A stretch of DNA of 64,000 bases from Eledone cirrhosa. Its lineage: Eukaryota. This document shows, piece after piece, positions 1 through 64,000 of this stretch (positions are counted from its first letter, which is position 1; each line of letters begins with the position of its first letter). Made by a program: the position numbers and the translations under genes. The notes under the pieces were generated by a model, which saw only the letters and a list, made by a program, of their open reading frames with translations, was not told the DNA's origin and ran no database searches. Location: positions 16,926,001 to 16,990,000 of the forward strand of contig OZ024752.1 of assembly GCA_964016885.1 (NCBI GenBank). Direction: 5' to 3'.

Positions 1-2176
1 GTGGTCACATTAGTCAGGAAGGACGAGAATAAGTGGGATGACATAGGCAACTTCCGGCCCATAACTCTGCTAAACACAGAGTTACAGATTTTGGCCAAGG
101 TGTTAGCAAAGAGGCTGGCGCTTGTCGTCGAGAACCTGGTGGGAGAAGCGCAGACATGCGCAATCCCGACCAGGTCCATACACGACAACCTCCACCTCAT
201 GCGATACATCATAGAGAGGGTAGGGTGTAAACCCGGCTTCGGTGGGGCCCTGATCAATTTGGATCAGTCTAAGGCTTTCGATAGGGTTGACCATCGTTAC
301 CTGGATACGGTGATCGAGGCGGCAGGCTTCGGACCCGTGTTCAGGGGCTGGATTGCTGCAATGCACAACAGCAACATCTGCTCAAGGGTCAAGGTGAACG
401 GCTACCTCTCGGAGCCGTTCCATATTACGCGATCCATTTGACAGGGATGCCCTCTCTCCTCCCTTCTGTACGTACTGACTCTCGAGCAACTTCTGCGGAA
501 GTTGGAGCTATTGCAGGGCATCCCTCTGGAACCGGGACTGCGGAAAGCGGCGTCGGCCTACGCCGACGACGTGACAGTAATGGTGTCGAGCGCCTCGCAT
601 ATCGAGGAAGTCGGCACCTAACTGAAAGAATACGAAAGTTTCACAGGAGCGAAGCTGAACCGGGACAAGTCCATCGGTTTGCAACTCGGATCGTGGAGAG
701 GCAAACCGATGCCTTCCGATGGCGTCGTCGGACGCTGGACGGAAGGACCGGTAAAGCTGCTCGGCGTCTGGTTTGGTCCGGACCTCCAGGTGGAGAAGAA
801 CTGGAACGAAGTGACGGACAAGGTGTTTGCACTCACCCAGAAGTGGGCCGAGTGCAAACTATCTTTGAAAGGTCGAGCGGAGGTGGGGAACACTTTTATA
901 GCGTCCGCTATCTACTACCGCTTGACCGTCGTGCCTTGTCCAGCCAAAACGCTTGCCAAAATGGAGCGCGCGCTCTTCCAATTCCTTTGGAAGAGGCGGG
1001 CTCCTTTGGTGAGAAGATCCATCTGCTGCCAACACCCTTCTAACGGAGGGCTGGGAATGCCGTGGTTGACGATGCACAAACACGCGCTCAGGCTGCGGCA
1101 TCTCTACGTATTCCTCACCGGACAACCGGTGTGGGCCCCGTTCGTGAGGCGATCCTTCTCACGACTCGTCTCGCTGACCGAGCTGCAGTCCTGGGTCAAG
1201 CAAAGACCAAGGAAAATGGGCGACTGGCACATCGAATGTGCTCAGGCGCTCACAGCCCTCTGGCAGGCGGACCCGGCGATCAGTGGAGACTCCACTTCGT
1301 CATTCTATAGAGGGTTGATCCGCAGCAAGTGCGACGACGCGCTCGGTGAAACTCTAGGCGTAGAGGAAGATGAACTGGCCAGTCTGTTCGGTAGGACCTT
1401 CCGCCCGGGACCGATGGACAACTTCCAAAAGTCCCTGGCCTCGCAGTGCTACCGAGGAGCTCTACCAGTTCGAGCAAGCTCTACAGACATGGGCGCCCGG
1501 GCAGGGACCCTGCAAAAAAGATCTGTCCGAGGTGCGTGCGTAACGAAGAAACCGTCGCGCACGCATTCATACACTGCCCGGGCGTCACTGACCTGTGGGG
1601 CTATGTAGAACGACTATTGTCGCGGGTGGGACCAATCCGGTTGACCACCGAGTCCATTGTCATGATCAAACCGCCACCCTCCTTCAAAAACGAAGGAGAG
1701 GCGGTTTTCCTTTGTGTGATAGCTATGGCGAAAGAGGTTGTATGGTGGACAAGGTTGAAAGGGCTGAGGTCAGACACCTTTCTCTCCGGCCAACAACTGA
1801 TTCTTTTTTCAAATACCACTTTGGAAAAGAATCAGGATGGAGAGAGAGGTGCTGTACCCCAGCAAGTTTTATGAAAGGTGGGTGAAAGTGGCGAGAATGG
1901 CCCGAGTGAATGGACCTTCTCTCTATATCAGCCTGTAGGTTGAGGAAAAGGAGGAGGAGAGGAAAGGAGTACAAACTCTTCGTTCTCCTGGAGATGAGGG
2001 TTTCACATTTTTTCGGGGGTATGTGTTACCCATATAAACTGTCTCCCCTATTGGGGAAAATCGACTAATTTTTTAAATTGCATTTGTGATAAAATTTTAC
2101 ACGTTTTTATTGTATGTAAACTTCCTCCTTTGTATTTGTCTCCTTCCTTTGTGCCCCTGTGGCTAATAAAGAAACA
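1..2176 (+). mobile_element. Tx1/L1-clade LINE copy 1: 3' part of ORF2 (RT + C-terminal CCHC) and 3' UTR, disrupted
   Basis: RT motifs NFRPITLLN, LDQSKAFDRV and GCPLS; AYADD seen in the DNA; CPRC..ETVAHAFIHC. TGA at 438-440 where the sister copy has an Arg codon, plus frameshifts. The 3' UTR ends in AATAAA followed by (TATC)n. Confidence 0.93.
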
Positions 2177-2193
2177 TATCTATCTATCTATCA

Positions 2194-2271
<78 letters not shown>
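2177..2271. repeat. (TATC)n microsatellite between Tx1 copies
   Basis: Seen directly. Confidence 0.97.
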
Positions 2272-2272
<1 letters not shown>

Positions 2273-3108
2273 ACACGCTCGGAGAAACTCTAAGCGTAGA
2301 GGAGGACGAACTGGCCAGTCTGTTCGGTAGGACCTTCCGCCCGGGACCAATGGACAACTTCCAAAAGTCCCTGGCCTGGCAGTGCTACCGAGGAGCTCTA
2401 CCAGTTCGAGATAAGCTCTACAGATACGGGCGCCCGGGCAGGGAACCTTCGAAAAAGATCTGTCCGAGATGCGTGCGCGACGAGGAAACCGTCGCACACG
2501 CATTCGTACACTGCCCGGGCGTTACCGACCTGTGGGGCTATGTAGAACGACTATTGTCGCGGGTGGGACCAATCCAGTTGACCACCGAGTCCATTGTCAT
2601 GATCAAACCGCCACCCTCCTTCAAAAACGAGGGAGAGGCGGTTTTCCTATGTGTTATGGCTATGGTGAAAGAGGTTATATGGTGGACGAGGTTAAAAGGG
2701 CTGAGGTCAGACACCTTTATCTCCGGCGAGCAACTGATTCGTTTTTTCAAATATCATTTTGGAAGAAGAATCAGGATGGAGAGAGAGGTGCTATACCCCA
2801 GCAAATTTTATAAAAGGTGGGTGAATGTGGCAAAGATGTCCCGAGTGGTTGGGCCTTCTCTCTATATAAGCCTGTAGGTTGAGGAAAAAGAGGAAGAGAG
2901 GAAGGGAGTACTCACTCTTGGTGCTCCTGGAGGTGAGGGTTGTACATTTTTTCGGGGTGTGTACAACCCCTGTGTAACGCCTCCCTCTATTAGGGATTTC
3001 AATTGTTATTTGTTATTTTATTAATAGTTTTATTTTCATATACCTGTATGTAAACTCCCCATTTGTATTTGTCCCCTTCTTTTGTGCCCTTGTGGCTAAT
3101 AAAGAAAT
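2272..3108 (+). mobile_element. Tx1-like LINE copy 2, 5'-truncated (ORF2 C-terminus 2350-2877 + 3' UTR)
   Basis: Closely similar to 1340-2176; flanked by (TATC)n on both sides. Confidence 0.93.
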
Positions 3109-3338
3109 TTATCTATCTATCTATCTATCTATCTTGATAGAGTAAGACACGCTTCACATCGGCTCCACTATTCCATCGGGATTTACCCTTACTATTGTAA
3201 GTACCGGATAAATTTTTCAGTGCAACACATTTGGAACACTAACCCCTGTTATTTAGGGAAACATTTTTGCATTTATCCCCTTTTTAGGGGGTAAAATAAA
3301 TATCTATTTTTTTGCCGAAAAATTTCTTTCTTGGCAGC

Positions 3339-5182
3339 ATGGCGGAAAAGATGGCAGACATGTCTGCCATTAGCTCTGCCACGCCCCCCAAGTCTGAAGA
3401 ACAAAAAATAATTACAACAAAATTAGACAACGAAACAAACAAGGAAAATGAAAAAACAAATGTTAAGGAAAATGAGCAAACGGAAAACAAACAAACAGAA
3501 AATAATATAAATAACAACAGGGCAACTTTCGCCCAGAAAACAAAACAATCCATTACATACACACCAATTGACTTAACTGCCGCCAGAGAAAAACTGGCCG
3601 AAGCGAAAAAACAAATAGTCTTGGGGGAGAACGGAATGTTTTCCATTAACTCCCCCCCCCCCCAGAATTCAAGAAAGCCAGAACAGAGAGCACAGTTCTC
3701 TTCAGAACTATACTGAACCAGACAAGAAAGCCAGCACGGCCCAGCCAAATGGAAATAGAGTTGGTCCTAAAAGACTATATGAAGAATATTCTCTTCATAC
3801 GAAAGGAACGACTCTATGGCAGCATTTCGGTCCTAACAAAAGACAAGGAAACGGCGGAGAAGCTTTCCCTAAGCCCACTCTCATCGACAACATACAGCTT
3901 CTATCCCTCCTACATGGGTAGAAGAACACAGAGAGTAAAAGTAAAAACAATGCTGCCCACAATGGACTTCTGGTGGGCTATTGATGGCTTCATAGACATG
4001 GGCGAAGACACAATGCTGTCAATGGGGAAGGCAACTGGAGATGCGTTCCTGGGAATGGGCCTCGACATACTAGTCCAAATGAGGCCCGAAAGAATAGCAC
4101 AAATCCCGGATCGCATCTGGCTGGATGACCTTACCCCAATAGACATAATTGTAGAGGGGAGAAGACCAGCATGCTATTTATGCATGGAAAGGGGACACGT
4201 TAAGGCTAACTGCCCGAAACGTATCCCCCAAAAAGGACTATTGCCCATACCCACCACAAACAGTACACCAACACCACCCACCTCCAAAAATACACTAATA
4301 CCACACACAGCAAACAAAATACAGACACCACCAACCACAAACACAACACAAACATCACCACCACCAGCACCAAACACAAGCACGACACAAAAATCACCAC
4401 CACCAACCACAACACAAACATCACCATCACCAACCATAAGCACGACACAAACATTACCACCACCACCACCACCACAAAACCCATTCCAAACAAATAATAA
4501 AAAAAACAGTAACAAATCTACCCCTCCCGCAAAAAAAAAAACAACCACACAATACGTCCCCCCCACCTAGCGCTGAAGAGTTTCCCCCAACTTCTGAAGA
4601 AGAAGGAGGAGAAGCCTTCAGACAAGTTAAAAGAAAAAAAAGAAAACACACACTCAGCACACCACAAAAACCCACACACAAACACCAACTCCAATCAAAA
4701 ACACCCCACCCTCATCAAACAAAAATAAATCTGCGCCTCCCCTCTCCGAAACATTGACAGCATCACAAAAAAAGACGTTGCAATACACATATATAAATAA
4801 AGAAAACAAAAAACTGGTTAAATTAATAAACAATACCCCTATGGTGCAGACCGAAGGGCCAAACTTTATCTCAACAGAGAACTTCACCCATTTAAAAATG
4901 ATAAAGGTCCCTCTGGACCTTTATCGTTCCTTAAAAGAACAATTTAGACGGGACGTGAGCCCCCCCCCCCCCTGTTTAAAACCGTTAAATCGCGTCCTCT
5001 TGAAAGATTTCCCCATAACCGCCCCTCTCCCTGACACAACTCCAAATACCCCAACCCCACCACACACGGATACCCCCACACCACCACAAAACATCCCTCC
5101 ACCCAACACACCTGATGCCATGGAAATTACACAACCCGGAGAGGTAGGTGCTTTTCTTTCTTCACTTTCAACACCAAAATAG
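3339..5182 (+). pseudogene. Tx1 ORF1 (gag-like, CCHC knuckle, Pro/Thr-rich tail), interrupted
   Basis: IIVEGRRPACYLCMERGHVKANCP zinc knuckle; frame breaks near a poly-C run (~3651) and a poly-A run (~4531). Confidence 0.8.
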
Positions 5183-8100
5183 ATCAATTGAGAGTTGGCT
5201 GTTTGAACGCGCGTGGCCTGGGCTCAGCTTGGAAGCAAGCAAAGCTTCTAAATGACCTCAGGTCACAAAGTATAGATGTGATGGTTGTTTGCGAGAGTCG
5301 GATAAGCAGCGTGAGACAGCTGGCGCCCGCCTTCGATGACTTTGAGATGCACGCATCTCTCTGTCAACCCGGAGGCGGGGGGGGGGGGAGTTGCCGTACT
5401 GCTGGATAAACGTCTGGCTCTTGACGTACAGATTGTTCATTCGGACCCGGGGGGTCGATTACTGGTGCTGGACGTCGGAGGCGGTGAAGGCGGGGCTTTC
5501 AGACTGGTCGGTCTTTATGCCTCCTTCGGGGCTGAAAGAGCCGACTTCTTCCAGCGTCTGGAGACTTTTCTAGGAACGTCGCGTTCCCTGCTTTTAGTGG
5601 GGGACTGGAATGGAATCCTAGATGCGCGTTGGGACTATGCAGGGGCATGTCCCGATAGAGGGGGGTGTAGCAGCCTCAAGGGGTTACTCGATCGATTCGA
5701 CCTGGTCGATAGATTTCGACTAGATTGTCCAACTGCGCCAACCTGGACCTGGGCAAACCGCAGTGGACAATCTAGATCGTACCTAGATAGGTTTTTGGTT
5801 AGGAGTAAGGATAGGGACGTATTTAGTTGTCCAGAATTGATCATGGTTGGCTATTCAGATCACAAATTAGTGACCTGCGTGGTCAACCTTGATAGAACGC
5901 ATAGACAGGGTCCCGGTTACTGGAAGATGAACTTGTCCTTGCCGGCAAAGAAAGATTACAGGAACCGGATTAGTAGCTTAGTTAAGATGCGGTTGACGGG
6001 AGCGATCGTCAACAGTAGGTGGTGGGTATCTCTAAAGAGAGAGATTAGAGTAAGTTCGATAGGTTACAGTAAGGAACTAGCGGCGAATAGAAATAGGAAG
6101 GAAAGGGAGTTAACAGATAAACTAGAAGAGGCGATTAGGAGCGGAGACGTAGCCAGAGTGTTAGCGGCGAGAACGGCGTTGAGCCAGTTCTTTGACGCGA
6201 AGCACGAAGGCTGCGTTGTCCGAAGTAAAATACGTGCTTTAGGAAACGAGGGGACCAAAGCTGTTAGCTGGGCCCGCGTGACAGAAGCCAAGAGTGGGAT
6301 TAAATCCACCATTCGGTCTTTGCGAGACCAGGATGGACGGGTGATCCTTGAACCTGAGCGGATGTGCGAGGCCTTTCAAAGGCACTTTGCTCGACTGTTC
6401 GGAGGGGCGGGGGGCCGGACGGGGATGTGGACTTCGGTCCATACCTCGACGGTCTACCGCGTCTTTCGAGCGGCGAAGCGGAGTGCTACGAAAGGCCAAT
6501 CACAGCCACTGAAATCGGGGAAGCGCTCAGCCAATGCAGCAGACGCAAATCCCCGGGTCTCGATGGTCTACCATACGAATTTTATTTAGCTATGCCGGTC
6601 TTGTTCTCCGAACTCCTCGAGGCTGTCTATTGCAACTGGCAACAGAACGGGAGAATTCCCTGTTCTGTGACCAAGGGCGTGGTCACGCTAGTGAGGAAGG
6701 ACGAGAGCAAGGGGGACGACTTAAGTAACTTTAGGCCCATAACTCTGCTGAATGCAGAGTTACAGATTTTGGCCAAGGTATTGGCGAAGAGGTTGGCGCT
6801 TGTGGTGGGTGGTTTGGTGGGAGACGCGCAGACATGCGCTATCCCGTCCAGGTCCATTCACGACAACCTCCACCTCATGCGATACATCATAGAGAGGGTT
6901 GGCAACGAACCCGGCTTTGGTGGGGCCCTGATCAACTTGGATCAATCTAAGGCGTTCTATAGGGTCGACCATGGTTACCTGGATGCGGTGCTAGCGGCGG
7001 CGGGCTTCGGACCCGTTTTCAGGGGCTGGATTTCTGCCATGCACAGTGGCAACATCTACTCTAGGATTAAAGTAAACGGCTACCTCTCGGAGCCGTTTCA
7101 AATCACCCGGTCCATCAGACAGGGGTGCCCCCTCTCCTCCCTTCTGTACGTATTGACTCTCGAGCCACTGCTGCGGAAGTTGGAGTTGCTGCGGGGCATA
7201 CCCCTGGAACCGGGATTGCACAAAGCGGTCTCGGCCTATGCCGACGACGTAACAGTAATGGTGGCGGACGCCTCGGAAATCGGGGCGATCGCCACCCTAC
7301 TGGAGGAATACGAAAGGCTGACGGGGGCTAGGCTGAACCAGGACAAGTCAGTCGGTTTGCAACTCGGAACGTGGAGGGGCAAACCGATGCCGTTAGACGG
7401 TGTCGTCGGGCGGTGGACGGAGGGCCCGGTGAAGCTGCTCGGGGTCTGGTTCGGACCGGACCTCCAGGTGGAGAAGAATTGGGGCGAGGTGACGAGCAGG
7501 GTGTTTGCGCTGACCCAGAAGTGGGCCAAGTGCAAACTATCACTGAAAGGTCGGGCGGAGGTGACGAACGCTTACATAGCGTCCGTCATCTACTACCGCC
7601 TGACCGTCGTGCCTTGCCCCAAGGAAAAGCTCACCATCATGGAACGCATGCTCTTCCAGTTCCTCTGGAAGAAGCGGCCTCCCATGGTGAGGAGATCCAT
7701 CTGCTGCCAGCACCCTTCGAAAGGAGGGCTGGGTACGCCGTGGCTGTTGATGCGTAGGCACGCATTGAGGCTACGGCATCTACAGGTATTCCTCAACGGT
7801 CAGCCGGTGTGGGCCCCGTTTGTGAGGCGAGCCTTCCCACAACTCGTCTCGCTCACCGAACTGCAATCCTGGGTGAAGCAAAGAGCGAGAAAACTGGGCA
7901 ACTGGCACACCGAGTGTGCCCAGGCGCTCACGGCTATCTGGCAAGCGGACCCGACTATCAGTGGAGAATCCACCTCGACATTCTATAGAGGGTTGGTGGC
8001 TAGCAAGGGCGACGACACCCTTGGAGAGTTGCTAGGCATGGAGGAGGACGAACTGGCCAGCCTGTTCGGTAGAACTTTCGGCCCAGGACCCATGGACAAC

Positions 8101-8619
8101 TTCCAGAGGTCCCTAGCCTGGCAGTGTTACCGGGGGGCTCTGCCCGTTTGAGAAAAGCTCTACAGACACGGGCGCCCGGGCAGGGATCCCGCGAAAAAGA
8201 TCTGTCCCAGATGCGTGCGCGACGAGGAAACCATTGCGCATGCACTGGTACACTGCCCGGGCGTTGCCGATCTGTGGGGCTACGTCGAACGACTGCTGTC
8301 GCGTGTGGCGCCGATTCGATTAACCGCCGAGTCTGTGGTGAACATCAAGCCGCCTCCTCCCTTCAAAAATGAAGCAGAGGCGGTCTTTCTGTGCGTAATA
8401 GCCATGATGAAAGAGGTTGTGTGGTGGACGCGCCTGAAAGGTCTGAGGTCGGGTGACTTTCTCTCCGGCCATCAGCTGGTTTACTTCTTCCGATACCACT
8501 TCGGAAGAAGGATCAGGATGGAGAGAGAAGTGCTTGGCCCCAGACAGTTTTATGAAAGGTGGGTGAAAGAAGCGAGAATGGCCCGTGTAAATGGGCCTTC
8601 TCTCTACATTGTTCTGTAG
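5179..8619 (+). pseudogene. Tx1 ORF2 (AP endonuclease + RT + CCHC), 2 frameshifts and 1 stop
   Basis: GCLNARGL, GDWN, SYLDRF, YSDHK, GPGYWKMN, KSPGLDG, RQGCPLS, AYADD. Shifts fall in G-runs at ~5380 and ~6410; TGA at 8149 corresponds to CGA in copies 1 and 2. Confidence 0.92.
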
Positions 8620-8850
8620 GTAAAGAAGTGAAGAGGAAAAGGGGAGCGCCTCCTCTCTGGGCTTCCCCCGCGAAAAGAGTTGCACACTTTTCGGGGGTAT
8701 GTGCAATCCCCAACACGCACCCTCCCTTTTGAGGACTTTTTATTATTATATTATTATTGTTATTCCTTTTTCTTTACTCGATTTATGTAAACTCCCCCAC
8801 TGTGTATTTGTCCCCTTCTTTTGTGCCCTCGTGGCAAATAAATAGAAATG

Positions 8851-8903
<53 letters not shown>

Positions 8904-8905
<2 letters not shown>

Positions 8906-10450
8906 GTGCGCGCGCACACACACACATATATATATAAATATACATATATATATGTACATACACACACATATATACACATATATATACACACATATACACA
9001 TATACACACACATCTATGCACATACATATACATACAAATACACATACATACACACATAAAAACAGATATATATATGCACATTCTTCAATAAACCAATATA
9101 TCGTTTCTTCCTTCTCAATGTAAACACATGAATATAAACAAAAACATACGTATATATATACAATCTAACTGATACACACATCCATACATAAACCCATACA
9201 CACACAGATAACCTAACCTATATACACTCACATACACATATAATATATCCATATATATATATATATTAAATATATATAAATATATAAATATATATAAATA
9301 TATTTATATATATTTATATATATATTTATATATATATTTATATATATTTATTTATACATTTTACTTCCCAATTTTCTTTACTACCCGATTAAACAGTTCA
9401 CTTGCGTTTTCCACTCCAGATATTTTCTGTTATTTCGCAGCCAATTTTATATTTTTATATTTGTACTCACTTATTCATAAGTATCTATGTGTCTGAGCGT
9501 CTTTATGTGTGTATACTTTCTGTATATGTACACGAACGCCTTCGAATGTGCGCGCGCGTGCGTGTATATATATATATGTGTATGTATGTGTGTTTTTATA
9601 TCTGTGTTTTTACATCTATGGTTATTTTTACATTCTTATTTTTATGTGCGTGCGTGTAAGCGGGTCAATGTGCGTTAGTGTATGTATGTATGTGTGTGTG
9701 TATGTGCTGCATGTATGGATGTGTATGTGCGCGTATGTATATATATATATTTATATATATATATATATGTGTATGCAGTCGCGTACGTACGTGTGATTAG
9801 ATATACATGGGGCGATATGTATGTATATATATATGTGCATCCTATGTGTGTATATACGCTTGCATACGCTTTTGTCTGCACGTATTGCGTGTATATATAT
9901 ATATTTTTTATAGATATATGTTTCTTATAGATATATGTGTATGTACGCGTGTACCTTCTTTGTTTTGTTTTCTTTTCTTTTCTCTGCTCTAGTGTTATTT
10001 GACTACTTTCTCTTTCATCTAAAAATTTTTTCTTTCTAAATTATTGTTCCATTTTTATAAATATATCGAGAATGACACTTTCTTTTAACTATTACACTCC
10101 CTTACCTCTTTTCCTTCCGCATATAAGTGTACGCGCGTGTGTGTGTGTTTATACGCGTGCCTTCATATTCTTATAATGTATCTAATACCCTGCTTTCAGT
10201 ATACGTGTCAACCAGACACTCATATTATATCTGTATTTGTGGTTACATATACACAGATATACTTGCCCTTATACATATATTTACGTACACTTTTTCACTA
10301 TGCACACGCATTTGTACATACATACATATGTACATCTGTGGATGTATATACATACATATACACACACCTAACTATATTTCCTTAAACATTTTTTTATATA
10401 TTTTATATGTCTATTGCATTACCTTTATTTATATATATATATATTTTTTT
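8904..10450. repeat. Degenerate (CA/TA)n low-complexity tract
   Basis: Seen directly; the ORFs here are repeat artefacts. Confidence 0.8.
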
Positions 10451-10494
10451 ACATTTCTTGAGGAGACTTTCCAAATATTTCACTATGTTTTATA

Positions 10495-10570
10495 TTGCCT
10501 CGTCCGACGAACGAATGAAGACGTTTCTTTCGTATTCGTCTTATTCGGGAAACCTCTGGTAATGAGGTAA
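10495..10570 (+). ncRNA. Type I hammerhead ribozyme motif, C4 core variant
   Basis: Stem I TTGCCTCGT/ATGAGGTAA, core CCGACGA, long stem II CGAAT-GAAGACG/CGTCTT-ATTCG, GAAA, stem III ACC-TCT-GGT, site GUA. Confidence 0.75.
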
Positions 10571-10870
10571 TTATATTGTATTGTTTTTTATACATTAAAT
10601 TTTGCTCTGGTACTTACACTTCAATTTTCAACGGAAACTTCAATACTTATATATATATATATATATAGTATTAGTTATACTATTTATGGTTATGTAAACA
10701 CAAAACCTTAAGCAGTTGTAAGTATTTTACACACACCCTAAATAGTGGTAGGCAGTAATGTATTACTACCTTATTACCAGTAAGTTAAGTAGCTCAATGT
10801 AAAAACATCAGATGATTTACAGAGCAGTTATATGAAATATAAGAATCAAAGAACTGTTCAAAACATTATT

Positions 10871-10919
10871 GTGCTTACAGCTGTTTCCTCCAAACCGAGG
10901 TTTGGATTCTTCGGAGCAA
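10871..10919 (-). ncRNA. Hammerhead motif (CCGAAGA core, palindromic stem III)
   Basis: Reverse complement of 11648-11696. Confidence 0.7.
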
Positions 10920-11647
10920 TTTATTAATGCATGGACAGTTATATGACCTCCTTTTCAGCCGAGAGACATACCAAATACATATTCAAACATTGATACATAT
11001 TCAAACATTGTGGGTCAACATTCATTACAGAATTTAGAGTGGCAGTACACACTTCGAGATTACATTTATATTACAATCAAAAATCAAAGATATAGGTTAA
11101 AGTACAACATGAAGATAAGTGGTTATATAGTGCAAATGTTATATGTGTGGCACGCATGTGCGTCTTGTTTATATAGTGTGGCAGAGAGATATGTGTGGTA
11201 GAGGCACTTAGGTAGGTAAATAAGAGTGTTAGGTTGGTAGGTCTGGTGGCAAAGTCTTTATATGATTGATATAGTCTGTGTGTGGAGAAAGACTATATCA
11301 ATCATATAAAGACTTTGCCACCAGACCTACCAACCTAACACTCTTATTTACCTACCTAAGTGCCTCTACCACACATATCTCTCTGCCACACTATATAAAC
11401 AAGACGCACATGCGTGCCACACATATAACATTTGCACTATATAACCACTTATCTTCATGTTGTACTTTAACCTATATCTTTGATTTTTGATTGTAATATA
11501 AATGTAATCTCGAAGTGTGTACTGCCACTCTAAATTCTGTAATGAATGTTGACCCACAATGTTTGAATATGTATCAATGTTTGAATATGTATTTGGTATG
11601 TCTCTCGGCTGAAAAGGAGGTCATATAACTGTCCATGCATTAATAAA

Positions 11648-11696
11648 TTGCTCCGAAGAATCCAAACCTCGGTTTGGAGGAAACAGCTGTAAGCAC
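11648..11696 (+). ncRNA. Hammerhead motif (CCGAAGA core, palindromic stem III)
   Basis: TGCT-CCGAAGA-ATCCAAACCTCGGTTTGGAG-GAAA-CAGCTG-TA-AGCA. Confidence 0.72.
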
Positions 11697-11744
11697 AATA
11701 ATGTTTTGAACAGTTCTTTGATTCTTATATTTCATATATTTCAT

Positions 11745-11844
<100 letters not shown>

Positions 11845-12006
11845 ATATAAAGAAATACACAGATACATGCGGACACATATACATATACATGAATATATCC
11901 ACATATATCCCTGAATTTGTGGTGCCAACCTCAACCGTTGTTGCTCTATGAATAACTGGGACAAAATAATCCGAATGGATTAGATTGATTCAGTATCAGA
12001 GCTATG

Positions 12007-12452
12007 TAATACATTATAAAGAAAGAAGAAACATTCGATATAATTAATAAGATATACCATACCCAAATTCCTTTATTAGTCCTCGACTACGTAGTTGCGT
12101 GGCATATTATGCAAAAACACTACATCACAGAGATACAGTATTTTTGTGAGGTTTGCCGACTTTTTCTTGGTTGTAAGAGGCTTAGCTCTGTTTCTTCACC
12201 ACTGTATCACGTGATTGACCCCCCTCCGCCCTTTCGGGATTCTATCTCGCGCCCTACGGATGTGTTTTGAAACTCTAAATAAGGTATCCTCTTGATAAGT
12301 CGGCAAACCTCACAAAAATACTGTATCTCTGTGATGTAGTGTTTTTGCATAATATGCCACGAAACTACGTAGTCGAGGACTAGTAAAGGAATTTGGGTAT
12401 GGTATATCTTATTAATTATATCTAATGTTTCTTCTTTCTTTATAATGTATTA
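12007..12452. mobile_element. Foldback element (arms 12007-12162 / 12297-12452) with HHR, ending in (TA)n
   Basis: ~155-bp inverted repeat; the HHR spans the right arm. Confidence 0.8.
12287..12379 (+). ncRNA. Hammerhead motif, U3-A8 core variant, extended stem II
   Basis: TCCTC-TTGATAA-GTCGGCA...TGCCAC-GAAA-CTACGTAG-TC-GAGGA. Confidence 0.7.
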
Positions 12453-12488
12453 TATATATATATATATATATATATGTATAAATATATG

Positions 12489-12581
<93 letters not shown>

Positions 12582-12728
12582 TATTTTCCGTTGTGTTGTG
12601 ATATAAATATTACACACAGTAGATTGACAGCTCACGTAGAGTTTGCTCGACGGTTCCAGTTGAAATTCCAAAAGTAATCCGGAGAAAAATAGAAAGATTT
12701 GAATGGATACAGTTTAGTTGAAAGGAAT

Positions 12729-12849
12729 TTATTGACACGTGTTTCTATAACAGTTACATAACCTGAAAACAGCTGCTATCTACAAAGTATTAGTTATGCA
12801 GACAATCAGTATTTCAATGTTATTATTTACTGTCATTTCATCAGAATAA
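12729..12849 (-). ncRNA. Hammerhead motif (mirror of 12871-12991)
   Basis: Left arm of the palindrome. Confidence 0.68.
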
Positions 12850-12870
12850 TATTACTGAGGACCAGTAATA

Positions 12871-12991
12871 TTATTCTGATGAAATGACAGTAAATAATAA
12901 CATTGAAATACTGATTGTCTGCATAACTAATACTTTGTAGATAGCAGCTGTTTTCAGGTTATGTAACTGCTATAGAAACACGTGTCAATAA
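12871..12991 (+). ncRNA. Hammerhead motif, canonical core, ~90-nt stem II region
   Basis: TTATT-CTGATGA-AATGACAG...CTGCTATA-GAAA-CACGTG-TC-AATAA. Confidence 0.7.
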
Positions 12992-13050
12992 ATTCCTTTC
13001 AACTAAACTGTATCCATTCAAATCTTTCTATATATATATATATATATATA

Positions 13051-13241
13051 GGAATCAGTAAGACCCCGACGGTTGAGCCCAAGCCGTTTCGACGGCTAAT
13101 TCTGAGTCCAGAATTAGCCGTCGAAACGGCTTGAGCTCAGCCGTCGGGGTCTTACTGGTTCCTATTACCCACTCTACTATCCCAAGTATTGAGTACTTTG
13201 GTGCGTTATGGTCCACCTGGTTCCTTACCACATTTCCTTCG

Positions 13242-13313
<72 letters not shown>

Positions 13314-13420
13314 CGAAGGAAATGTGGTAATGAACCAGGTGGACCATAACGCCCAAAGTACTCAATACTTAGGGTAGTAGAGTGGGTAATAGGAACGAGT
13401 AGCATCCTACTCGTTCCTAT
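13051..13420. mobile_element. Short PLE-end-like repeat in (TA)n with 5' inversion and a second inverted copy; carries the 3' half of an HHR
   Basis: IR 13051-13104/13109-13162; inverted copy 13312-13397; GAAACGGCT..AGCCGTC; relatives at 50940-51060 and 54053-54197. Confidence 0.7.
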
Positions 13421-13432
13421 ATATATATATAT

Positions 13433-13467
<35 letters not shown>

Positions 13468-13507
13468 ATATATTTATTTATATATAAATGTAATCTGAGT
13501 ATTTCGA

Positions 13508-13608
13508 ATATCAATAATAATTGTTTCTACTTTTGGTACAAGGCCAGCAATTACCCAGTGCATTACTGGTACTTTATTTTATCGACCCCGTAAGGATGAA
13601 AGGCAATT
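13508..13608 (-). mobile_element. SINE fragment, same family as 50295-50375 and 46660-46750
   Basis: Shared motif gcctttcatcct.acggggtcga and tail gctggccttgt.cc.aaa..agaaac. Confidence 0.6.
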
Positions 13609-13914
13609 ATGCAAAGAAACGTCATTTTTATAGCCATGTCAGTAGAATGAGCCCCTCATTCTTGCTCTTGTGTTGGCATGTAAACAGAACTGCAGGCACT
13701 AATGTTTCTGGGTATTACCCTTCATCAGTACAGTTCACTGTTCATCTGCCAACTGTCAGAGCTAGTGAAAATATATATTTTCTAAAATATACAGTGACTG
13801 ATCAGCGTGATTTGCATATTAGCAGACTGGCTGATCAGCCAGATTTGCATATCAGCAGACTAGCCAGTCAGTTTCCTGGATACGAGCGATAAATGACCGG
13901 CTTTGTCATATAAA

Positions 13915-13946
<32 letters not shown>

Positions 13947-14009
13947 TATACATATATGCATATATATACATAGACACATACATAAATATATATACATATA
14001 TAGGAAAAG

Positions 14010-14425
14010 AGTCAGGGCCCCTACTGAGCCGCAGGTTTTATGGTGGAGTTATCCCAGTTTCCTGAGTTGTCTTCTAAAAAATGCTCTGACAAAGGCTAGG
14101 GGTCCTTCACTCCCAGTGGTTTAATCGCGCGATTGGGTATCCAGACTGATTATTTCTATGTCCCCGCGCATATATACAAATATGTATACTTGCATATACA
14201 TATATATACATATATACGCATGCATATATGAATATACATATTTACACATTTTAATTTTTGGATGGTCGTTGACTCATATGAGTTCTTCCGCCCTTTGTCA
14301 GGTATTATTTTTTGTCCCGCAGGGTGTAAACTTGGTGGGAGTGCCGTTTTAGTCGCCGACGACCCAATCATGCGACACGTTCTACTGGGTTACATGTTAC
14401 CAGTAGCATGCGAGAGTGACCCGAC
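14010..14425 (-). mobile_element. RTE-like 5' UTR fragment split by a microsatellite
   Basis: Homologous to 46085-46360 and to the RTE 5' region 26745-26815. Confidence 0.55.
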
Positions 14426-14569
14426 ATAGATATACATACATACACACATATATACACATACACACGTAAATACACATATATACCCATATATACACACATA
14501 CACACATATATATATATACACACACACACATATATATATATATGCATACCCACACATACATACATTCAT

Positions 14570-14682
<113 letters not shown>

Positions 14683-14683
14683 C

Positions 14684-15080
14684 AATAAGATTTCGCTTCA
14701 AGCATAGCTTTATACAATATGTATAGAAATTTCGTATTTCGAAAGAAATACGGTTTTAGGAAGCCGTAGCTATGCAAACACCGGGGGGCTAACGCCATCT
14801 GGTGATGTCCAGCAGAAGCAGGGGGGACAACCGACTATGCATTTCAGGCTTAACTGGCATTCGTCAGGACGATCCCTCTCGTGGCTTGCGACTACTGGAC
14901 TAGAAGACAGCCGAGAATATATAGTTTTCTCGCCTGTGTAAATGAGGTGATTAATCTCATTTGCATATGAAGCTGCATAAGTTGGCTAAACTTATAATAG
15001 AAAATAAATAAGATTTCGCTTCAAGCATAGCTTTATACAATATGTATAGAAATTTCGTATTTCGAAAGAAATACGGTTTT
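14684..15080 (-). mobile_element. ~323-bp retrozyme-like HHR repeat unit (1 unit + 74-nt terminal redundancy)
   Basis: 14684-14757 is repeated at 15007-15080; HHR at 14830-14873; same family at 38289-38927. Confidence 0.8.
14830..14873 (-). ncRNA. Minimal hammerhead motif, slightly mutated
   Basis: Reverse complement reads ATCGTC-CTGACGA-ATGC..GCCT-GAAA-TGCA-TA-GTCGGT. Confidence 0.7.
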
Positions 15081-15129
15081 GATATACACACACACATGCA
15101 TACACATATACATATATACAAATGCACAC

Positions 15130-15415
15130 CTACCTACTGGATTAACAAGAAGTCTGAAACCGATTTGACGTCAGTGTGGGAGTAAGTGACTCAGCTGAAG
15201 TTAGCGACCTGCTGGGCTGTACATCCTACACCAACTGTAGAACCTCTTCACAGACCTGACCGGAGGATTATACAGAGATGATGGCCTTTTCGCTTTGCAC
15301 AAGGTAATCCCTAGAACCACTGATGGGTTTCAGAAATACTTCCCTCTACTACCTGTACCACAAACCTAACGAATCCCTTAGATACATAAATGTTAGTTCG
15401 AACCACCCCCAAAAT
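15130..15415 (+). pseudogene. PLE RT fragment
   Basis: Translates to FDVSVG.SDSAEVSDLLG, GGLYRDDGL and YHKPNESLRYINVSSNHP, matching the RT at 21977. Confidence 0.75.
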
Positions 15416-15798
15416 ACATACATACACACATATACACATATATATACACATACACACATATATACACATATCTAACACACATATACACACATACATACAT
15501 ATACACACACATATATATATATACACACACACACACATATATATATACATTTATATAAATATTACATTTATTCATATATATATATATATAGTATTAAGGG
15601 TACTATTTATGGCTATGTATGCAATAAAACCTTTAATGGTAATATATTATATATACACAAACCCTAAATAGTGAGAGATAGTCATTAATTACTATCCTAT
15701 TACCAGTAAGATAAATAGCTCAATGTAATAACATCAGTTGTTTTACAGAGCAGTTATATAGAGATTACAGTAATCAAAGTTCAGTTTAAGTCATTTAT

Positions 15799-15847
15799 TT
15801 GCTTACAATTGTTTCCTCCAAACCGAGGTTTGGATTCTTCGGAGCAA
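15799..15847 (-). ncRNA. pLTR hammerhead of PLE A (sense to the ORF)
   Basis: Reverse complement reads TTGCT-CCGAAGA-..-GAAA-CAATTG-TA-AGCAA. Confidence 0.75.
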
Positions 15848-17374
15848 CTATTTATAACATACTTGACCTCCTTTTCAACCCAAGAGACACATAAAACATA
15901 TGAGCATATTGATCAACAGTGGGGTGACATTCATCAAATGATATAGCATGGCAATTTACATATAAAGGTTACAGGATAAAAATAAAATAAAAACAAGGGT
16001 GAAAATAAGAGTGAAAATAAAGATAAACATGAAGCGTTGGCAGTCTATGAAGATAAAGCAAGAGGAAAGCTTAGAGTAGTCAGTGTATGAAACAGTCTCC
16101 CGTGTAGCATGCACGCGTGTCTTATCTATACATGATTAGAGTGCGTCAGAATGATATTTGCAGGGTCAGGCAGTTGAAGCTGGCAATCGATCTTATTATG
16201 TAGGCTGAATTATTAAGTCATTTATTCTCATACATCTGTATGATATACAGTCTCGGATGCGGGGAAACACCAAAATATCAAAAACCTTCAACATACTATA
16301 AACCTTATTGTATCGTAGGCAAGGCCGTACCACTGTCCTTGCTCACACCACCACTCACATAATCCATGAGACGCAATATATATAGAGAGAACACGCGTCT
16401 ATTGTATAATTCGCGGTGGTTCAGCATATAGTCAAGCTATAAACCGTATCCAGTCGGTTCTTAATTAATATATCATGCTGTCCAGATTCCGGAAGTGCCT
16501 GAATGACTAAGGGGAATTAATGCGTAAGGGGAGGTAACTAGCTAGTTATCTTAGTTACATTACTATGCTAAACTACATTAATGGTGATTCAAATAGGTGC
16601 CTATCCTGTGAAGTTATAACTAATATCTAGAGTATTTATAGGTTAGAGAGTTGTCCATTGAGAAGTACAAGGGTGTATATATTAGGATGATTACTATCCA
16701 TTAATTAAGGGGTGTCATATCTGAACGTTCTATACGAGGAGTCAGACTCTCAAGTCACTGCTCCATGCAAATGTAATATAACAGTAAGACCTGGTATGGT
16801 CCCACTATTATATATGCCACCCGGTAGGCTCCGGGCCATTGCATGCCTGCATCTCCAGTAAATCTTCGGTATGGTCCGGAGATCCAATCTCTCATATAAA
16901 TGCACTAGTCTGGCCATCAAGCAATAGACAACCCCCGTCTCAAATATAAATCAATTATGTATCACATCTACAAGCTAGAGTGGAGTCTATTAATAGGTAC
17001 TAAAGGAGTTCACATCAAGATGATTACGTGCATAATTCATTGAACTGATCACTTACAGTATATAATCACTTAACAATACGATTATCTATCTAATCATCAA
17101 TCTATCTCTTGGTGGTAGTCCATGCACAGGACTATGCTATCGCAACCAGTACCGTGTCCCTAATTTATACTAATCTTATATTTGTGCAATGCAGAATAAG
17201 TAGTCCACGGTCGAGATATCAGTATTAGAGGTACAAGGGGGTATTCCCAGGGTAGGTGGTACTAAGATGCTGTCAGTATTATCTTTAGAGTATAGAGATG
17301 GGTGTGGATGTGAGGTGTAAGGTGTGCTACTGATGTTAATTGCTAGGGGTGGTGCCGGTTCCAGTCTGACATTA

Positions 17375-18802
17375 TTATATATAGGGTTTAAAGTTTTGGA
17401 ACGAGTGTCGGAAGCGGTGTTGGCAATTTGCGAACACTTCTGATTTTTTATTAAGGAGATTATGATTAGAGAAGATGATAGTATGGGTCTCTAGTAGACA
17501 GAGGTTACAAAATTTATCAGGTGGTTTGTACGATGTTGCACTACCTACCACTTCCCATTTAAGTGTATATATTTTATTTTTAGTTTTTAGATAGTGTATG
17601 TAGCTAGATAGTGAAGTGGAGTTGGCTAGACTGTGTTTTTTGAAAGAGTGGAGGTGCGAATTGTATCTAGTTTTGAAGCAGTTAGAAGTGGAGCCTATGT
17701 AGGTTTCAGAAGAGCTGTTAGTTGTGACTGTGCATGAGTATATGATATCCTTGGTTAAGCATTTTTTATCTAAAGGGCAGGTTCCACTTGATCTACAGTT
17801 ACAATTACTCTGGGTGCTAGTCTGCCGGTTACTATGCTGTGTAGAAGTTTGGATGTTAGCTATAGGGTTATGGTTATGCGGGTTGTGGTACGCAGCGTTA
17901 ATGTTTACACTAGTGCTATTACTATTATTTCCATTGATATTACGGTTATTTGTTATAATGTTACTTTGACTGTTATTTTGAATGTTATTTTGAAGGTTTA
18001 TTGACCGTTGTGATTTAGTTTGTTGGAAGTAAGAATTAATTTTTCTTTTATTTGTACTAGCTATGTGGTATGCTAAGTTAGGCGTAGTAGAGTATGAGAT
18101 CTTAATAGTGTTTTTGTTTAAAAGGCCGTGGTACCTGTGGCCGGATGGGAAGTGTTTATCTAGTAGTGAGAAGAAAGCCATAGGAAGGTTGGTAGAGACG
18201 TTTAAATTGAAAGGAGGGTTGAAAAATGTATTATTTCTTCTTCTATTTCTGTTTTTTATGTCTGGTGATTTGTTTCCTTTAATTTTCCTATGGTCATTTC
18301 TGTGGTGCGGGTTACTCTTGTTGATACAATCCCTATTAGTGTGTGTGCGGTTGCTATTCCTATTATTAAATTTTCCCATGGACATGTTGTGTGAGATGAT
18401 GTTGTAGCTATGTGTTTTTGTAGGTAGGAACTCTATCCCTGTATTATGGCCTGATCTAGCTAATGCCTGATTATAATACTGCGAGTTATTGTTAAATGTG
18501 TTTATGTCATATGATAGATTAGAGATTCTATTAGATACTCCCTTAGAGATAGAGTTCAATATAGATTTAGGGTGGTTAGACTTGGTATCTACGTAGATGA
18601 GTTTTTCATTAGGTTTGTGGAAAGGTGCATATATTATTGAGTCTAAGTAGAGTGTGGCGTCTAGGAAGTTGACGTTTTTGGTGTTTTTGTCCATGGTAAT
18701 ACTAAGGTTAAAGTTTTTGAATGTTTTGTGCAATAGTTTTCTAGTCCTTTCTATATTGAATTTTTTATAGTCTATAAGTAGAAGTGCATCGTCGCGATAC
18801 AA
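17375..18802 (-). CDS. PLE RT C-terminal half + GIY-YIG endonuclease (5'-truncated)
   Basis: YRDD, NFLD, SNHP, CNCR..CPL..C, IIY..YIG, CNLC..E. Confidence 0.88.
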   Translation of the reverse strand: MYRDDALLLIDYKKFNIERTRKLLHKTFKNFNLSITMDKNTKNVNFLDATLYLDSIIYAPFHKPNEKLIYVDTKSNHPKSILNSISKGVSNRISNLSYDINTFNNNSQYYNQALARSGHNTGIEFLPTKTHSYNIISHNMSMGKFNNRNSNRTHTNRDCINKSNPHHRNDHRKIKGNKSPDIKNRNRRRNNTFFNPPFNLNVSTNLPMAFFSLLDKHFPSGHRYHGLLNKNTIKISYSTTPNLAYHIASTNKRKINSYFQQTKSQRSINLQNNIQNNSQSNIITNNRNINGNNSNSTSVNINAAYHNPHNHNPIANIQTSTQHSNRQTSTQSNCNCRSSGTCPLDKKCLTKDIIYSCTVTTNSSSETYIGSTSNCFKTRYNSHLHSFKKHSLANSTSLSSYIHYLKTKNKIYTLKWEVVGSATSYKPPDKFCNLCLLETHTIIFSNHNLLNKKSEVFANCQHRFRHSFQNFKPYI

Positions 18803-19403
18803 ACCACCGCTGAGGTACGGAAGTTCCCTGTGGATTAGATTAAGTAAGTATAGGCCATGTGTTCTCTATATATATATTGCGTCTCATGGATTATGTGAGT
18901 GGTGGTGTGAGCAAGGACAGTGGTACGGCCTTGCCTACGATACAATAAGGTTTATAGTATGTTGAAGGTTTGATATTTTGGTGTTTCCCCGCATCCGAGA
19001 CTGTATATCATACAGATGTATGAGAATAAATGACTTAATAATTCAGCCTACATAATAAGATCGATTGCCAGCTTCAACTGCCTGACCCTGCAAATATCAT
19101 TCTGACGCACTCTAATCATGTATAGATAAGACACGCGTGCATGCTACACGGGGGACTGTTTCATACACTGACTACTCTAAGCTTTCCTCTTGCTTTATCT
19201 TCATAGACTGCCAACGCTTCATGTTTATCTTTATTTTCACTCTTATTTTCACCCTTGTTTTTATTTTATTTTTATCCTGTAACCTTTATATGTAAATTGC
19301 CATGCTATATCATTTGATGAATGTCACCCCACTGTTGATCAATATGCGCATATGTTTTATGTGTCTCTTGGGTTGAAAAGGAGGTCAAGTATGTTATAAA
19401 TAG

Positions 19404-19452
19404 TTGCTCCGAAGAATCCAAACCTCGGTTTGGAGGAAACAATTGTAAGCAA
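19404..19452 (+). ncRNA. Hammerhead in the inverted pLTR of PLE A
   Basis: TTGCT-CCGAAGA-ATCCAAACCTCGGTTTGGAG-GAAA-CAATTG-TA-AGCAA. Confidence 0.75.
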
Positions 19453-19483
19453 ATAAATGACTTAAACTGAACTTTGATTACTG

Positions 19484-19624
<141 letters not shown>

Positions 19625-20119
19625 TATATATATATATATACATACCCACACATATATACATTCATATTCACACACACACACGCACACACACACACACACA
19701 TACACACACACACATACATATATATATATGTATATACATACATGCATACACATATACATATGCCCACCCACTACACATACATACATGCATACATACATAC
19801 ATATACAAACTTATACACACATACTTATATGTATATACATACATAAATCAACCACATACTCAACCATATATACATATACATACACAGACACACACATATA
19901 TATACACATATGCATACATATATATACATATATATACATATGTATACACTCACACATACACACACACATATATATACATACACACACACATACACACATA
20001 TACACACATATATACATGTATACATATATATATATATACACATATATATACACGCAAAAGCATACATACAAAGACGTACATACATGCATACACACACATA
20101 TATACACACACATACAAGC

Positions 20120-20870
20120 ACGTTATACATTTGAGCTTGAAAGGGGTGGAGTTGCTCTTGAGGTCCCAGACATAGGAGGCGAGTGTGGTTTGATTGGATT
20201 TGTCTTGTGAAGGATTTGTCTTCTGAAGGAGAGGTTTTGGCCATACCACTGGGTCTTAAAATTGTTGGATGTCATTCCGATATATGGTTTTTTGTTGTTG
20301 TCATCAATGCCTGAGACATCACATTTATATATGATGACGTTAGTCAGGCATTTATTTTCAAGTGGACATGTTTCCTTATTGTGGCAGTTGCACAAGGCAC
20401 CCGTCTAGCGGTGAGTTTCGAATCCCTTAGATACATAGATGTTAGTTCTAACTACCCCCCAAAAATATTACAGATAATTTAGTTAAAAGTGTTTCACTTA
20501 GAATTTCCGGTCTCTCAGCCCATGAAGACATCTTTAGTGCCTCTGCCCCTTATTACAACGATACCCTTGCCCACAGTGGCTTTAAAGAAAGGATTACTTA
20601 CAAGAAAACACCACAAGACCCCATAGGAGAAATAGGCATAGGCAAATTAGTTGGTGCAAGCCTCCCGATTCAACCGAGAGGTTTCTACACCTATAGCTAG
20701 GACTTTCTTCAAATTGCTGAATATACACACTTCCCCACACAACATAGGTACTACACTATCTTTAATAGGAATACAATAAGACTCTCCTACTCCACTACAC
20801 CTAACCTAGCTAGGAATATAGCCAATCTCAACACTGCTAAATTAAATAAGCCTACTACCTCTGAAACCCA
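20120..20870. pseudogene. Rearranged PLE fragments (GIY-YIG on minus 20123-20395; RT-thumb on plus 20420-20870)
   Basis: CNCHNKETCPLENKCL..IIY..PYIG; ESLRYIDVSSN; FNRNTIRLSYSTTPNLA. Confidence 0.75.
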
Positions 20871-20904
<34 letters not shown>

Positions 20905-21010
20905 ATAAAAATAAAATTGAAGACTAAAATCCAAAGAGGGCTCGATAAGGAAAATATATATCAAATATATAAGAACCGTAGAGCAAATATTTATTAAAAT
21001 AACAGATTAA

Positions 21011-21061
21011 AGTTTAAGCAAAGAATCGCTGCTTTCACCCTTAACGGGATCTTCTGAAACT
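21011..21061 (-). ncRNA. Hammerhead in the inverted pLTR of PLE B
   Basis: Mirror of 24706-24756. Confidence 0.68.
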
Positions 21062-21976
21062 AACAAAGTCAATCTGTAAACGCAGAACTGTATATTTCAA
21101 AAAACGTTGCAACCGGAGGAAGACAGGAAGACGATACTTTGGTTCGTGGAAACGTTCGCTGGCAAAGAACGGGAAAAAAACGAATAATACGTCATTAATA
21201 GGAGCGGTGAAAAACAATTACGCGCAAAGACAGAACCACGTTTATGGTATAAAGGAGGTCGTAGACTAATGTTCTCTTAGGTGGTGCATAGAGACGTTCT
21301 CTGGCAATGAACGAAAAAACGAAGATAATAAGTCATATGTGGAGCGTGGAGAACAATAGCACGCAAAGACAAAACCACGTAAATGGTACAGCAGAAGTCG
21401 TAGACTAAAATTCTAACTAGGAGACCAAATGAATCTCCGCTACAGAGTTAAGAACAAAGTAAATAAAAACAATACAGAAGTAATAGAAACAAATAAATAC
21501 ATACACGCAAACAGATACGTACATACACAAGCATACGCAAAACCTTACCAAGGTATACAAAACCACGCACATATAAATATGTGTGTGTGTGTATGCTTGT
21601 GTACAAATAAATAAATAATTATATAAACGTATATAAGTAAATAAATACGTATATAACAAGCGCACACACATACCTACATATAAATACACGAATGTTCGGA
21701 GACGTAAGTCAACTAAAACAAGAAGTACACATATACACACACCCACCATACGTACGAACCTGCATACTCACGCAGACGCAAAACTCCCGTATACACATAG
21801 CCAAACCCTAAATACCAGAATATGTAAAAATTATACGCCATAACAGTCAAATATACGTACGAGAAGGTATACTTACCTTCACAAAACATACGGGTAATAT
21901 ATACTTACCTATGCAAATAAGTAAAGGAATAAACAAAACATAGAATAGAATTCGTTCTATTAAGTATTCTAACGCC

Positions 21977-23779
21977 GTGCACGTCCATTCCGACAAAACT
22001 GGCAACCTATATCAAGTGGAGCGCAGTACTTACCATCAACTACTACATAATGCTGTAACTAAGGATTACCGTAAAACTAATCGGTGCGTCATCAATGAAA
22101 TCAACGATGCTGGGTTTAAAATCACATCTGATCTCAACATCCTGGACCGGACCGAACCTCTGGACCCTATCTCTCCCCACTTTACCCTGAAGGATCACAA
22201 ATCCAATTTTCCGAACAACCCCTCTATTCGGCTTATTAACCCTACGAAGTCCGATTTAGGTAGACTTAGTAAAACGATTCTTGATAGAATTATACCTGAA
22301 ATTAGAAGTTTGTCCCCTCTCGCACTGTGGAACAATTCTTTCGCGGTGATTGATTGGTTCAACGGCATATGTAACAAGGAACATTGCCGTTTTATCCAAT
22401 TCGACATCAACAATTACTACTCCTCCATCACTTTACCACTTCTCCTTAGAGCTATCAATTTCGCTAAAACACTCACAGTGGTTAAGGATTTCGAAGTTGA
22501 TGTCATCCTTAATGCCCGAAAGTCGGTGATTAATTTCGACGACTCTATTTGGATTAAAAAATCCAATAGTACCCCATTCGACGGGAGTATGGGCGCCAGT
22601 GACTCTGCGGAGGTTACTGATCTTATTGGCCTTTTCCTTCTTTTCTCTATCAAGGACGAATTCCCCAACGCGGGCGGTGGTTTGTACCGTGACGATGGTC
22701 TTTTGACCATGACTAAGTGCGGACCTCGTGCTTGCGACAGGTTCAGAAAAGAACTCACAGCCTTCTTTAAAGGCTTCAACCTCTCTATACAGGTTGAGGC
22801 CAATCTCTCGGTCGTTAATTACCTCGACGTTACCCTCAATTTATTGAATGGGTTGTATTACCCGTATAGAAAGCCGAATGATACGCTTAATTACATAAGT
22901 AGGCATTCCAACCATCCTGCCAGCATAACCAAGAACCTGGTAAGAAACGTTTCGTTGAGGCTTTCCCGTCTTTCCACCAACGAGCGCATTTTCAACGACC
23001 ATTCCACTTATTACAATGAAGCTCTTGCTCGAAGTGGATTTGTCGATAAGGTAGTATATACAGAGTACGAGAATAGACCTAGAAGAAATAGATTCCGTCG
23101 CATTTGTTGGTTTAACCCACCATATAATATGGAGGTGGCCACACCATTAGCTAAGATCTTTCTTTCCCCTATTACGAAGCATTTTCCTCCTACACATAAA
23201 TATAGTAAAATTTTTAATAGAAATACTATTAAAATTTCTTACTCTACGACTCCTAACCTTGCACATAACATCACAGCTTCAAATTTAGCAAAACTACCTA
23301 GCCGTAGGAACACGTGCAACCCTGTAGTTAGTACTAACTGTAATTGTAGGAATCGGGCTGATTGCCCCCTATCCGGGAAATGCCTCTCTAGTAACATTGT
23401 CTACAAATGTAAGGTTGTAACACCCACGTCCCGTAGGGCTTACATAGGGTTAACCGCCAATAGTTTCAAGCAGCGTCTTTACATGCATACCCATTCTTTT
23501 CGTTACCCTCTAAGAAGGAATATGACGTCACTTTCAGCTTATATCTGGAGTCTAAAAGACAACCACACCCAATATAAGTTACACTGGGAGATCCTAGCTA
23601 GGGCTAGATCGTATAACGGAAATAAAAGACCACGTGACCTCTGCGCCGCTGAGGCCCTGGAAATACTCTACGCCACAGACCACATCTTAAACAAAAAATC
23701 TGAGGCAATTTCGGCTTGTAAACATAAATTGCACAAAACTTTCCTGTATTACAGCCCCACGTTATACCCTAACGGATAG
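21977..23779 (+). CDS. PLE reverse transcriptase + GIY-YIG (5'-truncated, uninterrupted 600 aa; Naiad-like motifs)
   Basis: LKDHK, RLINPTKS, QFDI..YY, MG..DSAE, GLYRDDGL, SNHP, CNCR..CPL.GKC, IVY..AYIG. Confidence 0.92.
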   Translation: MHVHSDKTGNLYQVERSTYHQLLHNAVTKDYRKTNRCVINEINDAGFKITSDLNILDRTEPLDPISPHFTLKDHKSNFPNNPSIRLINPTKSDLGRLSKTILDRIIPEIRSLSPLALWNNSFAVIDWFNGICNKEHCRFIQFDINNYYSSITLPLLLRAINFAKTLTVVKDFEVDVILNARKSVINFDDSIWIKKSNSTPFDGSMGASDSAEVTDLIGLFLLFSIKDEFPNAGGGLYRDDGLLTMTKCGPRACDRFRKELTAFFKGFNLSIQVEANLSVVNYLDVTLNLLNGLYYPYRKPNDTLNYISRHSNHPASITKNLVRNVSLRLSRLSTNERIFNDHSTYYNEALARSGFVDKVVYTEYENRPRRNRFRRICWFNPPYNMEVATPLAKIFLSPITKHFPPTHKYSKIFNRNTIKISYSTTPNLAHNITASNLAKLPSRRNTCNPVVSTNCNCRNRADCPLSGKCLSSNIVYKCKVVTPTSRRAYIGLTANSFKQRLYMHTHSFRYPLRRNMTSLSAYIWSLKDNHTQYKLHWEILARARSYNGNKRPRDLCAAEALEILYATDHILNKKSEAISACKHKLHKTFLYYSPTLYPNG

Positions 23780-24705
23780 CACGATCTATACGTGGATATT
23801 TTACGTCTTGATGTGGGAGCTAAGTATGTTTTGTTTATTCCTTTACTTATTTGCATAGGTAAGTATATATTACCCGTATGTTTTGTGAAGGTAAGTATAC
23901 CTTCTCGTACGTATATTTGACTGTTATGGCGTATAATTTTTACATATTCTGGTATTTAGGGTTTGGCTGTGTGTATACGGGAGTTTTGCGTCTGCGTGAG
24001 TATGCAGGTTCGTACGTATGGTGGGTGTGTGTATATGTGTACTTCTTGTTTTAGTTGACTTACGTCTCCGAACATTCGTGTATTTATATGTAGGTATGTG
24101 TGTGCGCTTGTTATATACGTATTTATTTACTTATATACATTTATATAATTATTTATTTATTTGTACACAAGCATACACAAACACACATATTTATATGTGC
24201 GTGGTTTTGTATACCTTGGTAAGGTTTTGCGTATGCTTGTGTATGTACGTATCTGTTTGCGTGTATGTATTTATTTGTTTCTATTACTTCTGTATTGTTT
24301 TTATTTACTTTGTTCTTAACTCTGTAGCGGAGATTCATTTGGTCTCCTAGTTAGAATTTTAGTCTACGACTTCTGCTGTACCATTTACGTGGTTTTGTCT
24401 TTGCGTGCTATTGTTCTCCACGCTCCACATATGACTTATTATCTTCGTTTTTTCGTTCATTGCCAGAGAACGTCTCTATGCACCACCTAAGAGAACATTA
24501 GTCTACGACCTCCTTTATACCATAAACGTGGTTCTGTCTTTGCGCGTAATTGTTTTTCACCGCTCCTATTAATGACGTATTATTCGTTTTTTTCCCGTTC
24601 TTTGCCAGCGAACGTTTCCACGAACCAAAGTATCGTCTTCCTGTCTTCCTCCGGTTGCAACGTTTTTTGAAATATACAGTTCTGCGTTTACAGATTGACT
24701 TTGTT

Positions 24706-24756
24706 AGTTTCAGAAGATCCCGTTAAGGGTGAAAGCAGCGATTCTTTGCTTAAACT
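24706..24756 (+). ncRNA. pLTR hammerhead of PLE B, A4 core variant
   Basis: AGTTT-CAGAAGA-TCCCGTTAAGGGT-GAAA-GCA..TGC-TT-AAACT. Confidence 0.7.
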
Positions 24757-24806
24757 TTAATCTGTTATTTTAATAAATATATATATATATATATATATAT
24801 ATTTTA

Positions 24807-24909
<103 letters not shown>

Positions 24910-24974
24910 GAAAAAAGATGAAATCGAAAATGCAACTGGAGTCTTTTTTTTATAAAAAATATATATTTATTTGG

Positions 24975-25018
24975 TTCCTTTACCGGTTTCGCAGTTCTTC
25001 TGCTTTTCAAAAGTAGAA
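24975..25018 (-). ncRNA. Minimal hammerhead, U3-A8 variant
   Basis: Reverse complement reads CTT-TTGAAAA-GCAG.AAGAA.CTGC-GAAA-CCGG-TA-AAG. Confidence 0.7.
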
Positions 25019-25129
25019 TTGAAATGGAGGGTTTGTGGTTTTTCTCACCTGGTTGGTGTTTGAATGTTACTTTTGTTTTATATGGAAAAAAGTGGCTCGA
25101 AATGCTACACATGTGCCAGTATATATAAT

Positions 25130-26558
25130 ATAATATATACGCCTATAACAAATACAAGCAAATATACGTACGAGAAAGTATACGTACCTTTACAAATCAA
25201 TCGGGTAAGGTATACTTACCTATACAAATAAGTAATGGTATAAACATAAAATATACTTAGCTACCACACCAAGACGTACATTATCCGCGTATTGTTCGTA
25301 CTATCCGTTAGGGTATAATGTGGGGCTGTAATACAAGAAAGATTTATGCAATTTATGTTTACAAGTCGAAATTGCCTCAGATTTTTTATTTAAGATGTGG
25401 TCTTTGGCGTAGAGTATTTCCAGGGCCTCAGCGGCGCAGAGGTCACATGGTCTTTTATTTCCGTTATACGATCTAGCTTTAGCTAGGATCTCCCAATGTA
25501 ACCTGGGGTACTATTAGATTTTTTAATCCAAATAGAATCGTCGAAATTAATCACCGAATTACGGGCATTGAGGGTGACATCAACTTCGAAATCCTTAACC
25601 ACCGTGAGCGTTTTAACGAAATTGATAGCTCTAAGAAGTGGTAAAGTGATGGAGGAGTAGTAATTATTGATGTCGAATTGGATAAAACGGCAATGTTCCT
25701 TGTTGCATATGCCATCGAACCAATCAATCACCGCGAAAGAATTGTTCCACAGTGAAAGAGAGGCCAAGCTTCTAATTTCAGGTATAATTCTATCTCAAAT
25801 CCTTTTACTAAATCGTATGTCGTAGGGTTATCGGACTTCGTAGGGTTAATAAACCGAATAGAAGGGCTGTTGGCGAAATTGTGTTTGTGATCCTTCAGGG
25901 TAAAGTGGGGAGAAAATGGGTCCAGAGGTTCAGTTCGGTCCTGGATGTTGAGTTCAGAGGTGATTTTAAACCCAGCATCGTTGATGTGATTAATGACACT
26001 CCGATTAGTTTTCCGGTAATCCTTAGTTACAGCATTATGTAACAGTTGATGGTAAGTACTGCGCTCCACTTGATATAGATTGTCAGTTTTGTCGGAGTAG
26101 ATGTGCACGGCATTAGAATCCTTAATAGAACGAAATCTATTCTTCAGGTCCTGCTGGAAGAAATTGCTCCTATTCCGAAATTTGATGCTCCGTATCAGTT
26201 CCAATACATCAATTTCGAAGGGTAGCAATGGTGGGTTACTCGGAGGGTTATTGTAGGTTTTAAGCCCAAATTTAACCTGTTTATTGTCCGCTTTTTCCTG
26301 ATTATCGAAATAAAAGAAACGCCAACGCAACCTTTTAAGGAACGAGTCCGTTTTCTGAATCAGGAGTTTTAGGTATGTCTTCCAGCTTGGTACGGGTATG
26401 TTCTTTGTAGAAATATTCAGATGTTGTTTCTGCATGATAAATATAAATCAATAGAGGGCTCAACCGAGGGAGCCAAATAGTAATAATAATAAATTTGAAG
26501 ACTAAAATCCAAAGAGGCCTCGATAAGGATAAATATATATCAAATATATAAGAACCCT
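25130..26558 (-). mobile_element. Internally deleted PLE of family B; retains the 5' end and ORF start (ATG at 26435)
   Basis: STKNIPVP, LRWR and LKDHK N-terminus joined directly to the GIY-YIG C-terminus at ~25500; 26480-26558 matches the pLTR end 20901-20977. Confidence 0.88.
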
Positions 26559-26663
26559 AATATATATATATACGTGTGTGTGTATGTGTGTGTGGTTGTG
26601 TATGTGGTTGTGTATGTGGTTGTATGTATATACATATATGTATGTGTTAAAAAAACTTTAAAC

Positions 26664-29600
26664 TTTTCTTTGTGGTGTTTACACGTGTGCACGGGGACAG
26701 GAAATACCTGGGTTCGCGTCCAGACGCGCAGATATCCTGCTGGGAGTGAGATACCCCCTTAGCTGTTGTCACAACACTTCTCTAGGAGAGGGAAACTCCG
26801 AATAAACACCTGTGGTGTTGAGGGCACTCGAAGATGTTGACCAGTTCTTCTTTTCGGTACATGCTCTCTATGTTCAGAGGGAGATTAGTTCTGTGCAAGG
26901 CTTTTCTTCACTTAAAAAAAATTTCAAGCACAGGCATCTGATCGATTTGGACAAATTATTTGTTGCATTGTGGCTGGCCGTAGCCAAAAAAGGCAAAAAA
27001 TATTCAATGATGAACCATGATAATGGACGAATTAATGGCAATGGGGGCTCTGAAACGGATGGTGAAAGGGTCTGGCCCGGCAGGTGTCCTATGAATATCG
27101 GTGTCTTCAGAATCACGACCAGAAAGATCAGCTCTTGTTGCCAAAGAGCTGGGACGATACAATATTGATATTGTTGCCTTACCTGAAACAAGGCTACTCG
27201 AAGAGGGTCAAATCACTGAGATGTCCAGTGGCTATACGTTTTACTGGAGTGGCAGAGCAGCAGGATGCAAAAGGGAGGCAGATGTGGCTTTTGCAGTGAA
27301 AACGTCTTTGGTGTAGACACTTGACCAGTTTCCAAGTGGCATCAGTGATCGTCTCATGTCAATGATAATTCCTCTGATGTACAATCGCTACCTTACCATT
27401 GTCACTGTATATGCCCCGATGATGAACTCCAATGAAGACGAGAAACTCACCTTTTACAGGTCTTTGAAGGAACTTGTCAAAAAGATTCTTTCAGCAGACA
27501 AAATTGTCGTAGTTGGTGATTTCAACGCACGTGTTGGCCGGGATTATGAGACTTGGGATGTGATCGGCAGACATGACATAGGGAAATGTAACAGCAATGC
27601 TCTCCCCTGCTACATATGTGTGTGGAGTTAGATTTGTTCATTTCAAGCACGATGTTCCAGCAAAAGGATAAGTTCAAGACATGGATGCACCCTGGGTCGA
27701 AGGTGTGGCATATGATCAACTATGTTCTTGTGAAGAAACGTGACGTGCAGGATATCAAGCATGTGTGTGTTCTGCGTGATGCAGAGTGCTGGACAGACCA
27801 TCGTCTGGTGCGCGCCAAGGCAAATTTATGATCAAACCTCAAACAAGAGCAAATAGAGTCAAAATTACAAATATAGATCGTATGAAAGATAAGGGTGTCA
27901 AGGAAGAGCTGCGTCGCAGGATTAAAAGCATTGATTGTGCGAACAACTGGAATGACTTAGGAGCTCGGTCTATGAGGCTTCAGCAGAGGTCTTTGGCTTT
28001 GTCGCAAGAAAACACAAGGGATGGTTTGATGAGAATGACCGGGAGGTCAAGGCTCTGCTGGACAGAAAACAAAAGGCACTTGATGCGGTTCTTAAATCGG
28101 GTAGCTCTGTTGATGACAATTATGAATGTTACAGACAGGTAAAGAAAGAGGTGCAGGTGAAACTCAGGGCCATGCAAAATACCTGGTGGAGCAACAAAGC
28201 AGATAAGGTTCAAGCGGCATCTGATGGCAACAATGTGAGACTGCTGCACTCTCTACTCAGAGAGGTGTATGGTCCTTTCAGCACACCAGTGTCACCTTTG
28301 AGATCAAAAGATGGCAAGCAGTTACTGCGCGATCTAAAAGAAACACTCGACAGATGGAGATATCACTGTAATGAACTCTTAAACCAGCCATCCCAGGTTG
28401 ATGATGATTTCATTTGCTCCACTCCTATTGAACCAGTGAAGCATGAGTTGGCTGATGTATCTTCTCTTGCAGAGGTGATTTCTGTTGTGCATAAGCTGAA
28501 CTGTGGTAAATCTCCTGGTATGAATTGTCTGAGTGCAGAGGTTTTGAAGTGCGGTGGTGAAAACTCCACGCTGCGCCTGACTGACCTCATGAAAAAGGTG
28601 TGGGATGATGAGAATGTCCCACAAGATTGGAAGGATGCACTCATGGTGATTCTCCTTAAAGGAAAGGGTGGGAAGGACAAATGTGGCAATTATCGTGGCA
28701 TATCACTTCTTTCAGTAGTTGGTAAAGTCATGTGTCGAATTTTGATGGATAGATTGATCTCAGGGGTTGCTCTGAATATGTTGCCTGAGTCGCAGTGTGG
28801 GTTCGGAAACGAAAGAGGAACAGTGGATATGATCTTTTCTGCTCGGCAGAAAAGTGTATCGAACAATGTATGGACCTTTACCAGGTCTTTGTTGACTTGA
28901 CAAAGGCTTTTGGCACCGTCAATCGAACTGCACTGGGGAAAATTTTAGAAAAGCTTGGCTGCCCTCCAAAGATTGTGAAGATTCTGCGTCTTTATCTTGA
29001 TGACACGAAGGCTTGGGTCAGTATTGGTGGTAACATCTCTGAACCAATATCAGTTGAAAATGGAATGAAGCAGGAGAACATTCCGACTCCAACTCTGTTT
29101 TCCTTATATTTTATGTTAGTGTTTCTCATGGCATTCAGGAAGAATTGTTTGCATGGGGTTTACATCGGGTATCGCACTTCAGGAAGATTATTCAACACCA
29201 GGCGCTTTGGTGCAAGCACAAAGGTATTAACATCTATAATCTGAGAATTTTTGTATGCAGACGACTGCGATCTTTTTGCACACTCACAAAGTGACATGAA
29301 GCATATTAGGACCTCTTTTTCTGAAGTTTGCAGCGCTTTGGGCCTCACAATAAGCTTGGAAAAGACTGTTGTGATGTATCAGCCAGCATCTGGGAAAGAA
29401 TACACTACACCAAGTGTGTACGTGTACGGAAAGAGGCTAAAAGTTGCTGACAAGTTTGTGTAACTTGGTAGTACGCTGAACACCTCATGCACACTGGATT
29501 ATGAAATATCCTTAAGGATGAAGAAAGCCAGTGATGCTTTTGGACGGCTGCATGAACGTTTATGGTCCCGACGAGGTATCACTATCGAAACCAAGTTGAA

Positions 29601-30441
29601 AGTGTATCTGACTTGTGTCGTCTCCTCTTTGTTTTATGCTTGTGAAACGTGGGTCACATACAGAAAGCACCTCAAGGAACTGGAAAGATTTGACCAACAA
29701 TCTCTTCGTAAGTTACTTGAGGTGCGATGGAAAATGTTCTTCAGTGATTTGGCAGTTCTCGAACGGAGCAGGTGCGTGACTATAGAGAGCATGATCTTCA
29801 GCATCGGTTGAGGTGGTGTGGACACGTGGTCCGGATATATGATGATCGCATTCTAAAACAACTTCTCTACGGAGAACTGTGCGAAGGAAGGTGGTCACCA
29901 CACAAACCAAAAATGTGGTACTGGGACTGTGTCAGGGGCACCTTGGCTTGTCCTGGAATTTCATCTGACGAATGGGAGAAAATGGCTGAGGAACGAGTGA
30001 AGTGGAGACATTTGATCAAGTCGGGAAGTGAACACTTTGAAACTCGTCGGAGAGAACACCTTACACTGAAAAGGAAGGTAAGGAAAGGAGACTGTTCTGA
30101 ACTGCCTGCTGTTGAACATCATCAGGTTTGCCAGCACTGTGGTCGAGTCTGCCTGAGTAAAACTGGTTTGACTAGACACGAACAAAGTCATATCAGTAGA
30201 CCTTATGTAGATTATGATCTGAAAAGGTGTAAGGAATGTGGCAAGGAGTGTGCTAGCATGGGAGGTCTTAAAATACACATGAGAACACACAGCCAGAACA
30301 AAGCAATGGAAAGTCCCGGAGGAGCTTACAGCTGCCATATATGTGCCACAGGGTGCAAGTCTTTGGCTGGTTTAAAGAGCTACATTCCTGCCTCACATTT
30401 TTGAGCATATTATCAAGCGATGACAACACTCGAACACAGTT
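26664..30441 (+). mobile_element. Decayed near-full-length RTE-clade LINE (APE-RT + C-terminal C2H2 fingers)
   Basis: RPERS..ELGRYNIDIVAL.ETR, GDFNARVG, TWMHP, WTDHRLV, NYRGISLLS, FVDLTKAF, YADD, RLRWCGHV; many stops and frameshifts. Confidence 0.9.
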
Positions 30442-30502
30442 TGCAGCCATCATATGTATGTGTGTATATGTAAATGTATATATGTGTGTGTGTCTGTGTA
30501 TA

Positions 30503-33245
30503 TACCGCCCCCTACCTTCCGACCCCACCCCCACTACCGGCAACAAATTTCCCCCACCATCCAACACCCCGTCTCCCCCTCCCTCCCACCCCATTGTCCA
30601 CACCCCGCACCCCCACCATCTACTTCCTCCCCAAGATCCCAAAACCCGACAACCCCGGACGCCCCATCGTCTCCGCCTGCAACTGCCTCACCGAGTCCAT
30701 CCTCGCTCCCTCGTCACCGCCCTCCCTCCCCACATCTCTGACACCAACCACGCCCTTCGCCTTTTTGACTCCCTCACCTTCCCACCCGACTGACAACCCC
30801 CTTCTCTTCACCTTAAACATTAACTCCCTCTACATAATCATTCCCCACGCCGACGGCCCACGCGCCCTCCGGCACTACCTCGACCTTCGCCCTTCCCCCT
30901 CCCCTGGACGCCCACCCTTCTCCGCCTCACCAAGCTGGTCCTCACCCTTAACTGCTTCTTCTTCTCGGGTGAATTTTACCAGCAGGTCACTGGGGTAGCC
31001 ATGGGCACAAGAATGGGGCCCAACTATGCCAACCTTTTCGTCGGCTATATTGAGGCCCAAATCTTTGCCCGAACTGTACGGTCGTTATATTGACGACTGC
31101 ATCGGAGCCACGACCCTCACCCGAGAACAGCTCGACTCTTTTCTCTCCTTCTTCTTCTCATTCCATCCCTCCCTCCATTTCACCACCTCTATCTCCACCA
31201 CCCACAGCCATTTCACTCTGAGGGGTTACCCCCTCCCTCGTTCACGCCGCCCTCTTCCACGCCCGCGCAGTCCGCCGATCCACCACCCTCACCCCACGTC
31301 CCCGGCCCCCATCCACCGTCTCTCCTTCCCACTCACCTACCATCCCGCCACCCTACCCCTCCAATGAACCATCCTCCGCCTTTTCCGACGCCTCCAGTCC
31401 GACCCCCCCCATCTTCCAACTCCCACCCCTCCTTCCTTCAAACGCGCGCGCAACCTCCGCCACTTCATCGTCCGCAGCTCCCTACGCCCTACTCCCACCC
31501 CCTTCCCCGCTCCAGACCCCGCTGCCACACCTGCCCCCACATTACCAACACCACCACCTTCCAGGGTCCCAACGGTCACTCTCTCTCTCTGTCCGGCATG
31601 CCTTCCGCTGCACCTCCTCCAACCTCGTCTACGGACTCTGCTGCACGGAGTGCAGTGTGACCTATATCGGACAGACCGGACGTCGCCTGGCGGATCGGTT
31701 CAGGGAGCACCTCCGAGACAGGGAGTTCCCTCATCGCCCGCCATTTTGGCTCCGCAACCTAACCGTCTGCGGTCTCATTGAGTGCCATGGGACCCCCGAC
31801 GCCCGACTTAGGGCCGAACAACGCACCATCTTCACATTACATCCCCCCCCCCCGACCTGAATTCCCCACCCCTCTTCCTTTAGCCTTCGACTGTCGCCTC
31901 CCCCCTCCCCCATACTAACACCACTAAAACACTCCCGAAGTTAACAGTCCCCTCTACTTCCAGCCACCCCACATAATATTACTAATATTACTATTATTAC
32001 TAACAACTCCGCCCTTACCACACACACGCCCACACCCTCAACACGCACACACACCAGTATATACACTCACTCATACTAATAATACTACCCCCCCCCCCCC
32101 CCCCCAAACCCCCGCCCCACACAATGCACACACGCACACACACCAGCATATATTTACCCGCCCACATCTATGTGTACACACCCATACACAACCCACTCCA
32201 CACCCGCACTACCACTACTTTCCCCCCCCCGCACCACACACCCATATCCGACCACCTCACCTCTAATAATACTAACACCCACCCTATCACACACACACCA
32301 ATATATACACACTCATTCACACGTACCCACCACCTTCTCCCCCCCATACTATCAACACACCACTTCCACACACATCCTACTAACACCTTCACTAATAAAC
32401 ACACAACCCCCAACACACACACACACCACCACCACCACCCTCTCCTTCAACTTTTCACTGTGAACCACCTCCCCCCCCCCACACACACATACAGGCCACA
32501 CCTGCTAACTACCACTCGCCTGACTGCTATCTCCCCTCCCACTCGTCCTGTTGTGCGTCAACTTTCTACTTCCTCCTGATCACATACTTGGATATCTACG
32601 AAAATTACTACCCGGACCCTCGCCATCCTTCTACACACACACCGGAAAACCATTCAGGTACACACACACAAACACTTACACCATTTTCGCACACACGCAA
32701 CCATACACTCCTACGCATCCACACCACACATAAACACACACACACACACACTTGTGTATCTTCACATACACACACTCCACCTCCAGATTCCGCATGCTCT
32801 CTCCCCCACCCCATCCGACCCCTATCCACACGCACACGCATGCACACACACCTACACTCCACCCCAACGTACACAATAGTTTTCCAAAACCCAAGCATGC
32901 AACTCCGCTCTCCCTCAGACTCCCACACTTACATCCACGCACACACACACACGTACACCTACACCCCCCCACCTTCCGCTCTCCTCGCTCGTACCCCTTT
33001 TTTCCTTCTCCCCCCTCCATTCACCCACTATCTCTACACGCCTCACATCTTTTCACCACTTGTTTTTAACTTTTATTTTCCAGCTCATTTTTATTTTTTT
33101 CCACTTCCTCCTTCTCATTCTCCTTCCCACCCCTCTCATGATGAAGGCTTTATGCCCGAAACGTCGCATCCACAATCCCCCACTCTCAATAAGCGTGAAC
33201 CTAATATCTTTCGTAACTTTTACTCCTGTGTCGTTGTTTTTTACT
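30503..33245 (+). mobile_element. Degenerate C-rich PLE (Neptune-like): RT/GIY-YIG remnants 30503-31860, CA-rich 3' region and decayed HHR
   Basis: YFLPKIPKPDNPGRPIVS, GVAMGT.MGP.YA, RYIDD, YIGQTGRRLADRFREH; atgatgaagg..cccgaaacgtc at 33138-33165. Confidence 0.8.
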
Positions 33246-33358
33246 TTCCCACATATATATATATTGTTATGAGGACTTCGTATAAGATAAGTGTTTACAT
33301 TTATGTCTCCAAGCGTTTTCGGTTGTATATATATACATATATATATATGAGATTTGTA

Positions 33359-34774
33359 TCTATAATATAAACTGACGGCCGTATGTATGTAACAAACTTT
33401 TCGCCAAACGGCTGGACCAAACAGCACCAAATTTGCACCATAGATGTAACTTTTTCCAAGTAAATATAGTGAGGATATTTTTGTCTACTGAATTTTGTTA
33501 AAAGATTAAAGACATTATTTAAATATTCACTTCTTTAAAATTGTAAGTGTCAACACTTCCGGTTATACGACATTCCTCACTTTTTCTTATGACGTCGCAC
33601 ATCATTCCCCTCTTTTTCTTAAGCTGTCTTTTTAGATAGATACATAGCTATAACGTAGCGCCCTTATAATATGTCTCTCTATGTCTGGCTGTCTGCATTA
33701 GATAACATTTTTCGAAATATTTACTTCTGCGTTCACAGATCGATTTTTTTAGTTTCAGAAGATCCCGTTAAGGGTGAAAGCCTTTGCTTAAACTTTAATC
33801 TGTTATTTTAATATATATATTCGTGTACAGATATTTTTACATACACAAAAACAAAAACCTATTTATTTCATGAAAGCACAGACGGCTTATCGTCATTGTT
33901 ACTGTTCGAGGTTAGAGGACCACAGTCTTTCCAAGATCTGAGAACTATCAATGGCCATCAATGTTCCACTTACCGTTTGGCTTGCCAGATGCGTGGTATG
34001 TTACATGATGACAGCCAGTGGCATCTCACCCTGCAAGAAGCAGCAACTGTTAAAATCGCTTCTCAGGTGCGAAAACGTTTTGTTATTATGCTGCATAACT
34101 GCGATCTCGCCGACCCTCTCGCACTGTGGAACAACCACCGCGAAAGTCTAGCTGAGGGCATCCTCCACCGCACACACAGACACTATCCGAACGTAACATA
34201 CGATGTCGTTTTCAATGAGGCGCTCATTTGTCTTGAAAACAGTGTCTTCGAGATTGGTGGTAGGCCTCTAAGACACTACAGCTTACCTGATCCTGACAGG
34301 AGTGTCCAGAGGTCAACGTCTACAGAGCTTCTCCGCGAGACGAGCTACGAATCAGTGCTTCTCCCATGTAGGATGCTTTAGGGTGAGCTCTCCAAACAAT
34401 CTTTTCCTCTTTGCTCCGGAGGGCCGAACAAAATATATTGTATACTCTGAGGCACTAACAATGTAATTTAAATATTTTATGTGTTACTTGGAATTTCCAT
34501 TATGGTTGTACAAATTATTGTTTGTTAAAAAATGTGTTCTCTGTTCAGCCTTTATTGTTGTAACTATCAATTTTCTTTAACGTACTGGCTGCTGAACTGG
34601 GGAATCCTAAAAACTATTCAAACCCAACATCAGAGCACGTTAACCCCCCCTCCCCCCTGACCTCGCAGACTTGAGAGACCGTGCAATATCTTTGCACTGG
34701 GGTGGAGGGCGGATTCTGAAAAGATAAAATGCCGGTATACCTAGCCGGGCGGGCCAGCAGGAGGGGCCAGCTAG
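33359..34774 (+). mobile_element. Helitron derivative with Rep/Hel fragment (33880-34360)
   Basis: 5' A|TCTATAATATAA; LL.EVRGPQSFQDLRTING...ACQMRGML.DD..W; GC-rich segment ending CTAG|T at ~34771 (3' end tentative). Confidence 0.7.
33751..33794 (+). ncRNA. Hammerhead of the PLE B family in a short pLTR-end insertion, shortened stem III
   Basis: AGTTT-CAGAAGA-TCCCGTTAAGGGT-GAAA-GC.CTTT.GC-TT-AAACT. Confidence 0.65.
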
Positions 34775-34959
34775 TGTATGAGATTTGTATGTGATAAAAC
34801 TGTGTTGAATGTGTTTGTTGAATGTGTTTGCATATAAATATGTATGTATACGCCATTTCTGTTCTCACCTCACACCCACCCGCCCCACCACCACCACATT
34901 CGGTATACATGCCTGACGCTGTATGCTAACCACTCCCTCGTGAATATATCATAGAACAG

Positions 34960-37900
34960 ACAAGGGACGGACGGAGGCTCCGTAAGCCGCAATGTAGGTA
35001 ACTCGTCTAGGAGAGCTACCACTCCGAATAGATTGGTGCGGGGTAGAGAAGTCCCCTAATTCCAGTAAGACAACTTCACTAGTGCTGGTGGCACGAATAA
35101 AAGCACCCAGTCCATGCTGTAAAATGGAGGGGTGAATGGGGCCCCTGAGTCCAGTAAGACAACCTCTCTAGTGCTGGTGGCATCTAGTCCATGCTGTAAA
35201 ATGGAGGGGTAGAGAGGGCCCTGAGTCCAGTAAGACAACCTCTCTAGTGCTGGTGGCACGAATAAAAGCACCCAGTCCATGCTGTAAAGTGGTGCTGGTG
35301 TTAGGAAGGGCATCCAACCAGTATATATATACTACTGCCAAAAACTATGAGCGCAACAAATGAGAATTGCAACAACTGAGTAAACAGCAATAACACTAAC
35401 CATGTTAGGGCTGTGCACGGTAGGGGGTGGGTGGTGCGGCCATGTGCGAGATGCCTCCCCCCCCGACCGTCATCAAGCAATCGCACAACAGGAACAAGAA
35501 CAAGAATATGAGAATTAGAGTTTCCACACTTAATGTTGGCACCCTAACAGGTAGATCTGGTGAGATAGCGGAGATGCTGGAGAGAAAGCATGTGGATGTG
35601 TGCAAGAGGTGCGATGGAGAGGTGCCTCTGCAAGACTAATCGCAGGCAAACATCTTAGTTATAAGCTTTTCTGGGTGGGTAATGATGATGGGTTAGGTGG
35701 GGTAGGCATTTTACTGACTGAGAGATGGATCAATAAGACAATAGAGGTAGTTAGAGTTAGTAATAGAATAATTAAGCTTAGATTAGCTGTAGGCAAGAGA
35801 CTACTTACAATCATCTCTACCTATGCCCCCCAGGCAGGCCTAGGCAAAGAAGAGAAAGACTGCTTTTACGAACAACTTTTACAAACAGCCTCAATGACAG
35901 AGGACGGAGACATCGTTATGCTAGCAGGGGATTTCAATAATCATGTTGGACAGCTCCAGGATGGATACACTGGGGTACATGGTGGGCACAGTTATGGCTC
36001 AAGAAATGAAGGAGTGAGGCTTCTTGAATTTTGTGATGCAAGTGCACTAACCATTTGCAACACTAATCTCAAGAAACCTGCCAACCACCTAATAACCTAC
36101 AAATCAGGCGAGCACACAAGCCAGATTGACTTCTTGCTAGTTAGGCAGCTAGACAGACAGATGGTGTCAAATACTAAAGCATACCCCGGGGAAGAATGTA
36201 CTCCACAGCATAGGTTAGTCGTTAGTGACATCTCAGTAAGCAAGAGACAGAATGAGACATACAGGAAGGTGTGGAAAAGAAAGGTCTGGAACTAAAAGAC
36301 CTTTCACTAAAATATAAATTTAGGAAAGCTCTTCAAGATGTGTACGACGAAAAAGAAGACGATTTAGAGTCATATGACATAGATGATAGCTGGAATTTCT
36401 TACGTGACAACTTACTGCAGGCTACTGAAGAAACTTGTGGCTGGAGCAGAGCTCCAACCAGACAGAGAGTGACCTGGTGGTGGAACAGCACGGTAGATAG
36501 GGCCATTAGAGACAAAAGACTAGCATGGAAAAATAGCTTGGAAAAATAGTGGGAGTAGAGAAGGATACACAGCCGCTAAGAGAGAAGATAGTCGTCAGGT
36601 GTACTTAGCACGCAGAGAGGCTGAGAGTGGGAGGTTTGCCAATGTTCTGCGACGGAAAGATCAGAGACGTGCGGTGTTCCGCATTGCAAGGCAGTGTGTC
36701 AGTGCAAATTAGGATGTTGTTGGAGATAAGTGTGTCCGGAATGATGCCGGTGTACTTAGTGTCACGAATGATAAAAAAAAAGGAGGCCTGGAAATGTCAT
36801 TATGAGAGACTGATGAATGTGGAGAACGAATGGGAGAGAGAAATTACCCCCAGTAGATCCGACAGAGGGACCAGCTATTGAGATTGACGAATATAGGGTC
36901 CAAGAGGCGATTAAGGAAATGAAAAATGGTTAGGCCGCTGGACCGTCGGGGATAGTTGCTGAGATGCTGAAGGCATCAGGGGACGTAGGCACTAAACTGG
37001 TTGCACGCATCATCAATCAGGCTATATATGGCGGTGTCATACCCAAAGACTGGTGCAACAGTATTCTCATAAATAGCTACAAAGGTAAAGGGGATGCTCT
37101 GGAGAGGAGCAATTATAGGGGCATAAAACTGATGGATCAGGTTATGAAAGTGGCAGAAAGGATATTAGCGCAAATAATTAGAGAAAGGGTCAAACTAGAT
37201 GAGATGCAGTTTGGTTTTGTGCCTGGGAAAAGTACAACGGACGCACTCTTCTAAGTGAGACAATTACAAGAGAGGTTCTTAGAGAAAAATAAGCCACTAT
37301 ACTTAGCTTTTGTTGATCTAGAGAAGGCCTTTGATAGGGTACCCCCATCTGTCATCTGGTGGTCCCTAAGGAAACTAGGTGTTGAGGAATGGCTTGTGAG
37401 GACAGTGCAAGCTTTGTACAGAGGTGCTGTCAGTAAAGTGAGGGTAGGAATGGAGTTTAGCGATGAATTTCAGATACAAGTAGGAGTACATCAGGGTTCG
37501 GTCCTCAGCCCGCTCTTGTTCATTATAGTCCTCCAAGCCATAACAGAGGATTTAAGACTGGCTGTCCATGGGAACTTCTCTATGCTGACGATCTGCAGAG
37601 AAAAGTTCTTATAGCAGAATCAGTAGAGGATTTAGAGAAGAAATACTGGCTATGGAAACAGCAGTTGGAATTAAGAGGACTGAGAGTGAACCTAGCTAAG
37701 ACAAAAGTGTTGATAAGTAGAAAACAGGGCAAAACTCTGATTCCGTCAGGGAAATGGCCTTGTTCGATATGCAGAAAAGGAACTGGCATAAATTCTATAA
37801 AATGTATACAATGCAGATCTTGGGCACACAAGAGATGTAGTGAGATAGCAGGCAAACTAACAGGTAGGGAAACATACGTATGTAGTAGATGTACAGGGAA

Positions 37901-38288
37901 ATTTGACAGTAGAAGTCGCATTAATAGACACATTTTTCAAATGCAAGTTGGTTCTATAGAAGTGGTTGATAGCTTCCGGTACCTAGGTGATCAGATTAGC
38001 ATAGGAGGGGGTGTTTCGAGGCCATAGTATCTAGAATAAGGACGGGTTGGAAGAAGTTTAGGGAGCTGCTTCCTCTGCTGACAAATAAGGGTTTCTCCCT
38101 GCGTACGAAAGGACGGTTATAGGATGCCTGTGTGAGATGCGCGATGCTACATGGTAGTGAGACATGGGCAGCAACTGCAGAGAATATGCGACGGCTGGAG
38201 AGAAATGAAGCAAGCAAGCTCCTTTGGGTGTGCAATGTCAATGTACGTGAACGACCGAGCATGGATGAGTTGAGAGAGAAACTGAGAA
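34960..38288 (+). mobile_element. Decayed RTE-clade LINE (APE-RT with a PHD-like finger)
   Basis: TLNVGTLTG, QEVRW, GDFN, QIDF, QHRLV, NYRGIKL, FVDLEKAFDRVP, VGVHQGSVLSP, LLYADDL. Confidence 0.9.
35057..35323 (+). repeat. Three partial tandem copies of a SINE/RTE-UTR-like segment
   Basis: ccagtaagacaac..ctagtgctggtggca repeated three times; ends gttaggaagggcatcca. Confidence 0.65.
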
Positions 38289-38927
38289 ACTATAGTTTTC
38301 TCGTCTGTGTAAAGGAGGTGATTAATCTCATTTGCATATGAAGCTGCATAAGTTGGCTCAACTTATAATAGAAAAGAAATAGGATTTCGCTTTATACAAA
38401 TATGTATAGAAATTTCGTATTTCTAAAGAAACTATATATTCTCGACTGTTTTCAAGTCCAGCAGTCGCAAGCGGTGGTAGGGACCGTCCTGACGAAGGCC
38501 AGTCAAGAATTTATAGACGGTTGTCCCCCTTGCTTCTGCTGGACACCACCAGAGGGCGTTAGCCCCGGCGTTTGCATATCTACGGCTTCCTAAAATCGTG
38601 TTTCTTTAGAAATACGAAATTTCTATACATACTTGTATAAAGCTATGCTTGAAGCGAAATCTTATTTCTTTTCTATTATAAGTTAAGCCAACTTATGCAG
38701 CTTAATATGCAAATGAGATTAATCACCTCATTTACATAGACGAGAAAACTATATATTCTCGGCTGTTTTCTAGTCCAGCAGTCGCAAAGCGGTGGGAGGG
38801 ATCGTCCTGACGATGGCCAGTCAAGCCTGAAATGCATAGACGGTTGTCCTCCTTGCTTCTGCTGGACAACACCAGAGGGCGATAGCCCCGGTGTTTGCAC
38901 CGCTACGGCTTCCTAAAACCGTGTTTT
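38289..38927 (+). mobile_element. Retrozyme-like HHR repeat: inverted segment 38289-38430 plus ~1.5 tandem units
   Basis: Same family as 14684-15080; unit offset ~317; the HHR at ~38483 has lost GAAA, the one at 38801 is intact. Confidence 0.8.
38801..38844 (+). ncRNA. Minimal type I hammerhead, canonical core
   Basis: ATCGTC-CTGACGA-TGGC..GCCT-GAAA-TGCA-TA-GACGGT, enclosed by an outer stem GTCCAGCAG/CTGCTGGAC. Confidence 0.85.
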
Positions 38928-38941
38928 ACACACACACACAA

Positions 38942-39086
<145 letters not shown>

Positions 39087-39311
39087 GCATTGTTGCATAA
39101 TATATGCAGACAGATGGTGCAGTGCACCTTACTGCTGCATTAGTGCGGCAGAAACTCGAGTCCGGGAACCTTATAGGCACCTGTTTTACGTGTGTTGTGT
39201 TGAGGCAAATAACTATGTGTATACTCTGGTAATGTATCTTACATTGCCCATTGAGTGAGCTGAGATACAACCGGTACTGGCATTGATAAATCTGCTGGGT
39301 CTGTCAACCCT

Positions 39312-39389
<78 letters not shown>

Positions 39390-39526
39390 AGTGTAATTTT
39401 CTACACAAAACGAAGGTTATAGAGAAAATTGAGGTTGGTAATGGCACATGGAATATATAAGAGACAGAATATTTTTTTGTGAAAAAACATAATTTTATAA
39501 GGTAAGGAAATAATAAAGGGTATAAA

Positions 39527-39573
39527 AAATGACCGGTTTCGATGGGTCTGCAAAAGCCATCTTTTCAAATGTT
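39527..39573 (-). ncRNA. Minimal hammerhead, U3-A8 variant (weak stem I)
   Basis: Reverse complement reads AT-TTGAAAA-GATGG..CCATC-GAAA-CCGG-TC-AT. Confidence 0.58.
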
Positions 39574-39875
39574 GATTAATATTAAGAAAAATTAATAATA
39601 CGAAGAGTTAAAATTTGAGATTTGAAAATTCAAGTATAAAATTCATTGTGGGATTTCATAGCAGTTTTCATCTAGGTAGCAACAACAGGTTGACTGCTGT
39701 GTCCCTTTCTGGTAGTGAATGAGAAGTTATTTGGGGTGTGGGTTATTTTATAAAGGTCAGATTTAGCAATCGCCAACTGGCCAGCTGCTGGTCAGTGAGG
39801 GGGTGGAAGCAATATACATACACATATCTTCCTGTTGTGGGTAGGAGAGTGGAGCGTGATAGAAAGGGATTTAGT

Positions 39876-40011
39876 GCACTTCAAAAGGCATGCTTGCTGG
39901 GAACAGCAAGAACCCTCCGATACGTCCTGAATATCTGAGGCTGCAGGTAGTGGCTTGATATTCATTTCAACAAACTTTCCAGTTAACTAACATCAATGAC
40001 TGAGACTCAGA

Positions 40012-40012
<1 letters not shown>
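39876..40012 (+). mobile_element. 3'-terminal fragment of the R4/Dong-like LINE, followed by (TAA)n
   Basis: LQKACLLGTARTLRYVLNI* + 3' UTR; (TAA)n at 40013-40074. Confidence 0.9.
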
Positions 40013-40074
<62 letters not shown>

Positions 40075-43000
40075 GAATAAGGGAAGAAGACGCACGAGGT
40101 GACGGAGGTCATGAAATCGCTCCCGTAAGTTTTGAATTTTTAACATATTTAAACCATTTGTGAAATAACAACTCTTAGTACAAATGCTACGTAAAGCACC
40201 CGGCTTGAGCCCCAAAAAATTCGGACCCAAAATATATTGTTATAAGGCTCAAATATTCAAATATTCAACTTTGTATTGTACACTGTATATCCAAAAAAGA
40301 AAATGGCTATAAATGGAAGAAGAACCCCCCCCCCCCCTCCTCCTCTGTATACACTATATAGAACAGCCAAACTCACCAACACCAGAAACTAGATACACCA
40401 CCCACCCTATCACCTGTGTACACTAAACCACCACCGATCACTACGGCCATCATTACAACCATTATCCCATCACCGCCGCCACCACCCCTTCACTCCTTCA
40501 CTGCTGCCACCGCTACAGCACCATCGCTACAGTAATACGGTCACATCACCGCCACCACTGTCTCGGTATCGACATCACCACCACCACTGTCTCAGTATCG
40601 CTACCGCCGCCAGTCTCCCACTTCTTCTTTTAGCTGGCTGCTGCCACCACATTATAGAATCCCTACTGCTAAAAAAGAGGAAGGCATCAAAATATATAGA
40701 TAGACTCAAAAGAAAAAAGAAAAAATAAACAACAAAAGCAGCACAGCAACAACAGTAAAAAACGAGAAAAACAGAGAAAAACAAAAACAAAAAAAGAAAC
40801 CCCCAAAACGTAAAGAAAATAAGAATGAAGAGAGAGGCAGGCGGACGGACAGAGAAGAGGGGGGAAAAAGTAAAACTTAAAAAACAAAAACTAAGTCAGA
40901 CATTCGAATACTACATTACAATGAAACTTATGCTTATTCATTTTTGGGGCCCTTTCTGCCCGTGTGTTTGTTTGTTTATGTGTGTCCGTATACAGCGTGG
41001 TGATAATGCCACACAAGGGCCAAGTGGGATGGCGGATCCACAGATGGCTATGTAAACATACATTCGCCAATCCTCGATAAGAGTGTTTAAATATCGAACA
41101 TAAACAGTTCGAATAACGGTGAAATGGAGACTAGAACGTCATGTGACAGACTCTCACCCAACAGGTGCCCCCTGGCTCAGCAGCAGGAACCTGACTGTCA
41201 ACGAAATACTGCTGATGTTGGAGGAAGAAGAAGAAGGAAAGGGGCCAGAACCAACTGGACGAAAGAATTGAATAGAACTGTTATGCAATGCTACCTGAAA
41301 AGTAACCCCAAGGAGAGGGGCTACAGGAGACGGATGCATAACATCTGGAACGAGATTGGTTTATTTAAATTAGATGAACAAAAATTGGCCGGGCAGGCTC
41401 GGGTAATAAGAACTAATGGGTGGATAAGCGAGCTGGAACTGGAGGAACTGAGCAGAGAGAATGGCTTGGAGATGGCGGGTGTAGTATGCCAGACAAGCGA
41501 GCCGGCGGGAAATGAAGGTGAGGAGGTCCTGAGAGCGGAGGAACCACCCGAAGCAGACAATGATCTGAATACTGAGATAAATAATACCTGGAACAGAGAT
41601 ACGGCCACTGAGGAGATGAATGCTGACGGGCTAGGACAAGATTCGGTTGACATCCTAAATTTAGTGGTAGATGAGTTGAACAATGATAGTGGGAGACCTA
41701 TGAACCTAAGATTTGTAGACAGGAAAAAGTTAAAAGAAACAACAGCTAAGGTAAACAAAGTCATCCCATACCTTGAGGCGAGGAGTCTTCACCAGTGCAA
41801 CAATATCCTCAAAGCAACAGCAAATACGGTGAGGAAACTACTTGGTATAAAAGCGAGAGGAAACAACAGACAAGAAAGAGCAGAGCCGTGGTGGAAGAAG
41901 CGACTGAGTGGGCAAATCGGGGAAATGAGAAATGACATAGGAAAGCTTGAGTCACTACTGAATGGGACACTAAAAAACATAGGCACTAAAAATAGACTGG
42001 AAATAAAATACAAAACTAGGAGTAAAAAGCTAAATATTATCATAGAGGAATTGAAGCAACGCATTGTAGCAAAGAGTGCCAAAATCAGGCGATACGAGAA
42101 CAGAGTCAGTCAGTATAAACAGAACCGCATGTTCGACAACAACCAGAAGATGCTGTTTGGACAGCTTGAGGGGAAAGAAAGAGGCACCGACTTGATCCCT
42201 GGGGCGGAACAAGCTAAAACATTCTGGAGAGGAATATGGGAGCAGGATGTTAGACACAATGCCCAGGCAGGGTGGATTGAGACAGTACAGAGGGAGATCG
42301 GTGAGCAGGCACAGCAACAGACTGATTTGAGTATCACAGTTGAAACTCTTAAGGGGCAAGCCAAAAAACTAACCAACTGGAAATCACCAGGCCCAGATGG
42401 TGTGCAGGGGTATTGGATTAAACATTTAACATCCCTCCACCCGAAGCTGACGGCCATGTTCAATGACTGCTTGGTGTCGGGTGAGGTGCCAGAGTGGTTG
42501 ACAAAAGGTACCACAGTTCTGATAATGAAAGACCGAATCAAGGGTAATGATGTTACCAACTATAGACCTATCACATGTCTGCCCGTAATGTGGAAACTGT
42601 TGACGAGCATTGTGTCTGAGGAAATCTACCATCACCTCCACACAAACAACTTGTTGCCGGACGAACAGAAAGGATGCCGAAAGAAGTCACGTGGTACAAA
42701 GGACCAGTTGCTTATTGATAAGATGGTAATGGGGAATTGCAGGAGGAGACACACTGATCTTGCCATGGGATGGATAGACTACAGAAAGGCATTTGACATG
42801 GTGCCTCATTCCTGGATCACCAAAAGCCTGGAGATCTTCAGGGTGGCAGATAACATCAGAGAGTTGCTGGGCAGGAGTATGGGGTCCTGGGAGACAGAGT
42901 TGACATCAACTGGAGTATCCTTGGGAAGCGTGAAGATCAAGAGAGGTATCTTCCAGGGAGATAGCCTGTCCCCTCTGTTGTTTGTCCTTGCCCTGATGCC

Positions 43001-44592
43001 CTTGACCATTATGCTGCGAAAAGTGAGAGCAGGATACAAGTTGGGAAGGGGAGAGCTTACCATCAATCACCTCCTCTTCATGGACGATCTTAAGCTCTTC
43101 GGGAAAAGTGAGAAGGAGTTGGATGTGCTTGTTGACACTGTCCGTATTTTCAGCAGTGATATATGTATGCAGTTTGGTATTGGTAAATGTGGAGTCATTG
43201 TGATGAGGAGGGGTAGGTTGAGCAGAAGTAACGGGATCCAGATACCAACAGGTGAGATGATAAAGGAAATTGACTCTGAGGAAGGATACAAGTATTTGGG
43301 CGTTCTGGAGGCTGATGGCATAAAGAACAAAAAAATGAAGGAATTGTTAAGAACTGAATACATTCGGAGAGTAAGGAGCGTATTGAAGTCACATCTGAAC
43401 AGCAGAAATGCCATAAGCGCAGTAAATTCCCGAGCTGTGTCTATTATTAGGTACAGTGCGGGAATTCTGAGATGGAATGTTGCTGAACAAAAAGAAATGG
43501 ATAGGAAGACTAGGAAGCTATTGACTATCTACAACATGTTCCACAAGAGGAGTGATGTCGATAGACTCTACCTAAGGAGATCTGAGGGTGGAAGAGGTCT
43601 TATCAGCATAGAGGACTGTGTTCAGATGGAGAAAAACAACCTATACAAATACGTGACCTATAGTAAGGAGCCAATGCTCAGAGCTGTACTGAAGGAGGGG
43701 AGAGTAGGCCAGGGGATACCCAAGGAGGAAATAACATCAAGGAGGAAGAGCAGCCTTAAGGGAAAATCCCTTCATAGTACCTTCTTTGAGAAAACTGAAT
43801 TTAGAGATCCACAGACATGGAACTGGTTGAGAAGAGGAGACCTCAAAAAGGCTACAGAAGGAATGCTAATGGCTGCGCAGGAGCAGGCCCTCAAAACGAA
43901 GTGGTTGAAGCACCATATCTACAAGGAGGAGGCTAGCCCACTGTGCAGGATCTGTGGAGAGAGAGAGGAGACTGTGGCTCACATTGTGTCCGAGTGTAAA
44001 CACCTAGCCCAGACCCACTATAAGGGCTGGAGACACGATGTGATGGGCAGGGTGATCCACTGGCACCTGTGCAAAGTAAACAATCTACCACATTCTGAGA
44101 AATGGTATGAGCATAGGCCAGAGGCGGTGATGGAGAACAGTCAGGTGAAGGTGCTGTGGGATTTTAGGATACAGACGGACAAAAAACTGGAACACAATAG
44201 ACCTGACCTGGTGGTTGTGGACAAAGAAAAAAGATCGTGCCTGATTGTGGATGTGGCCTGCCCGTTCGACACGAGAGTGCAAGAGAAGGAGAGGGAGAAA
44301 ATTAACCGATACCAGGACCTAAAGTGGGAGGTGAAAAGGATTTGGAACTGCCATGAAGTCAAAGTGATCCCGATTGTCATAGGCGCACTGGGGACTATCT
44401 CCAAAGGTTTCCAGGGATGGTTAAAGAAAATCGGCCCCTTCACGCTTTTTGGAACGCTTCAAAAGGCATGCTTGCTTGGAACGGCAAGAACCCTCCGATA
44501 CGTCCTGAATATCTGAGGCTGCAGGTAGTGGCTTGATATTCAATCCAACGGACTTTCCAGTTAACCAACATCAATGACTGAGATTCAAGGAA
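40075..44592 (+). mobile_element. Full-length R4/Dong-like non-LTR retrotransposon in (TAA)n
   Basis: ~1-kb 5' UTR, single intact ORF, short 3' UTR, TAA repeats on both sides. Confidence 0.92.
41124..44516 (+). CDS. RT + CCHC + restriction-like endonuclease protein (1130 aa, intact)
   Basis: WKSPGPDG, NYRPITCL, WIDYRKAFD, IFQGDSLSP, LFMDD, YKYLG, CRIC..ETVAHIVSEC, RHD, RPDLVVVD..DVACP, K..RY. Confidence 0.95.
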   Translation: METRTSCDRLSPNRCPLAQQQEPDCQRNTADVGGRRRRKGARTNWTKELNRTVMQCYLKSNPKERGYRRRMHNIWNEIGLFKLDEQKLAGQARVIRTNGWISELELEELSRENGLEMAGVVCQTSEPAGNEGEEVLRAEEPPEADNDLNTEINNTWNRDTATEEMNADGLGQDSVDILNLVVDELNNDSGRPMNLRFVDRKKLKETTAKVNKVIPYLEARSLHQCNNILKATANTVRKLLGIKARGNNRQERAEPWWKKRLSGQIGEMRNDIGKLESLLNGTLKNIGTKNRLEIKYKTRSKKLNIIIEELKQRIVAKSAKIRRYENRVSQYKQNRMFDNNQKMLFGQLEGKERGTDLIPGAEQAKTFWRGIWEQDVRHNAQAGWIETVQREIGEQAQQQTDLSITVETLKGQAKKLTNWKSPGPDGVQGYWIKHLTSLHPKLTAMFNDCLVSGEVPEWLTKGTTVLIMKDRIKGNDVTNYRPITCLPVMWKLLTSIVSEEIYHHLHTNNLLPDEQKGCRKKSRGTKDQLLIDKMVMGNCRRRHTDLAMGWIDYRKAFDMVPHSWITKSLEIFRVADNIRELLGRSMGSWETELTSTGVSLGSVKIKRGIFQGDSLSPLLFVLALMPLTIMLRKVRAGYKLGRGELTINHLLFMDDLKLFGKSEKELDVLVDTVRIFSSDICMQFGIGKCGVIVMRRGRLSRSNGIQIPTGEMIKEIDSEEGYKYLGVLEADGIKNKKMKELLRTEYIRRVRSVLKSHLNSRNAISAVNSRAVSIIRYSAGILRWNVAEQKEMDRKTRKLLTIYNMFHKRSDVDRLYLRRSEGGRGLISIEDCVQMEKNNLYKYVTYSKEPMLRAVLKEGRVGQGIPKEEITSRRKSSLKGKSLHSTFFEKTEFRDPQTWNWLRRGDLKKATEGMLMAAQEQALKTKWLKHHIYKEEASPLCRICGEREETVAHIVSECKHLAQTHYKGWRHDVMGRVIHWHLCKVNNLPHSEKWYEHRPEAVMENSQVKVLWDFRIQTDKKLEHNRPDLVVVDKEKRSCLIVDVACPFDTRVQEKEREKINRYQDLKWEVKRIWNCHEVKVIPIVIGALGTISKGFQGWLKKIGPFTLFGTLQKACLLGTARTLRYVLNI

Positions 44593-44627
44593 TAACAATA
44601 ACAATAATAATAATAATAATAATAATA

Positions 44628-45277
44628 AACTTTGTATTGTACACTGTATATCCAAAAAAAAATAAAATGGCTATAAATGGAAGAAGAAGAACCCCCCCTC
44701 CTCTCCTCTGGCTACACTATATAGGACAGCGAAACTCACCAACACCAGAAACTAGATACACCACCCACCCCATCATCTGTGTACACTAAACACAACAGCA
44801 TTTTCACCTTCACCGCCACCGCTCACTACGGCCATCATTACCACCACTATCCCATCACCGCCGCCACCACCCCTTGACTGCTTCACTGCTGCTGCCACCG
44901 CTACAGCACCATCACTACAGTAATACGGTCGCATCACCGCCACCACTGCCTCGGTATCGACATCACCACCACCACTGTCTCAGTATCGCCAACGCCGCCA
45001 GTCTCTGCTGGCTGCCACTTCCACATTATAGAATTCCTACTACTAACAAAGAGGGTCGTCCCGATTGTCATAGGCGCACTAGGTACTATCTCAAGTAGTT
45101 TCCAGGGATGGTTAAAGAAAGTTAGTCCAGTCCTGCTTTTTGGAACACTTCAAAAGGCATGCTTGCTGGGAACAGCAAGAACCCTCCGATACGTCCTGAA
45201 TATCTGAGGCTGCAGGTAGTGGCTTGATATTCATTTCAACAAACTTTCCAGTTAAATAACATCAATGACTGAGACTA
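44628..45277 (+). mobile_element. R4/Dong-family derivative: 5' UTR piece (44628-45053) joined to the 3' end (45057-45277)
   Basis: Matches the 5' UTR of the full copies, then the C-terminus and 3' UTR variant also seen at 39876. Confidence 0.8.
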
Positions 45278-45749
45278 AAAAAAAAACAACTCAAAGAAAA
45301 ACAACACTATTAATAACATACATACATACATGCATACATACATATATACATACATATATACATACATATTCATACATACATATACACATATACATACACA
45401 CACATACACATACATACATACATATATATACTTATATATATACATATATACACATACATACATACATATATACACATACATGCATATACATATACACATA
45501 CATACATATACACATACACACATACATATATATATACACATACACACATATGCTTACACACATACATACGTACATACATATACACACATATACACACACA
45601 TACATACACACATACATACATACACATATACATATATATACACACACATACACACACATACATACCCACATACATGCATATATATGTATGTACACACATA
45701 CATACACACATATTTATACACATACATACTCACATACATACACACATAC

Positions 45750-46360
45750 ATGGTGGCTGCCAACTCGTTTTCGAGTACGACCACTACTTTATATCCATGT
45801 AGGAGAACCCATACCGATGCCCTGAACGAGTGTGATTTTTTAGTCCAGCCAGCGACTTGAAAACTCTGGTACAAACACTACACTTGTGACAATTATTGCC
45901 ACATAGTGCTGGGCCCATGGTACCATGTGACGACAAGTGCAGAGAGATCTCCAGATATAAAGCAATGCCTGTGCCGTGAAGCTTTTATAGTGAGCAAAGG
46001 CACTGCACAAAGCCAGTCCCACTCTCTTAATCAAGATGATATTTACCAAAAAGAAGAACAAGTCAACATCATTGGATACCATCAGGTTTGCAGGTGTTAT
46101 ATCAGAGTTTTCCTTCTGCTAGAATTCTGCCTTGACAAAGGCTAAGGGGTCATCTCTCCCGATGATTTTGGATGGCCATTGACTCTTAAGAGCTCCTTTG
46201 CCCTTTGACAGGTTTTGTTTTTAGTCTTGCAGGATGTCCAAAGTCACCCTCCTCACCAAGAAACCTTGGTGGGGTTGCCAGTTTAGTCACCAACGACCCG
46301 ACCATGGGACAGGTTGTACTGGGATACATGTTACCAGTAGCACCAACTGGTGACCTGACA
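45750..46360 (-). mobile_element. RTE-like 5' UTR fragment
   Basis: Reverse complement contains ccccttagcc..tctagcagaaggaaaactctga..aacacctg, homologous to the RTE 5' region at 26755-26812. Confidence 0.6.
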
Positions 46361-47489
46361 CACATACATACACACATACTTATATACATTTAACGGACCT
46401 GAAAGTCCGTCGATTTTATTTAATGTTTACGTTATTTGGTCATCAATTTAGGAATAAAGTAATTAAATGAAACATGCTGAAATATCTCACACGAGTGTCT
46501 ATAATTGTCTCATCTTTATTGTTGAGTGCGTGTTACAACTTTGAAATAAGACATAACTTTCTAAATAATATATGTATAATTGGTATATATGTATAATTGG
46601 TATATATGTATAATTGGTATATATGTATAATTGGTATATATGTATAATTGGTATTATTAGTAAAGTACCAGTCACGCACTGGGGTCAATTTCATCGACTC
46701 CCCCCCTAAAAAAATTGCTGGCCTTGTGCCTAAATAAGAAACCATTATTAGTTGTAGAATTGGCGACGAGGTGAGAGAAAAAGTTAGTTTCCACATGGTG
46801 TTGAAGTCGCCTGAGAGAGAGAGCTGCTCATAATATGTTCACTCCACATGGTGTGGGTAAAATGAAAAGTGGAAGAAGGCAAAATTACATCTTAACTCCT
46901 GGACGGCTAGCTTTGTAAGAGCGGGTACTTTCAGTTTCTCAGTTAATAGTCTCCATGGGACGTAACTCTCATTAACTCTCCTTCTCGCCCCAAGGGGTCA
47001 CTACATACATATACACATACATGCATGGATATATCCATATATACATATACACATACATTCACACATACATATACACATATACACACATACACACATACAT
47101 ACAGACATATGTACATACAACTTCTAACGTGCTAAGTAATTTCATATCGTCTGCAAATTCCAGCCGTAACATTTCCAACCCTGCTGCACATATCAATTCT
47201 GTTCATAAAAATAATGTTCAGCTGAGTTGACTGTATGTACTCTTTCAATTTCAAATATTTAATACAGAGTAGCGTAAGCTATCAAATTACATTAGACTGT
47301 AGCTTCAATGAACATTGTATGTTTTAACATATATTTCCTATTTCCCGGGATAAACTTTGAACAATGTTTTACGTGTGAATGTTCACATGCCACAGATATC
47401 CAATCGTAATTCGACATAGTAAAAAAAACAAAAGAGCTTCTTCAGAGAAGACAGAATGACATAATAGCGGTTATGTACCTATTTATAAT

Positions 47490-47750
47490 ACAGTGTCTCG
47501 TTAATGTTGTTTAAACCCAGATCAGCTCTGCCAGAGCAGGCCTGTGATGAAAGTCATTCCATTTCAGTGTCTTGTTAATGTTGTTGTTTAAACCCAGCTC
47601 AACTCTGGTGGAGTAGGCTTATGATCAAAGTGATTCCAGTCAATGTTGTGGTTTAAACAGAGTTCAACTCTACTTGAGCAGGCCTGTGGTCAGATTCATT
47701 CCAGTTCAGTGTGATGTTAATGCTGCTGTTTAAACCCAGCTCCACTCTAA
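47490..47750. repeat. Degenerate ~65-70-bp tandem repeat (about 4 units) downstream of the fucosyltransferase stop
   Basis: aatgttg..tttaaacccag.tca.ctct..gagcaggcct.tgat..ttcca repeated. Confidence 0.7.
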
Positions 47751-47923
47751 ACAACACTCAAGACATTTTAAATATCAAAGTATTAATAATTCATAAATAT
47801 ATTTTATGCTCATAAGAATTTCGAAAGCACACCATCTAAACATAATGTGTTGGTGATTTGCCTCGGCTTCCCATTTTTCAAACATAAAAGAAAGGTCGAC
47901 TTATATTCAAGTATACACAGTAA

Positions 47924-49278
47924 TTAAAGACGAATCCAATGTGGCAGAAAATAATCATTATAGTCAGCACTGTCCGCATTTCGAAGTCTGGATTTTTCTT
48001 GAGCTGGTGGGAAAAAGTAAGTAACTTTTCCTTTACATAAGAATACAGCCCACCAGCTGAAACTACCTACAGAAGAAATCAAATGATCACTGCTAGATAG
48101 AATAGCCATATCTTCTATTGCTGAGTTACCTTTTACAAAATAAGTACTATTGTCAAATATATTTTTTTCACACCATGGTATGCCATTAGAACAAACAATA
48201 AATATCACATTTTTATAATGAGATCGAAACCATTCTTTTGCCTTTATGAAATATTCCTTTGTAGCCACGTTATATCCATGACTGTCGTTAACCATATCAC
48301 CACGTCGTACATGGATTCCCACCAACGTCCAGTTCTTTACTGATGTATTTATAGAAATGTTTTCATGAGTTTTAACAAAGTTCCTTAGAATTCTAACAGC
48401 TTTCTGTTTAATGTTCTTTTTAAAAGTGAACTGGGAACGGATTTCATCATATATGTGTTCAAAATACTTGTAAGACTGTAAATATGTTCCAATAATAATA
48501 TTGTTATTATTACTAATATTAAAGAAACTAGGATCAAAAGAACTGGCATGGTGTCCATATTTTCTTTTAGCCTTATTGCAAGAAGATTTATTTTTCTCAA
48601 AACCGTATATATTAAATATTTTTTGTAAATTTATGTTATAATTACGAATAGTCACATTCATATTTTTTAGTCTTGCTAAACCTAAACCCGTTGCAAAAAT
48701 AAACATTTGATTACCCAACCTTCCAATTAATTTGATGCACACGTATTTTTGCGTAGTTCTTTGTCTTTCCAAACTTGTAGTGTTATGGTAGGTAGGTGGT
48801 TGAGTACTTGTTGTTCGTGTTTCCAAACTTGTAGTGTTATGGTAGGTAGGTGGTTGAGTGCTTGTTGTTCGTGTTTCCAAACTTGTAGTGTTATGGTAGG
48901 TAGGTGGTTGAGTGCTTGTTGTTCGTGTTTCCAAACTTGTAGTGTTATGGTAGGTAGGTGGTTGAGTGCTTGTTGTTCGTGATTCCAAACTTGTAGTGTT
49001 ATGGTAGGTAGGTGGTTGAGTGCTTGTTGTTCGTGATTCCAAACTTGTAGTATTATGGTAGGTAGGTGAGTGAGTAGATGTTATACGTTTCTTCAACATG
49101 GTCGTCTTAAGAAGAGTAGACGGTGTGGTGAACTTTTCCAATTTGCTATTTCTTATAAAATTGACTGGTGATTTGAAATTAACTATTCTTTGTTGAATTC
49201 CGGTGAAGGGAATTCCCATAGAGACAAAATACAGGGAAACAACAACCAAGATACAAAGCCATAGAAACTTGTGTTGAT
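47924..49278 (-). CDS. Galactoside alpha-1,2-fucosyltransferase (CAZy GT11, FUT1/FUT2-like), main/terminal coding exon
   Basis: GRLGNQMF, GTYLQSYKYF, GIHVRRGD, D.AILS, SVGSFSWW; N-terminal TM segment FLWLCILVVVSLYFVSMGI; acceptor ttcttttattttacAG at 49279-49297, so the listed ATG at 49579 is probably intronic. Confidence 0.9.
48762..49084 (-). repeat. 54-bp coding tandem repeat x6 (TTSTQPPTYHNTTSLE[S/T]R)
   Basis: ttccaaactt recurs at 48767, 48821, 48875, 48929, 48983 and 49037. Confidence 0.95.
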
Positions 49279-49839
49279 CTGTAAAATAAAAGAAGAAACT
49301 ATATAATGTAACTAGCTGGCCCCGTGCCGTCAAAAATGATGGCTCATTGTAATATCTATACATAATATAAACAAGAGATGTTTGTTGTTTGTTTGTTGGC
49401 TCTTTCGCGCTCACTCGCAAGAGTGATACAAACACACAAACGCACAGCCAATGTGTAGTCCATTCGCTATACATATACACAGACAAGTGTGACGAATCAT
49501 AGAACGCTGGACTGCTATAGTTTCTCACCACTCTCCCTTCCCCAGTCATCACATACATGTGTGTGTATGTAATAATCATTTCTCTAAGTGTGTCTGTTTA
49601 TATATATGTATGTGTAGATGCATGCGTGTATTTGTAATTGTATAGTCTATGTATCTTTCTAAATAAAACACACACACACACACGCACAAATATTATATAT
49701 AAATATAATTTACACAAACACACACACACGCACAAACAATCACATAATCATAACAGCCAATGTGTGTAGCCAATTTACTATACATATACACACACATACA
49801 GGAGTAGCGAATGTTAGACGCTGCTTCCTGTAGTTTGTC

Positions 49840-50210
49840 ATCATCCCTTCCTTCCTCAGTCATCCCTTGTGCGTGACGTCTCACCCCTTCCTTCCACAGT
49901 CATCTCTAGTGCGTGACGTCATCACCCCTTCCTTCCTCAGTCGACGTAATCCCTCTTCCTTCCTCAGTCGACGTTATCACCCCTTCCTTCATCAGTAGAC
50001 GTTATCACCCCTTCCTTCCTCAGTCGACGTAATCACCCCTTCATTTCTCTGTCGATGTAATCACCCCTTCCTTCCTCAGTCGACGTAATAAACCCTTCCT
50101 TTCTCAGTCGACGTAATACCCCTTTCCTTCCTCAGTCGACGTAATACCCCCTTCCTTTCTCAGTCGACGTAATACCCCCTTCCTTCCTCGGTCATGACTA
50201 GTATGTGACG
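49840..50210. repeat. ~28-bp minisatellite (ccccttccttcctcagtcgacgtaatca)
   Basis: About 12 degenerate tandem units. Confidence 0.9.
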
Positions 50211-50294
50211 GAGACTAATTTTAAATGTAATAAATAACGAAAAATTTAGCGGAGGTACATAAGGAATTATGTCGACCCAGTTCTGCTTGAAGCG

Positions 50295-50375
50295 TTGAGT
50301 TATGGCCTTTAAGTTCTGAGTTCAAATCCCGCCGAGGTTAACTTCGCCTTTCATCCTTACGGGGTCGAAATGGTT
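50295..50375 (+). mobile_element. tRNA-derived SINE fragment
   Basis: B-box-like gagttcaaatcc followed by gcctttcatccttacggggtcga. Confidence 0.65.
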
Positions 50376-50440
50376 TAAGCATACATATATGTGTATATGT
50401 ATATGTGTGTGCAAATATATATATATTTATATATATATAT

Positions 50441-50873
<433 letters not shown>

Positions 50874-51238
50874 ATAGAATTAGAATTTCGTATTTCTTTA
50901 GAAATACGTAATCCAAATATATATAAATATATATATATGAGTTCGGATCTAGCTGGTGAAACAACCGGAACTCAGCTGTCAGGGTCCTGACTTTTCCTAT
51001 TACCCATTCTACTAATCTAAGTATCGAGTACACTAGTACCTTATGGTCCACCTGGTTTCTCTAGCTTCACGCATAGCACCAGTAATGTACTGGGGTAATT
51101 GTTGGCATTCTGCCAAAACTAGAAACAATTATTGGAGGAAATTACACCCGGCAGCATCGAAATGGTTTAAGCATGCACATATATGCGTATATATGTGTGT
51201 GTGTGAATATATATATATTTTTTCTTTTTGAATATATA

Positions 51239-51948
51239 TCTATATATATAAAAAGATGAAGTTTTCTGTATGTGTATGTGGACAATTTTTAATGAGGGCT
51301 CATATATTCTAAACCATTCATGCGATTTCTTTTAAATTTTTTACAGAGCTTCTCCTTGCACAAAACCTGTACATGATCTACAAAGGCTTTCAAAAATCGA
51401 TATTGGGACCTTTGGAGACATTAAAAAAGTTTCGGTTATTTGTGTGAATTTTCGAGATTACGTAAGACAAGAGTTATCTTTAAGTGAAGACAAGAGTTAC
51501 CTTTCATAATTCGGCTCATTCGGATTTTAATTTACTCTTTGTACTTGAAACAAAAGCTACGCTTCCTTGAGACTAACAATATCATTTTGTATATTTTACA
51601 ACCAGCAATTTCTAACAGATTACTAAGTTAAGTTATAGATTTGACATTGTATAATTTATCGTTTCAAGCTTGATGTTCATACATTAAGTGATGACATAAC
51701 TTTTATAATATTATGCTTTGTACATAATAGTGTCTATTATTCACTTCACTTCTCTATTTCATGATACGCTTTTACTGTTGTCAAAAAAGACACCGAGATC
51801 ACATATTAATTATTTCGCTGGAATAGTGCCTAAGGTTTTCATGTTTACATAAAGTACGTTTTTCTTCTATGTATGCAAATTTACTTTTAGTTTAATGAGC
51901 TACATCGAAAGCTACTTGAACCGTCCAAAGGACGGGTAGTTTAAGTAG
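51239..51948 (+). mobile_element. Non-autonomous Helitron
   Basis: 5' A|TCTATATATATAAAA; 3' hairpin CCGTCC-AAA-GGACGG ~10 nt before a degenerate GTAG|T. Confidence 0.62.
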
Positions 51949-52656
51949 TATAGAATAGAATTAGAATTTAGCTTCGAGCATAGCTGTATACAAATATGTA
52001 TTTGAATTTCGTATTTCTAAAGAAATACGGTATGTTTATAACTAAACATTTACAAAAGCCGTAGCTTAAGTTTTTTGTTATACACGTACCGTATTTCTGG
52101 TTTCATTAGCTTCACCCATAGCTGTATACATACATGTATTGAAATGTATGTTTATCCATAAACGTACATACATATGTATGGATAATAAACATACATATAT
52201 ATGTTTATCCCAAGTGTCTGCTTGGTAATCTGCTCAAAATAAATGTTTGGCTTATTTTATTATATGAGAAAATTCTTTCTTTTTCCAACACCACCACCTC
52301 CACCCTTCCATTACCATCATCGTCATCACCACCACCAACACCACTATCATTATCATCTTCGTCACCACTACTGTCACTAGTACTACCGTAGCCACCAACC
52401 ACAACCATTTCACTACATCTCACCCCTTTCTCCTGTTCCGATCTTAAACACAGACTGAAATCCATACCTTTCGCAAATCTTTCCCTCTCTCTATCTCTTT
52501 CCTTTTCTCTCCCATTCTCTTTCTCTCACTATATCTCCCCTACACTCTCTCTTCCATTCTCTCTCTGATATTTTCTCTCTCCAACACTCCCTTTCTCTCG
52601 CAGACTATCTTTCCCTCTCGCTCTCTCATTCTCACCCTCTCATTCCATTTACCTCT

Positions 52657-53104
52657 AATGAGGAATCTGCAGATACTCCATCCTGACTATCCCTTCAGAT
52701 TTATACCTGTGATTATTGGAACACTGGGATATGTTAGTAACTGCCTCAGTACAAATCTTGATAAGCTGGACTTCACAGAACCAGAAAGAACACAATTAAT
52801 TAGGAAATTACAAGTACAATCCATTAATAGAACAGTAAAAATATGTAAAACATTCCAAAAATTCTTCATGTAAATATTGCATGTACACATGTACAGATAC
52901 AAAACATATGACCATGCACACATATAACTCAAAATATCTACATCCACACATACAATAACATCCATACCTACACACACACACGCCTGCAGATATACATACA
53001 TAACTACCTATTTGATGTTGAGTAAATTCCAATGAAAGAATCTTGTATCTATGTCAGAAACCGACTCTCTATTGGTAAAAATATATAAGAAATTATAAAA
53101 CCAG

Positions 53105-53105
<1 letters not shown>
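52657..53105 (+). mobile_element. 3' fragment of a second RLE-type LINE
   Basis: FIPVIIGTLG..IRKLQ..TVKICKTF C-terminus resembles the RLE ORF end. Confidence 0.7.
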
Positions 53106-53176
<71 letters not shown>

Positions 53177-53212
53177 GTTGAAAATTGCAAACTTGACTGT
53201 CACCACATATTA

Positions 53213-53251
53213 TGAACCTGAAGATTGCGAAAGCATGAAAGTACTTGTTCA
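53213..53251 (+). ncRNA. Minimal type I hammerhead, canonical core
   Basis: TGAAC-CTGAAGA-TTGC.GAAA.GCAT-GAAA-GTAC-TT-GTTCA. Confidence 0.82.
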
Positions 53252-53442
53252 ATTAACACATGAAAGTACTTGTTCAATTAACACTTAGAATTTAATATTC
53301 TATCATACTATTTCATTATAATACCATTATAAATTTTAAAGGATTGTAAATAAAACGAGTAAATCAGACAAAGTTGGAATTCCTCTTATTAATATAATCT
53401 TCTATACACAATCATACACACCCGTGTATCTCTCTCTCTCTC

Positions 53443-53515
<73 letters not shown>

Positions 53516-53820
53516 GTATGAGACGTAGCTCCGTTTAATTGATTATTTGTCTAGTTAAGTGCTACGGGCTAAGAGGAAAGACTGGATACATTTTATCTTA
53601 CTGATCCTCGGGGAGAATAGTCGGTATCATTTGTCTATTATTTCTTCGAAGTTACATTTAAAACTTATAGATCAGTTTAAATGATTATTTATCTAATTGA
53701 TTTCTACGGACTAGGGTGAAGAAAGATTGGGTGTATTTTATCTAATAATTCTTCAAACTTACAATTTTATATATATATATATATGTATATATATATACAA
53801 ACATACATACATACATACTT

Positions 53821-53905
<85 letters not shown>

Positions 53906-54194
53906 ATGTATATATACTAGACCACCCGTGACCAGTTGGGTCACGTTCGTTTCAAAATATTTTTTAAATAATTAAAATATACACAGACATGTATATAATA
54001 TGTGAAATGGAACTGGAAGGCCCATACATATATGCGTGTGTATATATATATAGGAACAAGTAAGAACCCGACGGCTGAGCTCAAGCCGTTTCGACGGCTA
54101 ATTCTGGACTGTTCCTATTACCCACTCTACTACCCTAAGTATTGAGTACTTTGGTGCGTTATGGTCCACCTGGTTCCTTACCACTTTTCCTTCG

Positions 54195-54228
<34 letters not shown>

Positions 54229-54327
54229 AATTAGTATATCTACCAACATATGTATACCTATGCTAGCAAATATATATGTTATGTCTTAGTAACTTTGTGG
54301 TTCTATGCAAGGGGATGCAGAACAATT

Positions 54328-54602
54328 ATATGAAAGACGTAAAATAAGAAAATTATTAAAATTAACTTACTTACTAAAATTTTCACTCCAACTAATTAGT
54401 TTCTGTAAGGGAATAAATATAGTTACGCAACGCAACCATAGAGAAATCCTTACGTCATCAGGGAGTCTATTCTCAGCTAAGGATTTCTCTATGGTTGCGT
54501 TGCGTAACTATATTTATTCCCTTACAGAAACTAATTAGTTGGAGTGAAAATTTTAGTAAGTAAGTTAATTTTAATAATTTTCTTATTTTACGTCTTTCAT
54601 AT
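54328..54602. mobile_element. Foldback element (arms 54328-54452 / 54478-54602) with HHR
   Basis: ~125-bp perfect inverted repeat ending in (TA)n. Confidence 0.82.
54385..54466 (-). ncRNA. Hammerhead, canonical core, long stem II, palindromic stem III
   Basis: Reverse complement reads ACTCC-CTGATGA-CGTAAGG...CCTTACA-GAAA-CTAATTAG-TT-GGAGT. Confidence 0.82.
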
Positions 54603-55304
54603 ATATATATATATGAATAAAGTTAGTCCTTCATCAGTGATCTTCCAACCTTCATTGGTATTTCATCGCTTTATAGACCATATACCTCCGGTTGGTGCGA
54701 GCAACGGCTAAAGAAAGTCGTTGGGACACGTAAATAAGGGGAACGAGCGAGACTGTAAACAAACAAAGATGGTAATGCAACGAAAAGTGAGGAAGAAAGA
54801 GTCAAGGCCCAGATTTCCATGAATATAAGTTCGGTGAAATCGTGAACGAGAGAGAATAAAGACCATCAAACCTAGTCGAAATGTGACCCAGGAAGGAATT
54901 TCGCACAGGTCAAACGGGAGGAAGAAGGAGTCTAGTCCCTTAATTCGGTGAACATAAGTTCTGTGAAATTATAGACAAGAGAGAAAAAAGGAACAACCAG
55001 CCTGGTCAAGCGTGCGCGAGAAAAGAATTACGCACAGGTGAAACGGGAGGAAGTAGGAGAGGTAGTAGCAGAGAGTGAGTGAGTGAAGGGCGATGAAGAG
55101 GCTAACAGAGAGAGTGACTGTTAGAGAGGGTAAAGGGAGGTGAAAGATACAGAGAAAGAGGAAGCAGTAAGAACGAATATATATATATATATATTGGTAA
55201 ACGGAATAGAAAATGCTGACAAATTGTTCACAGTGGAAAATAGTTTAATTAGGAATAAATGAGAATTAGTAATTGTATTGGTTAGTATTCAGTTTTGGTT
55301 TTAA

Positions 55305-55345
55305 GTTTTACCGGTTGCGCATTTCTAAATGCTTTTCAAAAATAA
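55305..55345 (-). ncRNA. Decayed U3-A8 hammerhead (GAAA changed to GCAA)
   Basis: Reverse complement reads TTT-TTGAAAA-GCATTT.AG.AAATGC-GCAA-CCGG-TA-AAA. Confidence 0.5.
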
Positions 55346-55699
55346 TTTTGAGATAGAGCGTCCGTGATGTTTGCTCCGATCTGATTAGTTTTGGGAATTC
55401 TACCTGTTTTTATGTTAAAAAAGTGGCTCCAGCGCTATTAAAATTGGTTTTTGCGCCAATTCGTGTTGCAAAAATTCTTGTGGTCAAAACAATTTTAATT
55501 GGTCGGTAGAGGTCATGTGAATGTAAAAAATTGATTTTGCGCCAAGACTGAGAAATGACTCTTTCACAACAAATATGTGTGTGTGTGTGTATGTGTGTGT
55601 GTGTGTGTAGTTGTAGTAAAGTGTTCGTTGTTGTGATAATGGTTAGCAGGGATGTGTGTGCGAACCGCAGCCTGTTGACAGTTCAAATGCTTATTAAGA

Positions 55700-55778
<79 letters not shown>

Positions 55779-55958
55779 CAGAGTAATTCGTGGTAGAGGG
55801 ATGGTCAGTAGGAATGTGTCTGTAAGTGAGTGGGGGATATTTTAACATGTTAAAAGATATTTTTCAGCTGTCTTATACGGAGAAGTGTGTGTGTGTGTGT
55901 GTGTATGTGTGTGTTTGTATATAAGTATCTTTGTATGTTAATGTACGCGTGTGTATGT

Positions 55959-55991
<33 letters not shown>

Positions 55992-56304
55992 AGAATGTGT
56001 GTGTGTGTGTGTGTGGGTGGACCAGTATTTTTTTCCTGGTAAAATGGTGTACATTATTCGATATTTTCAGTAAAATCGATTCTCTCAATAGAACATCAAA
56101 AACCTTAACAATAAAAGGTGTGAAATGATATTCACTATATATATATATATATATATATATACCTATATTCACTATATATATATATTTTTTTTTGTGTTGC
56201 ACCATAGAACATGTGTGTTTACGTATGTCATTGTGTTTATATGTGGGTAGAGATGTGTGCTGATGTAGGTATGTATGTTGACGTGTGTATGTTGTGGGTT
56301 CGTC

Positions 56305-57380
56305 TTAGGGAGAAGTGTTTAGACGGGGTCCGTATTTGTTAATAAAGTAAGATTCCTTGCTGATGCGCTGGGTGTGGGTGGCATTATCTTTAAATTTGCA
56401 GAGGGGAAAGATTCTGAAGTTGGGATGATTTTGGGCGGCACAGGTATCAATGTGTTCACTCAGTGGTATTTTCCTGTATTCCCGTATTTTAATTTGGGAT
56501 CTATGGACAGTCATGCGTTGGCGGAGGCTGTTTTTGGTCTGGCCTATGTATTGTTCTCGACAACCTGAGCAAGTTAATACATATATTAGATTTTCCAATG
56601 CACATGTGAAATTGTGTTTTACTATAAAACGTTGTCCTTCTTTGAAATAGAATTCCGAACCCTCTATTAGGTTGATGCAAATGCCACAGTTGGGTCTATC
56701 GCATTTTTTTACTGTGGGTTTCGTTGTTGTGGTTGGCAGTACTTTGGCATGTGTTAGGATGTTTTTCATTGACTTAGATTGTCTTTTGCTCTTTATGATA
56801 TCGTGTGTTCGTAGGATTTGGTTCATTCTATGGTCCTTTTTCAACACAGGGATGTTCTGGAGGATGGTGTCGAAGGCCTCATTGTTGAGGGGGTTGTGTG
56901 TGGAACTTTTAGTTTCGGTTGATTTACTTTAGGGTGTCTAAGGTCCTGGGTACTGAGTTTTAGGGCACGTTGGAATCAATTGTCAATTAGTGATGCAGGG
57001 TAGTCCCTGCCTATGAGTGTGTCCTTTAGTTCTTGTAGCCGTAAGTAGCAGGTGTTTTTATTGGAGACTATAGTACAGATTCTCTTGGCTAAGTTGTAGG
57101 GAATATTAATTTTAACGTGTCTAGGGTGGCAAGAGTTGAAAGGAAGATATTGCTTGGAGTCTGTGGGCTTGTAGTATATGTCTGTTTCTATTTTTTGTTA
57201 TGGATCTTAATGAGGATGTCGAGGAAGGGGAGTTGTTGATGGCTGTATTCCATCGTGAAGTTAATATTCGTGTTGAGCCCATTTATAAGGGTGTAAAATT
57301 CTTTAAGTTTTTCGATGTTTTCGTGCCAAAGGATGAAGCAGTCATCTAGATATCGCTTCCAGGGGTTTGGGGATGTGCTG
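56305..57380 (-). pseudogene. PLE (Neptune-like) RT C-terminus + GIY-YIG, disrupted
   Basis: WKRYLDD, LPFLD, CDRPNCGIC, FTC..NLIY.LTC..C..QYIGQT..LRQRMTVH. The 3' region may extend to ~55190, which would place the HHR at 55305 in its pLTR. Confidence 0.85.
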
Positions 57381-57382
57381 AA

Positions 57383-58000
57383 CAACTCCTAATCAACAAA
57401 ACTGCGATGTCGGAGGTGCGACAACTTAGGAGGAATATGACTACAGTCTGGCTGGACTACAGGAAAGCTTTCGATTCTTTTCCCCACTCTTGGATGATAG
57501 AGGCCCTCCAACTTGCTAATGTCCCAGACATTATTGTCAGAGCCATAGAGAGGATGTCTTCTTCTTGGGCTACTATCCTAAGGTTAAAGACAGAGAGGGA
57601 GAACTCTATTTTCACTGATAAAATAAAATATTGCAGGGGTATATTTCAGGGGGACACTCTCTCTGTGATATTATTCATCTTGTTATTAAACCCCTTGTCC
57701 TTTCTGCTCAAGAACTGTGAGGGATACATCATTGGCTCACAGGAGGACAGAAATACGAACCTAACCCATAATTTCTTTGTGGACGATCTGAAACTCTATG
57801 CCAAGAACATGGATGGGCTGAAGAAAAATCTTGACCTGGTTACAACGTTCTCAAAGGATATAGGAATGGAGTTTGGCCAAGATAAATGCTCATACATGAC
57901 TGTAAAGCGGGCAAAAACAACAACCCAATCTAGCAACATTGTCATCAATGGCCTGACTGTTTCACCGATATCTTATGAGGACTGCTACAGATACCTGGGG
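57383..58000 (+). pseudogene. RT fragment of an RLE-type LINE
   Basis: WLDYRKAFDS.PHSW, GIFQGDTLS, FFVDDLKLY, YRYLG. Confidence 0.85.
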
Positions 58001-58525
58001 ACAGAATTCATAGTTGGAGCATACACACTCACCAGGGTAGCATATCTTCCCTTGTCCAGCGGAAATCTCATGGGCATAAGACGCTCACTAATCCCTACTG
58101 GGAACTCTTCTAATTTATTCACAAGTACAGTCTTAACAGCAAATCCTACCCCAGCCTCTCTTCTGGTTCCTTCATCTCTTCCTTTCCAGAAGAATGTATA
58201 TTCTCCACAAAATTCCGTAAGATGACCATCTCCAGCTAACCTCGTCACAGATAAAGCCACGATGTCAAGATCGTAACGTCGAAGCTCCTTTGCAACAACA
58301 GCGGTCCTTCGTTCAGGACGCTCCAAAGAATCCCTGTCAAGCAGCGTCCGTACGTTCCAGCAGCCAAGACTAAATGCCCTGTTTGGCTCTATTACAATGG
58401 CACGATGACGAGCGGGCCCAGGCTGTGATAACTTGGGGCCCCTGCCCTTATTGCCAATGATCTTTTTTGTTCCAGAACCTAAATTGCCAATTATCTCTTT
58501 TACATTGTTCTGGAACATCATTGAA
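58001..58525 (-). pseudogene. RTE LINE 5' fragment (APE N-terminus)
   Basis: WNVRTLLD...RPERRTA.VAKEL.RYDLDIVALS.TR, YTFFWKG, GVGFAV, VYAPT. Confidence 0.85.
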
Positions 58526-58529
58526 TTGG

Positions 58530-58561
<32 letters not shown>

Positions 58562-58566
58562 TAATA

Positions 58567-58623
<57 letters not shown>

Positions 58624-58625
<2 letters not shown>

Positions 58626-61507
58626 GATTTGTAGACAGGAAAAAGTTAAAAGAAACAACAGCTAAGGTAAACAAAGTCATCCCATACCTTGAGGCGAGGA
58701 GTCTTCACCAGTGCAACAATATCCTCAAAGCAACAGCAAATACGGTGAGGAAACTACTTGGTATAAAAGCGAGAGGAAACAACAGACAAGAAAGAGCAGA
58801 GCCGTGGTGGAAGAAGCGACTGAGTGGGCAAATCGGGGAAATGAGAAATGACATAGGAAAGCTTGAGTCACTACTGAATGGGACACTAAAAAACATAGGC
58901 ACTAAAAATAGACTGGAAATAAAATACAAAACTAGGAGTAAAAAGCTAAATATTATCATAGAGGAATTGAAGCAACGCATTGTAGCAAAGAGTGCCAAAA
59001 TCAGGCGATACGAGAACAGAGTCAGTCAGTATAAACAGAACCGCATGTTCGACAACAACCAGAAGATGCTGTTTGGACAGCTTGAGGGGAAAGAAAGAGG
59101 CACCGACTTGATCCCTGGGGCGGAACAAGCTAAAACATTCTGGAGAGGAATATGGGAGCAGGATGTTAGACACAATGCCCAGGCAGGGTGGATTGAGACA
59201 GTACAGAGGGAGATCGGTGAGCAGGCACAGCAACAGACTGATTTGAGTATCACAGTTGAAACTCTTAAGGGGCAAGCCAAAAAACTAACCAACTGGAAAT
59301 CACCAGGCCCAGATGGTGTGCAGGGGTATTGGATTAAACATTTAACATCCCTCCACCCGAAGCTGACGGCCATGTTCAATGACTGCTTGGTGTCGGGTGA
59401 GGTGCCAGAGTGGTTGACAAAAGGTACCACAGTTCTGATAATGAAAGACCGAATCAAGGGTAATGATGTTACCAACTATAGACCTATCACATGTCTGCCC
59501 GTAATGTGGAAACTGTTGACGAGCATTGTGTCTGAGGAAATCTACCATCACCTCCACACAAACAACTTGTTGCCGGACGAACAGAAAGGATGCCGAAAGA
59601 AGTCACGTGGTACAAAGGACCAGTTGCTTATTGATAAGATGGTAATGGGGAATTGCAGGAGGAGACACACTGATCTTGCCATGGGATGGATAGACTACAG
59701 AAAGGCATTTGACATGGTGCCTCATTCCTGGATCACCAAAAGCCTGGAGATCTTCAGGGTGGCAGATAACATCAGACAGTTGCTGGGCAGGAGTATGGGG
59801 TCCTGGGAGACAGAGTTGACATCAACTGGAGTATCCTTGGGAAGCGTGAAGATCAAGAGAGGTATCTTCCAGGGAGATAGCCTGTCCCCTCTGTTGTTTG
59901 TCCTTGCCCTGATGCCCTTGACCATTATGCTGCGAAAAGTGAGAGCAGGATACAAGTTGGGAAGGGGAGAGCTTACCATCAATCACCTCCTCTTCATGGA
60001 CGATCTTAAGCTCTTCGGGAAAAGTGAGAAGGAGTTGGATGTGCTTGTTGACACTGTCCGTATTTTCAACAGTGATATATGTATGCAGTTTGGTATTGGT
60101 AAATGTGGAGTCATTGTGATGAGGAGGGGTAGGTTGAGCAGAAGTAACGGGATCCAGATACCAACAGGTGAGATGATAAAGGAAATTGACTCTGAGGAAG
60201 GATACAAGTATTTGGGCGTTCTGGAGGCTGATGGCATAAAGAACAAAAAAATGAAGGAATTGTTAAGAACTGAATACATTCGGAGAGTAAGGAGCGTATT
60301 GAAGTCACATCTGAACAGCAGAAATGCCATAAGCGCAGTAAATTCCCGAGCTGTGTCTATTATTAGGTACAGTGCGGGAATTCTGAGATGGAATGTTGCT
60401 GAACAAAAAGAAATGGATAGGAAGACTAGGAAGCTATTGACTATCTACAACATGTTCCACAAGAGGAGTGATGTCGATAGACTCTACCTAAGGAGATCTG
60501 AGGGTGGAAGAGGTCTTATCAGCATAGAGGACTGTGTTCAGATGGAGAAAAACAACCTATACAAATACGTGACCTATAGTAAGGAGCCAATGCTCAGAGC
60601 TGTACTGAAGGAGGGGACAGTAGGCCAGGGGATACCCAAGGAGGAAATAACATCAAGGAGGAAGAGCAGCCTTAAGGGAAAATCCCTTCATAGTACCTTC
60701 TTTGAGAAAACTGAATTTAGAGATCCACAGACATGGAACTGGTTGAGAAGAGGAGACCTCAAAAAGGCTACAGAAGGAATGCTAATGGCTGCGCAGGAGC
60801 AGGCCCTCAAAACGAAGTGGTTGAAGCACCATATCTACAAGGAGGAGGCTAGCCCACTGTGCAGGATCTGTGGAGAGAGAGAGGAGACTGTGGCTCACAT
60901 TGTGTCCGAGTGTAAACACCTAGCCCAGACCCACTATAAGGGCTGGAGACACGATGTGATGGGCAGGGTGATCCACTGGCACCTGTGCAAAGTAAACAAT
61001 CTACCACATTCTGAGAAATGGTATGAGCATAGGCCAGAGGCGGTGATGGAGAACAGTCAGGTGAAGGTGCTGTGGGATTTTAGGATACAGACGGACAAAA
61101 AACTGGAACACAATAGACCTGACCTGGTGGTTGTGGACAAAGAAAAAAGATCGTGCCTGATTGTGGATGTGGCCTGCCCGTTCGACACGAGAGTGCAAGA
61201 GAAGGAGAGGGAGAAAATTAACCGATACCAGGACCTAAAGTGGGAGGTGAAAAGGATTTGGAACTGCCATGAAGTCAAAGTGATCCCGATTGTCATAGGC
61301 GCACTGGGGACTATCTCCAAAGGTTTCCAGGGATGGTTAAAGAAAATCGGCCCCTTCACGCTTTTTGGAACGCTTCAAAAGGCATGCTTGCTTGGAACGG
61401 CAAGAACCCTCCGATACGTCCTGAATATCTGAGGCTGCAGGTAGTGGCTTGATATTCAATCCAACGGACTTTCCAGTTAACCAACATCAATGACTGAGAT
61501 TCAAGGA
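58624..61507 (+). mobile_element. 5'-truncated R4/Dong-like copy (open frame to 61432) between (TAA)n tracts
   Basis: Almost identical to 41709-44592; (TAA)n at 58558-58623 and 61508-61535. Confidence 0.95.
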
Positions 61508-61532
61508 ATAACAATAACAATAATAATAATAA

Positions 61533-62025
61533 TAATCGCTCCCGTAAGTTTTGAATTTTTAACATATTTAAATCATTTGTGAAATAACAACTCTTAGTAC
61601 AAATGCTACGTAAAGCACCCGGCTTGAGCCCCAAAAAATTCGGACCCAAAATATATTGTTATAAGGCTCAAATATTCAAATATTCAACTTTGTATTGTAC
61701 ACTGTATATCCAAAAAAAAATGGCTATAAATGGAAGAAGAAGAACCCCCCCTCCTCTCCTCTGGCTACACTATATAGGACAGCTAAACTCACCAACACCA
61801 GAAACTAGATACACCGCCCACCCCATCATCTGTGTACACTAAACACAACAGCATTTTCACCTTCACCGCCACCGCTCACTACGGCCATCATTACCACCAC
61901 TATCCCATCACCGCCGCCACCACCCCTTGACTCCTTCACTGCTGCTGCCACCGCTACAGCACCATCACTACAGTAATACGGCTCAAATATTCAAATATTC
62001 AACTTTGTATTGTACACTGTATATC

Positions 62026-62058
<33 letters not shown>

Positions 62059-64000
62059 AAATGGCTATAAATGGAAGAAGAAGAACCCCCCCCTCCTCTC
62101 CTCTGGCTACACTATATAGGACAGCGAAACTCACCAACACCAGAAACTAGATACACCACCCACCCCATCATCTGTGTACACTAAACACAACAGCATTTTC
62201 ACCTTCACCGCCACCGCTCACTACGGCCATCATTACCACCACTATCCCATCACCGCCGCCACCACCCCCTGACTCCTTCACTGCTGCTGCCACCGCTACA
62301 GCACCATCACTACAGTAATACGGTCGCATCACCGCCACCACTGCCTCGGTATCGACATCACCGCCACCACTGTCTCAGTATCGCCAGCGCCGCTAGTCTC
62401 TGCTGGCTACCACTTCCACATTATAGAATTCCTACTACTAACAAAGAGGAAGGCATCAAAATATATAGATAGACTCAAAAGAAAAAAGAAAAAACAAACA
62501 ACAAAAGCAGCACAGCAACAACAGTAAAAAACGAGAAAAACAGAGAAAAACAAAAACAAAAAAAGAAACCCCAAAAACGTAAAGAAAATAAGAATGAAGA
62601 GAGAAGCAGGCGGACGGACAGAGAAGAGGGGGGAAAAAGTAAAACTTAAAAAACAAAAACTAAGTCGGACATTCGAATACTACATTACAATGAAACTTAT
62701 GCTTATTCATTTTTGGGGCCCTTTCTGCCCGTGTGTTTGTTTGTTTATGTGTGTCCGTATACAGCGTGGTGATAATGCCACACAAGGGCCAAGTGGGATG
62801 GCGGATCCACAGATGGCTATGTAAACATACATTCGCCAATCCTCGATAAGAGTGTTTAAATATCGAACATAAACAGTTCGAATAACGGTGAAATGGAGAC
62901 TAGAACGTCATGTGACAGACTCTCACCCAACAGGTGCCCCCTGGCTCAGCAGCAGGAACCTGACTGTCAACCAAATACTGCTGATGTTGGAGGAAGGAGA
63001 AGAAGGAAAGGGGCCAGAACCAACTGGACGAAAGAATTGAATAGAACTGTTATGCAATGTTACCTGAAAAGTAACCCCAAGGAGAGGGGCTACAGGAGAC
63101 GGATGCATAACATCTGGAACGAGATTGGTTTATTTAAATTAGATGAACAAAAATTGGCCGGGCAGGCTCGGGTAATAAGAACTAATGGATGGATAAGCGA
63201 GCTGGAACTGGAGGAACTGAGCAGAGAGAATGGCTTGGAGATGGCGGGTGTAGTATGCCAGACAAGCGAGCCAGTGGGAAATGAAGGTGAAGAGGTCCTG
63301 AGAACGGAGGAACCACCCGAAGCAGACAATGATCTGAATACTGAGATAAATAATACCTGGAACAGAGATACGGCCACCGAGGAGATGAATGCTGACGGGC
63401 TAGGACAAGATTCGGTTGACATCCTAAATTTAGTGGTAGATGAATTGAACAATGATAGTGGGAGACCTATGAACCTAAGATTTGTAGACAGGAAAAAGTT
63501 AAAAGAAACAACAGCTAAGGTAAACAAAGTCATCCCATACCTTGAGGCGAGGAGCCTTCACCAGTGCAACAATATCCTCAAAGCAACAGCAAATACGGTG
63601 AGGAAACTACTTGGTATAAAAGCGAGAGGAAACAACAGACAAGAAAGAGCAGAGCCGTGGTGGAAGAAGCGACTGAGTGGGCAAATCGGGGAAATGAGAA
63701 ATGACATAGGAAAGCTTGAGTCACTACTGAATGGGACACTAAAAAACATAGGCACTAAAAATAGACTGGAAATAAAATACAAAACTAGGAGGAAAAAGCT
63801 AAATATTATCATAGAGGAACTGAAGCAACGCATTGTAGCAAAGAGTGCAAAAATCAGGCGATACGAGAACAGAGTCAGTCAGTATAAACAGAACCGCATG
63901 TTCGACAACAACCAGAAGATGCTGTTTGGACAGCTTGAGGGGAAAGAAAGAGGCAACGACTTGATCCCTGGGGCGGAGCAAACTAAAACATTCTGGAGAG
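61533..64000 (+). mobile_element. Third R4/Dong-like copy; 5' UTR has an internal ~310-bp duplication; ORF from 62893 runs off the window
   Basis: Matches 40115 onward; ATGGAGACTAGA at 62893; 61668-61981 is repeated at 61981-62322. Confidence 0.93.

What the first reader, a model, noticed from the sequence alone, without database searches (positions are those of the whole stretch)
24975..25018. U3-A8 compensated-core hammerhead family (UUGAAAA) with covarying stem II
Seen: three diverged minus-strand copies (24975, 39527, 55305) share TTGAAAA ... G(A/C)AA-CCGG-TH, but their paired stem II differs (GCAG/CTGC, GATGG/CCATC, GCATTT/AAATGC). Established: C3-G8 is a Watson-Crick tertiary pair in the active HHR, and U3-A8 can substitute. 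Inference: the double change is compensatory rather than decay. The 55305 copy lies downstream of, and in sense with, the Neptune-like ORF at 56305.
Basis: partly seen in the sequence, partly recalled or inferred. Interest (0 to 1): 0.72.

Follow-up and report, generated by a model that had tools for sequence, protein, structure and literature searches.

The report
Penelope hammerheads, one with broken core
These three short motifs are the hammerhead-shaped RNA ends of three abundant Penelope-like jumping genes with an already published U-A core swap, but one family spread to about 12,000 copies after changing a second, normally invariant core base, so self-cutting is likely weak or not needed for these elements to jump.

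Summary
The three motifs are real (0.003 expected by chance). Each is the minimal type-I hammerhead in the pseudo-LTR of a different Neptune-type Penelope-like retrotransposon family.

U3-A8 is the family consensus, not decay: 23,324 genomic matches, against 206 C3-A8, 193 U3-G8 and 113 C3-G8. Stem II pairs 1-4 are Watson-Crick in 8 of 8 family representatives. This variant is published (S. mansoni Cercyon, PMC4209133), and this scan noted it before, also in this genome.

Less ordinary: the GCAA of copy 55305 is not a private mutation. A13C is fixed in about 12,500 copies, including young full-length elements with intact ORFs. It is derived, and C13 is shared by all three subfamilies seen. A13 changes reportedly cost 10-100-fold in rate.

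5' ends of near-full-length copies do not pile up at the cut site in the intact family (1 of 83) or the A13C family (3 of 80). This fits in-vitro data that hammerhead cleavage is not needed for insertion (PMC11167929). Cleavage was not tested. Verdict: known variant plus a modest, testable new core variant.

The parts
24981..25010 (-). Copy 1: minimal hammerhead motif, U3-A8 core, 4-bp stem II, intact G12-A13-A14, palindromic helix III; predicted cut between 24981 and 24980; family C
24903..25102 (-). About 200-nt 5'-truncated 3' end of Neptune-type family C (intact copies have a 775-aa RT-EN and a 410-aa ORF1); it ends at a (TA)n run and is not part of the Hydra-clade fragment just upstream
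39531..39568 (-). Copy 2: U3-A8 motif, 5-bp stem II with 11-nt loop, stem I only 2 contiguous bp; family 2
39385..39881 (-). 5'-truncated 3' UTR/pLTR of family 2, 94% identical to L136, which has a Neptune-type RT-EN about 1.1 kb upstream
55309..55339 (-). Copy 3: U3-A8 motif with C in place of A13 (window 55317), 5-bp stem II, stem I of three U-A pairs; family N
55188..57362 (-). 5'-truncated, frameshifted copy of Neptune-type family N: RT end, Cx4CxxC linker, GIY-YIG EN, (CA)n-rich 3' UTR of about 1 kb, hammerhead, short tail end at (TA)n
56305..56928 (-). GIY-YIG endonuclease frame of family N (PF01541, E 1.7e-07), 98% identical to intact 784-aa copies

Best explanation
The three motifs are the minimal type-I hammerhead motifs in the pseudo-LTRs of three related Neptune-type Penelope-like retrotransposon families, each with U3-A8 as its fixed consensus; they likely cut RNA only weakly, as dimers and probably with help from the element's protein, and cutting is likely not required for copying, which would explain how family N spread to about 12,500 copies after fixing A13C. 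Shown: motif, position about 1.0-1.4 kb after the RT-EN stop and 150-180 nt before ORF1 of a tandem neighbour, family-wide fixation of U3-A8 and of C13, intact ORFs in C13 elements, and scattered 5' ends. Inferred: the self-complementary ACCGGU forms helix III between two copies; U3-A8 keeps the active-state 3-8 pair and was inherited from a common ancestor; reverse transcription starts downstream of the motif on uncut (or religated) RNA; the motif stays under selection for low-level processing of tandem or read-through transcripts, or as a folded element.
For: 2x2 counts for positions 3 and 8. ORF linkage: 18 of 22 for family N, 21 of 25 for family C, and L136 and L139 for family 2. Motif 26 of 30 identical between families C and N, against flanks of 47 of 68 and 32 of 67. 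Stem II pairs 1-4 Watson-Crick in 8 of 8 representatives, with three positions alternating between two pair types. The double-hammerhead fold of family C lies within 1.4 kcal/mol of the dimer MFE. 12,491 GCAA matches against 17 in the control; only 155 non-C at position 13 in family N, with A35/G15/T50 among the first 100, a decay spectrum. 5' ends within 3 nt of the cut: 1 of 83 (C) and 3 of 80 (N); 56 of 83 and 50 of 80 run through the intact motif. Literature: natural U3-A8 covariation, active in vitro (PMC3088659); U3-A8 in Cercyon PLEs and low, dimer-dependent activity (PMC4209133); hammerhead mutants do not affect PLE insertion in vitro and cleavage is protein-assisted (PMC11167929); A13 changes inhibit 10-100-fold (PMC4075628 citing the primary mutagenesis).
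Against: No cleavage data for any of these RNAs. For families 2, 4, 5, 9 and N the hammerhead dimer fold is 9-16 kcal/mol above the dimer MFE and stem I is 1-3 bp. None of the three monomers folds better than shuffles (z -0.41, -1.13, 0.27). So some may not cut at all. The 5'-end test cannot exclude cut-and-religated circular templates, and only 27 and 30 ends fall at or downstream of -3. The protein tree was unresolved (0 of 7 branches supported), so a single origin of U3-A8 is not shown. Neptune rests on motifs, not on a reference phylogeny.
Confidence: 0.65

Rival explanations
1. All three are efficient, required ribozymes: C13 is tolerated or compensated in the U3-A8 background or by the element's protein, and cut RNA is circularised, so genomic copies show no cut end.
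For: The rest of the core and stem II stayed unchanged through three C13 subfamilies while flanks drifted to 83-90% identity (weak, see against). The PAc hammerhead needs its protein. A circular-template model is proposed in PMC4209133.
Against: A13 changes cost 10-100-fold in minimal hammerheads. Family N has only three U-A pairs in stem I and a competing hairpin over the core. In vitro insertion does not need cleavage. The groups were picked by a motif pattern, and the oldest rests on 2 copies.
Confidence: 0.2
2. The motifs are vestigial in all these families: U3-A8 and C13 are hitch-hiking changes fixed in successive master copies, with no current selection on RNA function.
For: Weak stems I; no cut-site footprint; C13 fixed; a Hydra-clade family in the same window has fixed U4A.
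Against: 14 columns, including U3, U4, G5, A6, A8, A9, G12, A14 and ACCGGU, are invariant across 9 aligned representatives whose flanks are often unalignable. Stem II changes are always paired.
Confidence: 0.12
3. Family N RNA is cut in trans by pairing with the intact core of another family through the shared ACCGGU palindrome.
For: All U3-A8 families examined share the same helix III palindrome.
Against: Cross-family stem I would be only 2 bp (family C 5' arm with family N 3' arm; read). It would need co-expression.
Confidence: 0.03

Closest known systems
Minimal hammerheads (min-HHR) of metazoan PLE pseudo-LTRs, including the U3-A8 variant of Schistosoma mansoni Cercyon (Cervera and de la Pena 2014, PMC4209133; main text parts 1-2 of 4 read, supplement file 2 searched, file 1 not searchable)
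   Same: Type-I topology, palindromic minimal helix III, G10.1-C11.1, place in the pLTR, U3-A8 in place of C3-G8, mostly solitary or inverted-pair truncated copies.
   Different: Neptune-type host elements rather than Cercyon; about 36,000 matches (23,324 + 12,491) rather than about 1,300; shorter stems I and II; no extra base after A9 in these three copies; one family has fixed A13C, which the parts read do not mention.
Natural U3-A8 hammerheads (Perreault et al. 2011, PMC3088659; section 8 and passages read)
   Same: Same 3-8 covariation, reported there as active in vitro.
   Different: That section lists A6C, A6a, U13a and U15.1-A16.1 variants but no A13 substitution.
PAc (Poseidon, Anolis carolinensis) hammerhead (Frangieh et al. 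2024, PMC11167929; passages and abstract read)
   Same: pLTR hammerhead, two tail ends (36 nt apart in family N), no ends seen at the cut site.
   Different: C3-G8 core, overlapping the ORF start. There, dispensability was shown in vitro with made mutants; here a natural mutant family is the candidate in vivo counterpart.
Hydra-clade PLE hammerheads (Craig et al. 2021, PMC8557442; section 11, passages, supplement parts 1-2 of 59)
   Same: 3' hammerhead, (TA)n insertion.
   Different: 26 of 26 listed Hydra rows are C3-G8 with a longer helix III; the three motifs here do not belong to Hydra elements.

Membership tests
PLE minimal type-I hammerhead | Watson-Crick pair 3-8 plus U4, G5, A6, A9, G12, A14, A15.1-U16.1, H17 | tested here: met
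   All three copies; invariant in alignment A1
PLE minimal type-I hammerhead | A13 | tested here: not met
   Met in copies 1 and 2. Copy 3 and its family have C13, so copy 3 is a core variant, not a consensus member
PLE minimal type-I hammerhead | Stem II closed by G10.1-C11.1, with compensatory changes | tested here: met
   Pairs 1-4 Watson-Crick in 8 of 8 representatives
PLE minimal type-I hammerhead | Palindromic minimal helix III (dimer design) | tested here: met
   ACCGGU duplex -8.3 kcal/mol
PLE minimal type-I hammerhead | Stem I of 4-5 bp | tested here: inconclusive
   4 bp in young family C; 3, 2 and 3 bp in the window copies
PLE minimal type-I hammerhead | Located in the pLTR of a PLE | tested here: met
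   Downstream of RT-EN and upstream of the next ORF1 in tandem copies
PLE minimal type-I hammerhead | Site-specific self-cleavage as a dimer | not testable with these tools
   Needs a cleavage assay
Neptune clade of PLEs | RT followed by C-terminal GIY-YIG; GxKF, DKG, CX2-5CxxC linker, CCHH residues in EN | tested here: met
   Families C and N. Family 2 by 57% identity only
Neptune clade of PLEs | Grouping with reference Neptune RTs to the exclusion of Nematis | not tested
   No named reference set in hand; the 120 listed homologues carry no clade names
Hydra clade of PLEs (considered for copy 1) | Motif linked to a DKT / CxCX5C ORF | tested here: not met
   Of 30 Hydra-ORF loci only L061 has such a motif downstream in sense by the printed strands, and it is a family 2 motif with its own EN fragment in L139; Hydra copies end in their own motif

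The most novel reading that the evidence does not exclude
Family N is an autonomous, recently active Penelope-like element that amplified to about 12,500 copies with a catalytically crippled hammerhead (U3-A8 plus A13C) while keeping the fold: a natural in vivo demonstration that PLE hammerheads are retained for something other than efficient self-cleavage, with the sister family C as a built-in control.
Probability: 0.35. Interest if true: 0.62.

Novelty: new variant of a known kind. Interest (0 to 1): 0.4.

Why it matters
Why Penelope-like elements carry hammerheads is open: PMC8557442 calls the function unclear and allows that hammerheads may parasitise PLEs, and PMC11167929 found cleavage unnecessary in vitro. 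Two related, young, high-copy families in one genome have motifs 26 of 30 identical, one with A13 and one with C13, and both have intact ORFs. That pair makes the question testable with a few short RNAs. If C13 cleaves well, it is an unexpected core tolerance; if not, it is a natural knock-down that kept transposing. The U3-A8 swap itself adds only another example.

Tried and rejected
(1) Copy 1 as the 3' end of the Hydra-clade fragment at 26447-25290: rejected. Hydra loci have another 3' UTR and motif, and copy 1's homology to family C starts at 25102.
(2) Copy 3's GCAA as private decay and its place behind the Neptune ORF as chance: rejected.
(3) An ancestral A13 subfamily inside family N: not seen; the 155 non-C matches look like decay.
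(4) Cut-site footprint in 5' ends: none. 80 of 98 family N and 83 of 116 family C anchor matches were examined. The -216 pile is an artefact of 3' UTR duplications.
(5) U3-G8 intermediate subfamily: 6 of the first 100 family 4 matches have G8, above the 0.8% overall, not resolved.
(6) Protein tree: unresolved; rows under 90 aa were dropped, leaving 10.
(7) One search used a structure string out of register by two columns on an alignment not fitted to structure; its numbers are not used, and one search replaces it.
(8) Rfam: no hammerhead hit.
(9) Sequencing runs: no RNA holder listed.
(10) An alternative core register using the inner GAAA of copy 3: rejected by inspection, no stem II or A-U closing pair.
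(11) Papers not held: Lunse et al. 2017 on about 150,000 PLE hammerhead variants (number recalled), Nelson and Uhlenbeck 2008 (two papers), Martick and Scott 2006. Lunse and its supplement may already list A13 variants. Searches for A13C and Neptune-hammerhead-cephalopod found no report.

Full report
Observation. Three minus-strand motifs of the form UUGAAAA - stem II - G(A/C)AA-CCGG-UH lie at U3 = 25010, 39568 and 55339. A scan of both strands finds only these three; 300 block-wise dinucleotide shuffles give 0.003 such hits with a palindromic helix III. Rfam has no hammerhead match among 148 window hits. The genome is a 3.0-Gb animal assembly; an earlier scan note calls it cephalopod, which I did not check.

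U3-A8 is the consensus. With the tail GAAACCGGTH the genome has 23,324 U3-A8 matches against 59 in the reversed-pattern control. There are 206 C3-A8 and 193 U3-G8, mostly single-mutant copies of the same families at about 0.9% each. There are 113 C3-G8, mostly one small unrelated family (its control count was 158). So the double change is not decay of individual copies. These patterns apply no stem II filter.

What carries the motifs. Copy 3 is the 3' end of the Neptune-type element at 57362-55188. 18 of 22 independent loci of its endonuclease have the identical motif 898-1403 nt after the stop; the other 4 show none; 7 further hits are local segmental duplicates of the window. Intact copies have a 784-aa RT-GIY-YIG frame and a 455-aa upstream ORF1. 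Copy 1 is a 200-nt truncated end of family C: 21 of 25 loci of its endonuclease have the motif 1.0-1.4 kb downstream, and intact copies have a 775-aa frame 56% identical to family N. My first guess that copy 1 ends the adjacent Hydra-clade fragment was wrong. Copy 2 is a truncated end of family 2, whose RT-EN (57% to both) lies upstream in L136 and L139. [quoted passage not shown] In tandem copies the motif also lies 148-177 nt before an anchor at the ORF1 start, as expected of a pseudo-LTR. Many short copies are head-to-head inverted pairs ending in (TA)n. Family N has two tail ends 36 nt apart.

Covariation. Across 8 family or subfamily representatives, stem II pairs 1-4 are all Watson-Crick: G-C in 8, C-G or A-U, A-U or U-A, U-A or G-C. 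Families C and N share 26 of 30 motif positions, against 47 of 68 and 32 of 67 in the flanks. This supports selection on the fold in master lineages, but the families are kin, so it amounts to a few events. Stem I is the weak part: 4 bp in young family C, 1-3 bp elsewhere. The double-hammerhead fold is near the dimer MFE only for family C (-21.1 against -22.5 kcal/mol); for family N it is -8.7 against -17.9. Monomer z-scores are unremarkable.

A13C. The GCAA pattern has 12,491 matches against 17 in the control, nearly all family N among the first 100. All 18 unlinked endonuclease-selected loci with the motif and all 6 fetched full-length regions have C13. Within the family only 155 matches have another base there, A35/G15/T50 among the first 100, as expected from decay of C. 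Three subfamilies differing in loop II all have C13. The closest protein relative (family 5, 71-75% in the EN region for three loci) and the closest motif relative (family C) both have A13, so C13 is derived. The family is young: ORF1 regions of 30 copies have a median 99.0% identity to one reference copy, against 97.4% for 29 family C copies. Contigs filed under two other organism labels cover the motif with no other letter at position 13; whether these are related species or carry-over is unknown. PMC4075628, citing the primary mutagenesis, puts A13 changes at 10-100-fold inhibition. Searches found no paper with A13C, but Lunse et al. 2017 was not held.

Genomic footprint of cleavage. An earlier scan note reported copies beginning at the cut point in another genome, so I mapped 5' ends of ORF1-bearing copies. 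Within 3 nt of the predicted cut: 1 of 83 in family C and 3 of 80 in family N, two of these three being local duplications. 56 of 83 and 50 of 80 continue through the intact motif; the rest are scattered. Templates were therefore mostly uncut or religated in both families. This agrees with PMC11167929: hammerhead mutants do not affect insertion in vitro, cleavage needs the protein, and no reads ended at the cut site.

Mechanism. Shown: anatomy, fixation, linkage, intact frames, scattered ends. Inferred: tandem or read-through RNA brings two motifs together; ACCGGU forms helix III between them; U3-A8 stands in for C3-G8 (natural and active in vitro per PMC3088659); cleavage is slow and likely protein-assisted; copying starts at the tail on unprocessed RNA, so a 10-100-fold loss in family N was affordable. 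The rest of the core and stem II stayed unchanged across C13 subfamilies while flanks drifted to 83-90%, which hints at continued constraint, but the groups were motif-selected and the oldest rests on 2 copies.

Comparison and novelty. U3-A8 in PLE minimal hammerheads is published for S. mansoni Cercyon (about 1,300 hits; PMC4209133), and this scan noted it repeatedly, also in this genome (where the word A13C met no note; a look-up by the family N sequence found nothing). The finding as framed is a new member of a known kind. The fixed A13C in a young autonomous family is a new variant as far as the held literature shows.

Papers seen: PMC4209133 (parts 1-2 of 4, supplement file 2 searched); PMC8557442 (passages, section 11, supplement parts 1-2 of 59); PMC3088659 (passages, section 8); PMC11167929 (abstract, passages); PMC4075628, PMC3907566, PMC6765202, PMC6257768 and bioRxiv 10.64898/2026.07.22.740005 (passages only; bioRxiv supplements are closed). 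Hammerhead numbering is standard knowledge. Interest 0.40.

Noticed in passing
window 21944-24790 (+), motif near 24700-24760: Hydra-clade PLE (DKT, CxCX5C; 713-aa open frames elsewhere) whose 3' hammerhead-like motif has core CAGAAGA (U4A) as family consensus: 32 identical copies among the stored loci plus single variants. Published Hydra rows all have U4. A second fixed core change in this window.
   Followed up: partly
family N against families 5 and C (L130, L181, L126): Family N protein is closest to family 5 (71-75% in EN) but its hammerhead region aligns only with family C (71-76% over 120 nt), suggesting a swap of the 3' UTR/pLTR module between families.
   Followed up: partly
L128, L130, L133: Families C and N have an upstream ORF1 (410 and 455 aa, 44% identical, no Pfam match for family C) overlapping ORF2 in another frame.
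   Followed up: no
G000:C12 about 16.93-17.45 Mb: The window lies in a tandem segmental duplication with about 60-kb spacing; at least 8 copies of the same truncated Neptune insertion.
   Followed up: no
window 47924-49597 (+): Frame resembling an alpha-1,2-fucosyltransferase with a mucin-like repeat stem (recalled motifs), inside the duplicated unit.
   Followed up: no
L190-L193: A dispersed repeat with an unpaired C3-A8 hammerhead-like string as its apparent consensus; no PLE ORF found upstream in 4 of 4.
   Followed up: no
L031-L040, L194-L203: A small C3-G8 family with the same CCGG helix III, often in inverted pairs; no consistent ORF link found.
   Followed up: partly
window 12778-12942 and 13163-13391: Long near-perfect inverted repeats, one around a (TA)n core; probably head-to-head element ends.
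   Followed up: no
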